From positions 1 to 46,812 of the IMG/VR virus record IMGVR_UViG_3300029171_000014: 46,812 bases of DNA. One strand, 5' to 3'. Of the stretch, positions 1 to 46,812 are shown in pieces. Numbering within the stretch: the stretch's first letter is position 1; each line of letters opens with the position of its first letter. Source of the stretch: a virus (Duplodnaviria; Caudoviricetes). The notes below the pieces were generated by a model that saw only the letters and a list, made by a program, of their open reading frames with translations, made no database searches and was not told the DNA's origin. The translations under genes and the position numbers were made by a program.

Positions 1-42
1 GTTTCCCAGTCACGATCCGGGAGGGGAGGTCCAGGAAGTTGG

Positions 43-531
43 ATGGGAGACGCTTGGGGAGGCATAAAAGAAAGATTTCAAGGCAAGCCAATGATTTATA
101 CTGCCCCAAAGAAAGAAGTTCCTTTTAAAGAAATTCCTTCTATTGACACAAAGAAATTCTTAAAAGCATTGGCCACCAATGAAACAAGTATTGTAAAGGG
201 TAATAAGTACGCTTCATCCCAGTATTCAGGAATAAAGAGTCTTGGACATGCTTTGGGTACATATCGGGTAACAGAGGGAGAACTTAAGGCCTATGCCCCA
301 AGATATCTTGGAAGGCAGGTAACAAGGCAGGAATTTCTTGCATCTCCTGAATTACAGGATACATATATTATAAATAAGGCAAAAACACTCACAGAACAAG
401 GGTATACACCTCAGGATATTGCAGATATCCACAACAAGGGAATGACAAAATCTTTCCCTCCAGGCTCAGGTAAATATCAAAATCCAGATTATGTAAATAA
501 GTTTAATGCTATTTACACTGCATCAAATTAG
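43..531 (+). CDS. lysozyme/transglycosylase-like domain protein (possibly virion-associated; may be 5' partial)
   Basis: ALATNET (candidate catalytic Glu), ALGTYRV, FLASPELQD and YVNKF resemble lysozyme-fold motifs. Confidence 0.45.
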   Translation: MGDAWGGIKERFQGKPMIYTAPKKEVPFKEIPSIDTKKFLKALATNETSIVKGNKYASSQYSGIKSLGHALGTYRVTEGELKAYAPRYLGRQVTRQEFLASPELQDTYIINKAKTLTEQGYTPQDIADIHNKGMTKSFPPGSGKYQNPDYVNKFNAIYTASN

Positions 532-1022
532 GAAAATGTAATTCTTCTACGATTGTTCTTCTGTATATCAACGATATTGAGAGTCTCACATGTCATTACT
601 ACGACAGAGGGATTACCTTGCTCAAGCTTAGTAAGAGGAAGACGGTAAGGTTCATATTCTTGAGGGGAAGGTTCTTGAGAATAAGTACGAATTGTTATCA
701 AAAGATTGCTTATAATTTGATGTGAATTAGGCTTATTTTGATTTTCCCATACGAGTCTGTTTGTAACCCCACACTTAGCACATGCCCATCCATTAAATCT
801 GTCTGGATTTTCAACTGGATCAAAATTTAATCTAGATGATTCTAGGCAGAATTCACATTTCTTTATAGGGTAATTATCTTGACTATTCTTTTTTTCTATT
901 ATTTTAGCCTTTGTACGGAGATAAAAGTCTTTCTTAAAACAACGACGACAATCAAAGAATTGAGTTACTTTAATTGCAATAAAATCTTTTCCACAAATCT
1001 TACAAGAACGATTGATTCTCAT
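528..1022 (-). CDS. zinc-finger protein
   Basis: CKIC...CRRC and CEFC...CAKC pairs. Confidence 0.6.
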   Translation of the reverse strand: MRINRSCKICGKDFIAIKVTQFFDCRRCFKKDFYLRTKAKIIEKKNSQDNYPIKKCEFCLESSRLNFDPVENPDRFNGWACAKCGVTNRLVWENQNKPNSHQIISNLLITIRTYSQEPSPQEYEPYRLPLTKLEQGNPSVVVMTCETLNIVDIQKNNRRRITFS

Positions 1023-1049
1023 AGGGATTCATATAAATACTGCTGTTAA

Positions 1050-1418
1050 TTAAGCACTATGTGCATACTCTTGAAGTACGCCTTTTTGTAGACTTTTTAG
1101 AGCGTTTATATATTGTTCAATATTTTGAATATGAATTCTCGCCATCTCATATGCCTGGGCCTCTTGCGTAGCACTTGCCAAGGTCTCGGCCTTTGCTGAA
1201 CTCATAGACTTACCAGTAGTTTCATCTACTTGATTTTGAAAACCTGCTTTTATGATAGAGAATGCCCTTAGAGCGTTCCCAAGCCGGACATTATATCGAG
1301 CAAAATAACTTGCCATATGCATAATTAATTTACCAACTTCTTCTCCTGTAACTTCTGTGAGCCGAAAGTTTTGTTCAAACTTATTATATTCAATTGTATA
1401 ATCCTGATCTGTTTCCAT
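1050..1418 (-). CDS. helical hypothetical protein, possibly UvsY-like recombination mediator
   Basis: 122 aa all-helical; size and recombination context; weak resemblance only. Confidence 0.35.
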   Translation of the reverse strand: METDQDYTIEYNKFEQNFRLTEVTGEEVGKLIMHMASYFARYNVRLGNALRAFSIIKAGFQNQVDETTGKSMSSAKAETLASATQEAQAYEMARIHIQNIEQYINALKSLQKGVLQEYAHSA

Positions 1419-1422
1419 ATGT

Positions 1423-1680
1423 TTATTTCTTAGCTTTTAATAAAACAGGTATCCAAATATAATTTTTAACAAAATCAAAAAATTTAAACCATTCTTTAGT
1501 ATCATCATACCCCGTCGCCCTATCAACCATGAGATCAATTGGGGCCTTTCCAATTAATCTAGAACCAGTTAGCCTTTGGTATTGATTTATAAGTTCTGGA
1601 GTATTTAGAGATTCTACAATTGCCTCTTCTAGCGTGATTGGGCCACTTTTATATTGTTTGCTTTTTGTTTTCTTAACCAT
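1423..1680 (-). CDS. hypothetical protein
   Basis: tightly packed ORF in operon. Confidence 0.6.
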   Translation of the reverse strand: MVKKTKSKQYKSGPITLEEAIVESLNTPELINQYQRLTGSRLIGKAPIDLMVDRATGYDDTKEWFKFFDFVKNYIWIPVLLKAKK

Positions 1681-2383
1681 ATAATTTATTAAGTTCTTCT
1701 TGCGTCATCTCGACTCCATCTCCCAGCCACATACATGCTTCTGGGTCAAAGTTTTCAGTGTAGATATCTTGTCCATTTAAATGATCTATCTCATGAACAA
1801 ATATATGCCCATATCCACCATTTAATGTTTCTGTAATAGATTTGGATAGCTCTGGTTCTGAATCATTATTTTTTTGTGCCAGAGTTTGATAGGTTACTGT
1901 TATTTTATTAGGCCTAGGAATCATTTCTTTCATTTCTTTTGTGCTATGTGACATGCAACCTTCTTTCTTGAATACAGGTACTTTTGTTTTTAGGGTTATC
2001 ACTGGATTTATCACTACCATTCCATTTGGAAGAACAAAGAATCTTAGCGGATCCCTATCATCAATCTGAGGATGGGCAAGAGCAGCAATGCCACTGTATT
2101 TCCCACGAGGAAGGGAACACATTGCCACAAGGTCCTTACCGTCTGCAATGACTCTAGGCAAATCAGCTTCTGTTACCCATCTTGACTTTTTGTTGTGAGG
2201 AAGACAGTACCGTGCCGAAAGACGGGTAAATTCAGTAAGAATCTTTTGCCTTTTCTCTATCTCTTCAGGGGGGAGTTGTTCTTCTGTTTGTTTGGCAGTA
2301 GGTGCGGGGGTGCCTGGTCCGATATCTTTTAATACAATCTCTTCTGCTACATTAATCTGGAGAGTATCTGACTTGTTTGACAT
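1673..2383 (-). CDS. def: peptide deformylase
   Basis: motif 1 variant GIAALAHPQI, motif 2 EGCMS, motif 3 HEIDHLNG, plus VINP. Confidence 0.9.
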   Translation of the reverse strand: MSNKSDTLQINVAEEIVLKDIGPGTPAPTAKQTEEQLPPEEIEKRQKILTEFTRLSARYCLPHNKKSRWVTEADLPRVIADGKDLVAMCSLPRGKYSGIAALAHPQIDDRDPLRFFVLPNGMVVINPVITLKTKVPVFKKEGCMSHSTKEMKEMIPRPNKITVTYQTLAQKNNDSEPELSKSITETLNGGYGHIFVHEIDHLNGQDIYTENFDPEACMWLGDGVEMTQEELNKLYG

Positions 2384-2393
2384 ATTATTTTTT

Positions 2394-2421
2394 ATTATAG
2401 TTTTAAATTACCTTTTGTCAA
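2394..2421 (-). promoter_or_regulatory. sigma70-type promoter
   Basis: TTGACA-N16-TATAAT upstream of def. Confidence 0.75.
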
Positions 2422-2424
2422 GAG

Positions 2425-4563
2425 TTATAATCTTTTAATCTCTGAGGTTCCATCCTTTTTGGTAACTTCAATACTGTGTTCAAATAAGTCTTTTATATCT
2501 TGAATATGAGAAATAAATAAAACTTGGCTAAAGTCAGATAGAAGGGTTTGTACTACTTCCATGAATGACTCAAGAGAATTTGGATCAAGCGCAAGGACTG
2601 CTTCATCTATAAGCCTAAAACCAATCTTATTATGCCCCAGAGATGCAAATGCCTCTGATAATGCAAAAGTGATACGGATCTTTTCCCCTCCAGAGTACGA
2701 TTCATAGGACATTTCTTCTCCCATTTCGTTAACAATATTTATATATAACCCCTCTATTGTGCTTTCGCCGTCCGCACTCTTTCTCTGTGTATCAAACCGA
2801 ATTCTAAAGTCTGAAAGTTGAGAAAGTATTTTATTAACCTTATCCTCTAAGGAAGACAACAGATAGTCTATTACCATGACACGGATACCTTTTGGTCCAA
2901 AGGCTTCTTTTATTAGCTCTACTTTCCTTATCTTTTCTTGAATATCAGAAGATTCTTTGTTTTTAATACCTGAAATTCGTGTCTCAATTACCTTTATTTC
3001 TTCCTCCTCTTTACCTATGGTCTCTAGGGCAATAGTAGCTCTGGCAATACTTTCTTTAAGACTGTCTCTTTCCTTGACTGCCCTAGCCAATTCAGTGGCA
3101 ACTGACTCTCCTTGATACGCCTTAATAGATTCATTGGTCTCTTTAATCTTAGATTCTAGGGCAATTATTTCCTTGTCTTTCTCTTCTAGAGATTTTTCAA
3201 GTATTGGGATTTCTGTTTCTACCTCGGCCAGTGAATCAATCTCCTTCTGTGTGCTGGATATACGAGCAAGAATCCCCTTAGCTTCATCAACCTTATTTTC
3301 AAGTTCATTTATTTCAGTTATTAAACTGAAAGTGTTAACTGAAGGGGGTAAATTGTTTACCTCCTCAGACCATTTGCTAAAGAGAGTTGTTTCAGTTATT
3401 AGGGATTCCCGAATAACTCCTCGCTGAGCCATAAGATCATCCACTTGCTTCTTGTGATCACCAGAATATGGACAGTTAATTCCACTTGGGCAGACTGGCT
3501 CACTCTCTATCTTGGCTATATTGTTAGTTATTCTTGTTTCTTCAGCAGTTCTATCATGGATTATAGGCTTTCGGCCTAAGACCTCATTTCGTTTAGCTTC
3601 TTGTTCTGTATTTATCACTAGAGTACCACGAAGTTTCTTAAGCTTGGCAGTTAAATTGTCCAGGCTCTCTTGGTGGCTAGGTAGAGTAGAAATTAAAGCA
3701 ACCATCTCAGGCTTATTAGAAATCTTTGCCTTTTTACCAACTATAGTTGACTGTAAACTATTAAGGGTCAACACGCATGTCTTTAAACTAGCCTCAAGGA
3801 CATCAATAGCTTGAGCAGTGGCTAAATATTTAACTTTTTTATCTTCTAGAGACAATATTAAAAGGTCAATGTCTGATAGAGACTTAGTATTATCTGTTAT
3901 GGTTTTAATATAAACACTTCTGTCTCCTATATGCCCTCTAATTGCCTCAAGGCGACTTTCTAGTTCTAAAACCTGCCCAGATAGCTTATTGCTGTCATTT
4001 TCAAGCCTAGAGAGCGTCTGACGGCTATTTTCATAGTGTTTATCGTAGTCCTCGGTCTTTGCGATCTCTAGGAGCAATTCTTTTCTCTTGGGGGCAGTCT
4101 GAGACACAAAAGACTCTAAATTGCCTTGCACATACGCAATGCTGTTTACAAAAAGAAGATATGATGCCCCTATAAGGTCTTTTTCAATCCAATTCTGAAG
4201 TTCCCTAATTCCTGATAATGGGTGAGCTACCAGAGATGAGCCTTGTTGAAACGCAATTTCAAGAGTGTGTTTTCCAGCTGAAGTTACCGTTCGTGTAACA
4301 ACAACAATATCCTCTTCTCCTTTCTGATCAATCTTTCTTAAAAGTTCTAGACGTATGGAAGCCTTCTTTGCACCACGACGAACTAGGCTCCTGTTATCTG
4401 AACGACCAATACCATACAAATTCCAAACCAAAGCATCTATGATTGATGATTTGCCAGCCCCACTGGGGCCATCTATTAGTATTTTTTCTATCTTATTAAA
4501 AGAAATTTCTGTGTCCTTATGGCTCAGGAAGTCAATAAGTTTAATTTTCTTAAGTAAAATCAT
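2425..4563 (-). CDS. sbcC: SbcC/Rad50-like ATPase (T4 gp46-like)
   Basis: Walker A GPSGAGKSS, Q-loop YVQG, coiled coil, signature YSGGE, Walker B LIDE, H-loop ISH; start moved to MILLKK because ATG 4584 overlaps the -10 box. Confidence 0.92.
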   Translation of the reverse strand: MILLKKIKLIDFLSHKDTEISFNKIEKILIDGPSGAGKSSIIDALVWNLYGIGRSDNRSLVRRGAKKASIRLELLRKIDQKGEEDIVVVTRTVTSAGKHTLEIAFQQGSSLVAHPLSGIRELQNWIEKDLIGASYLLFVNSIAYVQGNLESFVSQTAPKRKELLLEIAKTEDYDKHYENSRQTLSRLENDSNKLSGQVLELESRLEAIRGHIGDRSVYIKTITDNTKSLSDIDLLILSLEDKKVKYLATAQAIDVLEASLKTCVLTLNSLQSTIVGKKAKISNKPEMVALISTLPSHQESLDNLTAKLKKLRGTLVINTEQEAKRNEVLGRKPIIHDRTAEETRITNNIAKIESEPVCPSGINCPYSGDHKKQVDDLMAQRGVIRESLITETTLFSKWSEEVNNLPPSVNTFSLITEINELENKVDEAKGILARISSTQKEIDSLAEVETEIPILEKSLEEKDKEIIALESKIKETNESIKAYQGESVATELARAVKERDSLKESIARATIALETIGKEEEEIKVIETRISGIKNKESSDIQEKIRKVELIKEAFGPKGIRVMVIDYLLSSLEDKVNKILSQLSDFRIRFDTQRKSADGESTIEGLYINIVNEMGEEMSYESYSGGEKIRITFALSEAFASLGHNKIGFRLIDEAVLALDPNSLESFMEVVQTLLSDFSQVLFISHIQDIKDLFEHSIEVTKKDGTSEIKRL

Positions 4564-4575
4564 ACCTTTAGTATT

Positions 4576-4603
4576 AGTATACATCCTACTAACTATTTGT
4601 CAA
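4576..4603 (-). promoter_or_regulatory. sigma70-type promoter overlapping end of upstream gene
   Basis: cTTGACAaatag...; TTGACA-N16-TATACT. Confidence 0.75.
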
Positions 4604-5039
4604 GTTTTATCTCTTTTCTCTTATCACAGTGTAAGCTGTGTTCTTCTAACTTCTCACCTGTGGGATATTTCCCTAGGTCTTGTTCGCACTTGCCACAAAT
4701 CCATTGTTTCTTATCTCCCCCAAACCACTCGGCTTTCTTTGAGGAGAAGAGGGCGACTGCGGAGTTAAAGCCAATTACCTTTTGATTTTCGCCAAAGTGG
4801 TACTCGCCATCTTCTTGCACTTTAATCTCTTTCTCCTCCACCTCCAAAACCTCCCCCGTCTGCTGGGCGATATCCATCAAGGCGGTGCGGAGGAAGGATT
4901 CGAGTTCATTAACTTTGACACTTTGAACGACCATATTGTTATAATTCAACTGCGTTCTAAACAAAGAGCCATCACCCATACCTTTTTCAAGCTCCTTCAC
5001 CTTCTCCTCTATAGCCTCTGTGAGATTGTTGTGGGTCAT
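4593..5039 (-). CDS. hypothetical protein with C-terminal Zn finger
   Basis: CGKC...HSLHC; VEEK...GFNSA segment shared with 8996-9316. Confidence 0.65.
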   Translation of the reverse strand: MTHNNLTEAIEEKVKELEKGMGDGSLFRTQLNYNNMVVQSVKVNELESFLRTALMDIAQQTGEVLEVEEKEIKVQEDGEYHFGENQKVIGFNSAVALFSSKKAEWFGGDKKQWICGKCEQDLGKYPTGEKLEEHSLHCDKRKEIKLDK

Positions 5040-5290
5040 GGGGTTGTGATTTTACTTTTAATAGGGACTTGTAACCTCCATCCTGTTTTGAAATGAGAAG
5101 TTATGACAGTCCGCTCTCTAGTGTTGGGGTTGCAAATAACAGGAAAAGCATTTGGTGGTCTGTTTACGTATACAGGTCGCAAGAATAAGCCTCTATTTTT
5201 TGTTTCATACCACTCCACATCTGTAAGCACTTGGGTCTTAATATCTTCCTCTATAGCCTCTGTGAGATTGTTGTGTGTCATGGGGTTGTG
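5005..5290. repeat. 44-bp direct repeat (5005-5048, 5247-5290) spanning gene junctions
   Basis: minus strand CACAACCCCATGACMCACAACAATCTCACAGAGGCTATAGAGGA, one mismatch. Confidence 0.95.
5036..5281 (-). CDS. hypothetical protein
   Basis: ATGA-coupled at both ends; starts MTHNNLTEAIEE. Confidence 0.6.
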   Translation of the reverse strand: MTHNNLTEAIEEDIKTQVLTDVEWYETKNRGLFLRPVYVNRPPNAFPVICNPNTRERTVITSHFKTGWRLQVPIKSKITTP

Positions 5291-5496
5291 GTTAGAAATG
5301 TATAAGTCTTAGCGTGAAAAAGCATTTCACTTCCGATTTTAGACATCAGCTCCTCGTGTTCTTTGTCTAAGGTTCCTGCTGTGCCAATCTCTTTGGCAAG
5401 CATACTCAATACCTTTGAAACACCATTTAGGTATTTCACCAATTTTACTGCCTGTTTCTCCCTCCTCCCTTTAGGCTTGTTGTGTGGGGTGGTCAT
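5278..5496 (-). CDS. hypothetical protein
   Basis: start re-placed at MTTPHNK, ATGA overlap with 5493-5684. Confidence 0.6.
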   Translation of the reverse strand: MTTPHNKPKGRREKQAVKLVKYLNGVSKVLSMLAKEIGTAGTLDKEHEELMSKIGSEMLFHAKTYTFLTTTP

Positions 5497-5684
5497 TTTA
5501 GTGTAGAGGTTAGGGCTAGTCGTACTTTGGTTTCTCTTAGACCTTTCTTTGTGGTGGTACTGCACGGCAGACATCTTAACCCCGTGAAGTTCTGTGTTAG
5601 CTTTGGTACAAGTTTCCAACGCCCTTGCTTTGGTAGAATTTCCTTGCCACACAATTCGCACTTACCTTTATATCTGTTCCTCAT
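5493..5684 (-). CDS. small zinc-ribbon protein
   Basis: NRYKGKCELCG...CLPC. Confidence 0.65.
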   Translation of the reverse strand: MRNRYKGKCELCGKEILPKQGRWKLVPKLTQNFTGLRCLPCSTTTKKGLRETKVRLALTSTLK

Positions 5685-6064
5685 ATACTCTTCACTATAT
5701 CAATAATTTGCTGGAGGGCGGAGTTGTGGGCTTGAGTCAATTTACATGTTGGACAATCAAGTTCTTTGCTACTACAAGACCACTTCTCTTTCTCACACTC
5801 CTCAATGATTCTGTTTCTGAAAGCATTCCGTACCTCCTGGTCGTGCTGGTTTGCTGGTTGGTTTAGGAACATATCTCTTTGGAGGGAGAGCATATCCACG
5901 CCACAGGTGTTGCAGATTGGGCTAAAATGTTCGTGAGTACATTCCATCGTCTTGTCAGGTGTGGGCTGAACATCGTAGCACTTGTCACATTGAAGCCCCT
6001 CCACACCACCAGAGCGATAATCAATTATGTAATTATGCTCACACTTCTTATCAGGTGTAGTCAT
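5681..6064 (-). CDS. modular Cys/His-rich hypothetical protein
   Basis: two TPDK..C.H..C..C modules plus CPTC...HNSAL. Confidence 0.65.
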   Translation of the reverse strand: MTTPDKKCEHNYIIDYRSGGVEGLQCDKCYDVQPTPDKTMECTHEHFSPICNTCGVDMLSLQRDMFLNQPANQHDQEVRNAFRNRIIEECEKEKWSCSSKELDCPTCKLTQAHNSALQQIIDIVKSI

Positions 6065-6285
6065 ATAGATTTCTTATTTATAACTCTCTTGGGGGTGGGC
6101 AACTGATAAGTGATGGTGCAGGGGAAAGCCTTACGTCTGCCTATACCAGCATTTAATGCTATCGCTATAACAGCATTAGCATCAGAGAGAGATGTGTAAG
6201 CCTCAACAAAAACACCACTTTCTGTCACTACTGCGTAACCTTTCACCCTCCGCTCTCCCTTCTTTGGTTTCATTTTATTGTTCAT
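6061..6285 (-). CDS. hypothetical protein
   Basis: KPKKGER N-terminal segment shared with 6292-6486. Confidence 0.6.
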   Translation of the reverse strand: MNNKMKPKKGERRVKGYAVVTESGVFVEAYTSLSDANAVIAIALNAGIGRRKAFPCTITYQLPTPKRVINKKSI

Positions 6286-6291
6286 AGCTTG

Positions 6292-6486
6292 TTAATCTTC
6301 AACTACTTCATACAGAGTAATTTGTTCACCCATTCCGTAATTTATTTGTTGTTGAGCTTTTATAAATGCCTCTTTCTCATTCTTAGCTTCAACTGCAACT
6401 GTTTCCATAAAAAAAACATCACAAGTTACAAGATACTTTTTTAATTTCGTACTCCTTTGTCTCTCTCCCTTCTTTGGTTTGGTCAT
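6292..6486 (-). CDS. DpnD/PcfM-like small protein
   Basis: KKYLV...VAVEAKNEKEAFIKA pattern. Confidence 0.45.
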   Translation of the reverse strand: MTKPKKGERQRSTKLKKYLVTCDVFFMETVAVEAKNEKEAFIKAQQQINYGMGEQITLYEVVED

Positions 6487-6487
6487 A

Positions 6488-6640
6488 TCATTTATTCCTC
6501 TCTATAAACTCCCCAATAGCCTGCCTAACTAAATCAGATAAACTCATTTTCAGCTTATCTGCGACCTTTGCTATCTCGGTAATCATTTCCTTTGTAAGAA
6601 AGAATGTCCGAGCAATCATTTTATGTGTGTGTTTTCTCAT
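6488..6640 (-). CDS. ribbon-helix-helix (CopG-like) regulator, absent from ORF track
   Basis: manual translation MRKHTHKMIARTFFLTKEMITEIAKVADKLKMSLSDLVRQAIGEFIERNK. Confidence 0.8.
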   Translation of the reverse strand: MRKHTHKMIARTFFLTKEMITEIAKVADKLKMSLSDLVRQAIGEFIERNK

Positions 6641-6695
6641 AGGTACATCATACACTAATATATTTATGTTGTATATAGGTTATCCACTTTCATAA

Positions 6696-6784
6696 CGACC
6701 TGCCTCCGAGTTGAACGGAGAGGGGGTGCCCCACAAAAGCACCTCTTACGAGATGTAATTTCACCCCCAAAACCCATCAGGCCA
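6696..6784 (-). ncRNA. tRNA-like / tmRNA-TLD-like structured RNA
   Basis: acceptor-like stem (T)GGCCTG/CAGGTC(G), T-arm CTCCG-TTCAACT-CGGAG, helix GGGGGTG/CACCCCC enclosing a GTAA-tetraloop hairpin, no D-stem. Confidence 0.65.
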
Positions 6785-6789
6785 ATGGC

Positions 6790-6822
6790 GAGGACATATT
6801 TTCGTGCAGTCCTCATTGCACG
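6790..6822 (-). ncRNA. H-type pseudoknot
   Basis: S1 CGTGCA/TGCACG, S2 GAGGAC/GTCCTC, L1 AT, L3 AAAATAT. Confidence 0.55.
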
Positions 6823-6839
6823 CAAAGGTGAGATTTCGG

Positions 6840-7064
6840 TCAAACAAACGCTCCTTGCTGTTTTAGTGTAGCAGTTTCCTGCCTCAATTCCTCCATGGCG
6901 ACTTTTGCCACCAAATCCGCAAAATGACCCTCGTAGACAATAGGGTCATCGCAACCGAGGCAAGTAACCAAGATTTCCACGCACCCTTCGGAAGACACCG
7001 CAATGCGTTCAATTTCCGCATCCTGCTGGCACTGCTCGCAAGTCAGCATCAGTGGGTAGTACAT
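6840..7064 (-). CDS. zinc-ribbon microprotein
   Basis: SD GAGGAGG before MYYPLML; CEQC...CLGC. Confidence 0.65.
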   Translation of the reverse strand: MYYPLMLTCEQCQQDAEIERIAVSSEGCVEILVTCLGCDDPIVYEGHFADLVAKVAMEELRQETATLKQQGAFV

Positions 7065-7242
7065 CTTGCACCTCCTCAATCGGCTTGGAATGTCGCCACA
7101 TCCGCAGGTATCTCCCGTTGGAGATAAACGGCACGATCCGCTTCATTTGGACAGTTACAGTACAGCCCTCCTCGCAGGTAGTCCAAATTGCGATGGCGGA
7201 CTCCCTCATAGGGTGCATTGTATGACCTCTCGGGCATAGCAT
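7009..7242 (-). CDS. Cys/His microprotein
   Basis: SD AAAGGAGG, TAATG coupling; CPRGH...CEEGC. Confidence 0.55.
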   Translation of the reverse strand: MLCPRGHTMHPMRESAIAIWTTCEEGCTVTVQMKRIVPFISNGRYLRMWRHSKPIEEVQDVLPTDADLRAVPAGCGN

Positions 7243-7421
7243 TACAACCTCCTTTCGGCTCGGTCAAGCGGTGGGATTGCTCTCCGTGTGGACTTGAAGA
7301 TTTTGAACACATCAAAGCAGTTCTGACACTCCATAACCCAGAAATTCGGGTTAGAAATGTGGACATTGCAGATGGTGTGGTTACACGACGGACAAGTTCT
7401 CACCGCTTTGCCGATTTTCAT
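7242..7421 (-). CDS. zinc-ribbon microprotein
   Basis: SD GAGGAGG before MKIGK; CPSC...CQNC. Confidence 0.6.
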   Translation of the reverse strand: MKIGKAVRTCPSCNHTICNVHISNPNFWVMECQNCFDVFKIFKSTRRAIPPLDRAERRL

Positions 7422-7515
7422 TGTCCCTCCTCGGGATACAACAATCGGGCGTGGGTACAAAGATGATGCCATGTTTCTGGCACCAGATTGTGATTACCTC
7501 GCTACTCTCGCACAT
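7381..7515 (-). CDS. Cys-rich microprotein, absent from ORF track
   Basis: manual translation MCESSEVITIWCQKHGIIFVPTPDCC...; fills gap in cluster. Confidence 0.4.
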   Translation of the reverse strand: MCESSEVITIWCQKHGIIFVPTPDCCIPRRDNENRQSGENLSVV

Positions 7516-7517
7516 CC

Positions 7518-7715
7518 TCACTTGCATTGCTCCGCAGTCGTGCATAGCTTCTCCTTTCGGGAGTGTAGTTCGTGCAGTGCCGCTTCCTCCTTAGCTTGCG
7601 GTTCACATTTACCGCATGCGGACTTACTCGTCCCCCAGAAGTACATAATGGCTTCTGTTTCCTTGCCAACCTCTTGGCAGTACGAACAGAGCGTGACCAA
7701 ATCGGTTATCGCCAA
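7518..7715 (-). CDS. zinc-finger microprotein
   Basis: SD AAAGGAGGTGA before TTG; CSYC...CGKC. Confidence 0.6.
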   Translation of the reverse strand: MAITDLVTLCSYCQEVGKETEAIMYFWGTSKSACGKCEPQAKEEAALHELHSRKEKLCTTAEQCK

Positions 7716-7748
7716 CTTTCTCTCACCTCCTTTGTTGTTGCCCTCGCT

Positions 7749-8132
7749 CTAGTGGGCGAGGTGTTTCCCTCTGATACTGGCCTCCAAACGCAATCTAGCG
7801 TATTCAGGGTCAACTTTCTTTCTCTCACTTATGTAGTGTTTATTACACCACCCCCTAGCACGAATCTTATCACCACAAATCTTACATTTTCCAGCGTGAT
7901 TTAATCTTCTATGATGCGTTTTACAAAACCATACTATCTCTTCTGGCTTTGAATAATCAGGATGATGGCGTTCTCCTAAATTAAAACACCCTTCAACTGA
8001 ACATTCATTTACTATGGGGTTTGCTTTCTTTGCTACAGCCAGAACACGCTGATAGCTCCTACGTTTTTCTATATTCTTCTCCGCCCAACGCCTATAGGCC
8101 TCCCTCCTGTTCTCTATATTTTTAGATGGCAT
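7749..8132 (-). CDS. HNH-like/zinc-finger DNA-binding protein
   Basis: CSVEGC, ERHHPDYSKP..VWFCKTHH (phage HNH-like), CKIC..ARGWCNKHY; start MPSKN 6 nt after TATAAT. Confidence 0.6.
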   Translation of the reverse strand: MPSKNIENRREAYRRWAEKNIEKRRSYQRVLAVAKKANPIVNECSVEGCFNLGERHHPDYSKPEEIVWFCKTHHRRLNHAGKCKICGDKIRARGWCNKHYISERKKVDPEYARLRLEASIRGKHLAH

Positions 8133-8138
8133 AAAGGC

Positions 8139-8167
8139 ATTATAACAAATCCCTAGCCCACTGTCCA
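8139..8167 (-). promoter_or_regulatory. promoter giving probable leaderless mRNA
   Basis: TGGACA-N17-TATAAT-N6-ATG. Confidence 0.6.
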
Positions 8168-8329
8168 CCACCACTAGGGTGAAGGCAACAACTTCTCAAA
8201 GACCTCTCGTTAAGACTCTGCCAATCATTTGGTACAAATCTTAACAACTGTTAAAGACCTACCATTTTGTCCACTTGGACAATATGGTCCTGCTCCCTAG
8301 CAGTAGAGGAAGTGTTTTGTGCCACTCCC
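8168..8329 (-). ncRNA. multi-hairpin structured RNA candidate
   Basis: 12-bp closing stem CTACTGCTAGGG/CCCTAGTGGTGG with G-U pairs, two internal hairpins each followed by AGGTCTTT, 5' hairpin GGGAGTG/CACTTCC. Confidence 0.55.
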
Positions 8330-8440
8330 ACGACTGATAATGAACTCTAATCTACTCATTCTACCTCCAAATCTACTCATTTTACACCTAAACTATGCAA
8401 TTTTGTCCCTAACTCCCAACACAGGTTATCAATGACCGAC

Positions 8441-8716
8441 TTAGGGGCTACTTAACCCCTCAAACCAACTCTCGGCACTTTTACCTTCGGCTAGGTGGTC
8501 TATGAAGCGGTGCCATTCATCAAGCCAGTAAATACCGCCAGATTGTCTAAGGCCTAAATCTATCACTCTCCACCCCATCGCCTTGCCGAGTGCTTGCCAG
8601 AAGAGGGGTTTAAGCAGAACGGCCGCATAATTATAATTCCCTTCTTTATGAAAAGAATCTTTCGTTACAATCCACCCTCCCCAAATCGCTGTCTCTATTG
8701 CTTGTTGTATTGTCAT
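8441..8716 (-). CDS. hypothetical phage protein
   Basis: LKPLFWQALGKAMGW...HRFIDHLAEGK. Confidence 0.7.
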   Translation of the reverse strand: MTIQQAIETAIWGGWIVTKDSFHKEGNYNYAAVLLKPLFWQALGKAMGWRVIDLGLRQSGGIYWLDEWHRFIDHLAEGKSAESWFEGLSSP

Positions 8717-8728
8717 CTCTCCACATCA

Positions 8729-8989
8729 TTATCCCTCTGTTTTGTTTGTCATGGGGGTTAGTCTGGTCTTTAAGATTTTATTGAACGCCTTTACATACTT
8801 CTCTGATTTATCCAACTCTTCAAGTGCCATTGCATAAGTGAAAGAGCTTGGAGACATAGCCTCATCACAAGCCATCGCTGTCTCTATATCATTTATCCTG
8901 TTTTCTAATTGATTAACGCAGTTCTTGATATGAGAATCACTCATCTCATTTATGTCAAGAACCTCCTTGTTTTGTGTTACCCATTTCAT
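8729..8989 (-). CDS. hypothetical phage protein
   Basis: W.T....I.EMSDSHI.N pattern recurrent in small phage proteins. Confidence 0.7.
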   Translation of the reverse strand: MKWVTQNKEVLDINEMSDSHIKNCVNQLENRINDIETAMACDEAMSPSSFTYAMALEELDKSEKYVKAFNKILKTRLTPMTNKTEG

Positions 8990-8995
8990 ATTATT

Positions 8996-9316
8996 TTACT
9001 TTACCTCCGTTCCGTCCCATTCTTGACCTTTAGCTTTGATGGTGGCGAGGGCATGATTAAAGCCAGTGTTCTGATTTGAAATCGCTACATCCACTACATT
9101 ATCGAGTTTGGCTGTCAATGCGTGATGATTCTTCTCCTCCACCATCACCGCACTCAGAGTAGCGGATGACATGCGGTTGCCAAAAGCGATGAGGAAGGCT
9201 TTTACGGCACTATTGCATGAACATTTTTCTCCACTCCAACCTGTCGCATAAACTTCGCCAAACTTCTCCTCAAACTTCTCACACTCCTCCTTGATGATGT
9301 CGGATTTAGTTTTCAT
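8996..9316 (-). CDS. hypothetical protein, paralog of 4593-5039
   Basis: FL...VEEK...GFNHAL...EW.G. Confidence 0.65.
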   Translation of the reverse strand: MKTKSDIIKEECEKFEEKFGEVYATGWSGEKCSCNSAVKAFLIAFGNRMSSATLSAVMVEEKNHHALTAKLDNVVDVAISNQNTGFNHALATIKAKGQEWDGTEVK

Positions 9317-9388
9317 TGTTTTGTAGTTTTATCCCCTCTGCACTGGCGGTAGCTTCGTTCATTATAGCTTCTTGTTTTAGTTCTTCTT

Positions 9389-9790
9389 TCATTTGTTTGT
9401 GGTTAGTTCCCCTTTGATAATTTCGTGTCCACAATACTCCACGCAAGAGCCGTAATTCTTGCAGTTTTTCTCTTTACAGTTTGGTAGCTTGCAGTCTGGG
9501 GACATTATATCTTTTACCATCTTATCAGGATTACAGGCGTAGCATTCCCCATCATATTTCGGACCACGAAGACCTTTATCTATCCCCATCATCTGACTAA
9601 ATTCGTAAGGCTTCATTTCTGGGTCATCCACATCTACCACATCGCTTAATTGAGAATAAAATATATCTCCCGTTCCCCAGTTATTTCTATCTGCACTGTT
9701 TTTTATCCATCCCCAAACCTTTTTAATTATTGCCCAAAAGATAGCGACAAAGGCAGTGACAGCGAGGAATATGGTTAGTCTTTCGTTCAT
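9389..9790 (-). CDS. membrane-anchored Cys-rich protein
   Basis: N-terminal hydrophobic helix; Cys-rich C-terminus. Confidence 0.6.
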   Translation of the reverse strand: MNERLTIFLAVTAFVAIFWAIIKKVWGWIKNSADRNNWGTGDIFYSQLSDVVDVDDPEMKPYEFSQMMGIDKGLRGPKYDGECYACNPDKMVKDIMSPDCKLPNCKEKNCKNYGSCVEYCGHEIIKGELTTNK

Positions 9791-10824
9791 ATGTTTTTAG
9801 ATTTATTTAATGAAATAGGTATAAAAGACAATATCCATGTAACAACGTCAACATTAAAGGCATTTCCAAGACAATGATAGCGTTGGTTGTCAGAGATATC
9901 TGCCGTATAATTATCTCTAAGTCCCTGCAATCTTTCTGCTTCAATTGGGGTCAGTCTTCTGATTGGAGTTATCATGTCCCAGTTATGCTTATCTCCATAT
10001 CCACTTCCTCTACCAGATGTCCTTATTGTTCTACTTTTGTTAGGAATTGCATATAACCCCGTCTTTGCTCCCCTTCCTCCTCCCAAGGCAGAGAGGGTGG
10101 TAGACTTCCCATCGGTTGAATAAACCCTGTCTCCTTGGCCAAAGTTGCGAGACAATTTCTTTCCATCCTTGGCCCAGTCTTTATTCCTAATACCTCCAAG
10201 AAACTTTAATTCTGTTTTCTTATTCCCTACTCCTTCTATCATTGTTACATTCTTAACATAATACTTTTCGTCAACTTTATCTTCTAGAATATCTTTGAGC
10301 ATGATGCCTTTGTCTTGGGGTTGCGTAATTCCAGGTATGTTGGTAAAGAATAATCTTTTCCTTTTTTGGGCGGAGACAAGAGAAGCGTTGATTTCTATAC
10401 AATACGCAGAAGGGTCTATCTGTTGGATGGTTTTAAGTATTAGTTCTTTTTGGTCTTTTGCCATGCTTGAGACATTCTCGTAAAGGAAGAACTTTGGCTT
10501 AACCTCTTTGTGTATCCTGATCATTTCATAGAATAACCCTGATTTGTCTCCTGCTAAACCTTTTCTATTCTTCTTTGCAATAGAGAGGTCAACGCAAGGA
10601 AATCCTCCTACTAATAGGTCAACTGGAAATTTGTTTCCACGAGGCACATTAAAGTGTAATCCTTTTACATCTCCTAGCTGGATTGTGTCAGGGTAATTCT
10701 TTTGAGCAATCTGTATGGCGTATTTATCTATTTCAGAAGCATAATATTTTTCAATAGATATTCCTGCTCTTTCTAAGGCCACACGAGAACATGCGATCCC
10801 GTCAAAAAGCGATAAAACTTTCAT
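9787..10824 (-). CDS. dcm: DNA (cytosine-5)-methyltransferase
   Basis: LSLFDG, GGFPC catalytic motif, ENV, QKRKR, RLTPIEAERLQG, LGNA. Confidence 0.95.
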   Translation of the reverse strand: MKVLSLFDGIACSRVALERAGISIEKYYASEIDKYAIQIAQKNYPDTIQLGDVKGLHFNVPRGNKFPVDLLVGGFPCVDLSIAKKNRKGLAGDKSGLFYEMIRIHKEVKPKFFLYENVSSMAKDQKELILKTIQQIDPSAYCIEINASLVSAQKRKRLFFTNIPGITQPQDKGIMLKDILEDKVDEKYYVKNVTMIEGVGNKKTELKFLGGIRNKDWAKDGKKLSRNFGQGDRVYSTDGKSTTLSALGGGRGAKTGLYAIPNKSRTIRTSGRGSGYGDKHNWDMITPIRRLTPIEAERLQGLRDNYTADISDNQRYHCLGNAFNVDVVTWILSFIPISLNKSKNI

Positions 10825-11014
10825 CTGATTTATTTATTCTTCTATATCTCCACTTGAGACTTGAACCCAATCTTCTTTCTCTCCATACTGATTCTAGCCA
10901 GACAAAAAGAAACTCTCCCTCATCCCTGGTGCCATCCGATGCCCAGACTGGATACCATGCAAACCACTTATGAGACGGTATGGATTCTTTATTATTTGGA
11001 TCGCAGATTATCAT
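10802..11014 (-). CDS. hypothetical phage protein
   Basis: KWFAWYPV...VWLE.V.R motif. Confidence 0.65.
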   Translation of the reverse strand: MIICDPNNKESIPSHKWFAWYPVWASDGTRDEGEFLFVWLESVWRERRLGSSLKWRYRRINKSDESFIAF

Positions 11015-11028
11015 GTTTAATAATTATT

Positions 11029-11211
11029 TTAAATAATAAGTTCTGGATATCCGACTTTCTTGTAACCTTCATTCATTTTCATCTTTGTGATGACCGCTAA
11101 GGCAAGGCGACAGGATGTACAGTAGATGCCCTTTGGACTTGCTTCCCTTTTATTAATTTTACACTTTTCACAAAAGTGAACATCTTCTTTAATTGTCTCC
11201 TTCTTCTTCAT
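11029..11211 (-). CDS. small zinc-finger protein
   Basis: CEKC...CTSC. Confidence 0.55.
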   Translation of the reverse strand: MKKKETIKEDVHFCEKCKINKREASPKGIYCTSCRLALAVITKMKMNEGYKKVGYPELII

Positions 11212-11377
11212 TTAATTCTTTATTAGGATTATCGTCTACTTCTTCTGTGGAGGTAGGTATCACTTCGTCAGGAGGAAGTAAGGCAAAAAGCATAGCAAGA
11301 TTTAGTTCATTTGAGCAGTGAGGACAAACGATCGGGAGTACTAGCTCTGTCTTACCTTGAGATGAGTCTTCGTTCAT
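11189..11377 (-). CDS. small acidic protein with CPHC
   Basis: coupled ORF. Confidence 0.55.
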   Translation of the reverse strand: MNEDSSQGKTELVLPIVCPHCSNELNLAMLFALLPPDEVIPTSTEEVDDNPNKELNEEEGDN

Positions 11378-11661
11378 TTCTTTAATTTCTTATAAGTCTT
11401 AATGTTAATAGGGTGCTTATTTTTTTCTGCACACCTCAAGGCATAATCACAGTGTTTAAACATTAGGTCTTTAGAGTAACCGTAGCGGATGTAATCAACC
11501 ATGTGTTCAGTGTTGAAGAAATAATCTGCGATTTGATAACATCCCCCTATGTCATCGGCAATCCAATAAGCTTCTGCATCCTTGCCAAAGTAGCGAGCGG
11601 TGAAGTACTTGGCCAGGTTGTCTGTTGCCTTCTCCCAGTCTGTTAGATATTTTGTTTTCAT
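11374..11661 (-). CDS. hypothetical phage protein
   Basis: first ORF after promoter; YWIADDIGG...DYFFN. Confidence 0.7.
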   Translation of the reverse strand: MKTKYLTDWEKATDNLAKYFTARYFGKDAEAYWIADDIGGCYQIADYFFNTEHMVDYIRYGYSKDLMFKHCDYALRCAEKNKHPINIKTYKKLKK

Positions 11662-11667
11662 ATGTTA

Positions 11668-11696
11668 AGTCTATATTCTTATTTACTATTTGTCAA
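11668..11696 (-). promoter_or_regulatory. sigma70-type promoter overlapping ruvC end
   Basis: cTTGACAaatag; TTGACA-N17-TAGACT. Confidence 0.7.
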
Positions 11697-12240
11697 GTAG
11701 TTGCTTCTTTAATAAGTCAACCACCTCTTGCTGGGGGACAGTCAACTTCTTGAGGGGGTTACCAAGTACAGCCCAACCTACTGCACTAAGTCCAAAACTA
11801 TCGGCAGTGTTGTCCTCCATGAATGTATGTCCATACTGTTTGAATATTTCCATCATTACAATATTTTTGTCAGCGTTCCCTTTCCCTGTTATATACTTTT
11901 TTAGACTGCTCGGTGCAACTAAGATACACTTCCACTGGAACTCAGCAAGAAGTGTTCTTACTAGGTGTGAAAGTCCTGCAATTTGCGTGATGGCTGAGGT
12001 ATTGCGGGCCATGAAGGCCTGTGCTTCAATAACAACTAAACCAGGGGCTTCATTAGGACAATATTCGTCTATCTTTTGAACAATCTCTTCTGCAATTTTG
12101 ACTATTCGTTTTGTTTCCGCAAGATATGAGTCACCACTAGGTTTTGATTTAATTAAGCCTGAATAAAGAAGAATGCCACCTTCTTGAATGATGCATATGC
12201 CTGTTTTGGCGAGGGAAAGATCTAATCCTACGGTAATCAT
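11686..12240 (-). CDS. ruvC: RuvC-like Holliday junction resolvase
   Basis: GLDLS..TG, VVIE, PSSLKKYITGKGNADK, DNTADSFGL. Confidence 0.9.
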   Translation of the reverse strand: MITVGLDLSLAKTGICIIQEGGILLYSGLIKSKPSGDSYLAETKRIVKIAEEIVQKIDEYCPNEAPGLVVIEAQAFMARNTSAITQIAGLSHLVRTLLAEFQWKCILVAPSSLKKYITGKGNADKNIVMMEIFKQYGHTFMEDNTADSFGLSAVGWAVLGNPLKKLTVPQQEVVDLLKKQLLDK

Positions 12241-12244
12241 AGGT

Positions 12245-12718
12245 CTATACGTTTTCCGTTACCTTATCTTCTCTGTCTGATGATGTCATGGTTGTGGGGT
12301 ATGAGGTTCCTGGGGGAGTAACGACATGACCCACCGACTTGTTTACAGTCTCTCTAATCGTCGTATTCCTAAATACGATAGAGACGATTTCCTTGATCTC
12401 AGCCTTGGTAGCCTCCGCATAGGATGCCTTTAGCTTTTCAAGTTCATTCTTGTGCTCAATGTTTAAGACAGCCTTCTCCCTTAAGGTAAGAGAATCTTCT
12501 CTCTCTTTCCAGAGTTTAATATCTTCAGTTAACTTGCCGATTTGGGTTGTTTTTTCAAGGATAAGGTTTAAATTATTTTTATTTCTGTCCTCAAGTTCCG
12601 AATTTATTCTGGTCAGTTCCTCTGACTCTGTTTTTACTTTGCGAAGTTGTTCTAGTACTTCAAATGACAAGGATTTTTCTGCGACCAGACCATCTAACAT
12701 TTCTTTTAGTTTATCCAT
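12245..12718 (-). CDS. coiled-coil protein
   Basis: E/K/L heptad-rich. Confidence 0.65.
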   Translation of the reverse strand: MDKLKEMLDGLVAEKSLSFEVLEQLRKVKTESEELTRINSELEDRNKNNLNLILEKTTQIGKLTEDIKLWKEREDSLTLREKAVLNIEHKNELEKLKASYAEATKAEIKEIVSIVFRNTTIRETVNKSVGHVVTPPGTSYPTTMTSSDREDKVTENV

Positions 12719-12730
12719 AACTGTATTTGA

Positions 12731-12976
12731 TTAAACTCTAGCTGGCCACTCCCACCTTGAGTCTGACCCACTAACTCCCTGTGCATCTGGAACTACTTCT
12801 TTAACATTGTGGTTAAAAAAGATACCACCGTAGACAGACATCACAAACAGTTCGCATGTCCCGTCCTCATTTACCTTCTGGATAATGGCAGGTGATTGCT
12901 TCCTCGGATGAAGACCATCTGCTGATCCTGGGTGATTATAGACTACCACTCGTCCGATACTCGGTTTTTGTTCCAT
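12731..12976 (-). CDS. small beta-barrel phage protein
   Basis: KPSIGRVVVY...PAII..V...WEWPARV. Confidence 0.7.
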   Translation of the reverse strand: MEQKPSIGRVVVYNHPGSADGLHPRKQSPAIIQKVNEDGTCELFVMSVYGGIFFNHNVKEVVPDAQGVSGSDSRWEWPARV

Positions 12977-12984
12977 ATTATTTG

Positions 12985-14001
12985 TTATTGTTTTATTAAT
13001 TCTATCCCCTCTAATAAATCACTATATACCAATCCTCTATTTTCTGCATACTTCCTAAGCATGCTATCAGTGGAAAGATCTAACCCCTCGTCTCCAGCTT
13101 CAATTTTGACCCTCTCAGAGGGGTATTGTTCAACAATTGTACTTCCGTCAAAGAAACTTAAAAACTTCCTTACGTCATCTAGATTCGTCTCATGGTTCGT
13201 AACGTAGCATTTGACTATGCTATTTGAAGGTATGGTTTCTTTATCATCTCTTTCTTCCCACACAATCTTTCTTATTTGCCGAACTGGCAATGGGACCTCT
13301 TTGGTCATTTTAGTCTCACTATCCCATACCCAGATACTTTTACCGTACTCTCCGATTTCTTGCGGAAAGACTGATCCTGTCCCCTGCACATTTGGAGACA
13401 GCAGTTCAGCACGGTGAATATGTCCGAAAAAGTTCATCCCAAATAGCTTACTCATCTTATCTTTATCAAGCACAATCTCACTATTGAAGAACTCAGTACT
13501 CTTCCCCCCTGCGAAAGCATGGTGGCTAAATGACACATCAGCCGGTTTAAGACTATCTATTAAGATTTTCTCTGCACCCTCTTTGGTGGTAGCTCCGAGG
13601 ACTGAATAAAGGGTGTATGGTATGAAAGTAGCAGAGAGTCTATCAGTAAGTTGTATATTTTGTGTAATACTTGTGTAGAAGTGCCAGTTTGGCATTTCCA
13701 ATCTTTGCAAGAAGTCAAGTGCTGTATTTCTTCCTGTCGTTGTTTCGTGGTTGCCGCTAATCGCATAAATTTGTTTATCTCCAAATCGCTTAAGAAACTC
13801 TACTAACTCTTTTAAGACGACAGAAGGATTGTTTCTTGAATTAAGGATGTCACCGAGCAATACGACCACATCACACTCCTCGGCTGTTTTAATAATCTTA
13901 TCTAGAACTCCAGTCCATTCTGCCTTGCGTCCATCTTCTATGGTAGAAGAATAGGGTAAATCGACCCTCATGTGGATGTCGCCGATAACAAGTACCTTCA
14001 T
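12985..14001 (-). CDS. sbcD: SbcD/Mre11-like metallophosphoesterase nuclease (gp47-like)
   Basis: GDIH, LGD, GNHE, SHH, GHIH, GS motifs. Confidence 0.9.
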   Translation of the reverse strand: MKVLVIGDIHMRVDLPYSSTIEDGRKAEWTGVLDKIIKTAEECDVVVLLGDILNSRNNPSVVLKELVEFLKRFGDKQIYAISGNHETTTGRNTALDFLQRLEMPNWHFYTSITQNIQLTDRLSATFIPYTLYSVLGATTKEGAEKILIDSLKPADVSFSHHAFAGGKSTEFFNSEIVLDKDKMSKLFGMNFFGHIHRAELLSPNVQGTGSVFPQEIGEYGKSIWVWDSETKMTKEVPLPVRQIRKIVWEERDDKETIPSNSIVKCYVTNHETNLDDVRKFLSFFDGSTIVEQYPSERVKIEAGDEGLDLSTDSMLRKYAENRGLVYSDLLEGIELIKQ

Positions 14002-14004
14002 AAT

Positions 14005-14820
14005 TTAAGCTTCTTCAAAGTTGGGCAAATAAGATCTAACGGGTTCAGAACTTTTGTTTTCTGCATAAGGGTTGTTTGCGTCTGTGTTTAAAGGAGTTAT
14101 CACTCCTTTATCTTTATTCGGATGAATGTTTGCCTCAGACAAAACTTCCCTTACCCTCCCTGAGATACGACTATCATCGTTATTTTTAAGGTAATGCTTT
14201 ATCCCACTTGTCATGGTCTTAAGAGTGTCGTGTGTTCGATCTTTTGTATCTCCATGGGTTTTTATATACTCCTGCACAAGAGCAGGAAGGCCTTCCTCCA
14301 TTTCAATGTTACCGAGGATGATATTGGCCATAGCGATAATGTCATTTTTACTGTATATCTCTTTTAAGATTGATTTATTTTTAGTGGCCTTTGGCTTAAA
14401 ATCTGCTTGCTTCAAAATACTTTTTGCATTTCGTGATAAGTCCAAGGCCTCATCACCCTCAAACAAGAAACGTTTAATTCGGTTGATCTGAATTACTGTT
14501 GCAGTTTTTCCATGTTTTTGATGGCTATTCTTTAGGAGGTAATTAACAACCTTTTTAATTGCTTTATAGCTTGAACCGTATTCGTTTAATTTCTGGGCAA
14601 TTAAAAGAATATCTTCTTTACTCCATGCCTTCCCCCAATGTAGCCTACCCTCAGTTTTATCATTTTCGGTAGTAACTATTTGTTCTTTTGGGAAGGCAGG
14701 ACGAACAGTAAGAGATGTTCCTTTTTCATACATTGATATTACTTGTACGAGTTCTTGGGCAGTTTCACATTCAATGTTGATGGCTTGCCCGTTTTGAAGA
14801 GTTATTGTACTTTTTAACAT
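14005..14820 (-). CDS. protein with tandem duplicated helical domain
   Basis: WSKEDI...IKRFL...IL..A...P aligns with YSKNDI...IKHYL...VL..A...P. Confidence 0.65.
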   Translation of the reverse strand: MLKSTITLQNGQAINIECETAQELVQVISMYEKGTSLTVRPAFPKEQIVTTENDKTEGRLHWGKAWSKEDILLIAQKLNEYGSSYKAIKKVVNYLLKNSHQKHGKTATVIQINRIKRFLFEGDEALDLSRNAKSILKQADFKPKATKNKSILKEIYSKNDIIAMANIILGNIEMEEGLPALVQEYIKTHGDTKDRTHDTLKTMTSGIKHYLKNNDDSRISGRVREVLSEANIHPNKDKGVITPLNTDANNPYAENKSSEPVRSYLPNFEEA

Positions 14821-14857
14821 CTAATTTTAATTTAATTTATAATTTTTGACCCCCAGC

Positions 14858-15565
14858 CTAAACTGGTTTTGTAAACCCGCTAATACTAATAATTATCTTA
14901 GTTAGATTTTCTTCTATCATTGGAAGATCTGTATATTTTTCAATTATCTTATCTCCATCTTCCTCTGAAATAGCATCATTAATAAGTCCTTTAGTTATTG
15001 CAAGCTTTCTAATTGCGTCCATTGTTTCGTTACGTGGTTTTATTTCTGTGACAGGTATTGCTGCTCCAGTAGGAACAGCTGTTGCAGGAGATGAAAATGC
15101 CTTATTCCACTCTTCCTCAGAGGGAGGTGTATTGTTTACACTTGTCTTTGGAGATGCGATAGGCTTTATGTAATTTGTCTCTACTTCCTTCTGGTGATTC
15201 AACCAATCTTGATCAACGAGCTTTGAGTCTGCGTAGATGCGAATAATCTTTACTTTAGTTGGACTACCATCTTGATTTTTAAGTCTTTTGCTATCTCGTA
15301 ATTCATCTAGTCTAAACCCTACAATTTGACCGAATTGAATTCCATTCATTCTTTCGTGAATCACGGCATTAGTTTGGCGAAATCCAAGATTCCAGATCTT
15401 TCCTGACGCATCCTGTAATACATAAATTGCCTGCTCATTTCCAAAGCTATCCTTTCCATTACGCATATCTATGTAAGTTCCCTGTACTCCATCCCCAACA
15501 TTCTTAAACTTGAAAAATTCTCCTGACTGTGGCTTTGTACTTGCAAATATATCAATTGTATTCAT
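14858..15565 (-). CDS. putative single-stranded DNA-binding protein (OB fold)
   Basis: FFKF..VGD.V.GTY beta pattern, low-complexity linker, recombination context. Confidence 0.5.
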   Translation of the reverse strand: MNTIDIFASTKPQSGEFFKFKNVGDGVQGTYIDMRNGKDSFGNEQAIYVLQDASGKIWNLGFRQTNAVIHERMNGIQFGQIVGFRLDELRDSKRLKNQDGSPTKVKIIRIYADSKLVDQDWLNHQKEVETNYIKPIASPKTSVNNTPPSEEEWNKAFSSPATAVPTGAAIPVTEIKPRNETMDAIRKLAITKGLINDAISEEDGDKIIEKYTDLPMIEENLTKIIISISGFTKPV

Positions 15566-15629
15566 GACTTTATATCGTTAATTTTTAATATCTTAATTTT
15601 ATAACCTATCGACCTTATATATAAAAAGA

Positions 15630-15658
15630 AGTATATACCCCTATTTTCTATTTGTCAA
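15630..15658 (-). promoter_or_regulatory. sigma70-type promoter
   Basis: cTTGACAaatagaaa; TTGACA-N17-TATACT. Confidence 0.8.
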
Positions 15659-15662
15659 GGGA

Positions 15663-16223
15663 TTATTTTTTCTTAAATACTGCAACAATACGTGTTCTTG
15701 GGACCCCTTCTTCAGGGGACCAGTCCCTAACTTCTTTAACTGAAATTTTTTTCATACTCTTAAATAACTCTTCTACTCCTTCACATGTAAAACGAAAGAA
15801 ATCTTGAGGAAACGCATGATATTCCCAAATGAAGGGTACTGTGACAAATAACATTGCCCCAGGTTTTAACGAGTTAATTATATTTGTTGCCACAATAAAT
15901 GGATTTGAAGTATGCTCTAATAGATCCATGCAAATACCTCCATCAAACTTGTTCCCCCTGATTGGCTTAAGTAAATCTATCCCATTATCATAATCAAGGA
16001 CAACATATTCAGGAACCTTTCTTTTATTTGAACTTCCACGAGTCAAGATATTGATATCAGCTCCTCCTTTCTCCCCTTCAACAACCTCTACGTCATTCAA
16101 AGAAAGCATTCTCTTGATGATAGGAGCTCCTATGTTATCTGTCCCACCAAAATCTGCCACTCGTCCAGATAACTTATATTTATTTAGAAATAAAGCTAAT
16201 TGCTGAAGAGAGGGGATAGTCAT
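15663..16223 (-). CDS. class I SAM-dependent methyltransferase (type 11-like)
   Basis: VADFGG, FDGGICMDLLEH, LKPGAMLFVTVPF...H..P.DFFRFT. Confidence 0.8.
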   Translation of the reverse strand: MTIPSLQQLALFLNKYKLSGRVADFGGTDNIGAPIIKRMLSLNDVEVVEGEKGGADINILTRGSSNKRKVPEYVVLDYDNGIDLLKPIRGNKFDGGICMDLLEHTSNPFIVATNIINSLKPGAMLFVTVPFIWEYHAFPQDFFRFTCEGVEELFKSMKKISVKEVRDWSPEEGVPRTRIVAVFKKK

Positions 16224-16229
16224 TGAGAC

Positions 16230-16739
16230 TTATTTAAATACTAAAGTTATCATTCCTATAATCACTCCCACAAGAGATGTTATTATGACCCAAACAAACT
16301 TCTTTAACCATTCGACGTCGGCCTGAATCCTAAAGTCATCCTTAGCAGTATCTTTGTGATCTCCCTCTGCTTCTTTGAGGAAATTAATATCTTGCCGAGC
16401 TAAGGCATCTAATTTTTCAAGTGCATATATTTTTTCAACCTGAGATGCTACCTTTCCATTTAATGTTCCAAGGTGTTCATTAATTGATTTTAGACTTAAG
16501 TCAACTTGAGAAAGAGAGAATGCTACTTGATTATTTGTTTCCTCTCTTTTGGCCATATGACTTTCAAGTGCCTTGTAAGTCTTGTTTTGTGATTCTTTTA
16601 CCTCTACAAAGTTCTCGTTATCTATTTTAGTATGCTTCTTGAGTTCTTCTTTAACCTCATTAATAACGGCAAGATTGGTTTGCATTATTTGTTCGGCTCT
16701 TTTTTCTGCTGCCTCGGCAACTTTAGTTATACGCTTCAT
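16230..16739 (-). CDS. coiled-coil protein with C-terminal TM helix
   Basis: LNGKV segment; terminal FVWVIITSLVGVIIGMITLVF. Confidence 0.6.
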   Translation of the reverse strand: MKRITKVAEAAEKRAEQIMQTNLAVINEVKEELKKHTKIDNENFVEVKESQNKTYKALESHMAKREETNNQVAFSLSQVDLSLKSINEHLGTLNGKVASQVEKIYALEKLDALARQDINFLKEAEGDHKDTAKDDFRIQADVEWLKKFVWVIITSLVGVIIGMITLVFK

Positions 16740-16798
16740 CTTTTTATTTTAATGTATACTTCTTTTAATTTTAAACCTAAACCAATATAATATTTATT

Positions 16799-17800
16799 TT
16801 ATTTTTCATCTTTAATTGCTTCTTGAGTCGCTAAATGAATCTTCTTATAAGTCTCTGTGTCTTTTCTTAAGGATTCTATAGCCTTATCTCTACTTGAACC
16901 TAACTTAACATCACTAAAAGAATAGGTATTCCCCTCTTTTTTGATAACTTTAAGTTCTTCAGCCGTGTCAAGTGTATCAGCCACAAGATCTATCCCAGTA
17001 TTATAATAGAGGGTAAATTCTCCTTTCCTAAATGGCATGCCTACCTTATTCTTTACTGCTGTTATTTTGACCACATTACCTATTTGTTCTTCTTTTGATC
17101 CCATTATCTTCTCCCCTCTTGTTACATTAAGGCGTACAGAAGAAAAAAACTTTAAAGCCTTGCCTCCTGGAGTAGTTTCTGGATTGCCCCAAAATACACC
17201 GACCTTACTTCTAGTCTGATTAATAAAAATAACAACAGTCCCACTGCGAGAGATTGGTCCAGATGTTATCCTTAATGCCTTCCCCAAAAGCCTGGCCTGT
17301 AGTGCCATTGTCTCTTTTAGCATATCTTCACCTTCTAGCTCGCTACGGGGGACAAGAGCAGCCACGGAGTCAACTATTATTAAATCTATCTTCTTTGTCT
17401 CTGCCAATGCCCTTATTGTGTCAAAAGCCTCTTCTAAGGTGCTTGGTTGGCTTACCATGAGCTTTTCTGTCTCTACCCCTACATTCTTTGCGTATGAGGC
17501 ATCATAGGCGTTCTCAGCGTCAATATAGACAACAGTACCGCCTGCTTTCTGTGCTTGGGCGGCAAAAAAGAGGCAAAGTGTTGATTTACCACAAGAGGGT
17601 TCACCAAAGACCTCAATAACCCTTCCTCGTGGAAGTCCTTTACAACCAAGTAGCCTATCTATTGCAAAGCAATTTGTAGGTATGGACTCAATATCTTCTG
17701 GTGTATCATTTGCTTGCAAGATTACGCCATCGCCATACTGCTTTCTGAGCTTTTTTAAGGCTTCTTCAATGCTTGGAACTGTTTCTTCTTCTTTTTTCAT
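16799..17800 (-). CDS. recA: RecA recombinase
   Basis: GLPRGRVIEVFGEPSCGKST, IDAE, IVDSVAAL, FINQ.R, TTPGGKALKF, KNKVG.PF. Confidence 0.97.
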   Translation of the reverse strand: MKKEEETVPSIEEALKKLRKQYGDGVILQANDTPEDIESIPTNCFAIDRLLGCKGLPRGRVIEVFGEPSCGKSTLCLFFAAQAQKAGGTVVYIDAENAYDASYAKNVGVETEKLMVSQPSTLEEAFDTIRALAETKKIDLIIVDSVAALVPRSELEGEDMLKETMALQARLLGKALRITSGPISRSGTVVIFINQTRSKVGVFWGNPETTPGGKALKFFSSVRLNVTRGEKIMGSKEEQIGNVVKITAVKNKVGMPFRKGEFTLYYNTGIDLVADTLDTAEELKVIKKEGNTYSFSDVKLGSSRDKAIESLRKDTETYKKIHLATQEAIKDEK

Positions 17801-17975
17801 ATTTATTTTTAATTAGCTTTTTAACAATTGAATCTTTGACCTTCTTCTTGATTACTTTCTCTGGGAGTTTAGAGTAGTCTGTAGATGCTTCCCACTCGTC
17901 AAGCTTGCTTCCAAGAGCCTTAACCCCATCTGGTGTATGTGCCCACGCATTTTGTCTTAAACTTTTAAAGGGCAC
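17766..17975 (-). CDS. small phage protein (MPFKS..Q type)
   Basis: PFKSLRQ..W...WE..TDYSKLPEK. Confidence 0.65.
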   Translation of the reverse strand: MPFKSLRQNAWAHTPDGVKALGSKLDEWEASTDYSKLPEKVIKKKVKDSIVKKLIKNKYEKRRRNSSKH

Positions 17976-17976
17976 T

Positions 17977-18228
17977 TTAATAACTTAATCCTTTGCTAAT
18001 AATCATTGCAGCAAGACTGGCTCGATGTCTCCAGTCTGTTGTTTCCATAAGTTTTAATTTTATGGAGTCAATCCTTTCTTGTGAAACACCAGAGGCCTCA
18101 GATGTTTTCTCCCGTTCGGCCTCTCCAACCATAGAGACAATCTGATCTATAACATCTTGAGAAACTTCCTTTTCCACAGAAGAAAGAAGGTTACCTGCTT
18201 CTATTTGACGTTCACTGTAGGTAGGCAT
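17977..18228 (-). CDS. hypothetical protein
   Basis: packed ORF. Confidence 0.6.
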   Translation of the reverse strand: MPTYSERQIEAGNLLSSVEKEVSQDVIDQIVSMVGEAEREKTSEASGVSQERIDSIKLKLMETTDWRHRASLAAMIISKGLSY

Positions 18229-18279
18229 AATATATTTATTTTACATCTTTTAGAACATTTGACAATACCCAAATGATAG

Positions 18280-18744
18280 CTACTTACAGCTTACTAATGT
18301 CCTACAAACGGACCAGGGTGTCCAGCCTTCTTTGCTCCAAAGATAATAAGCATATGCAATGTTCGTTTCAGGATCTTTTAATTCTTCACATGTTGGACGT
18401 CCTACAATTGTTCTAATTTGCATAAGACCACATGAAACGAATTCCGTGTCAGAATCTCCTACCGCACGTGGATTCCCTCCACTTTCTGCCTTACATACAC
18501 TCATGGCTGTTGTAGTGGCCCAATCATACTTCTCCATAATAGAAGTATATTTACTACAGTCATTTAGTTTTTTATCTTGGCTTATAGCAAGTTCTTTCGC
18601 AAGAGAGGGTACAACCACAACAGCAATAGTGCTAGTAGGCATGGCAACAGAGGGTAATTGCTCTGGTGTTTTAGAAGGGATAACCACAGAAACTGCTAGT
18701 ATGGCCGAGGCCAACAATTTAGTAACAATGGAAGTGTAAAACAT
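18280..18744 (-). CDS. secreted lytic transglycosylase (SLT domain)
   Basis: signal peptide; AESGGNPRA, GLMQI, DPETNI..A, GW.PW. Confidence 0.9.
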   Translation of the reverse strand: MFYTSIVTKLLASAILAVSVVIPSKTPEQLPSVAMPTSTIAVVVVPSLAKELAISQDKKLNDCSKYTSIMEKYDWATTTAMSVCKAESGGNPRAVGDSDTEFVSCGLMQIRTIVGRPTCEELKDPETNIAYAYYLWSKEGWTPWSVCRTLVSCK

Positions 18745-18843
18745 AATTCAATAATTACTGATAAATAAACATGAGTTCTTTAACTTTTAAGGTTTAAGAA
18801 CCCATACTTAGCAGCAATTATGACAAGTACAGATCCTCAAGGT

Positions 18844-19227
18844 TTATTGTTCTTGTGTGTTCCCCTTCTTAGGGTCAGTAAAATAGAATAAATATTTACC
18901 AAACAGCGATAGTCCTTCTTCAATTTCTTTATTAAGTTCCTCTATTCTATCAACGTCTTGTTCTCCATAATCCTTCCACCCGTTTTTTGCCTCCCAAAGC
19001 TCTCCTTCTTCACGAAACTCTTCATACAATAAACGAAAGGCGTTTTTTATTTTATGAAGAACCTCTGTCCAACCAGCGGGGTCTATAGCATAGTCAGGAG
19101 GCAGATAGATGCCACATTCCTCATACCAGTCTGAATAGTCTTTTATAGACCAATATAGTGATTCAACTGCTTTGTCACGAATTGTTGTATATTCTTCTTG
19201 TTTTATTAACTTCTCTAAGATACCCAT
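18844..19227 (-). CDS. hypothetical phage protein
   Basis: W.EVL.KI..AF...IEEGLSLFGKY. Confidence 0.7.
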   Translation of the reverse strand: MGILEKLIKQEEYTTIRDKAVESLYWSIKDYSDWYEECGIYLPPDYAIDPAGWTEVLHKIKNAFRLLYEEFREEGELWEAKNGWKDYGEQDVDRIEELNKEIEEGLSLFGKYLFYFTDPKKGNTQEQ

Positions 19228-19253
19228 ATGTTGTGTATGTGTTTATTGTTTTA

Positions 19254-19850
19254 TTAAGAATTATCAGTTTTTTTTGCTTTCTTGTCAATCTCCCTCAGTA
19301 CATAGCGAGTAGAATAAGGCCCTAGTAGATTTTTTAATTTCTCTACCTGAATAGAGTCGCCTTCATTAATAAGTTTCTTCATTAGATCATTCTTTGATTC
19401 TTTTACATCCTGTATGTGGTCATCAAGGGTGGGAATAGGAACAATCTCCTCTTGTGTTGGCAGATCAGCTTGCTTCAGTATCTTTTCAATGGCTGGAGGT
19501 AGGTAAAGATTTGGCGGTAGGTTAGTTACTTCAAGACTATTTGTAGGATTGTTGGAATTAATATTGCTAGTATTTTCTGAAGAAGGACTAATCAATTCAT
19601 TAACTTTTGAAGGGTCTAAAAATTGAGCAATAAGCTGTCTAGCGGGGATAATGTCCCACAAGTCAATGTCTACGGCATCTCCATACTTATGTGGGGCTAG
19701 TGCTTCTATCTTTCTTCGTGCAACAGAATATGCTTCTTCAAGAGAAAAGTGGACACCTGAATACAATACCTGACATCTTGCAGACCTTACAAGAAGAACA
19801 AAAACCTTAGGTTCAGATACTTTTTTATTGATTTTTAACAGAATATCCAT
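19254..19850 (-). CDS. hypothetical protein
   Basis: 198-aa ORF in operon. Confidence 0.65.
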   Translation of the reverse strand: MDILLKINKKVSEPKVFVLLVRSARCQVLYSGVHFSLEEAYSVARRKIEALAPHKYGDAVDIDLWDIIPARQLIAQFLDPSKVNELISPSSENTSNINSNNPTNSLEVTNLPPNLYLPPAIEKILKQADLPTQEEIVPIPTLDDHIQDVKESKNDLMKKLINEGDSIQVEKLKNLLGPYSTRYVLREIDKKAKKTDNS

Positions 19851-19864
19851 TTTGTGTTACTTAA

Positions 19865-20416
19865 TTAGTAAATAAGCATTTTTATTCGCTTAAGTTCAAG
19901 ATCTTTTTTCTTTTGACTTAAAATGGCTAACTGCTGTTGTTTGGATGACTTTCCTAAACAAATCCAACCTCCCATTAAATCAGAACACCATTCAACACCC
20001 CTCTCGTCTATTTTAACACGTTTGGTCTTGTTAATTTTTAATAACTTACTCTCCGCTTCTTTTTTCTTTTCATATAGACGCTCTCTTTTTGCTCTTATTT
20101 TAAGAAACTGACTTTTTACAAAGGGTAACTTGTCTCCCTCTATGCGATATCTTGTGTGATAAAAATCTACTACTTGTTTTGGTATGTTTAATTTGTTAAC
20201 AATATCATCACAGGGACTTCCTTCTATTAACATTCCAAAAAGTTGTTTTTTAACCTCTGTTTTTAATGTTAACCCAGCCTCCTTGCAATGGTAAATGATA
20301 GTTGAATAATCCGCATTATATCTTTTTGAGATTTCATTATATGACAAACCTTGCAGTCGTAAATTAAGCATTTCTTTTTTAATTTCTGGATCAGCAAATT
20401 TACGACTTCGTAACAT
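19865..20416 (-). CDS. helix-turn-helix protein
   Basis: LRLQGLSYNEISKRYNADYSTI and second HTH-like GSPCDDIVNKLNIPKQVV. Confidence 0.7.
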   Translation of the reverse strand: MLRSRKFADPEIKKEMLNLRLQGLSYNEISKRYNADYSTIIYHCKEAGLTLKTEVKKQLFGMLIEGSPCDDIVNKLNIPKQVVDFYHTRYRIEGDKLPFVKSQFLKIRAKRERLYEKKKEAESKLLKINKTKRVKIDERGVEWCSDLMGGWICLGKSSKQQQLAILSQKKKDLELKRIKMLIY

Positions 20417-20436
20417 AATAGTAGAGTTTACAAATT

Positions 20437-20661
20437 TTAAAGATCATCTTTTGTTTTCTTTTTTGTTTTGTGACGAACATTATAATCTTCAGCTAGAATC
20501 TCAAGAAGAACGGTGGTTACCTGTTCAAAATCAACCTTTTGTAACCTGCCTTCTGACCACAGCTTAGCCTGACGCTTGTTAAATTCTACTGATAGCGGAG
20601 TTTTTCCTGCCATTACTGGGTAGGAGGGGTCTTTTGGATCTTTTTTAAAGGTTATAAGCAT
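20437..20661 (-). CDS. hypothetical protein
   Basis: packed ORF. Confidence 0.6.
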   Translation of the reverse strand: MLITFKKDPKDPSYPVMAGKTPLSVEFNKRQAKLWSEGRLQKVDFEQVTTVLLEILAEDYNVRHKTKKKTKDDL

Positions 20662-20688
20662 ATTGTTATATTAACAGAAGCCGAATTT

Positions 20689-20919
20689 TTAACTTTTATT
20701 GTCTTTCTTTAATTTAACCTTAATGTAAGGCTTATCTAAGTGCATTCTACGTATAATTTCTTCTCCGGTAAGATTTACCTCAAGTGAAAGTATTTTATCT
20801 TCTTTTGTTCCAATGTATTCACGTATTGCCTTAGCACTGATAATGTGTTTAAACCTTTCAAATAGCTTAAGGTGATCTGTATCTTTTATTTTTTCTAACA
20901 TTTTTGTTACCTTTCCCAT
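20689..20919 (-). CDS. hypothetical protein
   Basis: start re-placed at MGKVTK just after upstream stop. Confidence 0.55.
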   Translation of the reverse strand: MGKVTKMLEKIKDTDHLKLFERFKHIISAKAIREYIGTKEDKILSLEVNLTGEEIIRRMHLDKPYIKVKLKKDNKS

Positions 20920-20920
20920 A

Positions 20921-21763
20921 TCATCTTCTTGTACTACTGGCAGTATAGAGCAAACCTTCAATTGGGAATTGACCAACTACATTAACATCTCCGTCAACAA
21001 TGATATTATCCAACCTTAGTCCAATTTGACTGGGAGAATATGATCTTATGTCATCATCCATATCAATGGCTAAAATAAGGTCACGCTCTTCATTAGCCTG
21101 AAGGGTAAAATGATATTCCAAAACTCCTTGGGTAGCATTACGGTCGGTGGCTAATTCTGCATCATTGCCTGCCAATAGATTTATTTCATTAATCATACTC
21201 CTTGGTGCGTTCCCAGTAAGACCCACATAGAATCCAAGCACATTAATGGGCTGATCTCCAGTGGAATGTAGGTGAACAGACAACATCTGTATGTTTTTCC
21301 TACCATCTCCAAGGATGTCGTGTTGAGGGCGGTTTTTTAAAGATACATGAAGTTCTTCTTTAATATCAGGCTTAATCTCTGGCGGAGTAATAGGCATGAC
21401 AATGGGTTGCCTTTCAATAACCGTACGCTCAACTACTGTAGTCTGCGGAGGGCGTTGTTCAATTTCGTTCAATTTTGACTCTAGGTGTTCGTTTTTAGCC
21501 TTTAATTCCTCGTTGCTAGTCTTAAGGCTAGAAAGGCCTTCTTCAATTGCTGTAGTGCTTGTGGCAAAACTAGCTTGGTCTTGCTCTATTTTATTAACCC
21601 TCCCCATTAACATCTCTATATTATTTGCGACTGTTTGAAGGGCTTCTGGGACAGATTGGCCTTCTATCAGATAAGAGCCGACAGACGCTCCTGTGACAAG
21701 TACGGGGACACCAATAACGATACCCACGAAGCTAGCCAATAATGTTGTTGTTAATTTTGTCAT
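20921..21763 (-). CDS. membrane-anchored coiled-coil + Ig-like beta-sandwich surface protein
   Basis: N-terminal TM, heptads, Pro/Thr linker, alternating beta-strand C-domain. Confidence 0.6.
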   Translation of the reverse strand: MTKLTTTLLASFVGIVIGVPVLVTGASVGSYLIEGQSVPEALQTVANNIEMLMGRVNKIEQDQASFATSTTAIEEGLSSLKTSNEELKAKNEHLESKLNEIEQRPPQTTVVERTVIERQPIVMPITPPEIKPDIKEELHVSLKNRPQHDILGDGRKNIQMLSVHLHSTGDQPINVLGFYVGLTGNAPRSMINEINLLAGNDAELATDRNATQGVLEYHFTLQANEERDLILAIDMDDDIRSYSPSQIGLRLDNIIVDGDVNVVGQFPIEGLLYTASSTRR

Positions 21764-22077
21764 TAGCTTGTTTTAATTGTAATTGAGTCTGGCTTAAATT
21801 GGAAGTTAAATTTCTTTAATGCTTCTTCTTTGGTAGAGAGAGCTTCATCCCCCGTTGAATACACACGCAAAAACCACTCTGGATTAGTCTCAATAATTGG
21901 GGCAGATATATACTCTCCATCAATTACTCCAGTAGCATCCCAAATGTCAAGATCATTAAGTGGCTTATAACCTCCTTTACTTCCCATCTTTTCGTCGTAC
22001 TCAAGAATGGCTCCAGCCTTCCACATAAAGTTATCTTTTATAACTCTATAATATTTGCCGCTTGGATTAATTTGCAT
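21763..22077 (-). CDS. hypothetical protein
   Basis: YRVIKD...AGAIL...IETNPEWF. Confidence 0.65.
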   Translation of the reverse strand: MQINPSGKYYRVIKDNFMWKAGAILEYDEKMGSKGGYKPLNDLDIWDATGVIDGEYISAPIIETNPEWFLRVYSTGDEALSTKEEALKKFNFQFKPDSITIKTS

Positions 22078-22080
22078 ATA

Positions 22081-23364
22081 TTATTCTTCTTTTATATCAT
22101 CTTTCCCCATCAGATGAGCAATTCCAGTCTTAACTTTGTTTAAACCGCCAAATGCTTCAAGCATCTGCCCTAAATCTGCTCCTGTTTTAGCATTCATGGG
22201 CAATCCTAAGATATTACCCCCTTCACCCCCCGTAACTACCTTGATCTCAGCATTCTTTGCTATTTCTGCATATGCACTAGCAAACGCAGTCTGAATATCA
22301 ACTATTGCACGAATCTTCTCAATAACAGTGGCAGCGTCATTATACTTCTGAAGAGCTACGGCCATTGCGTCTTTGGCAGCTGCCTCAGCAAGCCCTTTGG
22401 CTTGAATTGCAGTACCCTCAGCTTGTCCTTTGAGTGTAGTTACATTAGCCTCCTTCTCACCTTGGATTCGTATTGCCTCACCACGTCCTGTTGCTTCCAC
22501 AATAGCTGCTTCCTTCTTAATACTTGCTTCTCCAATAACAATCACCCTAAGGGCTGCCATCTTCTCTTCATTAGTCTTAGCTTCTGCTACGGCAATTGCT
22601 TGTTCCTTCTCTTGGGTCCTTATCCCGATGGTAGCATCTCGCTCAATCTGTTTAGAGGTGAAAGCTTTTTCTGCGTCTGCTTTTGCAATCTCTACAAGCT
22701 GAATATTCCCTTGCTCAACTTCAACCGCCTCACGATCCCTCTTAGAAACCTCAATACGAGCCAGTGACTGGACTGCGGCCTTCCTCATGCTTTCGTAGTT
22801 TTGAATAACAGCTGAACCGTCCTGATCACGAATATCATTCACCTCAAGATTCACCAGTTGGACGCCCCACGACTTAAGCACACTATCTACCTCAAAACTC
22901 ACTCCCTGGGAGAAAGTGGCACGGTCTCGCATGATGTCTAGAATCTCCTGCTTCATAGCTGTTGCACGGGCAATTGCCTGGACAATGGCTGTAAGGTCTT
23001 TATGGAGTGATTCAAACACGTTGCCTGTCAAATCTAGGCGTTCTGCGGCCTTAACAGGGTCCTCTATGTGCAACCAAGTAACCACGTCACACTTGAATGG
23101 GGCAACCTGAATGTCGTTAAGGTGGATGTCATTGATATCAAGCTTCACGTTAGTGAGAGGCATGACATAACGCTTCATCAGAAACGGGACGTAGAAGTAT
23201 GATGTTTTACCATCTACTCCGTTGTTTTGAACAGGAGACTTAATCGTGCGTCCTCGACCCATAAATACAATAACGTGGGCCTCATTTGGCCCGATGACCT
23301 TATAAGTAGAGAAGAAGAAAATAGCAAAGGCCACAATGACTACGGCAATAATTAATGGAATCAT
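22081..23364 (-). CDS. flotillin-like SPFH/band 7 protein
   Basis: N-terminal TM, PNEA.V..G, SPFH domain, AEA-rich coiled coil. Confidence 0.9.
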   Translation of the reverse strand: MIPLIIAVVIVAFAIFFFSTYKVIGPNEAHVIVFMGRGRTIKSPVQNNGVDGKTSYFYVPFLMKRYVMPLTNVKLDINDIHLNDIQVAPFKCDVVTWLHIEDPVKAAERLDLTGNVFESLHKDLTAIVQAIARATAMKQEILDIMRDRATFSQGVSFEVDSVLKSWGVQLVNLEVNDIRDQDGSAVIQNYESMRKAAVQSLARIEVSKRDREAVEVEQGNIQLVEIAKADAEKAFTSKQIERDATIGIRTQEKEQAIAVAEAKTNEEKMAALRVIVIGEASIKKEAAIVEATGRGEAIRIQGEKEANVTTLKGQAEGTAIQAKGLAEAAAKDAMAVALQKYNDAATVIEKIRAIVDIQTAFASAYAEIAKNAEIKVVTGGEGGNILGLPMNAKTGADLGQMLEAFGGLNKVKTGIAHLMGKDDIKEE

Positions 23365-23376
23365 AATAATTTATTA

Positions 23377-23757
23377 TTACTTAGCCTGTGTTTTCTCCTC
23401 CTCGGCAATCATTGGATCAACAACCTCTTTCTTAAAGGCGTCTCCATTTTGCTTCAATAACCATCCCAAGAACACCTTCTGTCCATCCTCGGTAAGAATG
23501 CCGTCTCCATTGGTAATGCCAATCTTTCTGAAGGACTTCTCTGGCTCACTTATAAACAAGGTTACAAACTTTTCTTTTAGATTCATATTATTATTTTGAT
23601 TAACTACTAATTCCCACTCATTGACACATGAACAAGGATCTTTAACGTCTCCAATAACAAGTTTACTATCATTTTTCTCCCAAATAGTATATATTTCGCC
23701 AGCCACTGTAGAACAACAATTATTTCCTTTCTTTCTTACCTTGTCTCCAGTTTTCAT
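23377..23757 (-). CDS. hypothetical protein
   Basis: SH3-like GDKVRK N-domain plus GITNGDGILTEDG; may be a fusion. Confidence 0.6.
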   Translation of the reverse strand: MKTGDKVRKKGNNCCSTVAGEIYTIWEKNDSKLVIGDVKDPCSCVNEWELVVNQNNNMNLKEKFVTLFISEPEKSFRKIGITNGDGILTEDGQKVFLGWLLKQNGDAFKKEVVDPMIAEEEKTQAK

Positions 23758-23771
23758 ATGTTTAATTTTAG

Positions 23772-24215
23772 TTAAAAACCTCTGCTGGATCCTCCTCCAC
23801 TGAATGAACCGCCCCCAAAACCTCCAAAGCCACCACTATGACTTCCTCCAAAGCCACCACTTCCGACTCCACCCAAAAATGCTCCTGTTCCTCCTCCACT
23901 AAAGAATGAACTGTCGTCGTCCTCATCATCTGAAGAAGATTCAAACCACTTAGAAATCTTGTGTCCCCACGAGTCTTCAAGGTAGTCAACATCCAGTGCA
24001 ACAGGTTTTTCTGTATCTGGATTTGAGATGGTAAGACCTAAAGACTTTATAAACGAAAGATCTCCAGGTTGAATTTGATCCGCATCTATATTAAGCATTA
24101 AGACACCTGTCTCTTGGCACTTTACAACCTCTATTGGATTTCCGCCTTGCAAATTAACAGTATCGCCCAAAATTACTTTGTTATCAGGATACTTCTCACC
24201 AAATTTATACAACAT
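23772..24215 (-). CDS. protein with acidic/Gly-rich tail like TPM (DUF477/YgcG) C-termini
   Basis: ends GGFGGFGGGSFSGGGSSRGF. Confidence 0.7.
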   Translation of the reverse strand: MLYKFGEKYPDNKVILGDTVNLQGGNPIEVVKCQETGVLMLNIDADQIQPGDLSFIKSLGLTISNPDTEKPVALDVDYLEDSWGHKISKWFESSSDDEDDDSSFFSGGGTGAFLGGVGSGGFGGSHSGGFGGFGGGSFSGGGSSRGF

Positions 24216-24217
24216 AT

Positions 24218-24757
24218 TTATTTAGAAATTAGAGCTATTAATGAATCAACACCACTTGCCACAGCACCTGACCAATCCCCAGATTTAAGCTTAGGGACCA
24301 TGACATCGTCAAGAATCTTACCTGCCTGTGCATCTGTAATATTCGCCCCACGACCTACTTCTATTCTGACATCACGGTCTCCAGACGAGATAATAATAAT
24401 TACCCCATCATCTTTACCTGCTTTACCGACCTTCCATTTCTCCGCAAGCCTGATGCCAAATTCCTCAACTGAAAGTCCATTAAGGGACTTCACCGTAACT
24501 ACTGCCATTTCTCCATGACCGCTCTTTGAAAACGCCTCTAGCTTTTGTGTAACTGCTAATTCTGCCTTTGCGTCTATGGCATCTGCACCATCATTTACAT
24601 AACCTGTAATCTCTGGAATATCTTGTCCAGTTATGGCACCAGATGATGCAGGCCCAGTTACTTGTGACTTTGGATCAGCATTAATTGATCCAAATAGCAG
24701 GAATCCAAAGATAACAACGATTCCTGCAACAATGGGTATTAAGTATTTAGTCGTCAT
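24218..24757 (-). CDS. TPM domain (DUF477) protein
   Basis: GYVND.A, AVVTVKSL.G..VEEF...LAEKWKVGK.GKDDGV, RIEVG.G. Confidence 0.92.
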   Translation of the reverse strand: MTTKYLIPIVAGIVVIFGFLLFGSINADPKSQVTGPASSGAITGQDIPEITGYVNDGADAIDAKAELAVTQKLEAFSKSGHGEMAVVTVKSLNGLSVEEFGIRLAEKWKVGKAGKDDGVIIIISSGDRDVRIEVGRGANITDAQAGKILDDVMVPKLKSGDWSGAVASGVDSLIALISK

Positions 24758-24765
24758 ATTGTTTA

Positions 24766-25350
24766 TTAATCAGTTAATTTAATTTTTACAGCATCCTTGG
24801 CTTCTACATCTGACTCAAACATAGTACGAGTCTCAAACCCAAACATTCCAGCTATTAGGTTTTTAGGAAATGATTTAATCAATACATTATATGCCCGAAC
24901 AGTCTCATTGTAGCGATCTCGAGAAACATTAATCCTGTTTTCTGTTCCTGCTAATTCATCCATAAGAGACTGGACTGTCTCATTAGATTTAAGCTGTGGA
25001 TAGTTTTCCACAATAACCATAAGACGAGCTAGGGCTGAACTATATTCACCCATGGCCCCAATTTGTTCTTTGGAACCGTTTGCTGCCCCTGCATAGTGGG
25101 TACGTGCATTGGCAATATCACCAAAGACTTTTTGCTCCTGTTGTAGGAAGCCCTTAGTTGCTTCTGCTAAATTTGGAACAAGGTCAAAACGTCTTTGATA
25201 CTGAGATTGAATTGCTGCATATGATGTGTCTACCTGAGAAGAGGATGTTACAAGGGTATTATATGAACCCCATAACCACAGTCCACCAATTACGGCAACA
25301 ACTACGACCAAAGAAAAAAGTCCACCCATGACTAAACCAAATGTTTTCAT
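24766..25350 (-). CDS. lemA: LemA family protein
   Basis: YNTLV, QYQRRFDLVPNL, ENYPQLKSN, ELAGTENRI..R.RYN..V..YN, FP.NLIA.MFGF. Confidence 0.96.
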   Translation of the reverse strand: MKTFGLVMGGLFSLVVVVAVIGGLWLWGSYNTLVTSSSQVDTSYAAIQSQYQRRFDLVPNLAEATKGFLQQEQKVFGDIANARTHYAGAANGSKEQIGAMGEYSSALARLMVIVENYPQLKSNETVQSLMDELAGTENRINVSRDRYNETVRAYNVLIKSFPKNLIAGMFGFETRTMFESDVEAKDAVKIKLTD

Positions 25351-25542
25351 CTTTGTTTAATATTAACCTAACTTTATAATGACTATCTACATCTTTAGAC
25401 ATCCTTTCGTCTGTGGGAGAAGTCCCAATAACTTGCGATAGAGCCAGCCTCTGCCAAAGACATTAGTTAAACATTGACAGTACCACCTCGTCGCTATTCT
25501 CAAGCCTGCTTCCACATGCGAAAACATACCTACCTAATAAAC

Positions 25543-25571
25543 AGTGTATACCCCTCCTTTCTATTTGTCAA
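25543..25571 (-). promoter_or_regulatory. sigma70-type promoter
   Basis: cTTGACAaatagaaagg; TTGACA-N17-TACACT. Confidence 0.75.
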
Positions 25572-25598
25572 GGGGACATTCACACTACTACTTATCCT

Positions 25599-27302
25599 CT
25601 ACTCATCGTAGTCTCTAAGCACCCTACTAATTGCTTTATTCATAGCTTCACTAGCCACACTCTCCCCAACCTTACCATCAATTACGGCATCAAAGATTCC
25701 CTGCTTATGATCAAGGATATCTTTCATATCGTCATCAATTGTGTTCATCGCAGACAGTTGATAGATATTTACACTTTCAGCCACCTGACCAGGACGGTGT
25801 AATCTATCAATACTTTGCTGGAGGTCGGCTGGGTTCCATGGAAAATCTAAACCTATAAAACTTGAGGCAGCCGTCAATGTTATCCCAACCCCAGCACTCT
25901 TGTATCCACCTAGAAATACTTTTATATTGGGATTGCTTTGGAATAAGTTTACAATGTCTCCTCTTTCCTCCACTGGTGTCCTGCCAGTTATAACAACCGC
26001 CTTATCCCCAAAGTGAGCCTTAAGCCTTTCTAGTGGTTCTACAAAGGACGAAAAGACAAGTACTTTTTCTCCTGCATCAATAATGCTTTCCACAAGTTCA
26101 ATAGCAGTTGGGAGCTTACCAATAGCATTTAATTGACGCAAGATATTAAGTTGGGTCAATTTTTCAGCAGCCAAAGATTTAGCAATATCTGGAGACTGCT
26201 TTCCTGAATATTGCCTTAAATATCTAGCAAGATCATTCGCAGCAGAGTCATATTGACGAGCAATATCTTTATCTAACTCAACTGGGACACTTATAAAAGT
26301 CTTAGGTGGCAACTCCCTAAGTACTTGTGTCTTATCCCGACGAATAAAATAACGTTTGATGCGGGCATGAAGCTCTTCTATATTTGACGCACCAGACGTA
26401 TCAATCCCCCACCTCGTCTGCTTCATGGCACAAAACTTTCTGGCATATTCATACCAGTTATTCCATGTTTTAGGGTCTATAACATTAAGAAGTGAAAACA
26501 GTTCAGATGGCCTAGAAAGCAGAGGTGTACCTGACAAAAGTATAACTGACAGAATGTTGCGAGAGATAGAGCGGAAAGCCTTTGTTCTAAGTGCCTGAGT
26601 AGACTTTATAAGCTGGGCCTCATCCCCAACAATACAATCAAACCTAATTTTAGACAGTTGCTCATGATGGCGTTTCAAAATATCATAATTAATTACCCAT
26701 ATCTCAATATCCGAAGTAATTTCAGAAAGATCTGTTTTGCTATTAATAATTATAGACTTAAACCTAGTCCACTTTTTAACTTCATTTGCCCATGCAAACT
26801 TTACTGAGGCTGGACAGACAACAAGAGTTCGTTTAAACCCCATATGATTAATATATCCAAGAGCTTGTAAGGTCTTGCCGAGGCCAGGTGCATCTGCAAC
26901 AATAGCTCTACCACCTGATGCAAATAAAAACTCTACACCGACCTTTTGATATGGATATAATGCACCCTTTAGTCCTTTTATTTCAAAGCTTGTATCAGTC
27001 TTAGATCGTATTTCATCTATCTTTTGATTCTTTTTATTTTGCTCATTGACCCAACTTTGTTCATGTTTAACAATTTCCTCTACTTGAGGCTCTATCATTA
27101 CTTCTGGAAATCTTTCTGCAATAACTGGAATAAATAAGCTATCAGAAAAAATCCACCTCTTAAGCTCTCCCTGAACATCAAATGAAAATTTGTCCCATCC
27201 AAATGATTCTTTAAGATTACGACAAAAGGCAACCCTATCTGGAGTATAATCATAATAAAGAGAGAATCTATGGTATTTAGTTTTTTCAGCTACAATTCTC
27301 AT
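25599..27302 (-). CDS. SNF2-family (SMARCAL1/HARP-like) helicase
   Basis: ADAPGLGKT, VVCPAS, DEAQ, LSGTP, GVGITLT, WNP...Q.IDRLHRPGQ. Confidence 0.93.
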   Translation of the reverse strand: MRIVAEKTKYHRFSLYYDYTPDRVAFCRNLKESFGWDKFSFDVQGELKRWIFSDSLFIPVIAERFPEVMIEPQVEEIVKHEQSWVNEQNKKNQKIDEIRSKTDTSFEIKGLKGALYPYQKVGVEFLFASGGRAIVADAPGLGKTLQALGYINHMGFKRTLVVCPASVKFAWANEVKKWTRFKSIIINSKTDLSEITSDIEIWVINYDILKRHHEQLSKIRFDCIVGDEAQLIKSTQALRTKAFRSISRNILSVILLSGTPLLSRPSELFSLLNVIDPKTWNNWYEYARKFCAMKQTRWGIDTSGASNIEELHARIKRYFIRRDKTQVLRELPPKTFISVPVELDKDIARQYDSAANDLARYLRQYSGKQSPDIAKSLAAEKLTQLNILRQLNAIGKLPTAIELVESIIDAGEKVLVFSSFVEPLERLKAHFGDKAVVITGRTPVEERGDIVNLFQSNPNIKVFLGGYKSAGVGITLTAASSFIGLDFPWNPADLQQSIDRLHRPGQVAESVNIYQLSAMNTIDDDMKDILDHKQGIFDAVIDGKVGESVASEAMNKAISRVLRDYDE

Positions 27303-27308
27303 CTATTT

Positions 27309-27337
27309 AGTATATGCCCATGCTAGCGGTTTGTCAA
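27309..27337 (-). promoter_or_regulatory. promoter giving probable leaderless SNF2 mRNA
   Basis: TTGACA-N17-TATACT-N6-ATG. Confidence 0.75.
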
Positions 27338-27529
27338 GGGATCTATACCTAATGCCCTGTCAACCATCTCATCAATAGGATGTATTCCAGAACGCTCCAT
27401 ACAGCCAGTACACAGGAAGCTCATCATTAATTTGTCTTCCTCATAGAAAGCATCTGCAACACCATAATTCCAATTAAGCCAGTGAGCAAAATTGTGTCTT
27501 AATTTCTTAAGCATTTTAATTTCCATCAC
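27323..27529 (-). CDS. hypothetical protein
   Basis: packed ORF with CTGC. Confidence 0.55.
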   Translation of the reverse strand: MMEIKMLKKLRHNFAHWLNWNYGVADAFYEEDKLMMSFLCTGCMERSGIHPIDEMVDRALGIDPLTNR

Positions 27530-27983
27530 CTAGTAAGAATTTTGGTATAGTTTTATCCTCAAGGTTCTTTTCATACTGCGGTAACAACATCTCGCCCATC
27601 GTGGTACTTTTGCCTGTCTTGTCGGTGATTACTAAGTGTGACATAAACTCCTGCTCAAACTCAGTTAAGCCGTTACCAATCGCCACAAACTTAGCCTTGA
27701 GATGTGAAAGTAAAATGCGGTGGATAATGTTCAATTCCTTATTCCGCTTCTCGGGATTATCCTCTTTTATTGTTCGCAAAGGAATTATAATACGCACAGC
27801 CTTTGGAATTGAGCGTTCGTCTATCTGTGCCATAAACTCAAGCACAAAGCGATCAGGCATGCTTGTGAAGCGTATCTGGTCAATGCCTACTTGCTCTAAC
27901 ATAGTCATTATTTGGGCTTGTGATTTCCCCCAATAGACATCTGTACTTTTATATGCTTTTGTTATCCAATGTGCTGTTTTCAT
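27516..27983 (-). CDS. hypothetical phage protein
   Basis: Y.ST.V..KS...I..ML...G; LKAK...I..G...FEQEF. Confidence 0.7.
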   Translation of the reverse strand: MKTAHWITKAYKSTDVYWGKSQAQIMTMLEQVGIDQIRFTSMPDRFVLEFMAQIDERSIPKAVRIIIPLRTIKEDNPEKRNKELNIIHRILLSHLKAKFVAIGNGLTEFEQEFMSHLVITDKTGKSTTMGEMLLPQYEKNLEDKTIPKFLLGDGN

Positions 27984-27990
27984 ATTATAT

Positions 27991-28560
27991 TTATTTTAAT
28001 CCTTTCCATAAATTTTCAACATCTAGGTGAAAAAGATAAAGTTTCTTTAATTCTTCCTCAAACCACTTATCATCTCTCTCTACCTTCCCCAAATGCTTAA
28101 GATACAGACCATCTTTATCCTGAATCGGCTGATAGATACGACCAACAGGCCTGTCAAATATCGGTAGGTATAATCCAACTTGATGTCTGTGCCAAGGTTT
28201 TGCATCCTTCATTAGCTTGTCAGATGTCTTCCACTCCCATACTTCATCTGGCCTGTGGGGAGGGAGATAATCAACCTTAGCTACTAAAATAATATCTTTA
28301 TATATAAACTCTCTCTTAATTTCAGAGTTTTCTTTCCCTACCAAATCCTCTAGCTGATTATGAATTCCTATGCCTGACCACATCTTTAGAAGTTCTTCTG
28401 CTGTACGCTCGGGTGGGTTCATCCACTGTTCTGGAGTAAGTTTAGAACCACCAAAACCATGGTTTATGGCATATATCTCACTACTATTATATCTACCTCT
28501 TACACGAGATTTGCCTCCCATCTTCTGTCGTAATTTTTGAGTTAAATTAATATCGTCCAT
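27991..28560 (-). CDS. PD-(D/E)xK nuclease, Cas4/RecB-like (no Fe-S cysteines)
   Basis: GIGIH, VAKVD, EWKT, HQVGLY. Confidence 0.8.
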   Translation of the reverse strand: MDDINLTQKLRQKMGGKSRVRGRYNSSEIYAINHGFGGSKLTPEQWMNPPERTAEELLKMWSGIGIHNQLEDLVGKENSEIKREFIYKDIILVAKVDYLPPHRPDEVWEWKTSDKLMKDAKPWHRHQVGLYLPIFDRPVGRIYQPIQDKDGLYLKHLGKVERDDKWFEEELKKLYLFHLDVENLWKGLK

Positions 28561-28561
28561 A

Positions 28562-28765
28562 TTATTTCTTCTTTTTTGTTACAACCTTCTTCTTATTGTT
28601 CTTGACAACAGGTTTCTTAGCGTAACCTCCATAGCCACTTTCATAACTTTGAACCATCTTACCCAAGAGAATAAGCAACCTACCTTCCTTTGAGCTAGGA
28701 CTAGGATCTTTATTTATAAGTTCCTCAATAAGCTTGAGTGATATTTTGTATGTTACTTTATTCAT
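28562..28765 (-). CDS. HigA antitoxin N-terminal-like protein without HTH
   Basis: Y...L..IEEL...P...S.EG..L.LL..MV..YE. Confidence 0.6.
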   Translation of the reverse strand: MNKVTYKISLKLIEELINKDPSPSSKEGRLLILLGKMVQSYESGYGGYAKKPVVKNNKKKVVTKKKK

Positions 28766-28971
28766 TTTATTTTAAGCTTTTTAAGTGCCTCAGATTTAAT
28801 CTGTCTTATTCTTTCTCTTGTAACTTGATACATCTCACCTATTTCCGCCAAAGAGTGGCGGACATGAGGAGCAATGCCGTAATAACAAGTAATTACCTCT
28901 TTTTCTTTGTCTGTTAACAAGGCTTTAAATTCCCTGTATGCTTGTTCTACTTTTTCTGCTTCTATCTTCAT
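28762..28971 (-). CDS. stand-alone sigma70 region 4 domain protein
   Basis: LTDKEKEVI...YG....SLAEIG..YQVTRERIRQI...ALKKLK. Confidence 0.9.
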   Translation of the reverse strand: MKIEAEKVEQAYREFKALLTDKEKEVITCYYGIAPHVRHSLAEIGEMYQVTRERIRQIKSEALKKLKIK

Positions 28972-28994
28972 GTTCGTTATTTTTAATACATCTG

Positions 28995-29231
28995 TTAATT
29001 ACCCCAATCAGCTGAATAATAATGTAATGGGTACTTCGACTCTTGATACTTAACCTTTATGACAAAATCTCTGAATAGTTCTTCTGTCAGTGTCAGTTTC
29101 TCAGTTGATACAGATTTAATGTCTTTTTCCTTCTGCTTCTTCAAAGCTTGGTACACGCCCTGAATGTTAGAAAGTTTTGGTTTCTTCTCTGCATTTCTAA
29201 GCCCTTCTATTGTTGATTGTAAATTATTCAT
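28995..29231 (-). CDS. hypothetical protein
   Basis: start re-placed at MNNLQ after AT-rich leader. Confidence 0.55.
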   Translation of the reverse strand: MNNLQSTIEGLRNAEKKPKLSNIQGVYQALKKQKEKDIKSVSTEKLTLTEELFRDFVIKVKYQESKYPLHYYSADWGN

Positions 29232-29324
29232 TTTTATTTTAACTATAATTGGCTTTCTTAGCCTCATCATGGGCTTAAAGATTAAGCCCATGGGGTGGAT
29301 AGGAAGACCTTCACGGGTAGCATA

Positions 29325-29353
29325 AGTATATACTTATACTTTCTATTTGTCAA
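29325..29353 (-). promoter_or_regulatory. sigma70-type promoter
   Basis: cTTGACAaatagaaag; TTGACA-N17-TATACT. Confidence 0.8.
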
Positions 29354-29508
29354 GTATTTTTCATTCTATAAGACTTACACGAGCTAACATAGCAATAATT
29401 ACCATTCGGCCCGATTTCATCACCACACGCTCTACAATAATGTTTCCCATACATTGCGATTGGAGGATTATATCGGAACTTCTTCTTAAGCTTAAGTCTC
29501 CTTTTCAT
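29350..29508 (-). CDS. small zinc-ribbon protein, absent from ORF track
   Basis: manual translation MKRRLKLKKKFRYNPPIAMYGKHYCRACGDEIGPNGNYCYVSSCKSYRMKNT. Confidence 0.5.
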   Translation of the reverse strand: MKRRLKLKKKFRYNPPIAMYGKHYCRACGDEIGPNGNYCYVSSCKSYRMKNT

Positions 29509-30601
29509 CAAGTAGGTATTCGTTAGAGATAATCTTAAAACTAAACCTCTGCTCTGATCCCCTGATCATCTCTCGTTGCTCCTTCACTGGACGAATAACA
29601 ATACCCTCTCGTTTGGGACCCGCCCCCGTTTCAGGATTTGTGTTTAGATAAGTCACCCCCTCAGCCAGAGTAAGCAGATTGGGGACATTAGAGTAAAACT
29701 CATCAAGAATGAAGTGGGCATCAATTATTGGAACCATCTCTAGACCTAAATCATCACAGAACTGCTTCATTGAGTCATAATCAAGATATTCACCCTTCAC
29801 AAAGTCATAAACGTTGTAAACATAGAAATCCTGGCCTTTCAACTTTAATGGATTGCTTTGGATACCTTCACCAACCACCTCTCCTTGAACAGCAAAACCG
29901 TCTGGCAGATGCTCCTTAAGACTGTAACGATTGGCCAGCTTCCATAAGGTGTTACCTTCTGTTTCAACAAGATCAAGATTGCGGGAACAGACCCCCAAAA
30001 GACCGTCTTTCTTGTAAACAGTCATAGATGAACCATCTAGCTTCTCAGTAACATAAAACTCCTCACCCACATGGCGTTTAATAACCTCCTCCATGTTCTG
30101 GACTCGTTCTTCGTCAGTTTTAGGCAAGAAGCATGGGAAGTTGCCCTTAACTTGGCCTGAGAGTTGGGCGGGGATTGGGGCTTCATATTTGACGATGCCG
30201 AGAAGATCAGATACATCTGCCCCCACATCACTAAACTCAAAACTCAACTCAAAGCCAGATGGGTGGGGGAATAAACCCAAAGGCAACGCCAATCCTTGGC
30301 TAACCTGCCCCTTCAGCCGAATCGTTTTAAGTCGATACCCAGTGTATGTTTTACCTTCAACTGTCAACGTCTTAGGCTTTGAACCACGGGACATGAAAGC
30401 AAAAACTGGGCTATCTGCTGGCAAAAGACTGTCAATCTCAAAGTAAACGCATTTGTCTCCAACCTTAAACTCCCCCTTCTTAGCAACACACCACCATCCG
30501 TTTATCCTGACAGCCTCAATGGCATCTGCATTGGGGATAGCCTTTATCTCTGCTATTGATTGTATTGTAGCTAGTTGCCTCATATTTTTATCTTTCTCCA
30601 T
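29492..30601 (-). CDS. RNA ligase, DRB0094 family
   Basis: N-terminal RQLATI...NADAIE...VYFEIDS, PKTDEER.QN, motif I TEKLDGSS, QGE, REG.V, FKIISNEYL. Confidence 0.93.
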   Translation of the reverse strand: MEKDKNMRQLATIQSIAEIKAIPNADAIEAVRINGWWCVAKKGEFKVGDKCVYFEIDSLLPADSPVFAFMSRGSKPKTLTVEGKTYTGYRLKTIRLKGQVSQGLALPLGLFPHPSGFELSFEFSDVGADVSDLLGIVKYEAPIPAQLSGQVKGNFPCFLPKTDEERVQNMEEVIKRHVGEEFYVTEKLDGSSMTVYKKDGLLGVCSRNLDLVETEGNTLWKLANRYSLKEHLPDGFAVQGEVVGEGIQSNPLKLKGQDFYVYNVYDFVKGEYLDYDSMKQFCDDLGLEMVPIIDAHFILDEFYSNVPNLLTLAEGVTYLNTNPETGAGPKREGIVIRPVKEQREMIRGSEQRFSFKIISNEYLLDEKET

Positions 30602-31040
30602 TTAATAAACGCTCCCAGGCTTCTAGATTGCCCATAGCATCGTGAACCGGATTATGGTCATGCTCAGTGATCCTCAGTTGCTTCCACTTCTGAGTGTTAG
30701 AGAAGTCCCCCATAAGTCCTGCGTAGAAATCAGAAATTCTTCTGGCACTCCATCCAAATGGGTTATGGCCCAAGTGCAAATGAAAGTAATAGTTAATAAA
30801 CTGCCAATCATAGGCGGGATTATCACTCACAAACAAAGGACGCATACTGCCATCAGTATTCTCGTTGACCCACTTCTCAAAAGCTTCAAATGTCTCCTTA
30901 GTACCTCCTTTGCCGTGAAAGGTTACTCGGGACGGGTATGCCACAGCACCAAACTCAAACAGATTGACATCATTAAGTGTAGGTGCTGGGCCGTGGCCCT
31001 CGCAGTCTACGAATATTAAGTTTTTATATTTCTTTTCCAT
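30588..31040 (-). CDS. DEDDh 3'-5' exonuclease (RNase AS/DUF5051-like)
   Basis: FVDCE, N..YDWQF, HNPVHDA; start re-placed at MEKKYK. Confidence 0.8.
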   Translation of the reverse strand: MEKKYKNLIFVDCEGHGPAPTLNDVNLFEFGAVAYPSRVTFHGKGGTKETFEAFEKWVNENTDGSMRPLFVSDNPAYDWQFINYYFHLHLGHNPFGWSARRISDFYAGLMGDFSNTQKWKQLRITEHDHNPVHDAMGNLEAWERLLNGER

Positions 31041-31041
31041 T

Positions 31042-31347
31042 TTAAAATAAACTAGCCTGTTTCTCTCTTTCCTTTTCCTCTTTCGGTGTAGTAACCTCTC
31101 CTTTGGGTGTATTCTCCATGGGCACACTTCCGCCATACAAAACAAGAGGATTGTCTGGGAACTTAAAAACCTTCTTCATAATTTTGCCGTTTTCTTTCCA
31201 TTTAACAGGATCAACTATTGCCTTGCCCCTTGGAATAGTAATCTCAAGCATTGCCCCATCCTTTATTGCCTTGTCAACAATAGAAGCTCTTATGTAGCAA
31301 TAATTACCGTAAATAGGTTTCTTTATATTGACTTTAACTACTGCCAT
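31042..31347 (-). CDS. hypothetical protein
   Basis: start MAVVKV 7 nt after -10; ends QASLF (beta-clamp-motif-like). Confidence 0.6.
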   Translation of the reverse strand: MAVVKVNIKKPIYGNYCYIRASIVDKAIKDGAMLEITIPRGKAIVDPVKWKENGKIMKKVFKFPDNPLVLYGGSVPMENTPKGEVTTPKEEKEREKQASLF

Positions 31348-31354
31348 ATACACC

Positions 31355-31383
31355 ATCCTACTCCCCTCCTTTCCATTTGTCAA
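31355..31383 (-). promoter_or_regulatory. leftward promoter heading the minus-strand arm
   Basis: cTTGACAaatggaaagg; TTGACA-N17-TAGGAT. Confidence 0.7.
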
Positions 31384-31466
31384 GTATTTAAACTTCTTGA
31401 ATCTTCTTGACTAGTACTCATATATTATGATGGGTATTATTAAATTAGATTAAAACCAAATAAAAT

Positions 31467-31754
31467 ATGGATAATCAAAACGGTAACCGAAACTTTTCTA
31501 CTAGAGATTTATATTTAGCGTCCACTCTTGTAACCCTAAAATTTCCTTTATTAGGTACAGACCTACAGCTAGAGGGTATAAAGCCCAAAGGTATAGGTTA
31601 TTTTAATTTTGAAGATACACCTGAATTACGAAAGGCAAGAAATGAATATAACCAAGGGCTTTTATTGGTAGAGCCTAGAATATTCATCACTAATCTCCAG
31701 TCTTTGAAAGCAGAAGTTGTTAATATGCAACAGAATCCTAACGCTTTGCAGTAA
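31467..31754 (+). CDS. DUF5659-like protein
   Basis: FSTRDLYLASTL...F.F......Y..G.LLVEP..F...L..LK. Confidence 0.7.
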   Translation: MDNQNGNRNFSTRDLYLASTLVTLKFPLLGTDLQLEGIKPKGIGYFNFEDTPELRKARNEYNQGLLLVEPRIFITNLQSLKAEVVNMQQNPNALQ

Positions 31755-31781
31755 TTTTAGTCCTCTTTTTAATTAGAATAC

Positions 31782-31811
31782 TTGACTTTTAGAAAGGAGC
31801 TAATATATACT
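31782..31811 (+). promoter_or_regulatory. promoter of replication operon
   Basis: TTGACT-N18-TATACT. Confidence 0.65.
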
Positions 31812-31850
31812 CAAACAATAAATTTATATGAAGATAAAATATGCTCAAAA

Positions 31851-31964
31851 ACTACGACAAAATAATCTTTAGAACCTCTTGTTGGGGGTGGAGTGGAGGA
31901 CAGTCGCAAGGCTGCCTCCCCACATGTCGTAGTGTGGTGAGTGCTCTACTTCCAATAAGGGGTT
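31851..31964 (+). ncRNA. C4/CI-like structured leader RNA
   Basis: 22-bp outer stem 31873-31894/31943-31964, GCAA-tetraloop hairpin, second hairpin whose loop TGTCGTAGT complements ACTACGACA at 31851-31859. Confidence 0.7.
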
Positions 31965-31980
31965 TTATGTTTAAATAACT

Positions 31981-33075
31981 ATGAAGAAAGATAAATATAA
32001 ACAACCTCCAGACTATCTTATAATCCCCTACCGTCTCATTACTGATAAGGACTTAACTCCAATTGATCGTATTGTATATGGAACAGTTTATTGGTTTGCT
32101 GGTTTAAAACACGGTTGTATTGCTTCTAACGCATCTATTGCTGAAATAGCCAACACAAAACCTAACTCAGTATCTAGATCTTTAGCTAATCTAGAGGCCA
32201 AAAGATACGTAATAATTAGATTTGAGGATAAGGAGAAGAAGAAAAGAATTGAAATTATACCCCTAGTTATTTTCTCCAAAATACCGTCCAAAGGTTATTC
32301 AAGGTTGAATAACGTAAAATCGCTAGGGTTATTCACTGGTGATGAACCCCCTACTCAGCCTTGCATAACCCCCTACTCAGCCTTGCATAACGTTGACAAA
32401 ATACAAACTTTTCCAGAAAATAGCTCAATAGAGCCATCAAATGGCCAAAATGAGGTGGGGGGGGTTATTCACAGGCGCATAGAGAAACAGAAGGATAGCA
32501 TAATATCTAATCATAATATTTATATTGCCGCTTCGCAGCCAGAACAAAAACACAAAAATGGTAAATCCAGTACCATTCTAAAAACTGGTAAAACAAAACC
32601 AGATGGCAAATTTAATTCCACGACGCCCCCAGTTTCATATGAAACACCATCTGATTCATCGCCAACTGGTTCAGAGATCAACGATGCTATCGCCCTGTTC
32701 TTGGTAATCCTTCCTGGTGACTTCATCGGGGCTAAAACAGCATTTGCAAAACCAGCAACACGGGAAGCCGTTAAAGCCCTCTTGAAACGCTACACGCTTG
32801 GACAGCTTCGGGAGTTAATTAGAAAATACGACGAAGGCAAGGCTGACCAGTATCGTCCACAAGTTGGAACAGTCTACGAGTTTTGTACCATCAAGCTCGC
32901 CAAGGTGGAAGCTTACGTTGCAAAGTCAGGTGGTGGGGGGCTTTATGCCAACAAGCCGATATCAAGCCAAGAACACTCTCAGCGCATTGAGGACCTGATT
33001 CACAGTAAGGCTGAGCAATCACGAGAAAAGATGAGACTGGCAAAGGAGCAATGGGAAAAAGACAATGCTAAATAA
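31981..33075 (+). CDS. replication initiator (N-terminal HTH; lambda O-like organisation)
   Basis: IP..L..D..L....R.VYG...CIASNA.IAE......VSRSL..LE...Y; internal repeats; precedes DnaC-like gene. Confidence 0.8.
   Translation: MKKDKYKQPPDYLIIPYRLITDKDLTPIDRIVYGTVYWFAGLKHGCIASNASIAEIANTKPNSVSRSLANLEAKRYVIIRFEDKEKKKRIEIIPLVIFSKIPSKGYSRLNNVKSLGLFTGDEPPTQPCITPYSALHNVDKIQTFPENSSIEPSNGQNEVGGVIHRRIEKQKDSIISNHNIYIAASQPEQKHKNGKSSTILKTGKTKPDGKFNSTTPPVSYETPSDSSPTGSEINDAIALFLVILPGDFIGAKTAFAKPATREAVKALLKRYTLGQLRELIRKYDEGKADQYRPQVGTVYEFCTIKLAKVEAYVAKSGGGGLYANKPISSQEHSQRIEDLIHSKAEQSREKMRLAKEQWEKDNAK
32345..32391 (+). repeat. tandem 22-bp repeat (putative iterons/origin)
   Basis: AACCCCCTACTCAGCCTTGCAT x2 plus AAC. 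Confidence 0.8.
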
Positions 33076-33080
33076 TAATC

Positions 33081-33785
33081 ATGGCTTCAAAATATCAATT
33101 TGAGACGAGAGACGAAAGGATAGAGCGCATGCACAAGGATAATCCCGGCAGGCCCATTGAGCTTTGTACGGCTGTTGTAGACGGAATTTGGGACAAGAGA
33201 CGAGAGGAGATTCTTGAGAGGATACCTGAGAGATTTGCTAGTGCTTCTTTGGAGGATTTAGGTTATTTAATAAAACCGATTATTGACTCAACCGAAGCGA
33301 TGTTTTCTTATCCAGGCCCAGGGACCAAAACTCCAGTTGGGATTATATTCTCTGGTTCAGCTGGAAGTGGTAAGACGCACGCTGCGTATGCTGTTTTAAA
33401 AATGCTTATTAATAAAAATCCAGAAATGATTGGTTATTTATCTAGCTACCCGTACGTGATGCAACAACTGCGTCATGAGTTTGCTTCCAACACCTACGAC
33501 GAGATGGGTTCTGTTTGGGATAAACTTAACAACGACTCGGGGATGTACTCTGGGATTTTATTTCTGGACGATGTTTCAGCCTTAAAGCCTACGGATTTTG
33601 AGGTAGATAAACTCATGATGATCATTGAAAAAAGGGTAAATGAATACATGCCGTTCTTGCTTACAACGAATGTCCCACAAGAGAAATTTAAAGAAGTATT
33701 TGGAGAGAGGCTTACATCCAGATTGCTTGGATATTGTGAAGTTATTGAGTTTGAAGAACGGGATAAACGGATGGAGAATCTATGA
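33081..33785 (+). CDS. DnaC/IstB-like helicase loader ATPase
   Basis: IPERF..A, GSAGSGKTH, LFLDD, TTN, GERLTSRL. Confidence 0.9.
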   Translation: MASKYQFETRDERIERMHKDNPGRPIELCTAVVDGIWDKRREEILERIPERFASASLEDLGYLIKPIIDSTEAMFSYPGPGTKTPVGIIFSGSAGSGKTHAAYAVLKMLINKNPEMIGYLSSYPYVMQQLRHEFASNTYDEMGSVWDKLNNDSGMYSGILFLDDVSALKPTDFEVDKLMMIIEKRVNEYMPFLLTTNVPQEKFKEVFGERLTSRLLGYCEVIEFEERDKRMENL

Positions 33786-35521
33786 CAACTTTGCTTCCAA
33801 CAGCTTTGGTTTATTTATCCAAGGGCTACAGCGTGATCCCCGTTGGCCTAGATAAACGACCGCTGGTTAATTGGAAAGAATTCCAGAGTCGCAGGGCAAC
33901 TCCTGATGAGATGGTAGTTTGGTGGACACAAAATCCTGAAGCTCAAATTGGAATAGTCACTGGCTCCATTTCAAATCTAACTGTCGTTGACATTGAGTCA
34001 GATGGTGACTTTGAACTTTTAAAAGATCAGACTTTTACAGTTGAAACAGGGGGTAAGGGGAGGCATCTTTATTTCAAATACGAGAAAGAATTTAAAAATG
34101 CAGTTCGCATATTTCCATCCGTTGACGTCAGATCAGAAGGAGGTTATGTGGTAGCACCAGGTTCAAAGACGTCAAAAGGGGGGTACAGTGTGATTTTAGA
34201 TCTTGAGGTGATGCAAATGTCGTCTCAGACCAAAACTCTTCTCCTTGGTGCCAAAACAAAGCAAATCCCATGGTATGTGAGTTCGGGTCAGACCCAATAT
34301 CCGAGAGTTACGACTGAAGGTATTGAATATTTAGGCTCAAGCGAGGGTGCTAGAAATGACCTAATGACCAAGTTTGCTGGCTCAATTCACGCTAAATTAC
34401 ACGCCAGCCTTTGGTCTAGTATCGGGTGGCAGATGTTTGAGGCTGGAAATCAAAAGAACGTACCTCCACTTTCGCCATACGAGTTGCGAGTTATTTGGGC
34501 CTCGATTGGCTCACGTGAAACGCAACAAAATCCAAATGGCAGGGATTATAATCCTTTGCAGGTGCAGGAAAAGCTAAAAACTTGGGGACCAGAACCTGAT
34601 AATGTTTCGCAGGTTGGACGTAAATTTGATGATTCAGTATCTGATTCTGAAGCTGAGCAAGATTCACAGCAACTAGATCAAAAAGAAACATTACATGCAT
34701 CAGAAGTTGCCAGTCTGCAAACGATTGATTCAGAACATACTTATCCACTTGATATGCCTCCAATTGATGAGGCACTTTTAGGAGGATTTTCAGCGGGGGA
34801 AGTTATTGTGGTGGCAGGTCAGTCAGGTTCGGGAAAAACAACTTTGATTCAAGACTGGAGTGTAACATTGTCTTCTGGGGGTCAAGCTAAAAGGGAAAAA
34901 CTTCCATCTCTTTGGTTTTCTTATGAGGTACTTGCAAGACCGTTATGGCAGAAGTTTCAAGGTATGGGTGCAGACTTAAACACTCCAGTTTATATGCCAA
35001 GATTTAATGAAACAGGGGATATTGAGTGGGTTAAAGAAGTAATAGAAAAAGCTATTGTTAAATGGGGAATTAAAGTAGTTTGCATTGACCATTTAGGTTT
35101 TTTGCGGGCACCAAAAGGTAATTATTCTAACGCTGCAGACGCTCTTACAAATACAGTTCGTGCTTTGAAGAAACTTGCAGTGAAACGAGGATTAATTATT
35201 CTTTTGCCGGTTCACGTTAGAAAGACTTCTGCAAAAACTCCAGATTTAAATGATATTCGTGACTCACTCGGCATAGCTCAAGAAGCGGATACTGTGTTTT
35301 TTATTGGACGAGAAAAAGATGATTCGGGACTTGCTACAAATCAAGCAAAACTTTGGTTAGTAAAAAATCGTAAAACAGGTATTGCTGTAAGTGCAATTTT
35401 TGATTTTGTTTTTGGAAGATATTATTATTCAGCAGAACAGAACATTAGGAGGAATGAACAAGATGGTAATTCGGTAGATTTAGAGAATAAAAAGAAGGAT
35501 GATGGTTGGGCAGGTTTTTAA
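33782..35521 (+). CDS. bifunctional primase-polymerase fused to DnaB/SF4-like helicase
   Basis: GYSVIP, IGIVTG, VVDIE, TGGKGRHLYF, DVRSEGGYVV, GARND; GQSGSGKT, IDHL, DIRDS..IAQEAD.V, KNR. Confidence 0.9.
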   Translation: MTTLLPTALVYLSKGYSVIPVGLDKRPLVNWKEFQSRRATPDEMVVWWTQNPEAQIGIVTGSISNLTVVDIESDGDFELLKDQTFTVETGGKGRHLYFKYEKEFKNAVRIFPSVDVRSEGGYVVAPGSKTSKGGYSVILDLEVMQMSSQTKTLLLGAKTKQIPWYVSSGQTQYPRVTTEGIEYLGSSEGARNDLMTKFAGSIHAKLHASLWSSIGWQMFEAGNQKNVPPLSPYELRVIWASIGSRETQQNPNGRDYNPLQVQEKLKTWGPEPDNVSQVGRKFDDSVSDSEAEQDSQQLDQKETLHASEVASLQTIDSEHTYPLDMPPIDEALLGGFSAGEVIVVAGQSGSGKTTLIQDWSVTLSSGGQAKREKLPSLWFSYEVLARPLWQKFQGMGADLNTPVYMPRFNETGDIEWVKEVIEKAIVKWGIKVVCIDHLGFLRAPKGNYSNAADALTNTVRALKKLAVKRGLIILLPVHVRKTSAKTPDLNDIRDSLGIAQEADTVFFIGREKDDSGLATNQAKLWLVKNRKTGIAVSAIFDFVFGRYYYSAEQNIRRNEQDGNSVDLENKKKDDGWAGF

Positions 35522-35603
35522 TTTTAATATTAAAAGAGTAGAATTCGGCCCTATTAAGAAATTCTCAACTTATTTTTAGAGTTAAGATTATTTAATTCTA
35601 AAT

Positions 35604-35636
35604 AAAAAAGCCCCGCTTGTTAGGCGAGGCTCTTTT
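35604..35636 (-). terminator. intrinsic terminator between convergent units (possibly bidirectional)
   Basis: AGCCTCGC/GCGGGGCT stem followed by T run. Confidence 0.8.
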
Positions 35637-35637
35637 A

Positions 35638-36141
35638 TTAACGCTTTTTTGCTATTCCTATGTTGAATTTATTGCTGTCGTTTAGCTTTTTAATAATACT
35701 GTCTATGTCATCATTGATTTTGAAGTCTATCTCAAATTTTGGTTCTACTTCTTTAAACATTTTATTATTTATCATGTCTGTGTAGAATGTTTTAATTTCT
35801 TTTTTTGCTTTATTTAGTTCTGTTAATTTGAATTCTTTTGGGATATTGAATACTGTTTTTCTTTCTGTGTCTTCATATCTTATTCTACCTCTAATTTCTA
35901 GTTTATTTGTTTTTTTGTTATGTAGAATTGTTGCCATTAGATTTATGATTGTTTTGTATTGTGTAATATTTTTAATTGGTATAAATTCTAGGATTCCAAT
36001 GAACATATGTAATGGCATTATTTTTTCTGGATTCATTTCTATTACAGGTTTTGTTGGATTGTTTGTTATGTTTTTTAGTCTTTCTGGATTCATTTTATTT
36101 TCTGGTGAGATGTATGGTTGTTTTTCTTTTTTGGCTTTCAT
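35638..36141 (-). CDS. hypothetical protein
   Basis: coupled ORF in A-rich block. Confidence 0.65.
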   Translation of the reverse strand: MKAKKEKQPYISPENKMNPERLKNITNNPTKPVIEMNPEKIMPLHMFIGILEFIPIKNITQYKTIINLMATILHNKKTNKLEIRGRIRYEDTERKTVFNIPKEFKLTELNKAKKEIKTFYTDMINNKMFKEVEPKFEIDFKINDDIDSIIKKLNDSNKFNIGIAKKR

Positions 36142-36488
36142 ATTTGTAGTAGATTAAGTATTAATGCTTTCTTTTTAATTGCATATCCTATGTTTGTGTA
36201 GCTTTTTAACATGAGTTGTTTTGAGTTGAGAGTTTGGTATGAATCGTCTATCCAGTTTGTTATGTAGAATTTATCTTTTTTAGGTTCATAGAATATTTCT
36301 TTACGGCTTATTATTCCTTCTGTAAGAGTGATCATGTATTCATGATATCCATTAGCTAGGAAGGTCTTGAGTTCTTTTAAGTTCTTTATAATTTTGTATT
36401 TTGGTCTTGATTTCTTTTGCTTCTTCTTTGATATTGGTTTTGTTGTTTTGGTTAGTTTCTTTGTAACTTTTTTTGTTTTCTTTTGCAT
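36138..36488 (-). CDS. hypothetical phage protein
   Basis: SRK.I.Y....F.I.N.IDDS.Q.L...L....TNIG.AI.K.A. Confidence 0.65.
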   Translation of the reverse strand: MQKKTKKVTKKLTKTTKPISKKKQKKSRPKYKIIKNLKELKTFLANGYHEYMITLTEGIISRKEIFYEPKKDKFYITNWIDDSYQTLNSKQLMLKSYTNIGYAIKKKALILNLLQI

Positions 36489-36786
36489 AGTAGTTTATTA
36501 AGTTTTTAATTTGATCCCTAAGCTCTTTTGCCATTAGAATTTGTGAGGTTTTATTTTCTATTTCTAGTTTTATTAATTGATTCCAAAGTTCTATATGTTG
36601 TCCATCGTCTATTGTTCCAAGGTTGTAGGTTGTATTGCCCATTGGATTACATAAGGTTAGCATCCATTTATTGTTTTCAATTTTTTGGCATATGATCCAA
36701 TTGCTAGTTTGTGGAATTGTGTGGATTAGTATATTTTTTTCTCCATGTTTTGTTATGTGTGTTGCTAATCTATTAATGTTTTTCAT
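36352..36786 (-). CDS. hypothetical protein
   Basis: ATGA-coupled to VWA gene; 3' end overlaps next ORF. Confidence 0.55.
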   Translation of the reverse strand: MKNINRLATHITKHGEKNILIHTIPQTSNWIICQKIENNKWMLTLCNPMGNTTYNLGTIDDGQHIELWNQLIKLEIENKTSQILMAKELRDQIKNLINYYAKENKKSYKETNQNNKTNIKEEAKEIKTKIQNYKELKRTQDLPS

Positions 36787-38270
36787 GATTTTGTGGTTAT
36801 TGTTGCTTTAAGAATGTCTATGAAAGCTTTACCTATTAAGTTTGTGTCTTTTGTGTCTTTGATATTTATGTTTTTCTTTTTAGAAAAAGTATTATCCATG
36901 TCGTAGGTATCACTTCCTATTGTTATTCCAAGAGCTTCTATGTTTTGTTTTGTTGCTTCTTTGTGTGCTTCTTGCATATCTAATAGATTACTTTCTCCAT
37001 CTGTTAGGACTATCATTATTTTTCTTTCTGCTTTTGATTTAATAAGTTCTGTTGTACATGCTCTTATTGCTTTTCCAATATTTGTTCCATCAGTTTCTGC
37101 TTTGTTCATATTTTTGTCTGTTGCTATTTCTTCCCATTTTATTCTTTTTTTATTTAGTGTATTTAGGGTGTTGGCATTAGTTCCAAAGATAATTAGTGAT
37201 CTTTCTGTGTTGGCTATTTTTAATGCTTCTCCTACCATTTGTAGTGACGTTAGTGCGTAACTTCCTGCATTTTTTCTATTACTACCGCCTTGGAACATTG
37301 AGCCAGAAACATCAGAGGCAATGGCGAATGCATAGCTTTGGTTGCTTTTAATGATTCTTCTTCCAAATGGTCTTTTGTCGTTAAGTGTTTTGGTTCTTAT
37401 GAGTTTTTTTGTCATTAATTTACCGCTTCTATATCTTCCTCCGAATTCCATAGCATTGTTTCTTTTTAGGATTGTTCTTAGTTCTTTTCCTATTTTATTT
37501 GCTTGTTCTGATATGTTGTCTATGAATTCGATGTCTCTTCTGCTGTGTCCTGTATCTTTCCATCCTTTTCCTGCTTTTAAGCTGTTTATTATTTTTTGTT
37601 TTGTTGCTTCTTGTTCTGTGTCATTTTGTGCATTTCCATGCATTTTGCTTTCTGACATTTTCTTTTTATCTTCTTCTGTTGGTTGTCCTTTTTCTTTGAT
37701 TAATAGGTCTACAATAGCCTTACTTAATGGTAGAAGATCTTTAGTTTCTGGTCTTAGATATATTTCATCTTTTCTGCTAATCATTAAGTCTGCAATCTTT
37801 TCTCCTATTCTTTCATAATCTTCTGTTCCTAAAGCATATCCTCTGCCTTCAAATCTTGTTGCTCCGAACAGTAAAGCTTTTTCATATTCTGATACTGTGT
37901 CTAGTTTAGGTAGGATTTTTATAAGAGTGTCTAGGACTTCCATTTTGGTTGTGCTTAGAATTTCTCCTGCGTTTGGGTAGTCATTACTAATTATGCTTTC
38001 TATTGCAATGTCTTCTAGCATATTTAGTGTTGTTTCTGTTAGTTCTTTGTTTTCATTAGGGATATCTGTTTCTTTTGTGTAATGGATGTGGGCAATTTCA
38101 TGCAGAAGTAGTCCTAATATATGTTCCTCTGATAGGGTGTATATATCTTCTTTTTTGTAGAATATATCTCTGTTTTTTATGTTTGCTGCCCAACTTTTTC
38201 CTTCTATTACTTTTATTCTATGTTCTTTGGCTAACATTGTTGCGACCTTTTGAAATTCACTTAGTTTCAT
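36783..38270 (-). CDS. VWA domain protein with N-terminal HExxH (CobT-like)
   Basis: LHEIAH, NMLED..IE, MIDAS DVSGSM, GTN, VLTDGE. Confidence 0.88.
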   Translation of the reverse strand: MKLSEFQKVATMLAKEHRIKVIEGKSWAANIKNRDIFYKKEDIYTLSEEHILGLLLHEIAHIHYTKETDIPNENKELTETTLNMLEDIAIESIISNDYPNAGEILSTTKMEVLDTLIKILPKLDTVSEYEKALLFGATRFEGRGYALGTEDYERIGEKIADLMISRKDEIYLRPETKDLLPLSKAIVDLLIKEKGQPTEEDKKKMSESKMHGNAQNDTEQEATKQKIINSLKAGKGWKDTGHSRRDIEFIDNISEQANKIGKELRTILKRNNAMEFGGRYRSGKLMTKKLIRTKTLNDKRPFGRRIIKSNQSYAFAIASDVSGSMFQGGSNRKNAGSYALTSLQMVGEALKIANTERSLIIFGTNANTLNTLNKKRIKWEEIATDKNMNKAETDGTNIGKAIRACTTELIKSKAERKIMIVLTDGESNLLDMQEAHKEATKQNIEALGITIGSDTYDMDNTFSKKKNINIKDTKDTNLIGKAFIDILKATITTKS

Positions 38271-39559
38271 AGTGTTGTATTAGTTTGAGTAATTTGAGAG
38301 ATGTCATTAATTATTTGTGCTGTTTTGGTGTTCATTATTTTGTCTATTTCTTTTGAGTGAATGATTATTCCTTTTTTTCCTTTGTTTGGACCTGCTGTAA
38401 TTTCTATAGTACTTCCTATGTTGTTGCCCTTGCCTGTTGCTTCTGTTGTGAAGATCTCTTCCTCTTCTTCGTAGTAGATACCTGTGATCTTAAACTCGTC
38501 ACCCTTGATTGCGGTTTCTTTTTGGTTTTCAGAGATGATGTCTCCTATCTTTTTTGTGATTATTTCTTGGTATTTTGCTTTGTTATCTGTCAAGCTGTAG
38601 TAGGCATTGTTTATATCCTTTTCCATTATGTAGGTATTGTTGATGTGTAGATCTTTAATGTCGTTTATTTGTGTTCTTATGTTATTTGCTTGCTTCTTTG
38701 TTGGTAAGTGAAGTTTTGCTATTGTTTTTATAGCTTTGTTGTCTTCTTTATCAAGTTTATTGGCAAATGCTAGACCTAGTGCTTCTGTTGGTTCCATGTT
38801 TTGAGCCAATCTTAATGTGTTGAGGATGTCTCTTGTGTTGATTTCATATTCTGATGTTCCTAGTTCTTTTGCTTCTCTTGTTTGGTTAGCTAGGCTTACA
38901 AGCTTTATAGCTAGTTCTGACTTGCTTATAGCATTTCCTAGGTGGTGTTCTATTATTTCTAGTTCTGTCTTTTCTGGTGGGAATTCTGTGTTGATACAGA
39001 TGGCAAATCTAGACAGAAGTGCTTTGTTCATTTCTTTTGTTCCTGCATACTCTGGAGGATTGCAGGTTGCAAATAATCTGAAGTTTGGATGCTTATAGAC
39101 TATTTCTTTGTTATCTTTTTCATTTAGGACTAAGTAACCGTCGTCGTCTAAGATTGACTGTAGTACAAAGAGAACTTCTGGTAATGCAGCATTAATCTCA
39201 TCAAGTACTAGAATTTCTCCATTACGCATTGCTTCTGTTAGGATTCCATCAACCCAATATGTGCCTTTGTCGTTAATCAGAAGTCTGCCAACTAGTTCGT
39301 CGGCTGTTGTTCCTCCGTTTAGGTTAACTCTTCTTAGTCCTTGTTTTGTTTGACTTGCTACAAATCTAATTGCTGATGTCTTTCCTGTTCCTGATTCTCC
39401 CATTATTAGCACTGGTAGATTATCTCTGATTCCTATTGCTATTGTTTTTAGAATTTCTCCATGATCAATGAATTTGCCTCCGTTTTGTGGGATATATAGG
39501 CTTTTTCCATCCTGTATTGGTACTTCTATTTTTCCATATTTTACTGTTTTAGTTTGCAT
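38267..39559 (-). CDS. MoxR-family AAA+ ATPase (CbbQ/NirQ/CobS-like)
   Basis: GESGTGKT, WVDG.L..A, LDEINAA, HPNFRLFAT.NP..YAGT, ALLSRF, TRD. Confidence 0.92.
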   Translation of the reverse strand: MQTKTVKYGKIEVPIQDGKSLYIPQNGGKFIDHGEILKTIAIGIRDNLPVLIMGESGTGKTSAIRFVASQTKQGLRRVNLNGGTTADELVGRLLINDKGTYWVDGILTEAMRNGEILVLDEINAALPEVLFVLQSILDDDGYLVLNEKDNKEIVYKHPNFRLFATCNPPEYAGTKEMNKALLSRFAICINTEFPPEKTELEIIEHHLGNAISKSELAIKLVSLANQTREAKELGTSEYEINTRDILNTLRLAQNMEPTEALGLAFANKLDKEDNKAIKTIAKLHLPTKKQANNIRTQINDIKDLHINNTYIMEKDINNAYYSLTDNKAKYQEIITKKIGDIISENQKETAIKGDEFKITGIYYEEEEEIFTTEATGKGNNIGSTIEITAGPNKGKKGIIIHSKEIDKIMNTKTAQIINDISQITQTNTTL

Positions 39560-40355
39560 GACTTTTATTCTTAGTTTTATTAATTATTTCTCCTGAGTAA
39601 TTTAGTTTTTTTGCTAGTTTAAGCATTCTACCTTTTCCATATTTAGCTATTAGTTCTTTTTCTTTATTGGCTTTTTGTGTTTTTTTCTCTAATTCTATTG
39701 CTTTTGTTTCTGTGGTTATTTTGGGGTTATTATTTAGTAAGTCTTCTATTTTTTCTTCTGGTGATTCTTGTGGTGTTGTTTCTTGGGATAATGAGAATGG
39801 AGAGATTATTCTTTTGTTGTTTGTCTCATTGTTTATTAAGTCTTTTTGTATTTCTTCTATTGATACTTCTATTAATCCTAGTGTTTCTATTAGAATCATT
39901 TTTGAAACTTCTGTATTTGGAGTATTGTCTTCTATGAGCTTCATTACTGTTTTTGTATTGTTCCCATCTTTTGGAACTTCTAGGTAGGTTATTGGATTGT
40001 TTTCTTTTGTTTTGTATTTGATGTTGTCTTCTGGTGTTAATAGTTTAGTTCCTGCCATTTCTGCAAAATTTCTGAGTTCTTTTATTAGTTCTTTTTCATT
40101 CTCTATTGGGTATTCTGCAATATTTGCTCCATGTCCTTTACAGAATCCTTCTGGTTTTATATGGCAGATTGTAGCTCTTGCTATTGCTTTGTTATCTTTT
40201 CTGATTACGGTGAAGATGTTGTGTATTGTTTTTTTATTGTCTGTGTCTTCAATGTCGAAGGATAAGGCCATTGCAAGGGTTTCGTCTTTTTGTAATTTTG
40301 GTGTATTGAGTTTTTGAAATGGTGAGAACCATTTTTGTGGATATAGTTGAGTCAT
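39549..40355 (-). CDS. hypothetical protein
   Basis: 268-aa coupled ORF. Confidence 0.65.
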   Translation of the reverse strand: MTQLYPQKWFSPFQKLNTPKLQKDETLAMALSFDIEDTDNKKTIHNIFTVIRKDNKAIARATICHIKPEGFCKGHGANIAEYPIENEKELIKELRNFAEMAGTKLLTPEDNIKYKTKENNPITYLEVPKDGNNTKTVMKLIEDNTPNTEVSKMILIETLGLIEVSIEEIQKDLINNETNNKRIISPFSLSQETTPQESPEEKIEDLLNNNPKITTETKAIELEKKTQKANKEKELIAKYGKGRMLKLAKKLNYSGEIINKTKNKSHAN

Positions 40356-40765
40356 TTTATTAATTTATTAGGTATTAATGTGACTATTGCTTCATATTCA
40401 AAGTATCCTTCTAGGACTTCAAATGATACTTTGTATTTTGATTCGTAGTTTTTACCTAATAATTCTGTTATTTTGTCGTAAGCAATTTCTGTTGCTTTGT
40501 TAATTGATTTAGCCCAGTTATAATTTGGACTTCCCTCATCCGCTGTTGGTCCAATTTCTTCTATATCTATTCCTAGGTTTATTATTATTGATCCCTTGAT
40601 TTGCTTCTTGTATCCAGTATCAAGATCGTCATAGCTTTGGTTATAGTTAGCATTGTTGTAATGAGCGTCTTCATCTCTGTCAAAGAGAGAGTAGTTTCTT
40701 ACTGGGGGTAGGTATTCTTTTGGTGTTGTGTCTTTGCTTAATGTCATTTCTCTTATTCCTTTCAT
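40352..40765 (-). CDS. hypothetical protein
   Basis: coupled ORF. Confidence 0.65.
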   Translation of the reverse strand: MKGIREMTLSKDTTPKEYLPPVRNYSLFDRDEDAHYNNANYNQSYDDLDTGYKKQIKGSIIINLGIDIEEIGPTADEGSPNYNWAKSINKATEIAYDKITELLGKNYESKYKVSFEVLEGYFEYEAIVTLIPNKLIK

Positions 40766-40777
40766 GTTTTGTTTTTA

Positions 40778-41107
40778 TTATTTTATTAATGCTATTTCTT
40801 CTCCTAAGCCACCTGCGATTCGTAGTAGTGCTGATAATGATATATATCCATTTCTTTCTGCTCTTGTGATTGTTCCTTGAGACATTCTTATTTTTGATGC
40901 CAGTTCTCTTTGTGAGTATCCTAGTGCTATTCGTTTGTTTTTTATTTGCATTTGTATTTTTTCTATATTTGTGAGCAGTGGTTCATCAATTTGTTGATTA
41001 GGGCCTGTGTAGTTTCTTTGTGTTGGTTGAGATAGGTTAATTGGTTCTATTGGTTGATTTGATTTTTCTTTTAATGAAGTTAGGCTGTTTAATAGATTTA
41101 TATTCAT
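40778..41107 (-). CDS. XRE-family HTH regulator
   Basis: IKNKRIALGYSQRELASKIRMSQGTITRAERNG.ISL..L.RIA..LG. Confidence 0.9.
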   Translation of the reverse strand: MNINLLNSLTSLKEKSNQPIEPINLSQPTQRNYTGPNQQIDEPLLTNIEKIQMQIKNKRIALGYSQRELASKIRMSQGTITRAERNGYISLSALLRIAGGLGEEIALIK

Positions 41108-41110
41108 GTT

Positions 41111-41599
41111 TTAATAATTGTTAATTGTGTTTTTAATTATTTTTCCATTTATTATTGTTTCTGTTCCTTTGAATCTCATGCCTGGTTCATTATAATAATT
41201 TTGAAATTTTAGTTTTGGGAATTGTTTTGATGTGTTTATTAACCATTGTGTTGGTGGAGACCATGGTGTGTCGTACTCATAGATTATTTTTGTTTTACCG
41301 TTTTTGTAGTTTGTTTGTGTTGGTTTTGTCATGCTGTCTTTGTATGGACCCCATTTGCATCCCCAATTAGCTATTTGCCAAGAATGCCAATCAGTATGCC
41401 CATATTTCTTTATTAGGTTTGCTTGTTTGATTTTACTTAGATTACTTGGGGATTGTGTATTTGCTAGTTCATCTGGCATTGGGATAGTTGTTTGGAAGTT
41501 TAGTGGTTCGTCTTTGCTTTTCCATACAGTTTCTTTGAATCTAATTATTTCTTTAGTTTTACCTAGGATCGTGAGTTTGTTCATGCAGTAATTAGCCAT
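41111..41599 (-). CDS. DUF1281/YubB-like ferredoxin-fold protein
   Basis: MANYC.N.L.I.G, W..W...NWG.KW, TPWSPP, YNEPG. Confidence 0.75.
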   Translation of the reverse strand: MANYCMNKLTILGKTKEIIRFKETVWKSKDEPLNFQTTIPMPDELANTQSPSNLSKIKQANLIKKYGHTDWHSWQIANWGCKWGPYKDSMTKPTQTNYKNGKTKIIYEYDTPWSPPTQWLINTSKQFPKLKFQNYYNEPGMRFKGTETIINGKIIKNTINNY

Positions 41600-41603
41600 A
41601 TGA

Positions 41604-41819
41604 TTATTGTTTGATTAATCCTTGTTTTAATAATTCTTGGATAATTCGACCAAACCATCCTTGTAGTTGATTAGTTAATTTTTTGTCGTGGATATACTGC
41701 CAAGCAGCTATTCTTTCGTTTTCTGTGGCATTTTCTCCTTCACAGAATCCTTCTGCTATTGCTGTTGCCATGTATGGGGTTAGTTTTTTATATGCTTTAG
41801 TGTTTCTTATGTTTTTCAT
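41604..41819 (-). CDS. hypothetical phage protein
   Basis: A..IAEGF...IAAWQYI.D.....LQGWFGR....L...GLI. Confidence 0.7.
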   Translation of the reverse strand: MKNIRNTKAYKKLTPYMATAIAEGFCEGENATENERIAAWQYIHDKKLTNQLQGWFGRIIQELLKQGLIKQ

Positions 41820-42061
41820 GTATTAGTTTTGATTAATTTAGCCATAGCTTCGACTTTTATATCTTTGACATATACATCTCCATATTCACCTTCTGGAACT
41901 ATGGGAGTTTTGACTAAGCAGAACCATCTGGCATTAGGTTTATTGTCGTCTAATTGCCACTTTTTTAGTATGTGCCATTCCCAGTCTGGGAGAATTGGAG
42001 AATTGCTCCAGATCTCATATGGATTATCTGCGGGTCTTGTTTTTGATTGTGTGTTTTTCAT
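41816..42061 (-). CDS. hypothetical phage protein
   Basis: KTR..DNPY..W...WEW..LK.WQ...ARWFC.VK.P....EYGD.Y. Confidence 0.7.
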   Translation of the reverse strand: MKNTQSKTRPADNPYEIWSNSPILPDWEWHILKKWQLDDNKPNARWFCLVKTPIVPEGEYGDVYVKDIKVEAMAKLIKTNT

Positions 42062-42224
42062 TTGGTTTGTCTATACTTAATAATACTTCAAAGCAGTCTT
42101 CGCATTCTATTGAGATATTTGCTACTTGTTTCCCTTTTCCGTATTTAACACAAGCAATATTATGTCCTATGTGTCTTCTTAGTCTTTTGAATTCTAGTTT
42201 GTCTTTTTTGTTTAGGTTTTGCAT
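42024..42224 (-). CDS. small Zn-binding protein
   Basis: HIGHNI.C..YG.....N..IECEDC.EVL. Confidence 0.7.
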   Translation of the reverse strand: MQNLNKKDKLEFKRLRRHIGHNIACVKYGKGKQVANISIECEDCFEVLLSIDKPNEKHTIKNKTRR

Positions 42225-42387
42225 ATTGATTTAGATAAGTTGCTAATGTTTTCACTTCGTGGAATATATGTTTCCCCCTTGGTCTTTCCATTTCTTCCCA
42301 ATTCTTTTCTTCGTCGTGATACATGTATTCAGTGATTTTGGCTATTGCTTCTAATAGCTTGTAGGTCATTGGATATAGTTTTTTCAT
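42160..42387 (-). CDS. hypothetical phage protein
   Basis: Y...DE.K.WEE......HIF. Confidence 0.6.
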   Translation of the reverse strand: MKKLYPMTYKLLEAIAKITEYMYHDEEKNWEEMERPRGKHIFHEVKTLATYLNQYAKPKQKRQTRIQKTKKTHRT

Positions 42388-42391
42388 ATTC

Positions 42392-42592
42392 TTATTCTTT
42401 AGTTTTGTTAAACTCTACAATGTGATGGCTGTCTTTTTCTATATTTCGTATGCCTTCTTTGGCTTTTTGTAGTCTGAATCTGGCTTTTTGTTTTTTTAGT
42501 ATTGCTTTTGTTTCATTTTTGTCTGCTTCTATTTTTTCTAATAGAGCTATTCTGAGTTCATTTATTTTTTCTTCTACTTCTTTGGTTGTCAT
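42392..42592 (-). CDS. small coiled-coil protein
   Basis: coupled ORF. Confidence 0.6.
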   Translation of the reverse strand: MTTKEVEEKINELRIALLEKIEADKNETKAILKKQKARFRLQKAKEGIRNIEKDSHHIVEFNKTKE

Positions 42593-42954
42593 AGTTTTGA
42601 TTCTGCTTTAAAGAATTTAGCTTGTGCTTTTGTAATGCCACAATCTATTTCAACTTTCATACAACGACCTTCTGTATTGAAGTAACCGTAGACTGGATAG
42701 AATCCATCTCCATAACCTGAAGAGAATGTAACAGCTAAGCCGGGATGGCCTTTCTTGTAATTGATTTGGTGTTTTTCTACTTGATTAGCTATACAGATGG
42801 CTGGATATGAGAAGGGGTGTTTGCTTGGTTTGAAGTCTCCTGTTTTGTCTAATCGGATTTCTTCGTTCCACCATTCTGAGTTTATGTAGCAAGGGTCTGT
42901 AATTATTAATTGGCCTGAATCAACTCCAACGTGACCTAATAGTTTCTTTTTCAT
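42589..42954 (-). CDS. DUF4241-like protein
   Basis: G.VGVDSGQL.I.DPCY; SGYGDG.YPVY. Confidence 0.7.
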   Translation of the reverse strand: MKKKLLGHVGVDSGQLIITDPCYINSEWWNEEIRLDKTGDFKPSKHPFSYPAICIANQVEKHQINYKKGHPGLAVTFSSGYGDGFYPVYGYFNTEGRCMKVEIDCGITKAQAKFFKAESKL

Positions 42955-43148
42955 TGTGTTTGTTCTATTTCTTTAGTAATGTCTTCTTCGCATTCTGGGC
43001 AGAAATGTTCTATATCTTCCCAATCTCCATAGTCTTTTGTGTCGAATTCACCGTTGGATATTGTGAAGTCTCCAGAGTTGCTGACTGATGCTGTAAATCT
43101 ACTGTATTCTATTTCTTTTTTGCAGTGTAGGCATATTATTGATTTCAT
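42951..43148 (-). CDS. zinc-ribbon protein
   Basis: CLHC...CPEC. Confidence 0.7.
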   Translation of the reverse strand: MKSIICLHCKKEIEYSRFTASVSNSGDFTISNGEFDTKDYGDWEDIEHFCPECEEDITKEIEQTQ

Positions 43149-43634
43149 TTAAGTTGATTTATTTTGTCTAATAATGTTGTTTCTTTTATTTCTGCAAGAG
43201 ATACCACAGTAATTGTTATTAAGTTTATATTGTCTTGGATATATAAGCTTAGGTTTATTACATAAGGCACATTTGATTTTTATTTTTTGGATAGTTGGTG
43301 GACCTTTTCCAAGACGGCTTATTTTTCCCCAATGGAGCTTTAATCTGGCCATTGTTTGAGCTGATCGTTTGTAGTTGTGATTTCTGCCTTTAGTGAAGCG
43401 ATATTTAGCTCCTTTTTGTAGGTTTTTGAGTGTTCCATTGGCGATTACGTGACTTCTCATTTTGTCTCTGTATTCTTCTGTGACAATACCTCGTTTTACA
43501 TCAAGGCTGTGTTTCTCTTTATAGTTTCTTGCTAGTATTTGATGTTTTTGCCAAGCATGAGATAAGGGTTTTTTGAAGTATTTGCCACATTCTAGGCATT
43601 TGATTTTGCCGTTTTGAATGTATGGCGTTTTCAT
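43149..43634 (-). CDS. Ros/MucR-like zinc-finger protein with extra C-terminal Zn finger
   Basis: IKCLECGKYFK...H....H......YK..H.L; CALC...YC...C. Confidence 0.7.
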   Translation of the reverse strand: MKTPYIQNGKIKCLECGKYFKKPLSHAWQKHQILARNYKEKHSLDVKRGIVTEEYRDKMRSHVIANGTLKNLQKGAKYRFTKGRNHNYKRSAQTMARLKLHWGKISRLGKGPPTIQKIKIKCALCNKPKLIYPRQYKLNNNYCGISCRNKRNNIIRQNKST

Positions 43635-44146
43635 TTGAGATTATTAATTTTGTCTAATAATGGTTTTATATCTGATAGTGGAGTTAGACCTAATTTGATG
43701 TCTAGCATGAAATCTTCTATTTCTTCTTCCATTTTATTTATTTCTGGTAATTTTTCTGTTAATTTTAGTATTTCTTGTTGTAGTATTTCTGTTAAGTTAT
43801 GTGGTAAGCTTCTTATATAACTAGAGTAGTCGTTAAGATCTATTTGAATTATTTTTGTTTGTGTCTTTATTTCTTTGTTTAGTTTTATAAATTCTTGTTT
43901 AAGTGTTATTGCTTTTTGATGTAATTCTTTGATTTTTAATGCATATTTTTGATTTGTTTTAGATAGTAGTTTATCTTTGATTTCTGATTCTTTGTCTTTT
44001 AGTTTGTTGTGTAGTGTTCTTTCAATTAAATCTATATCTCTTTGAAGTGGGATTTTAGGTTTTTTTAGAGTTTGTGGGTTGTTTATTGCTTCTTCTGTTT
44101 CTTGATTCTTAGTTAGGCTTTCTTTGATCTGTTCTAAGTTTTTCAT
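43631..44146 (-). CDS. coiled-coil protein
   Basis: heptad-rich coupled ORF. Confidence 0.6.
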   Translation of the reverse strand: MKNLEQIKESLTKNQETEEAINNPQTLKKPKIPLQRDIDLIERTLHNKLKDKESEIKDKLLSKTNQKYALKIKELHQKAITLKQEFIKLNKEIKTQTKIIQIDLNDYSSYIRSLPHNLTEILQQEILKLTEKLPEINKMEEEIEDFMLDIKLGLTPLSDIKPLLDKINNLK

Positions 44147-44307
44147 TTAATTTTAGTATTTAGATATTCTATTAAGTAGTGAGCATATGAAGTTAATATT
44201 TTTTGTTTTTCAAAGAGAAAGATATCTTTTTTTAATTTAATTGCCATTCTGTATGTTTTTGTTAGTTTTTTGATTTTATCTTTGTTGAATGTAATTTTAT
44301 TGTTCAT
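44143..44307 (-). CDS. small phage protein, absent from ORF track
   Basis: manual translation MNNKITFNKDKIKKLTKTYRMAIKLKKDIFLFEKQKILTSYAHYLIEYLNTKIK; ATGA-coupled both ends. Confidence 0.7.
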   Translation of the reverse strand: MNNKITFNKDKIKKLTKTYRMAIKLKKDIFLFEKQKILTSYAHYLIEYLNTKIK

Positions 44308-44522
44308 TGGTTTATCTTTATAATTTTATTACAATCTTCAATTGTTAGAGTATTAGAGATTCTAACTGATTTTATGCATTCTGAGTATTCTTTTTGATAT
44401 TGTTGGGTTGGAGTTAATTCTGAAGTAAGTTTTTTATCAATGGTTATCCAGAAAGATATTGTGCTAATTCCAGCAATCATTCCAAAGATAAGGATTAGAG
44501 CTGATTTTTGATTTGTAGTCAT
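44304..44522 (-). CDS. small membrane protein
   Basis: N-terminal TM helix, Cys pair. Confidence 0.6.
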   Translation of the reverse strand: MTTNQKSALILIFGMIAGISTISFWITIDKKLTSELTPTQQYQKEYSECIKSVRISNTLTIEDCNKIIKINQ

Positions 44523-44830
44523 GTTGATGTTAGGTTATTTATTAATTCTTCAGCCGTGTCGAATCTGGCTGGATCTTCTTTGTATTTGCCACCATAAGCC
44601 TCGTATTTGCCAAATGAGACCATTCCTTTGATGATTGATACATCTCCTACGTGAATATGCCATTCTCCTGAAGGGTAATAGCCTAGTATTTCTTTGATTT
44701 TGCCATTTCCTTCTAAGGCTCCGAGATGTTTGTTTATGGTGTAGGCTATATTATTAGCCTTAAGTAGAGTTTCTAGTTCTGACATGTCGTCATTGAATTC
44801 AGGGGAGTTGAGTTCTTCTTGTGTTCTCAT
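44519..44830 (-). CDS. hypothetical phage protein
   Basis: coupled ORF. Confidence 0.65.
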   Translation of the reverse strand: MRTQEELNSPEFNDDMSELETLLKANNIAYTINKHLGALEGNGKIKEILGYYPSGEWHIHVGDVSIIKGMVSFGKYEAYGGKYKEDPARFDTAEELINNLTST

Positions 44831-44836
44831 ATGGTT

Positions 44837-45058
44837 TTAATATTGTTTAGCGAACTCTTTACAGCGGTTTAAGTAACCATGTTGTTTGTCTTGGTTAGTA
44901 ATTTGATAGAAGCAGTCTAGTTCTATTTGATATTCAGCTATCTTTTGGTTTAATTCGTGTTCTGCTTGGTAGGTTGTATTTATTCTTGTTATTATTAATA
45001 AGAATATTATGGCTAATATTCCTATATATAGGTGGAAGAATGATGAGTCTTGTTTCAT
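44837..45058 (-). CDS. small membrane protein
   Basis: N-terminal TM helix, Cys pair. Confidence 0.6.
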   Translation of the reverse strand: MKQDSSFFHLYIGILAIIFLLIITRINTTYQAEHELNQKIAEYQIELDCFYQITNQDKQHGYLNRCKEFAKQY

Positions 45059-45064
45059 GTTAAT

Positions 45065-45240
45065 TTATTGTTTATTTCTTTTAATAGCGTTTACTATGGC
45101 TTCTGTTGATCCATTTAGGGCAACTAATCCAGCTATGGCGATGTAGACTATCCAGGTGTTATTATTGTTTACTTCAAATAAGGCTAGAAGTAAGATTAAG
45201 TAGCTTATAAGTAGCTTATTAGATATGGAAGTGTTTTCAT
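45065..45240 (-). pseudogene. two-TM microprotein gene broken by an 11-bp tandem duplication
   Basis: TAAGCTACTTA x2 at 45197-45218; removing one copy restores a 54-aa ORF. Confidence 0.65.
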
Positions 45241-45392
45241 ATGTTTAGCCATAAGCCTATTGTTAATAGGATAGATAGTATAATTCTTGTAAGTACGGTT
45301 CTAGTAGTTCTAGGTCTTCTTGATTCTCCTATTAGGAAAATCTCAAGGAATGAGAATGAGAGTAGGATTGTTATTATTATTTTGGTTATCAT
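45237..45392 (-). CDS. small membrane protein, absent from ORF track
   Basis: MITKIIITILLSFSFLEIFLIG...ILSILLTIGLWLNI, ATGA-coupled. Confidence 0.55.
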   Translation of the reverse strand: MITKIIITILLSFSFLEIFLIGESRRPRTTRTVLTRIILSILLTIGLWLNI

Positions 45393-45407
45393 AAATTTAA
45401 GGTTAAT

Positions 45408-45451
45408 AAAAAAAGCTGTAAGACCTCTTAGATAGAGATAATACAGCTTTT
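45408..45451 (-). terminator. hairpin terminator/attenuator
   Basis: AAAAGCTGTA/TACAGCTTTT stem running into T tract. Confidence 0.6.
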
Positions 45452-45466
45452 GATATTTTGATAAGG

Positions 45467-45790
45467 TTAAACAGTTTCAGGTTCGTCAGAAGGAGTAGAA
45501 TCAGCCTTTCTCTTGGCAATCAATTCTTGCTCAGCCTTGATAAGCTCATCAGCGGTTGCAACTGGAACCAAAACTGAAATGGAGTAATCAGCATCTTGCT
45601 TACCCTCACGCTTTTTGTTGACGCTGAGGAAGAGAGTAGAGCCAGGATTAAGAGTGATGTCACCAGGTAAATCACGAGAGATCTTGATGCTTCCAGGACG
45701 GACACCATCTAGAGAGTTAACCCACATCTTGCCGATAATGAAGTTCTTAAGACCAGAGTTTGTTTGAGAAGCGATTATTGTGTTAGTCAT
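45467..45790 (-). CDS. DUF736-like protein
   Basis: IG.MW......G.I.I....N..K....DADYSI pattern; codon usage unlike the adjacent block. Confidence 0.5.
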   Translation of the reverse strand: MTNTIIASQTNSGLKNFIIGKMWVNSLDGVRPGSIKISRDLPGDITLNPGSTLFLSVNKKREGKQDADYSISVLVPVATADELIKAEQELIAKRKADSTPSDEPETV

Positions 45791-45821
45791 GTTATTGTTA
45801 TTATACTGCTTTTAATATGGA

Positions 45822-45911
45822 GAGAGATTCGTTGTTGTAGAGAAAGAGATAAAGTGGATGATATGAGAAACCACTTAGGTAAAGCTCTTCCCCTGAAGCA
45901 ACGAACCTCTC
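45822..45911 (-). ncRNA. long imperfect hairpin upstream of the DUF736-like gene
   Basis: GAGAGGTTCGTTG/CAACGAATCTCTC, GGGGAAGAG/CTCTTTCTC, AAGTGG/CCACTT nested stems. Confidence 0.5.
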
Positions 45912-46099
45912 GTTGTTAAGCCTGATGTACGATGCTTATCGCTTGACTTCTCATAGAGAAGAATTTAAGCAGAGTGTATGATGCTTAGCATGTAACCTAG
46001 ATTAACTAGGAAGTAGGTAAATTTAAGCCAAAATGCTAGGTAGAAGCTGTTTAGAGCTTATAGATGGCATTTAGTTGTTAATCCTCTTTTACGCTCGGC

Positions 46100-46295
46100 T
46101 AGAGAGAGGATTAAGGTTTAGGGAAGAGGAGAGAGAGGAAGTAGGTAGAGGAGAGAGTGGGGAAGAGGAGAGAAGAGAGGAGTTTTATAGCGGATTATAG
46201 CGGAGTTGAGGTGTCTGGGAGCAGATAAGTCAACTCTAACTAACCTCTAACCTCATGTCTAACCTCATAACGACCTCTACACTACCTCTAACTGT
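46100..46295. repeat. low-complexity GA tract followed by CTCTAAC/CTAAC-type short repeats
   Basis: GGGAAGAGGAGAGA twice; AACCTCTAAC/TAACCTCAT variants. Confidence 0.6.
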
Positions 46296-46812
46296 ACACA
46301 TGACATAGGCTAGTTATCGACCTCCTATATCACTATTCAAGTGGTAAAAACCTTGTATTTAAACCACAGAATAAGAGAACCGTTATTCAAGCTTGGATAA
46401 CCCATGCTGTCAGTAGGGTTACTCACCTGTGAATAACAGCTCTATACTCTGTCGTTACCTAAACTCCCCACTTAAGTGCTAGCTTGGCTACCATTTGCCT
46501 GATACTAGCGTTAAGGTAAGCAAGCCTACACACCTCGCTAATAGAGTCAGCCTCATAGCCCTCACACACCAGATACCTGCTACCGTCTACCACTGTATAG
46601 ACAGGACTAGACCTATAGCCCATAACCTTGCCCTCTTCTCCACGCACAGAAGATATACTCATACGCTTGTGTATTAAACTAATAATGCCCATCAAGTGGT
46701 AATGGGCTTGGGTGGGGGCTAGGCTGTAAGGCGAAAGGCTTGGGGGGTCATTCGGTAGCAGGAGGTAGAGGGGTAGGTCTGATAAGGGAGAGGTACCTCA
46801 CGGAGGTTTTTA

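Follow-up and report, generated by a model that had tools for sequence, protein, structure and literature searches.

A predicted pseudoknot and an anticodon-less, tRNA-shaped RNA fold at the end of a phage microprotein cassette

The cassette and the folds behind it

In this article, we discuss two adjoining RNA folds predicted in an uncultured phage and the small genes that they follow. The window, meaning the whole stretch of DNA analysed, is the 46,812-nt virus record IMGVR_UViG_3300029171_000014 (G000 in our set of relatives), which comes from an aquatic metagenome and has a CheckV completeness of 47%; all features of the locus lie on its minus strand. Reading in that direction, a sigma70-type promoter-like site (8139..8167; 11/12 match, with an extended -10 TG) precedes an ORF for an HNH-like endonuclease (7749..8132; PHROG 2340, E 7e-9), and then comes a cassette of four small ORFs spanning 7715-6840, with products of 65 aa (7518..7715), 59 aa (7242..7421), 53 aa (7076..7237) and 74 aa (6840..7064), each led by a strong Shine-Dalgarno (SD) site, of -11.1, -10.7, -10.5 and -12.5 kcal/mol, respectively. 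CxxC motifs are found in three of these products, the 65-aa, 59-aa and 74-aa ones, and the latter two have two motifs each. Judged by its sequence, the promoter-like site is likely to be the start of the cassette transcript; the ATG of the HNH-like ORF stands 7 nt past the -10 box, and the mRNA of that ORF is predicted to be leaderless.

The cassette has a G+C content of 51% vs 40% in its flanks, and its ORFs have a GC3 of 0.52-0.63 compared with 0.31-0.34 for two core genes. Its SD sites (-10.5 to -12.5) are also out of keeping with the group, given that sites at or below -6 precede 3 of the 36 long ORFs of the record and, in five related phages, 0/49, 0/49, 1/31, 0/40 and 1/40 (2/209). By these sequence measures the cassette looks foreign, an SD-led block among phages that otherwise avoid such sites. 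Its proteins, including the 59-aa and 74-aa ones, are singletons in the databases searched: searches for direct relatives at the DNA and protein level returned nothing or the record itself, and in the ESM Atlas the matches were limited to unnamed clusters at 0.94 and to zinc-ribbon-like folds with a TM of ~0.5. Two assemblies carry the same DNA without a difference, but they may be the record's own source. A separate compositional feature of the record is a sharp drop to 29-34% G+C with an extreme AT skew of ~-0.4 at 35600-45000, a block of minus-strand genes that includes an AAA+/vWA pair.

Starting 17 nt past the stop of the last cassette gene is an H-type pseudoknot (6790..6822), in which the first stem pairs 6822-6817 with 6808-6803 (6 bp, all Watson-Crick), the second pairs 6814-6809 with 6795-6790 (6 bp Watson-Crick, or 7 when a U·G is counted), and the loops measure 2 nt (L1), 0 (L2) and an A-rich 7 nt (L3). 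A linker of 6 nt (6784..6789) is all that separates it from an 87-nt domain (6697..6783) that is predicted to take the shape of a tRNA. This domain opens with an acceptor-like helix (6783-6778/6702-6697; a G-C, a G·U and then four Watson-Crick pairs) and continues through a stemless 9-nt D-loop analogue containing GG (6769..6777) into a segment that replaces the anticodon arm (6722..6768), where a 7-bp Watson-Crick helix (6768-6762/6728-6722) has no anticodon loop and encloses a 6-bp hairpin with a GUAA loop (6755-6740). A T arm follows (6703..6721), with a 5-bp stem and a canonical 7-nt loop at 6720-6704; its stem can be extended by U6721·G6703, giving together with the acceptor helix a stack of 6+6 = 12 bp. 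The 3' end is a G (position 73 in this 12-bp register) and then UUA (6693..6696), with no encoded CCA, and the domain has neither the D stem nor the 7-nt anticodon loop on a 5-bp stem of a canonical tRNA.

Folded alone, the 89 nt from 6784 to 6696 reach exactly this structure as their minimum free energy, from acceptor through stemless D loop, 7-bp helix and hairpin to T arm, with pair probabilities of at least 0.96 for the acceptor (0.99-1.0), the 7-bp helix and the 5-bp T stem and of 0.77-0.92 for the GUAA hairpin; the z-score is -2.2, and 12 of 500 shuffled sequences are equally stable. For the whole 127 nt z is only -1.5, from a folding program that cannot model pseudoknots. The acceptor pairing falls to 0.68 in a 250-nt context and to 0.37 once the pseudoknot strands are blocked, because the linker can alternatively pair with the D loop in a competing hairpin. 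As for chance, the pseudoknot is the only one of its 6+6 Watson-Crick H-type in the entire record, compared with 0.45 per record in 20 block-shuffled records, and canonical T arms number two in the record against 0.1 per shuffled one; the other T-arm-like hairpin (10870-10854, minus strand) is isolated inside a small ORF and has no acceptor helix. For a pseudoknot and a T arm within 150 nt of each other, the joint chance is ~7e-5 per record by analytic estimate, and the co-occurrence of the pseudoknot and the tRNA-shaped fold is non-random.

The initial annotation of this DNA had described a 6+6-bp H-type pseudoknot on the minus strand, an acceptor-like stem with a canonical T arm, and an unpaired D region with a GNRA-bearing 7-bp helix in place of the anticodon arm, and each of these parts was recovered, so as a predicted fold the element is real and well formed. 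It was also right that neither an anticodon loop nor a CCA is encoded, and its statement that no tag ORF is present needs a qualification: a frame of 59 codons opening with TTG (6664..6843), a doubtful gene, overlaps the whole RNA. Just downstream, a weak promoter-like site (6647..6675, 9/12) lies ahead of a ribbon-helix-helix gene (6640-6488). Terminator-like matches (4 found vs 2.1 expected) occur at 7485-7464 and on the inner hairpin, which scores as such together with its U run.

Pseudoknots after cassette genes in related phages

For comparison we used five whole records of related phages (G001-G005, 75-102 kb), together with metagenome loci and six fragments; among the 120 proteins listed for the SbcC-like gene of the record, the relatives are 34-55% identical to it. 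A host search gave no GTDB match, and the SbcC of G001 carries one NCBI label, that of a 'Bacilli bacterium' MAG. The interval between RuvC and SbcC that holds the element is 7 kb long in the record and <1 kb in L007, G001 and G002; in L008 it spans 3.9 kb and contains five tRNAs, SD-led ORFs and a pseudoknot. Similar SD-led CxxC microproteins, unrelated in sequence to those of the record, are encoded in the relatives, adjoining tRNA genes or tRNA-like RNAs. Such SD-led cassettes, mostly with CxxC motifs and mostly beside tRNAs or tRNA-like RNAs, were located at L037:1892-2361, L032:574-1061, L040:16142-16509, L055:2028-2597 and L008:5714-6077.

A pseudoknot of the same geometry follows a small SD-led ORF at 50 nt in G001 (L032:819), at ~28 nt in G002 (L040:16538) and at 4 nt in L008 (L008:6081). 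Four of the six cassette regions hold such a pseudoknot, with shuffled sequences yielding 0-2 per 300 each, and two do not. In 1.38 Mb of strand sequence, GC-rich pseudoknots were found at seven distinct sites (10 raw rows), of which four stand 4-50 nt past a cassette ORF, a figure to be read knowing that the descriptor was tuned after those four cases were known and that the script flagged only the record and G001 as near a cassette, G002 and L008 being assigned by eye. The four share a common geometry and their sequences do not align; in G001, another ORF comes after the pseudoknot. A looser descriptor finds three chance pseudoknots in 60 kb, with one look-alike inside a nuclease gene. Pseudoknots that were left uncounted are those of L253 (in the nuclease ORF), L252 (antisense in the RtcB gene), L036 (antisense to a tRNA), L054, L249 and L050, and the one in L054 may be a plain terminator.

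What comes after the pseudoknot also differs. The 10 nt that follow it contain 5-7 U in the three relatives vs 2 in the record, and because of these U-rich stretches the second pseudoknot stem of the relatives may, on sequence, double as a terminator. Behind the pseudoknots of G002 and L008 there is no tRNA-like domain, a U-rich tract standing there instead. The G002 stretch (L040:16518-16565, plus strand) begins with a 14-nt near-perfect complement of the 16S 3' tail, with no start codon behind, and runs on into the H-type pseudoknot and the U tract.

Relation to tRNAs, mini-tmRNAs and other tRNA-like RNAs

As to the family of the element, Rfam searches at the gathering threshold and at E up to 10 gave no tmRNA, tRNA or Y RNA match, and ARAGORN in its default mode reported nothing relevant at the element; the two checks, both suggested in the initial annotation, assign it to no known family. 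A structure model built from the single sequence (R1) found no homologue in the relatives or the pattern loci (L055 lay outside that search), and its weak matches to mini-tmRNAs (E 0.11 and 0.36) and to one antisense stretch (E 0.003) are not evidence of homology. With no sequence relative found, the element offers no covariation, which was another check proposed. A relaxed ARAGORN run made 169 tRNA calls in 57 sequences, mostly spurious; its tRNA-Thr can be formed only with mismatched stems and an 'intron' of 9 nt, its permuted tmRNA with a 19-aa tag places the tag frame inside the 74-aa gene with the remark 'tag not identified', and we reject both. An 8-bp hairpin (6936-6911, minus strand) in the 74-aa ORF, before the tmRNA-resume-like sequence which that run picked, was judged to be chance. 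Hammerhead and HDV-like ribozyme cores, compared by eye, do not fit.

The initial annotation had pointed to a G3-U70 pair in one register of the acceptor. That pair exists, confined to a strained 13-bp register in which the first pair is a U1·G72 wobble and to which G2-C71 is likewise limited, at a cost of three substitutions and one insertion relative to the tRNA-like domain (TLD) of tmRNA. In the 12-bp register G6783-C6697 becomes 1-72, the G·U becomes 2-71, U6784 is position -1 and a G stands at 73, at the cost of one mismatch (A7·G66) and an acceptor of only 6 bp. Judged by sequence, the register with G1-C72, G2·U71 and G73 fits better than the 13-bp one. A search with both acceptor hexamers and one extra base, a pattern that itself favours the 12-bp register, returned 37 loci, 12 of them with a T stem, and among them are phage tRNA-Asp (G73) and tRNA-Leu genes in exactly the 12-bp register; from their sequences, these loci show the register to be a natural one but do not prove it correct. 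Several loci of this search hold tRNA-shaped phage RNAs that have no anticodon, at L182:599-678, L184:689-595 (also L210) and L187:599-683, and L182, L184 and L187 have no Rfam match at E 0.1. A further RNA that departs from the normal anticodon arm lies at L193:599-690, where the Rfam match is confined to a T-arm fragment, and L184 may hold a pseudoknot within the replaced arm.

The likeness to the TLD of tmRNA, from which the initial annotation had derived a decoy for SmpB or AlaRS, calls for a comparison with the tag-less, TLD-only mini-tmRNAs, a type for which Mao et al. 2009 is cited in the literature. Relative G002 encodes a true member, an 84-nt tag-less tmRNA in a tRNA cluster (L039:4493-4410, minus strand; RF00023, 60.1 bits), and is the one among the five relatives with RF00023 above the cut-off. 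A pattern scan of IMG/VR gave at least 120 loci (L058-L177) among ~650 matching stretches by estimate; 94 of the 120 have a T stem and an acceptor, and once duplicates are taken out, along with one mis-registered and two false rows, 74 unique sequences remain. G1-C72, G2-C71, G3·U70 and A73 are present in 74/74, and a subset of 31 sequences shows compensatory change at 17 of 22 pairs, a strong covariation.

Like this family, the element has a canonical T arm, a D loop with no stem, and a helix that replaces the anticodon arm. In the G3·U70 register its first pair is U1·G72 where all 74 have G1-C72, an extra G follows its T stem, and its discriminator is a U (or, in the other register, a G) where all 74 have A73. 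Where the family has its D-loop 3' motif and GAC connector, the region contacted by SmpB, the element has G-C pairs and a linker of 1 nt. The search pattern itself contained the two motifs, and their frequency among the 74 is not independent, the independent check being RF00023, which gives the G002 member its 60.1 bits and the element no score at all. The family HMM finds no match in the element at E 100. A full-structure model (R3, from 31 of the 74 sequences) gives it 13.1 bits (E 0.67) vs 19.0 for an ordinary tRNA and 68 for two held-out members; the element is nonetheless the best match of this model in the whole record, at full length and in the G3·U70 register, and 10 of the 74 members have an acceptor strand closely similar to its own. 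A pseudoknot with a T arm was found in 0 of 79 mini-tmRNA neighbourhoods, and a search for an SmpB gene found none in the five relatives. The element also lacks the marks of a full-length tmRNA, namely a tag reading frame and a ring of pseudoknots between the strands of helix 2, as well as the gene order of a permuted one; its D loop and T arm stand 47 nt apart, and Rfam gives no match. On this sequence evidence the element is not a mini-tmRNA, which sets aside the decoy claim as one of membership; descent from the family is possible, and a retained mini-tmRNA function would be unlikely.

Three further RNAs of the relatives may be mentioned here. The stretch downstream of the G002 mini-tmRNA (L039:~4405-4310, minus strand) has a pseudoknot and a resume-like site inside a helix of 7 bp, and it may be the coding piece of a tmRNA, now separated. 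G002 also has a second D-armless tRNA-like RNA directly before its microprotein cassette (L040:16051-16119, plus strand; 18.9 bits on the mini-tmRNA model), and in G004 a minimal RNA (L049:~1968-2010, plus strand) consists of a 7-bp acceptor, a 9-10-nt linker and a T arm, with no anticodon arm. The published record of the TLD-only type includes phage DS6A, whose RNA is reported to inhibit tmRNA (PMC4131195, PMC11915505), and PMC11915505 counts nine 'standard, no CDS' tmRNA sequences, next to the at least 74 unique mini-tmRNAs collected here.

Among named RNAs, the closest class on fold modelling is a descriptive one, the 'tRNA-like stable RNA with unknown functions' annotated as species 1 RNA (rnaC) of phage T4 and as RNA1 and RNA2 of phage T5 (NC_000866.4, NC_005859.1), which, like the element, are phage-encoded and fold with an acceptor-like terminal helix, a canonical 3' T arm and no normal anticodon loop; T4 rnaC likewise has no encoded CCA. 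However, they share no sequence homology with the element (R1 at most 9.3 bits, E 0.8 at best), are larger (125-144 nt vs 87 nt), sit among tRNA genes and have no H-type pseudoknot inside the annotated RNA by the same descriptor, the T5 pair keeps the D stem that the element lacks, and their expression is documented, whereas the element is known here from sequence alone. The TLD-only tmRNAs of DS6A and of uncultured phages agree with the element in the order of parts, with a stemless GG-bearing D loop, a helix with an inner hairpin and a T arm, but the element differs in its upstream pseudoknot, in the G1-C72, A73 and D-loop/connector motifs that it lacks, and in the extra G after its T stem.

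Farther afield, the 3' ends of MALAT1 and NEAT1 form a triple helix followed by the anticodon-less mascRNA or menRNA, which RNase P cuts off. The element may work in a similar way, its tRNA-like domain, which has no anticodon, coming right after a potentially protective structure, but those RNAs are eukaryotic, their structure is a triple helix rather than an H-type pseudoknot, and there is no homology. Plant viruses place an upstream pseudoknot domain before a tRNA-like structure, again a pseudoknot and then a tRNA mimic at an RNA 3' end; these are ends of RNA genomes with an encoded CCA and a pseudoknotted acceptor, whereas the element is a gene of a DNA phage and its acceptor is a plain helix. 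The bacterial Y RNA YrlA is circularly permuted with respect to tRNA and carries a Ro60-binding stem. It too is a tRNA mimic without an anticodon, but in the element the parts follow one another as they do in tRNA, and Rfam gives no Y RNA match at E up to 10, so the likeness to Y RNAs drawn in the initial annotation does not amount to membership. The parts of the element are thus of known kinds (tRNA-like phage RNAs and H-type pseudoknots), and what is new is their combination and cassette setting: in the part of the literature covered, we met no description of a pseudoknot and an anticodon-less tRNA-like domain ending an SD-led microprotein cassette, nor of the recurrence of the pseudoknot after microprotein genes in the clade.

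A possible 3'-end unit and its rivals

The observations to be explained are two folds that occur together non-randomly, their position at the end of the cassette, and a pseudoknot geometry that recurs after similar genes, and our preferred reading, to which we give a probability of about 0.4, is that the element is a 3'-end processing unit of the cassette mRNA, in which RNase P cuts off a tRNA-like RNA of the T4/T5 type and the pseudoknot caps the mRNA. A single transcript from the promoter at 8167-8139 (start ~8132) would reach the element, where host RNase P would recognise the 12-bp acceptor/T stack, the T loop, G+1-C72 and U-1 and would cut between 6784 and 6783, with U6784 as the predicted -1 base. 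This would release the ~87-nt tRNA-like stable RNA, to be trimmed and given a CCA after G73, and would leave the cassette mRNA with the pseudoknot and a 6-nt tail, a presumed shield against 3'-to-5' exonucleases, which a pseudoknot at a 3' end would hinder. In the relatives, the U-rich tract would make the same 3' end by termination, the tRNA-like domain taking its place in the record. The released RNA could possibly also bind host or defence proteins that recognise the acceptor or the elbow.

Several features of an RNase P substrate are present in the sequence and fold, namely a ~12-bp acceptor/T stack (with the caveat of one U·G and of its being metastable in longer context), a T-loop elbow, G+1-C72 and U-1, but the 3' RCCA is not, a G and then UUA standing there. 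According to PMC11143913, RNase P is an enzyme anchoring on the T-loop elbow and G+1/C+72, often with U-1, and cutting acceptor+T-arm model substrates, non-tRNA phage RNAs and plant-virus tRNA-like structures; the same paper notes that a missing RCCA lowers efficiency, and also that T4 tRNAs have no encoded CCA and that T4 precursors can do without RCCA. Three features weaken the RNase P model, namely that RCCA is missing, that the acceptor is short and that a hairpin competes with it. The initial annotation had called the element a tRNA mimic and, alternatively, a 3'-terminal processing or stability element of the microprotein transcript; both descriptions are consistent with the anatomy and with the context in relatives.

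Instead of being cut, the whole ~127 nt could act as one stand-alone RNA, its pseudoknot blocking 5'-to-3' decay and its body serving as a decoy for readers of the elbow or acceptor, e.g., tRNA-targeting defence toxins. The 6-nt distance between the modules suits this idea, and so do the other reduced tRNA-like RNAs in relatives (G002 L040:16053-16119; G004 L049:~1968-2010). The record also has an RNA ligase gene (29492-30601, minus strand; TIGR02306, above cut-off) and a relative has an RtcB-family gene (L252:7639-6476, minus strand), which from their sequences point to RNA repair in the clade and are consistent with tRNA-damage conflicts. We nevertheless regard a stand-alone decoy as unlikely: the pseudoknots of G002 and L008 occur with a U-rich tract and no tRNA-like domain behind them, and the pairing of pseudoknot and T arm is absent from all 79 mini-tmRNA neighbourhoods.

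Rather unlikely, too, is a non-functional relic, a decayed tRNA or mini-tmRNA gene that happens to lie beside an independent pseudoknot or terminator-type element. Such a relic would suit a singleton whose acceptor is weak in context and matches tRNA-Asp/Leu acceptors with one mismatch, and tRNA genes do lie in the syntenic L008 interval. However, every pair of the 7-bp helix and of the 5-bp T stem is Watson-Crick, the T loop has its canonical form, and the D and anticodon arms have given way to a different, well-paired structure, which random decay would not be expected to produce; the one tRNA call, the tRNA-Thr of the relaxed ARAGORN run, depends on mismatched stems and comes from a run full of false calls.

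Quite unlikely is a diverged TLD-only mini-tmRNA that would still titrate SmpB or be alanylated. The arrangement of its parts, which runs as in the family from the stemless D loop and a helix through AAA and a small hairpin to the T arm, an acceptor strand much like that of 10/74 members, the full-length best match in the record, the true member in G002 and the reported inhibition of tmRNA by the DS6A RNA (PMC4131195, PMC11915505) speak for it; the missing G1-C72 and A73, the motifs replaced by G-C pairs, the extra G, a score of 13.1 bits below the 19.0 of a plain tRNA, and the empty HMM (E 100) and Rfam tmRNA (E 10) searches speak against it. Finally, regulation by the folds of the overlapping 59-aa ORF (TTG at 6843, coupled to the upstream stop), e.g., by stalling or attenuation, is very improbable, for although its SD of -7.8 is normally spaced, with -7 being reached by 6% of background starts, and only 281 of 5000 shuffles keep the frame open, it has no family match, its SD sits inside the coding sequence upstream and does not match the strength of the four cassette SD sites, the upstream stop has no slippery site before it, an in-frame stop falls within the pseudoknot, and the canonical T arm would be left unexplained. 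Readthrough or -1 frameshifting at the upstream stop was rejected, as a second in-frame stop follows and no slippery site precedes.

The preferred reading, 3'-end processing of the cassette mRNA, can be extended by analogy to the clade, although in this wider form it is doubtful: phages of ~100 kb that avoid SD sites would carry SD-led cassettes for zinc-ribbon microproteins, whose mRNA ends would be capped by pseudoknots through termination or, here, through RNase P, and the released mimic would be a decoy for defences that target the acceptor. If the preferred reading is wrong, the element is another odd tRNA derivative missed by ARAGORN and Rfam. The SD-led cassettes in an SD-avoiding clade are a separate lead. 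The compactness of the element makes the formation or stabilisation of mRNA 3' ends testable as an explanation for anticodon-less phage RNAs, with natural controls at hand in relatives that carry a pseudoknot and U tract without the tRNA domain, or a true mini-tmRNA. If the reading is true, it would provide a bacterial-virus parallel of tRNA-punctuated 3'-end capping, together with a short, portable part for stabilising mRNA.
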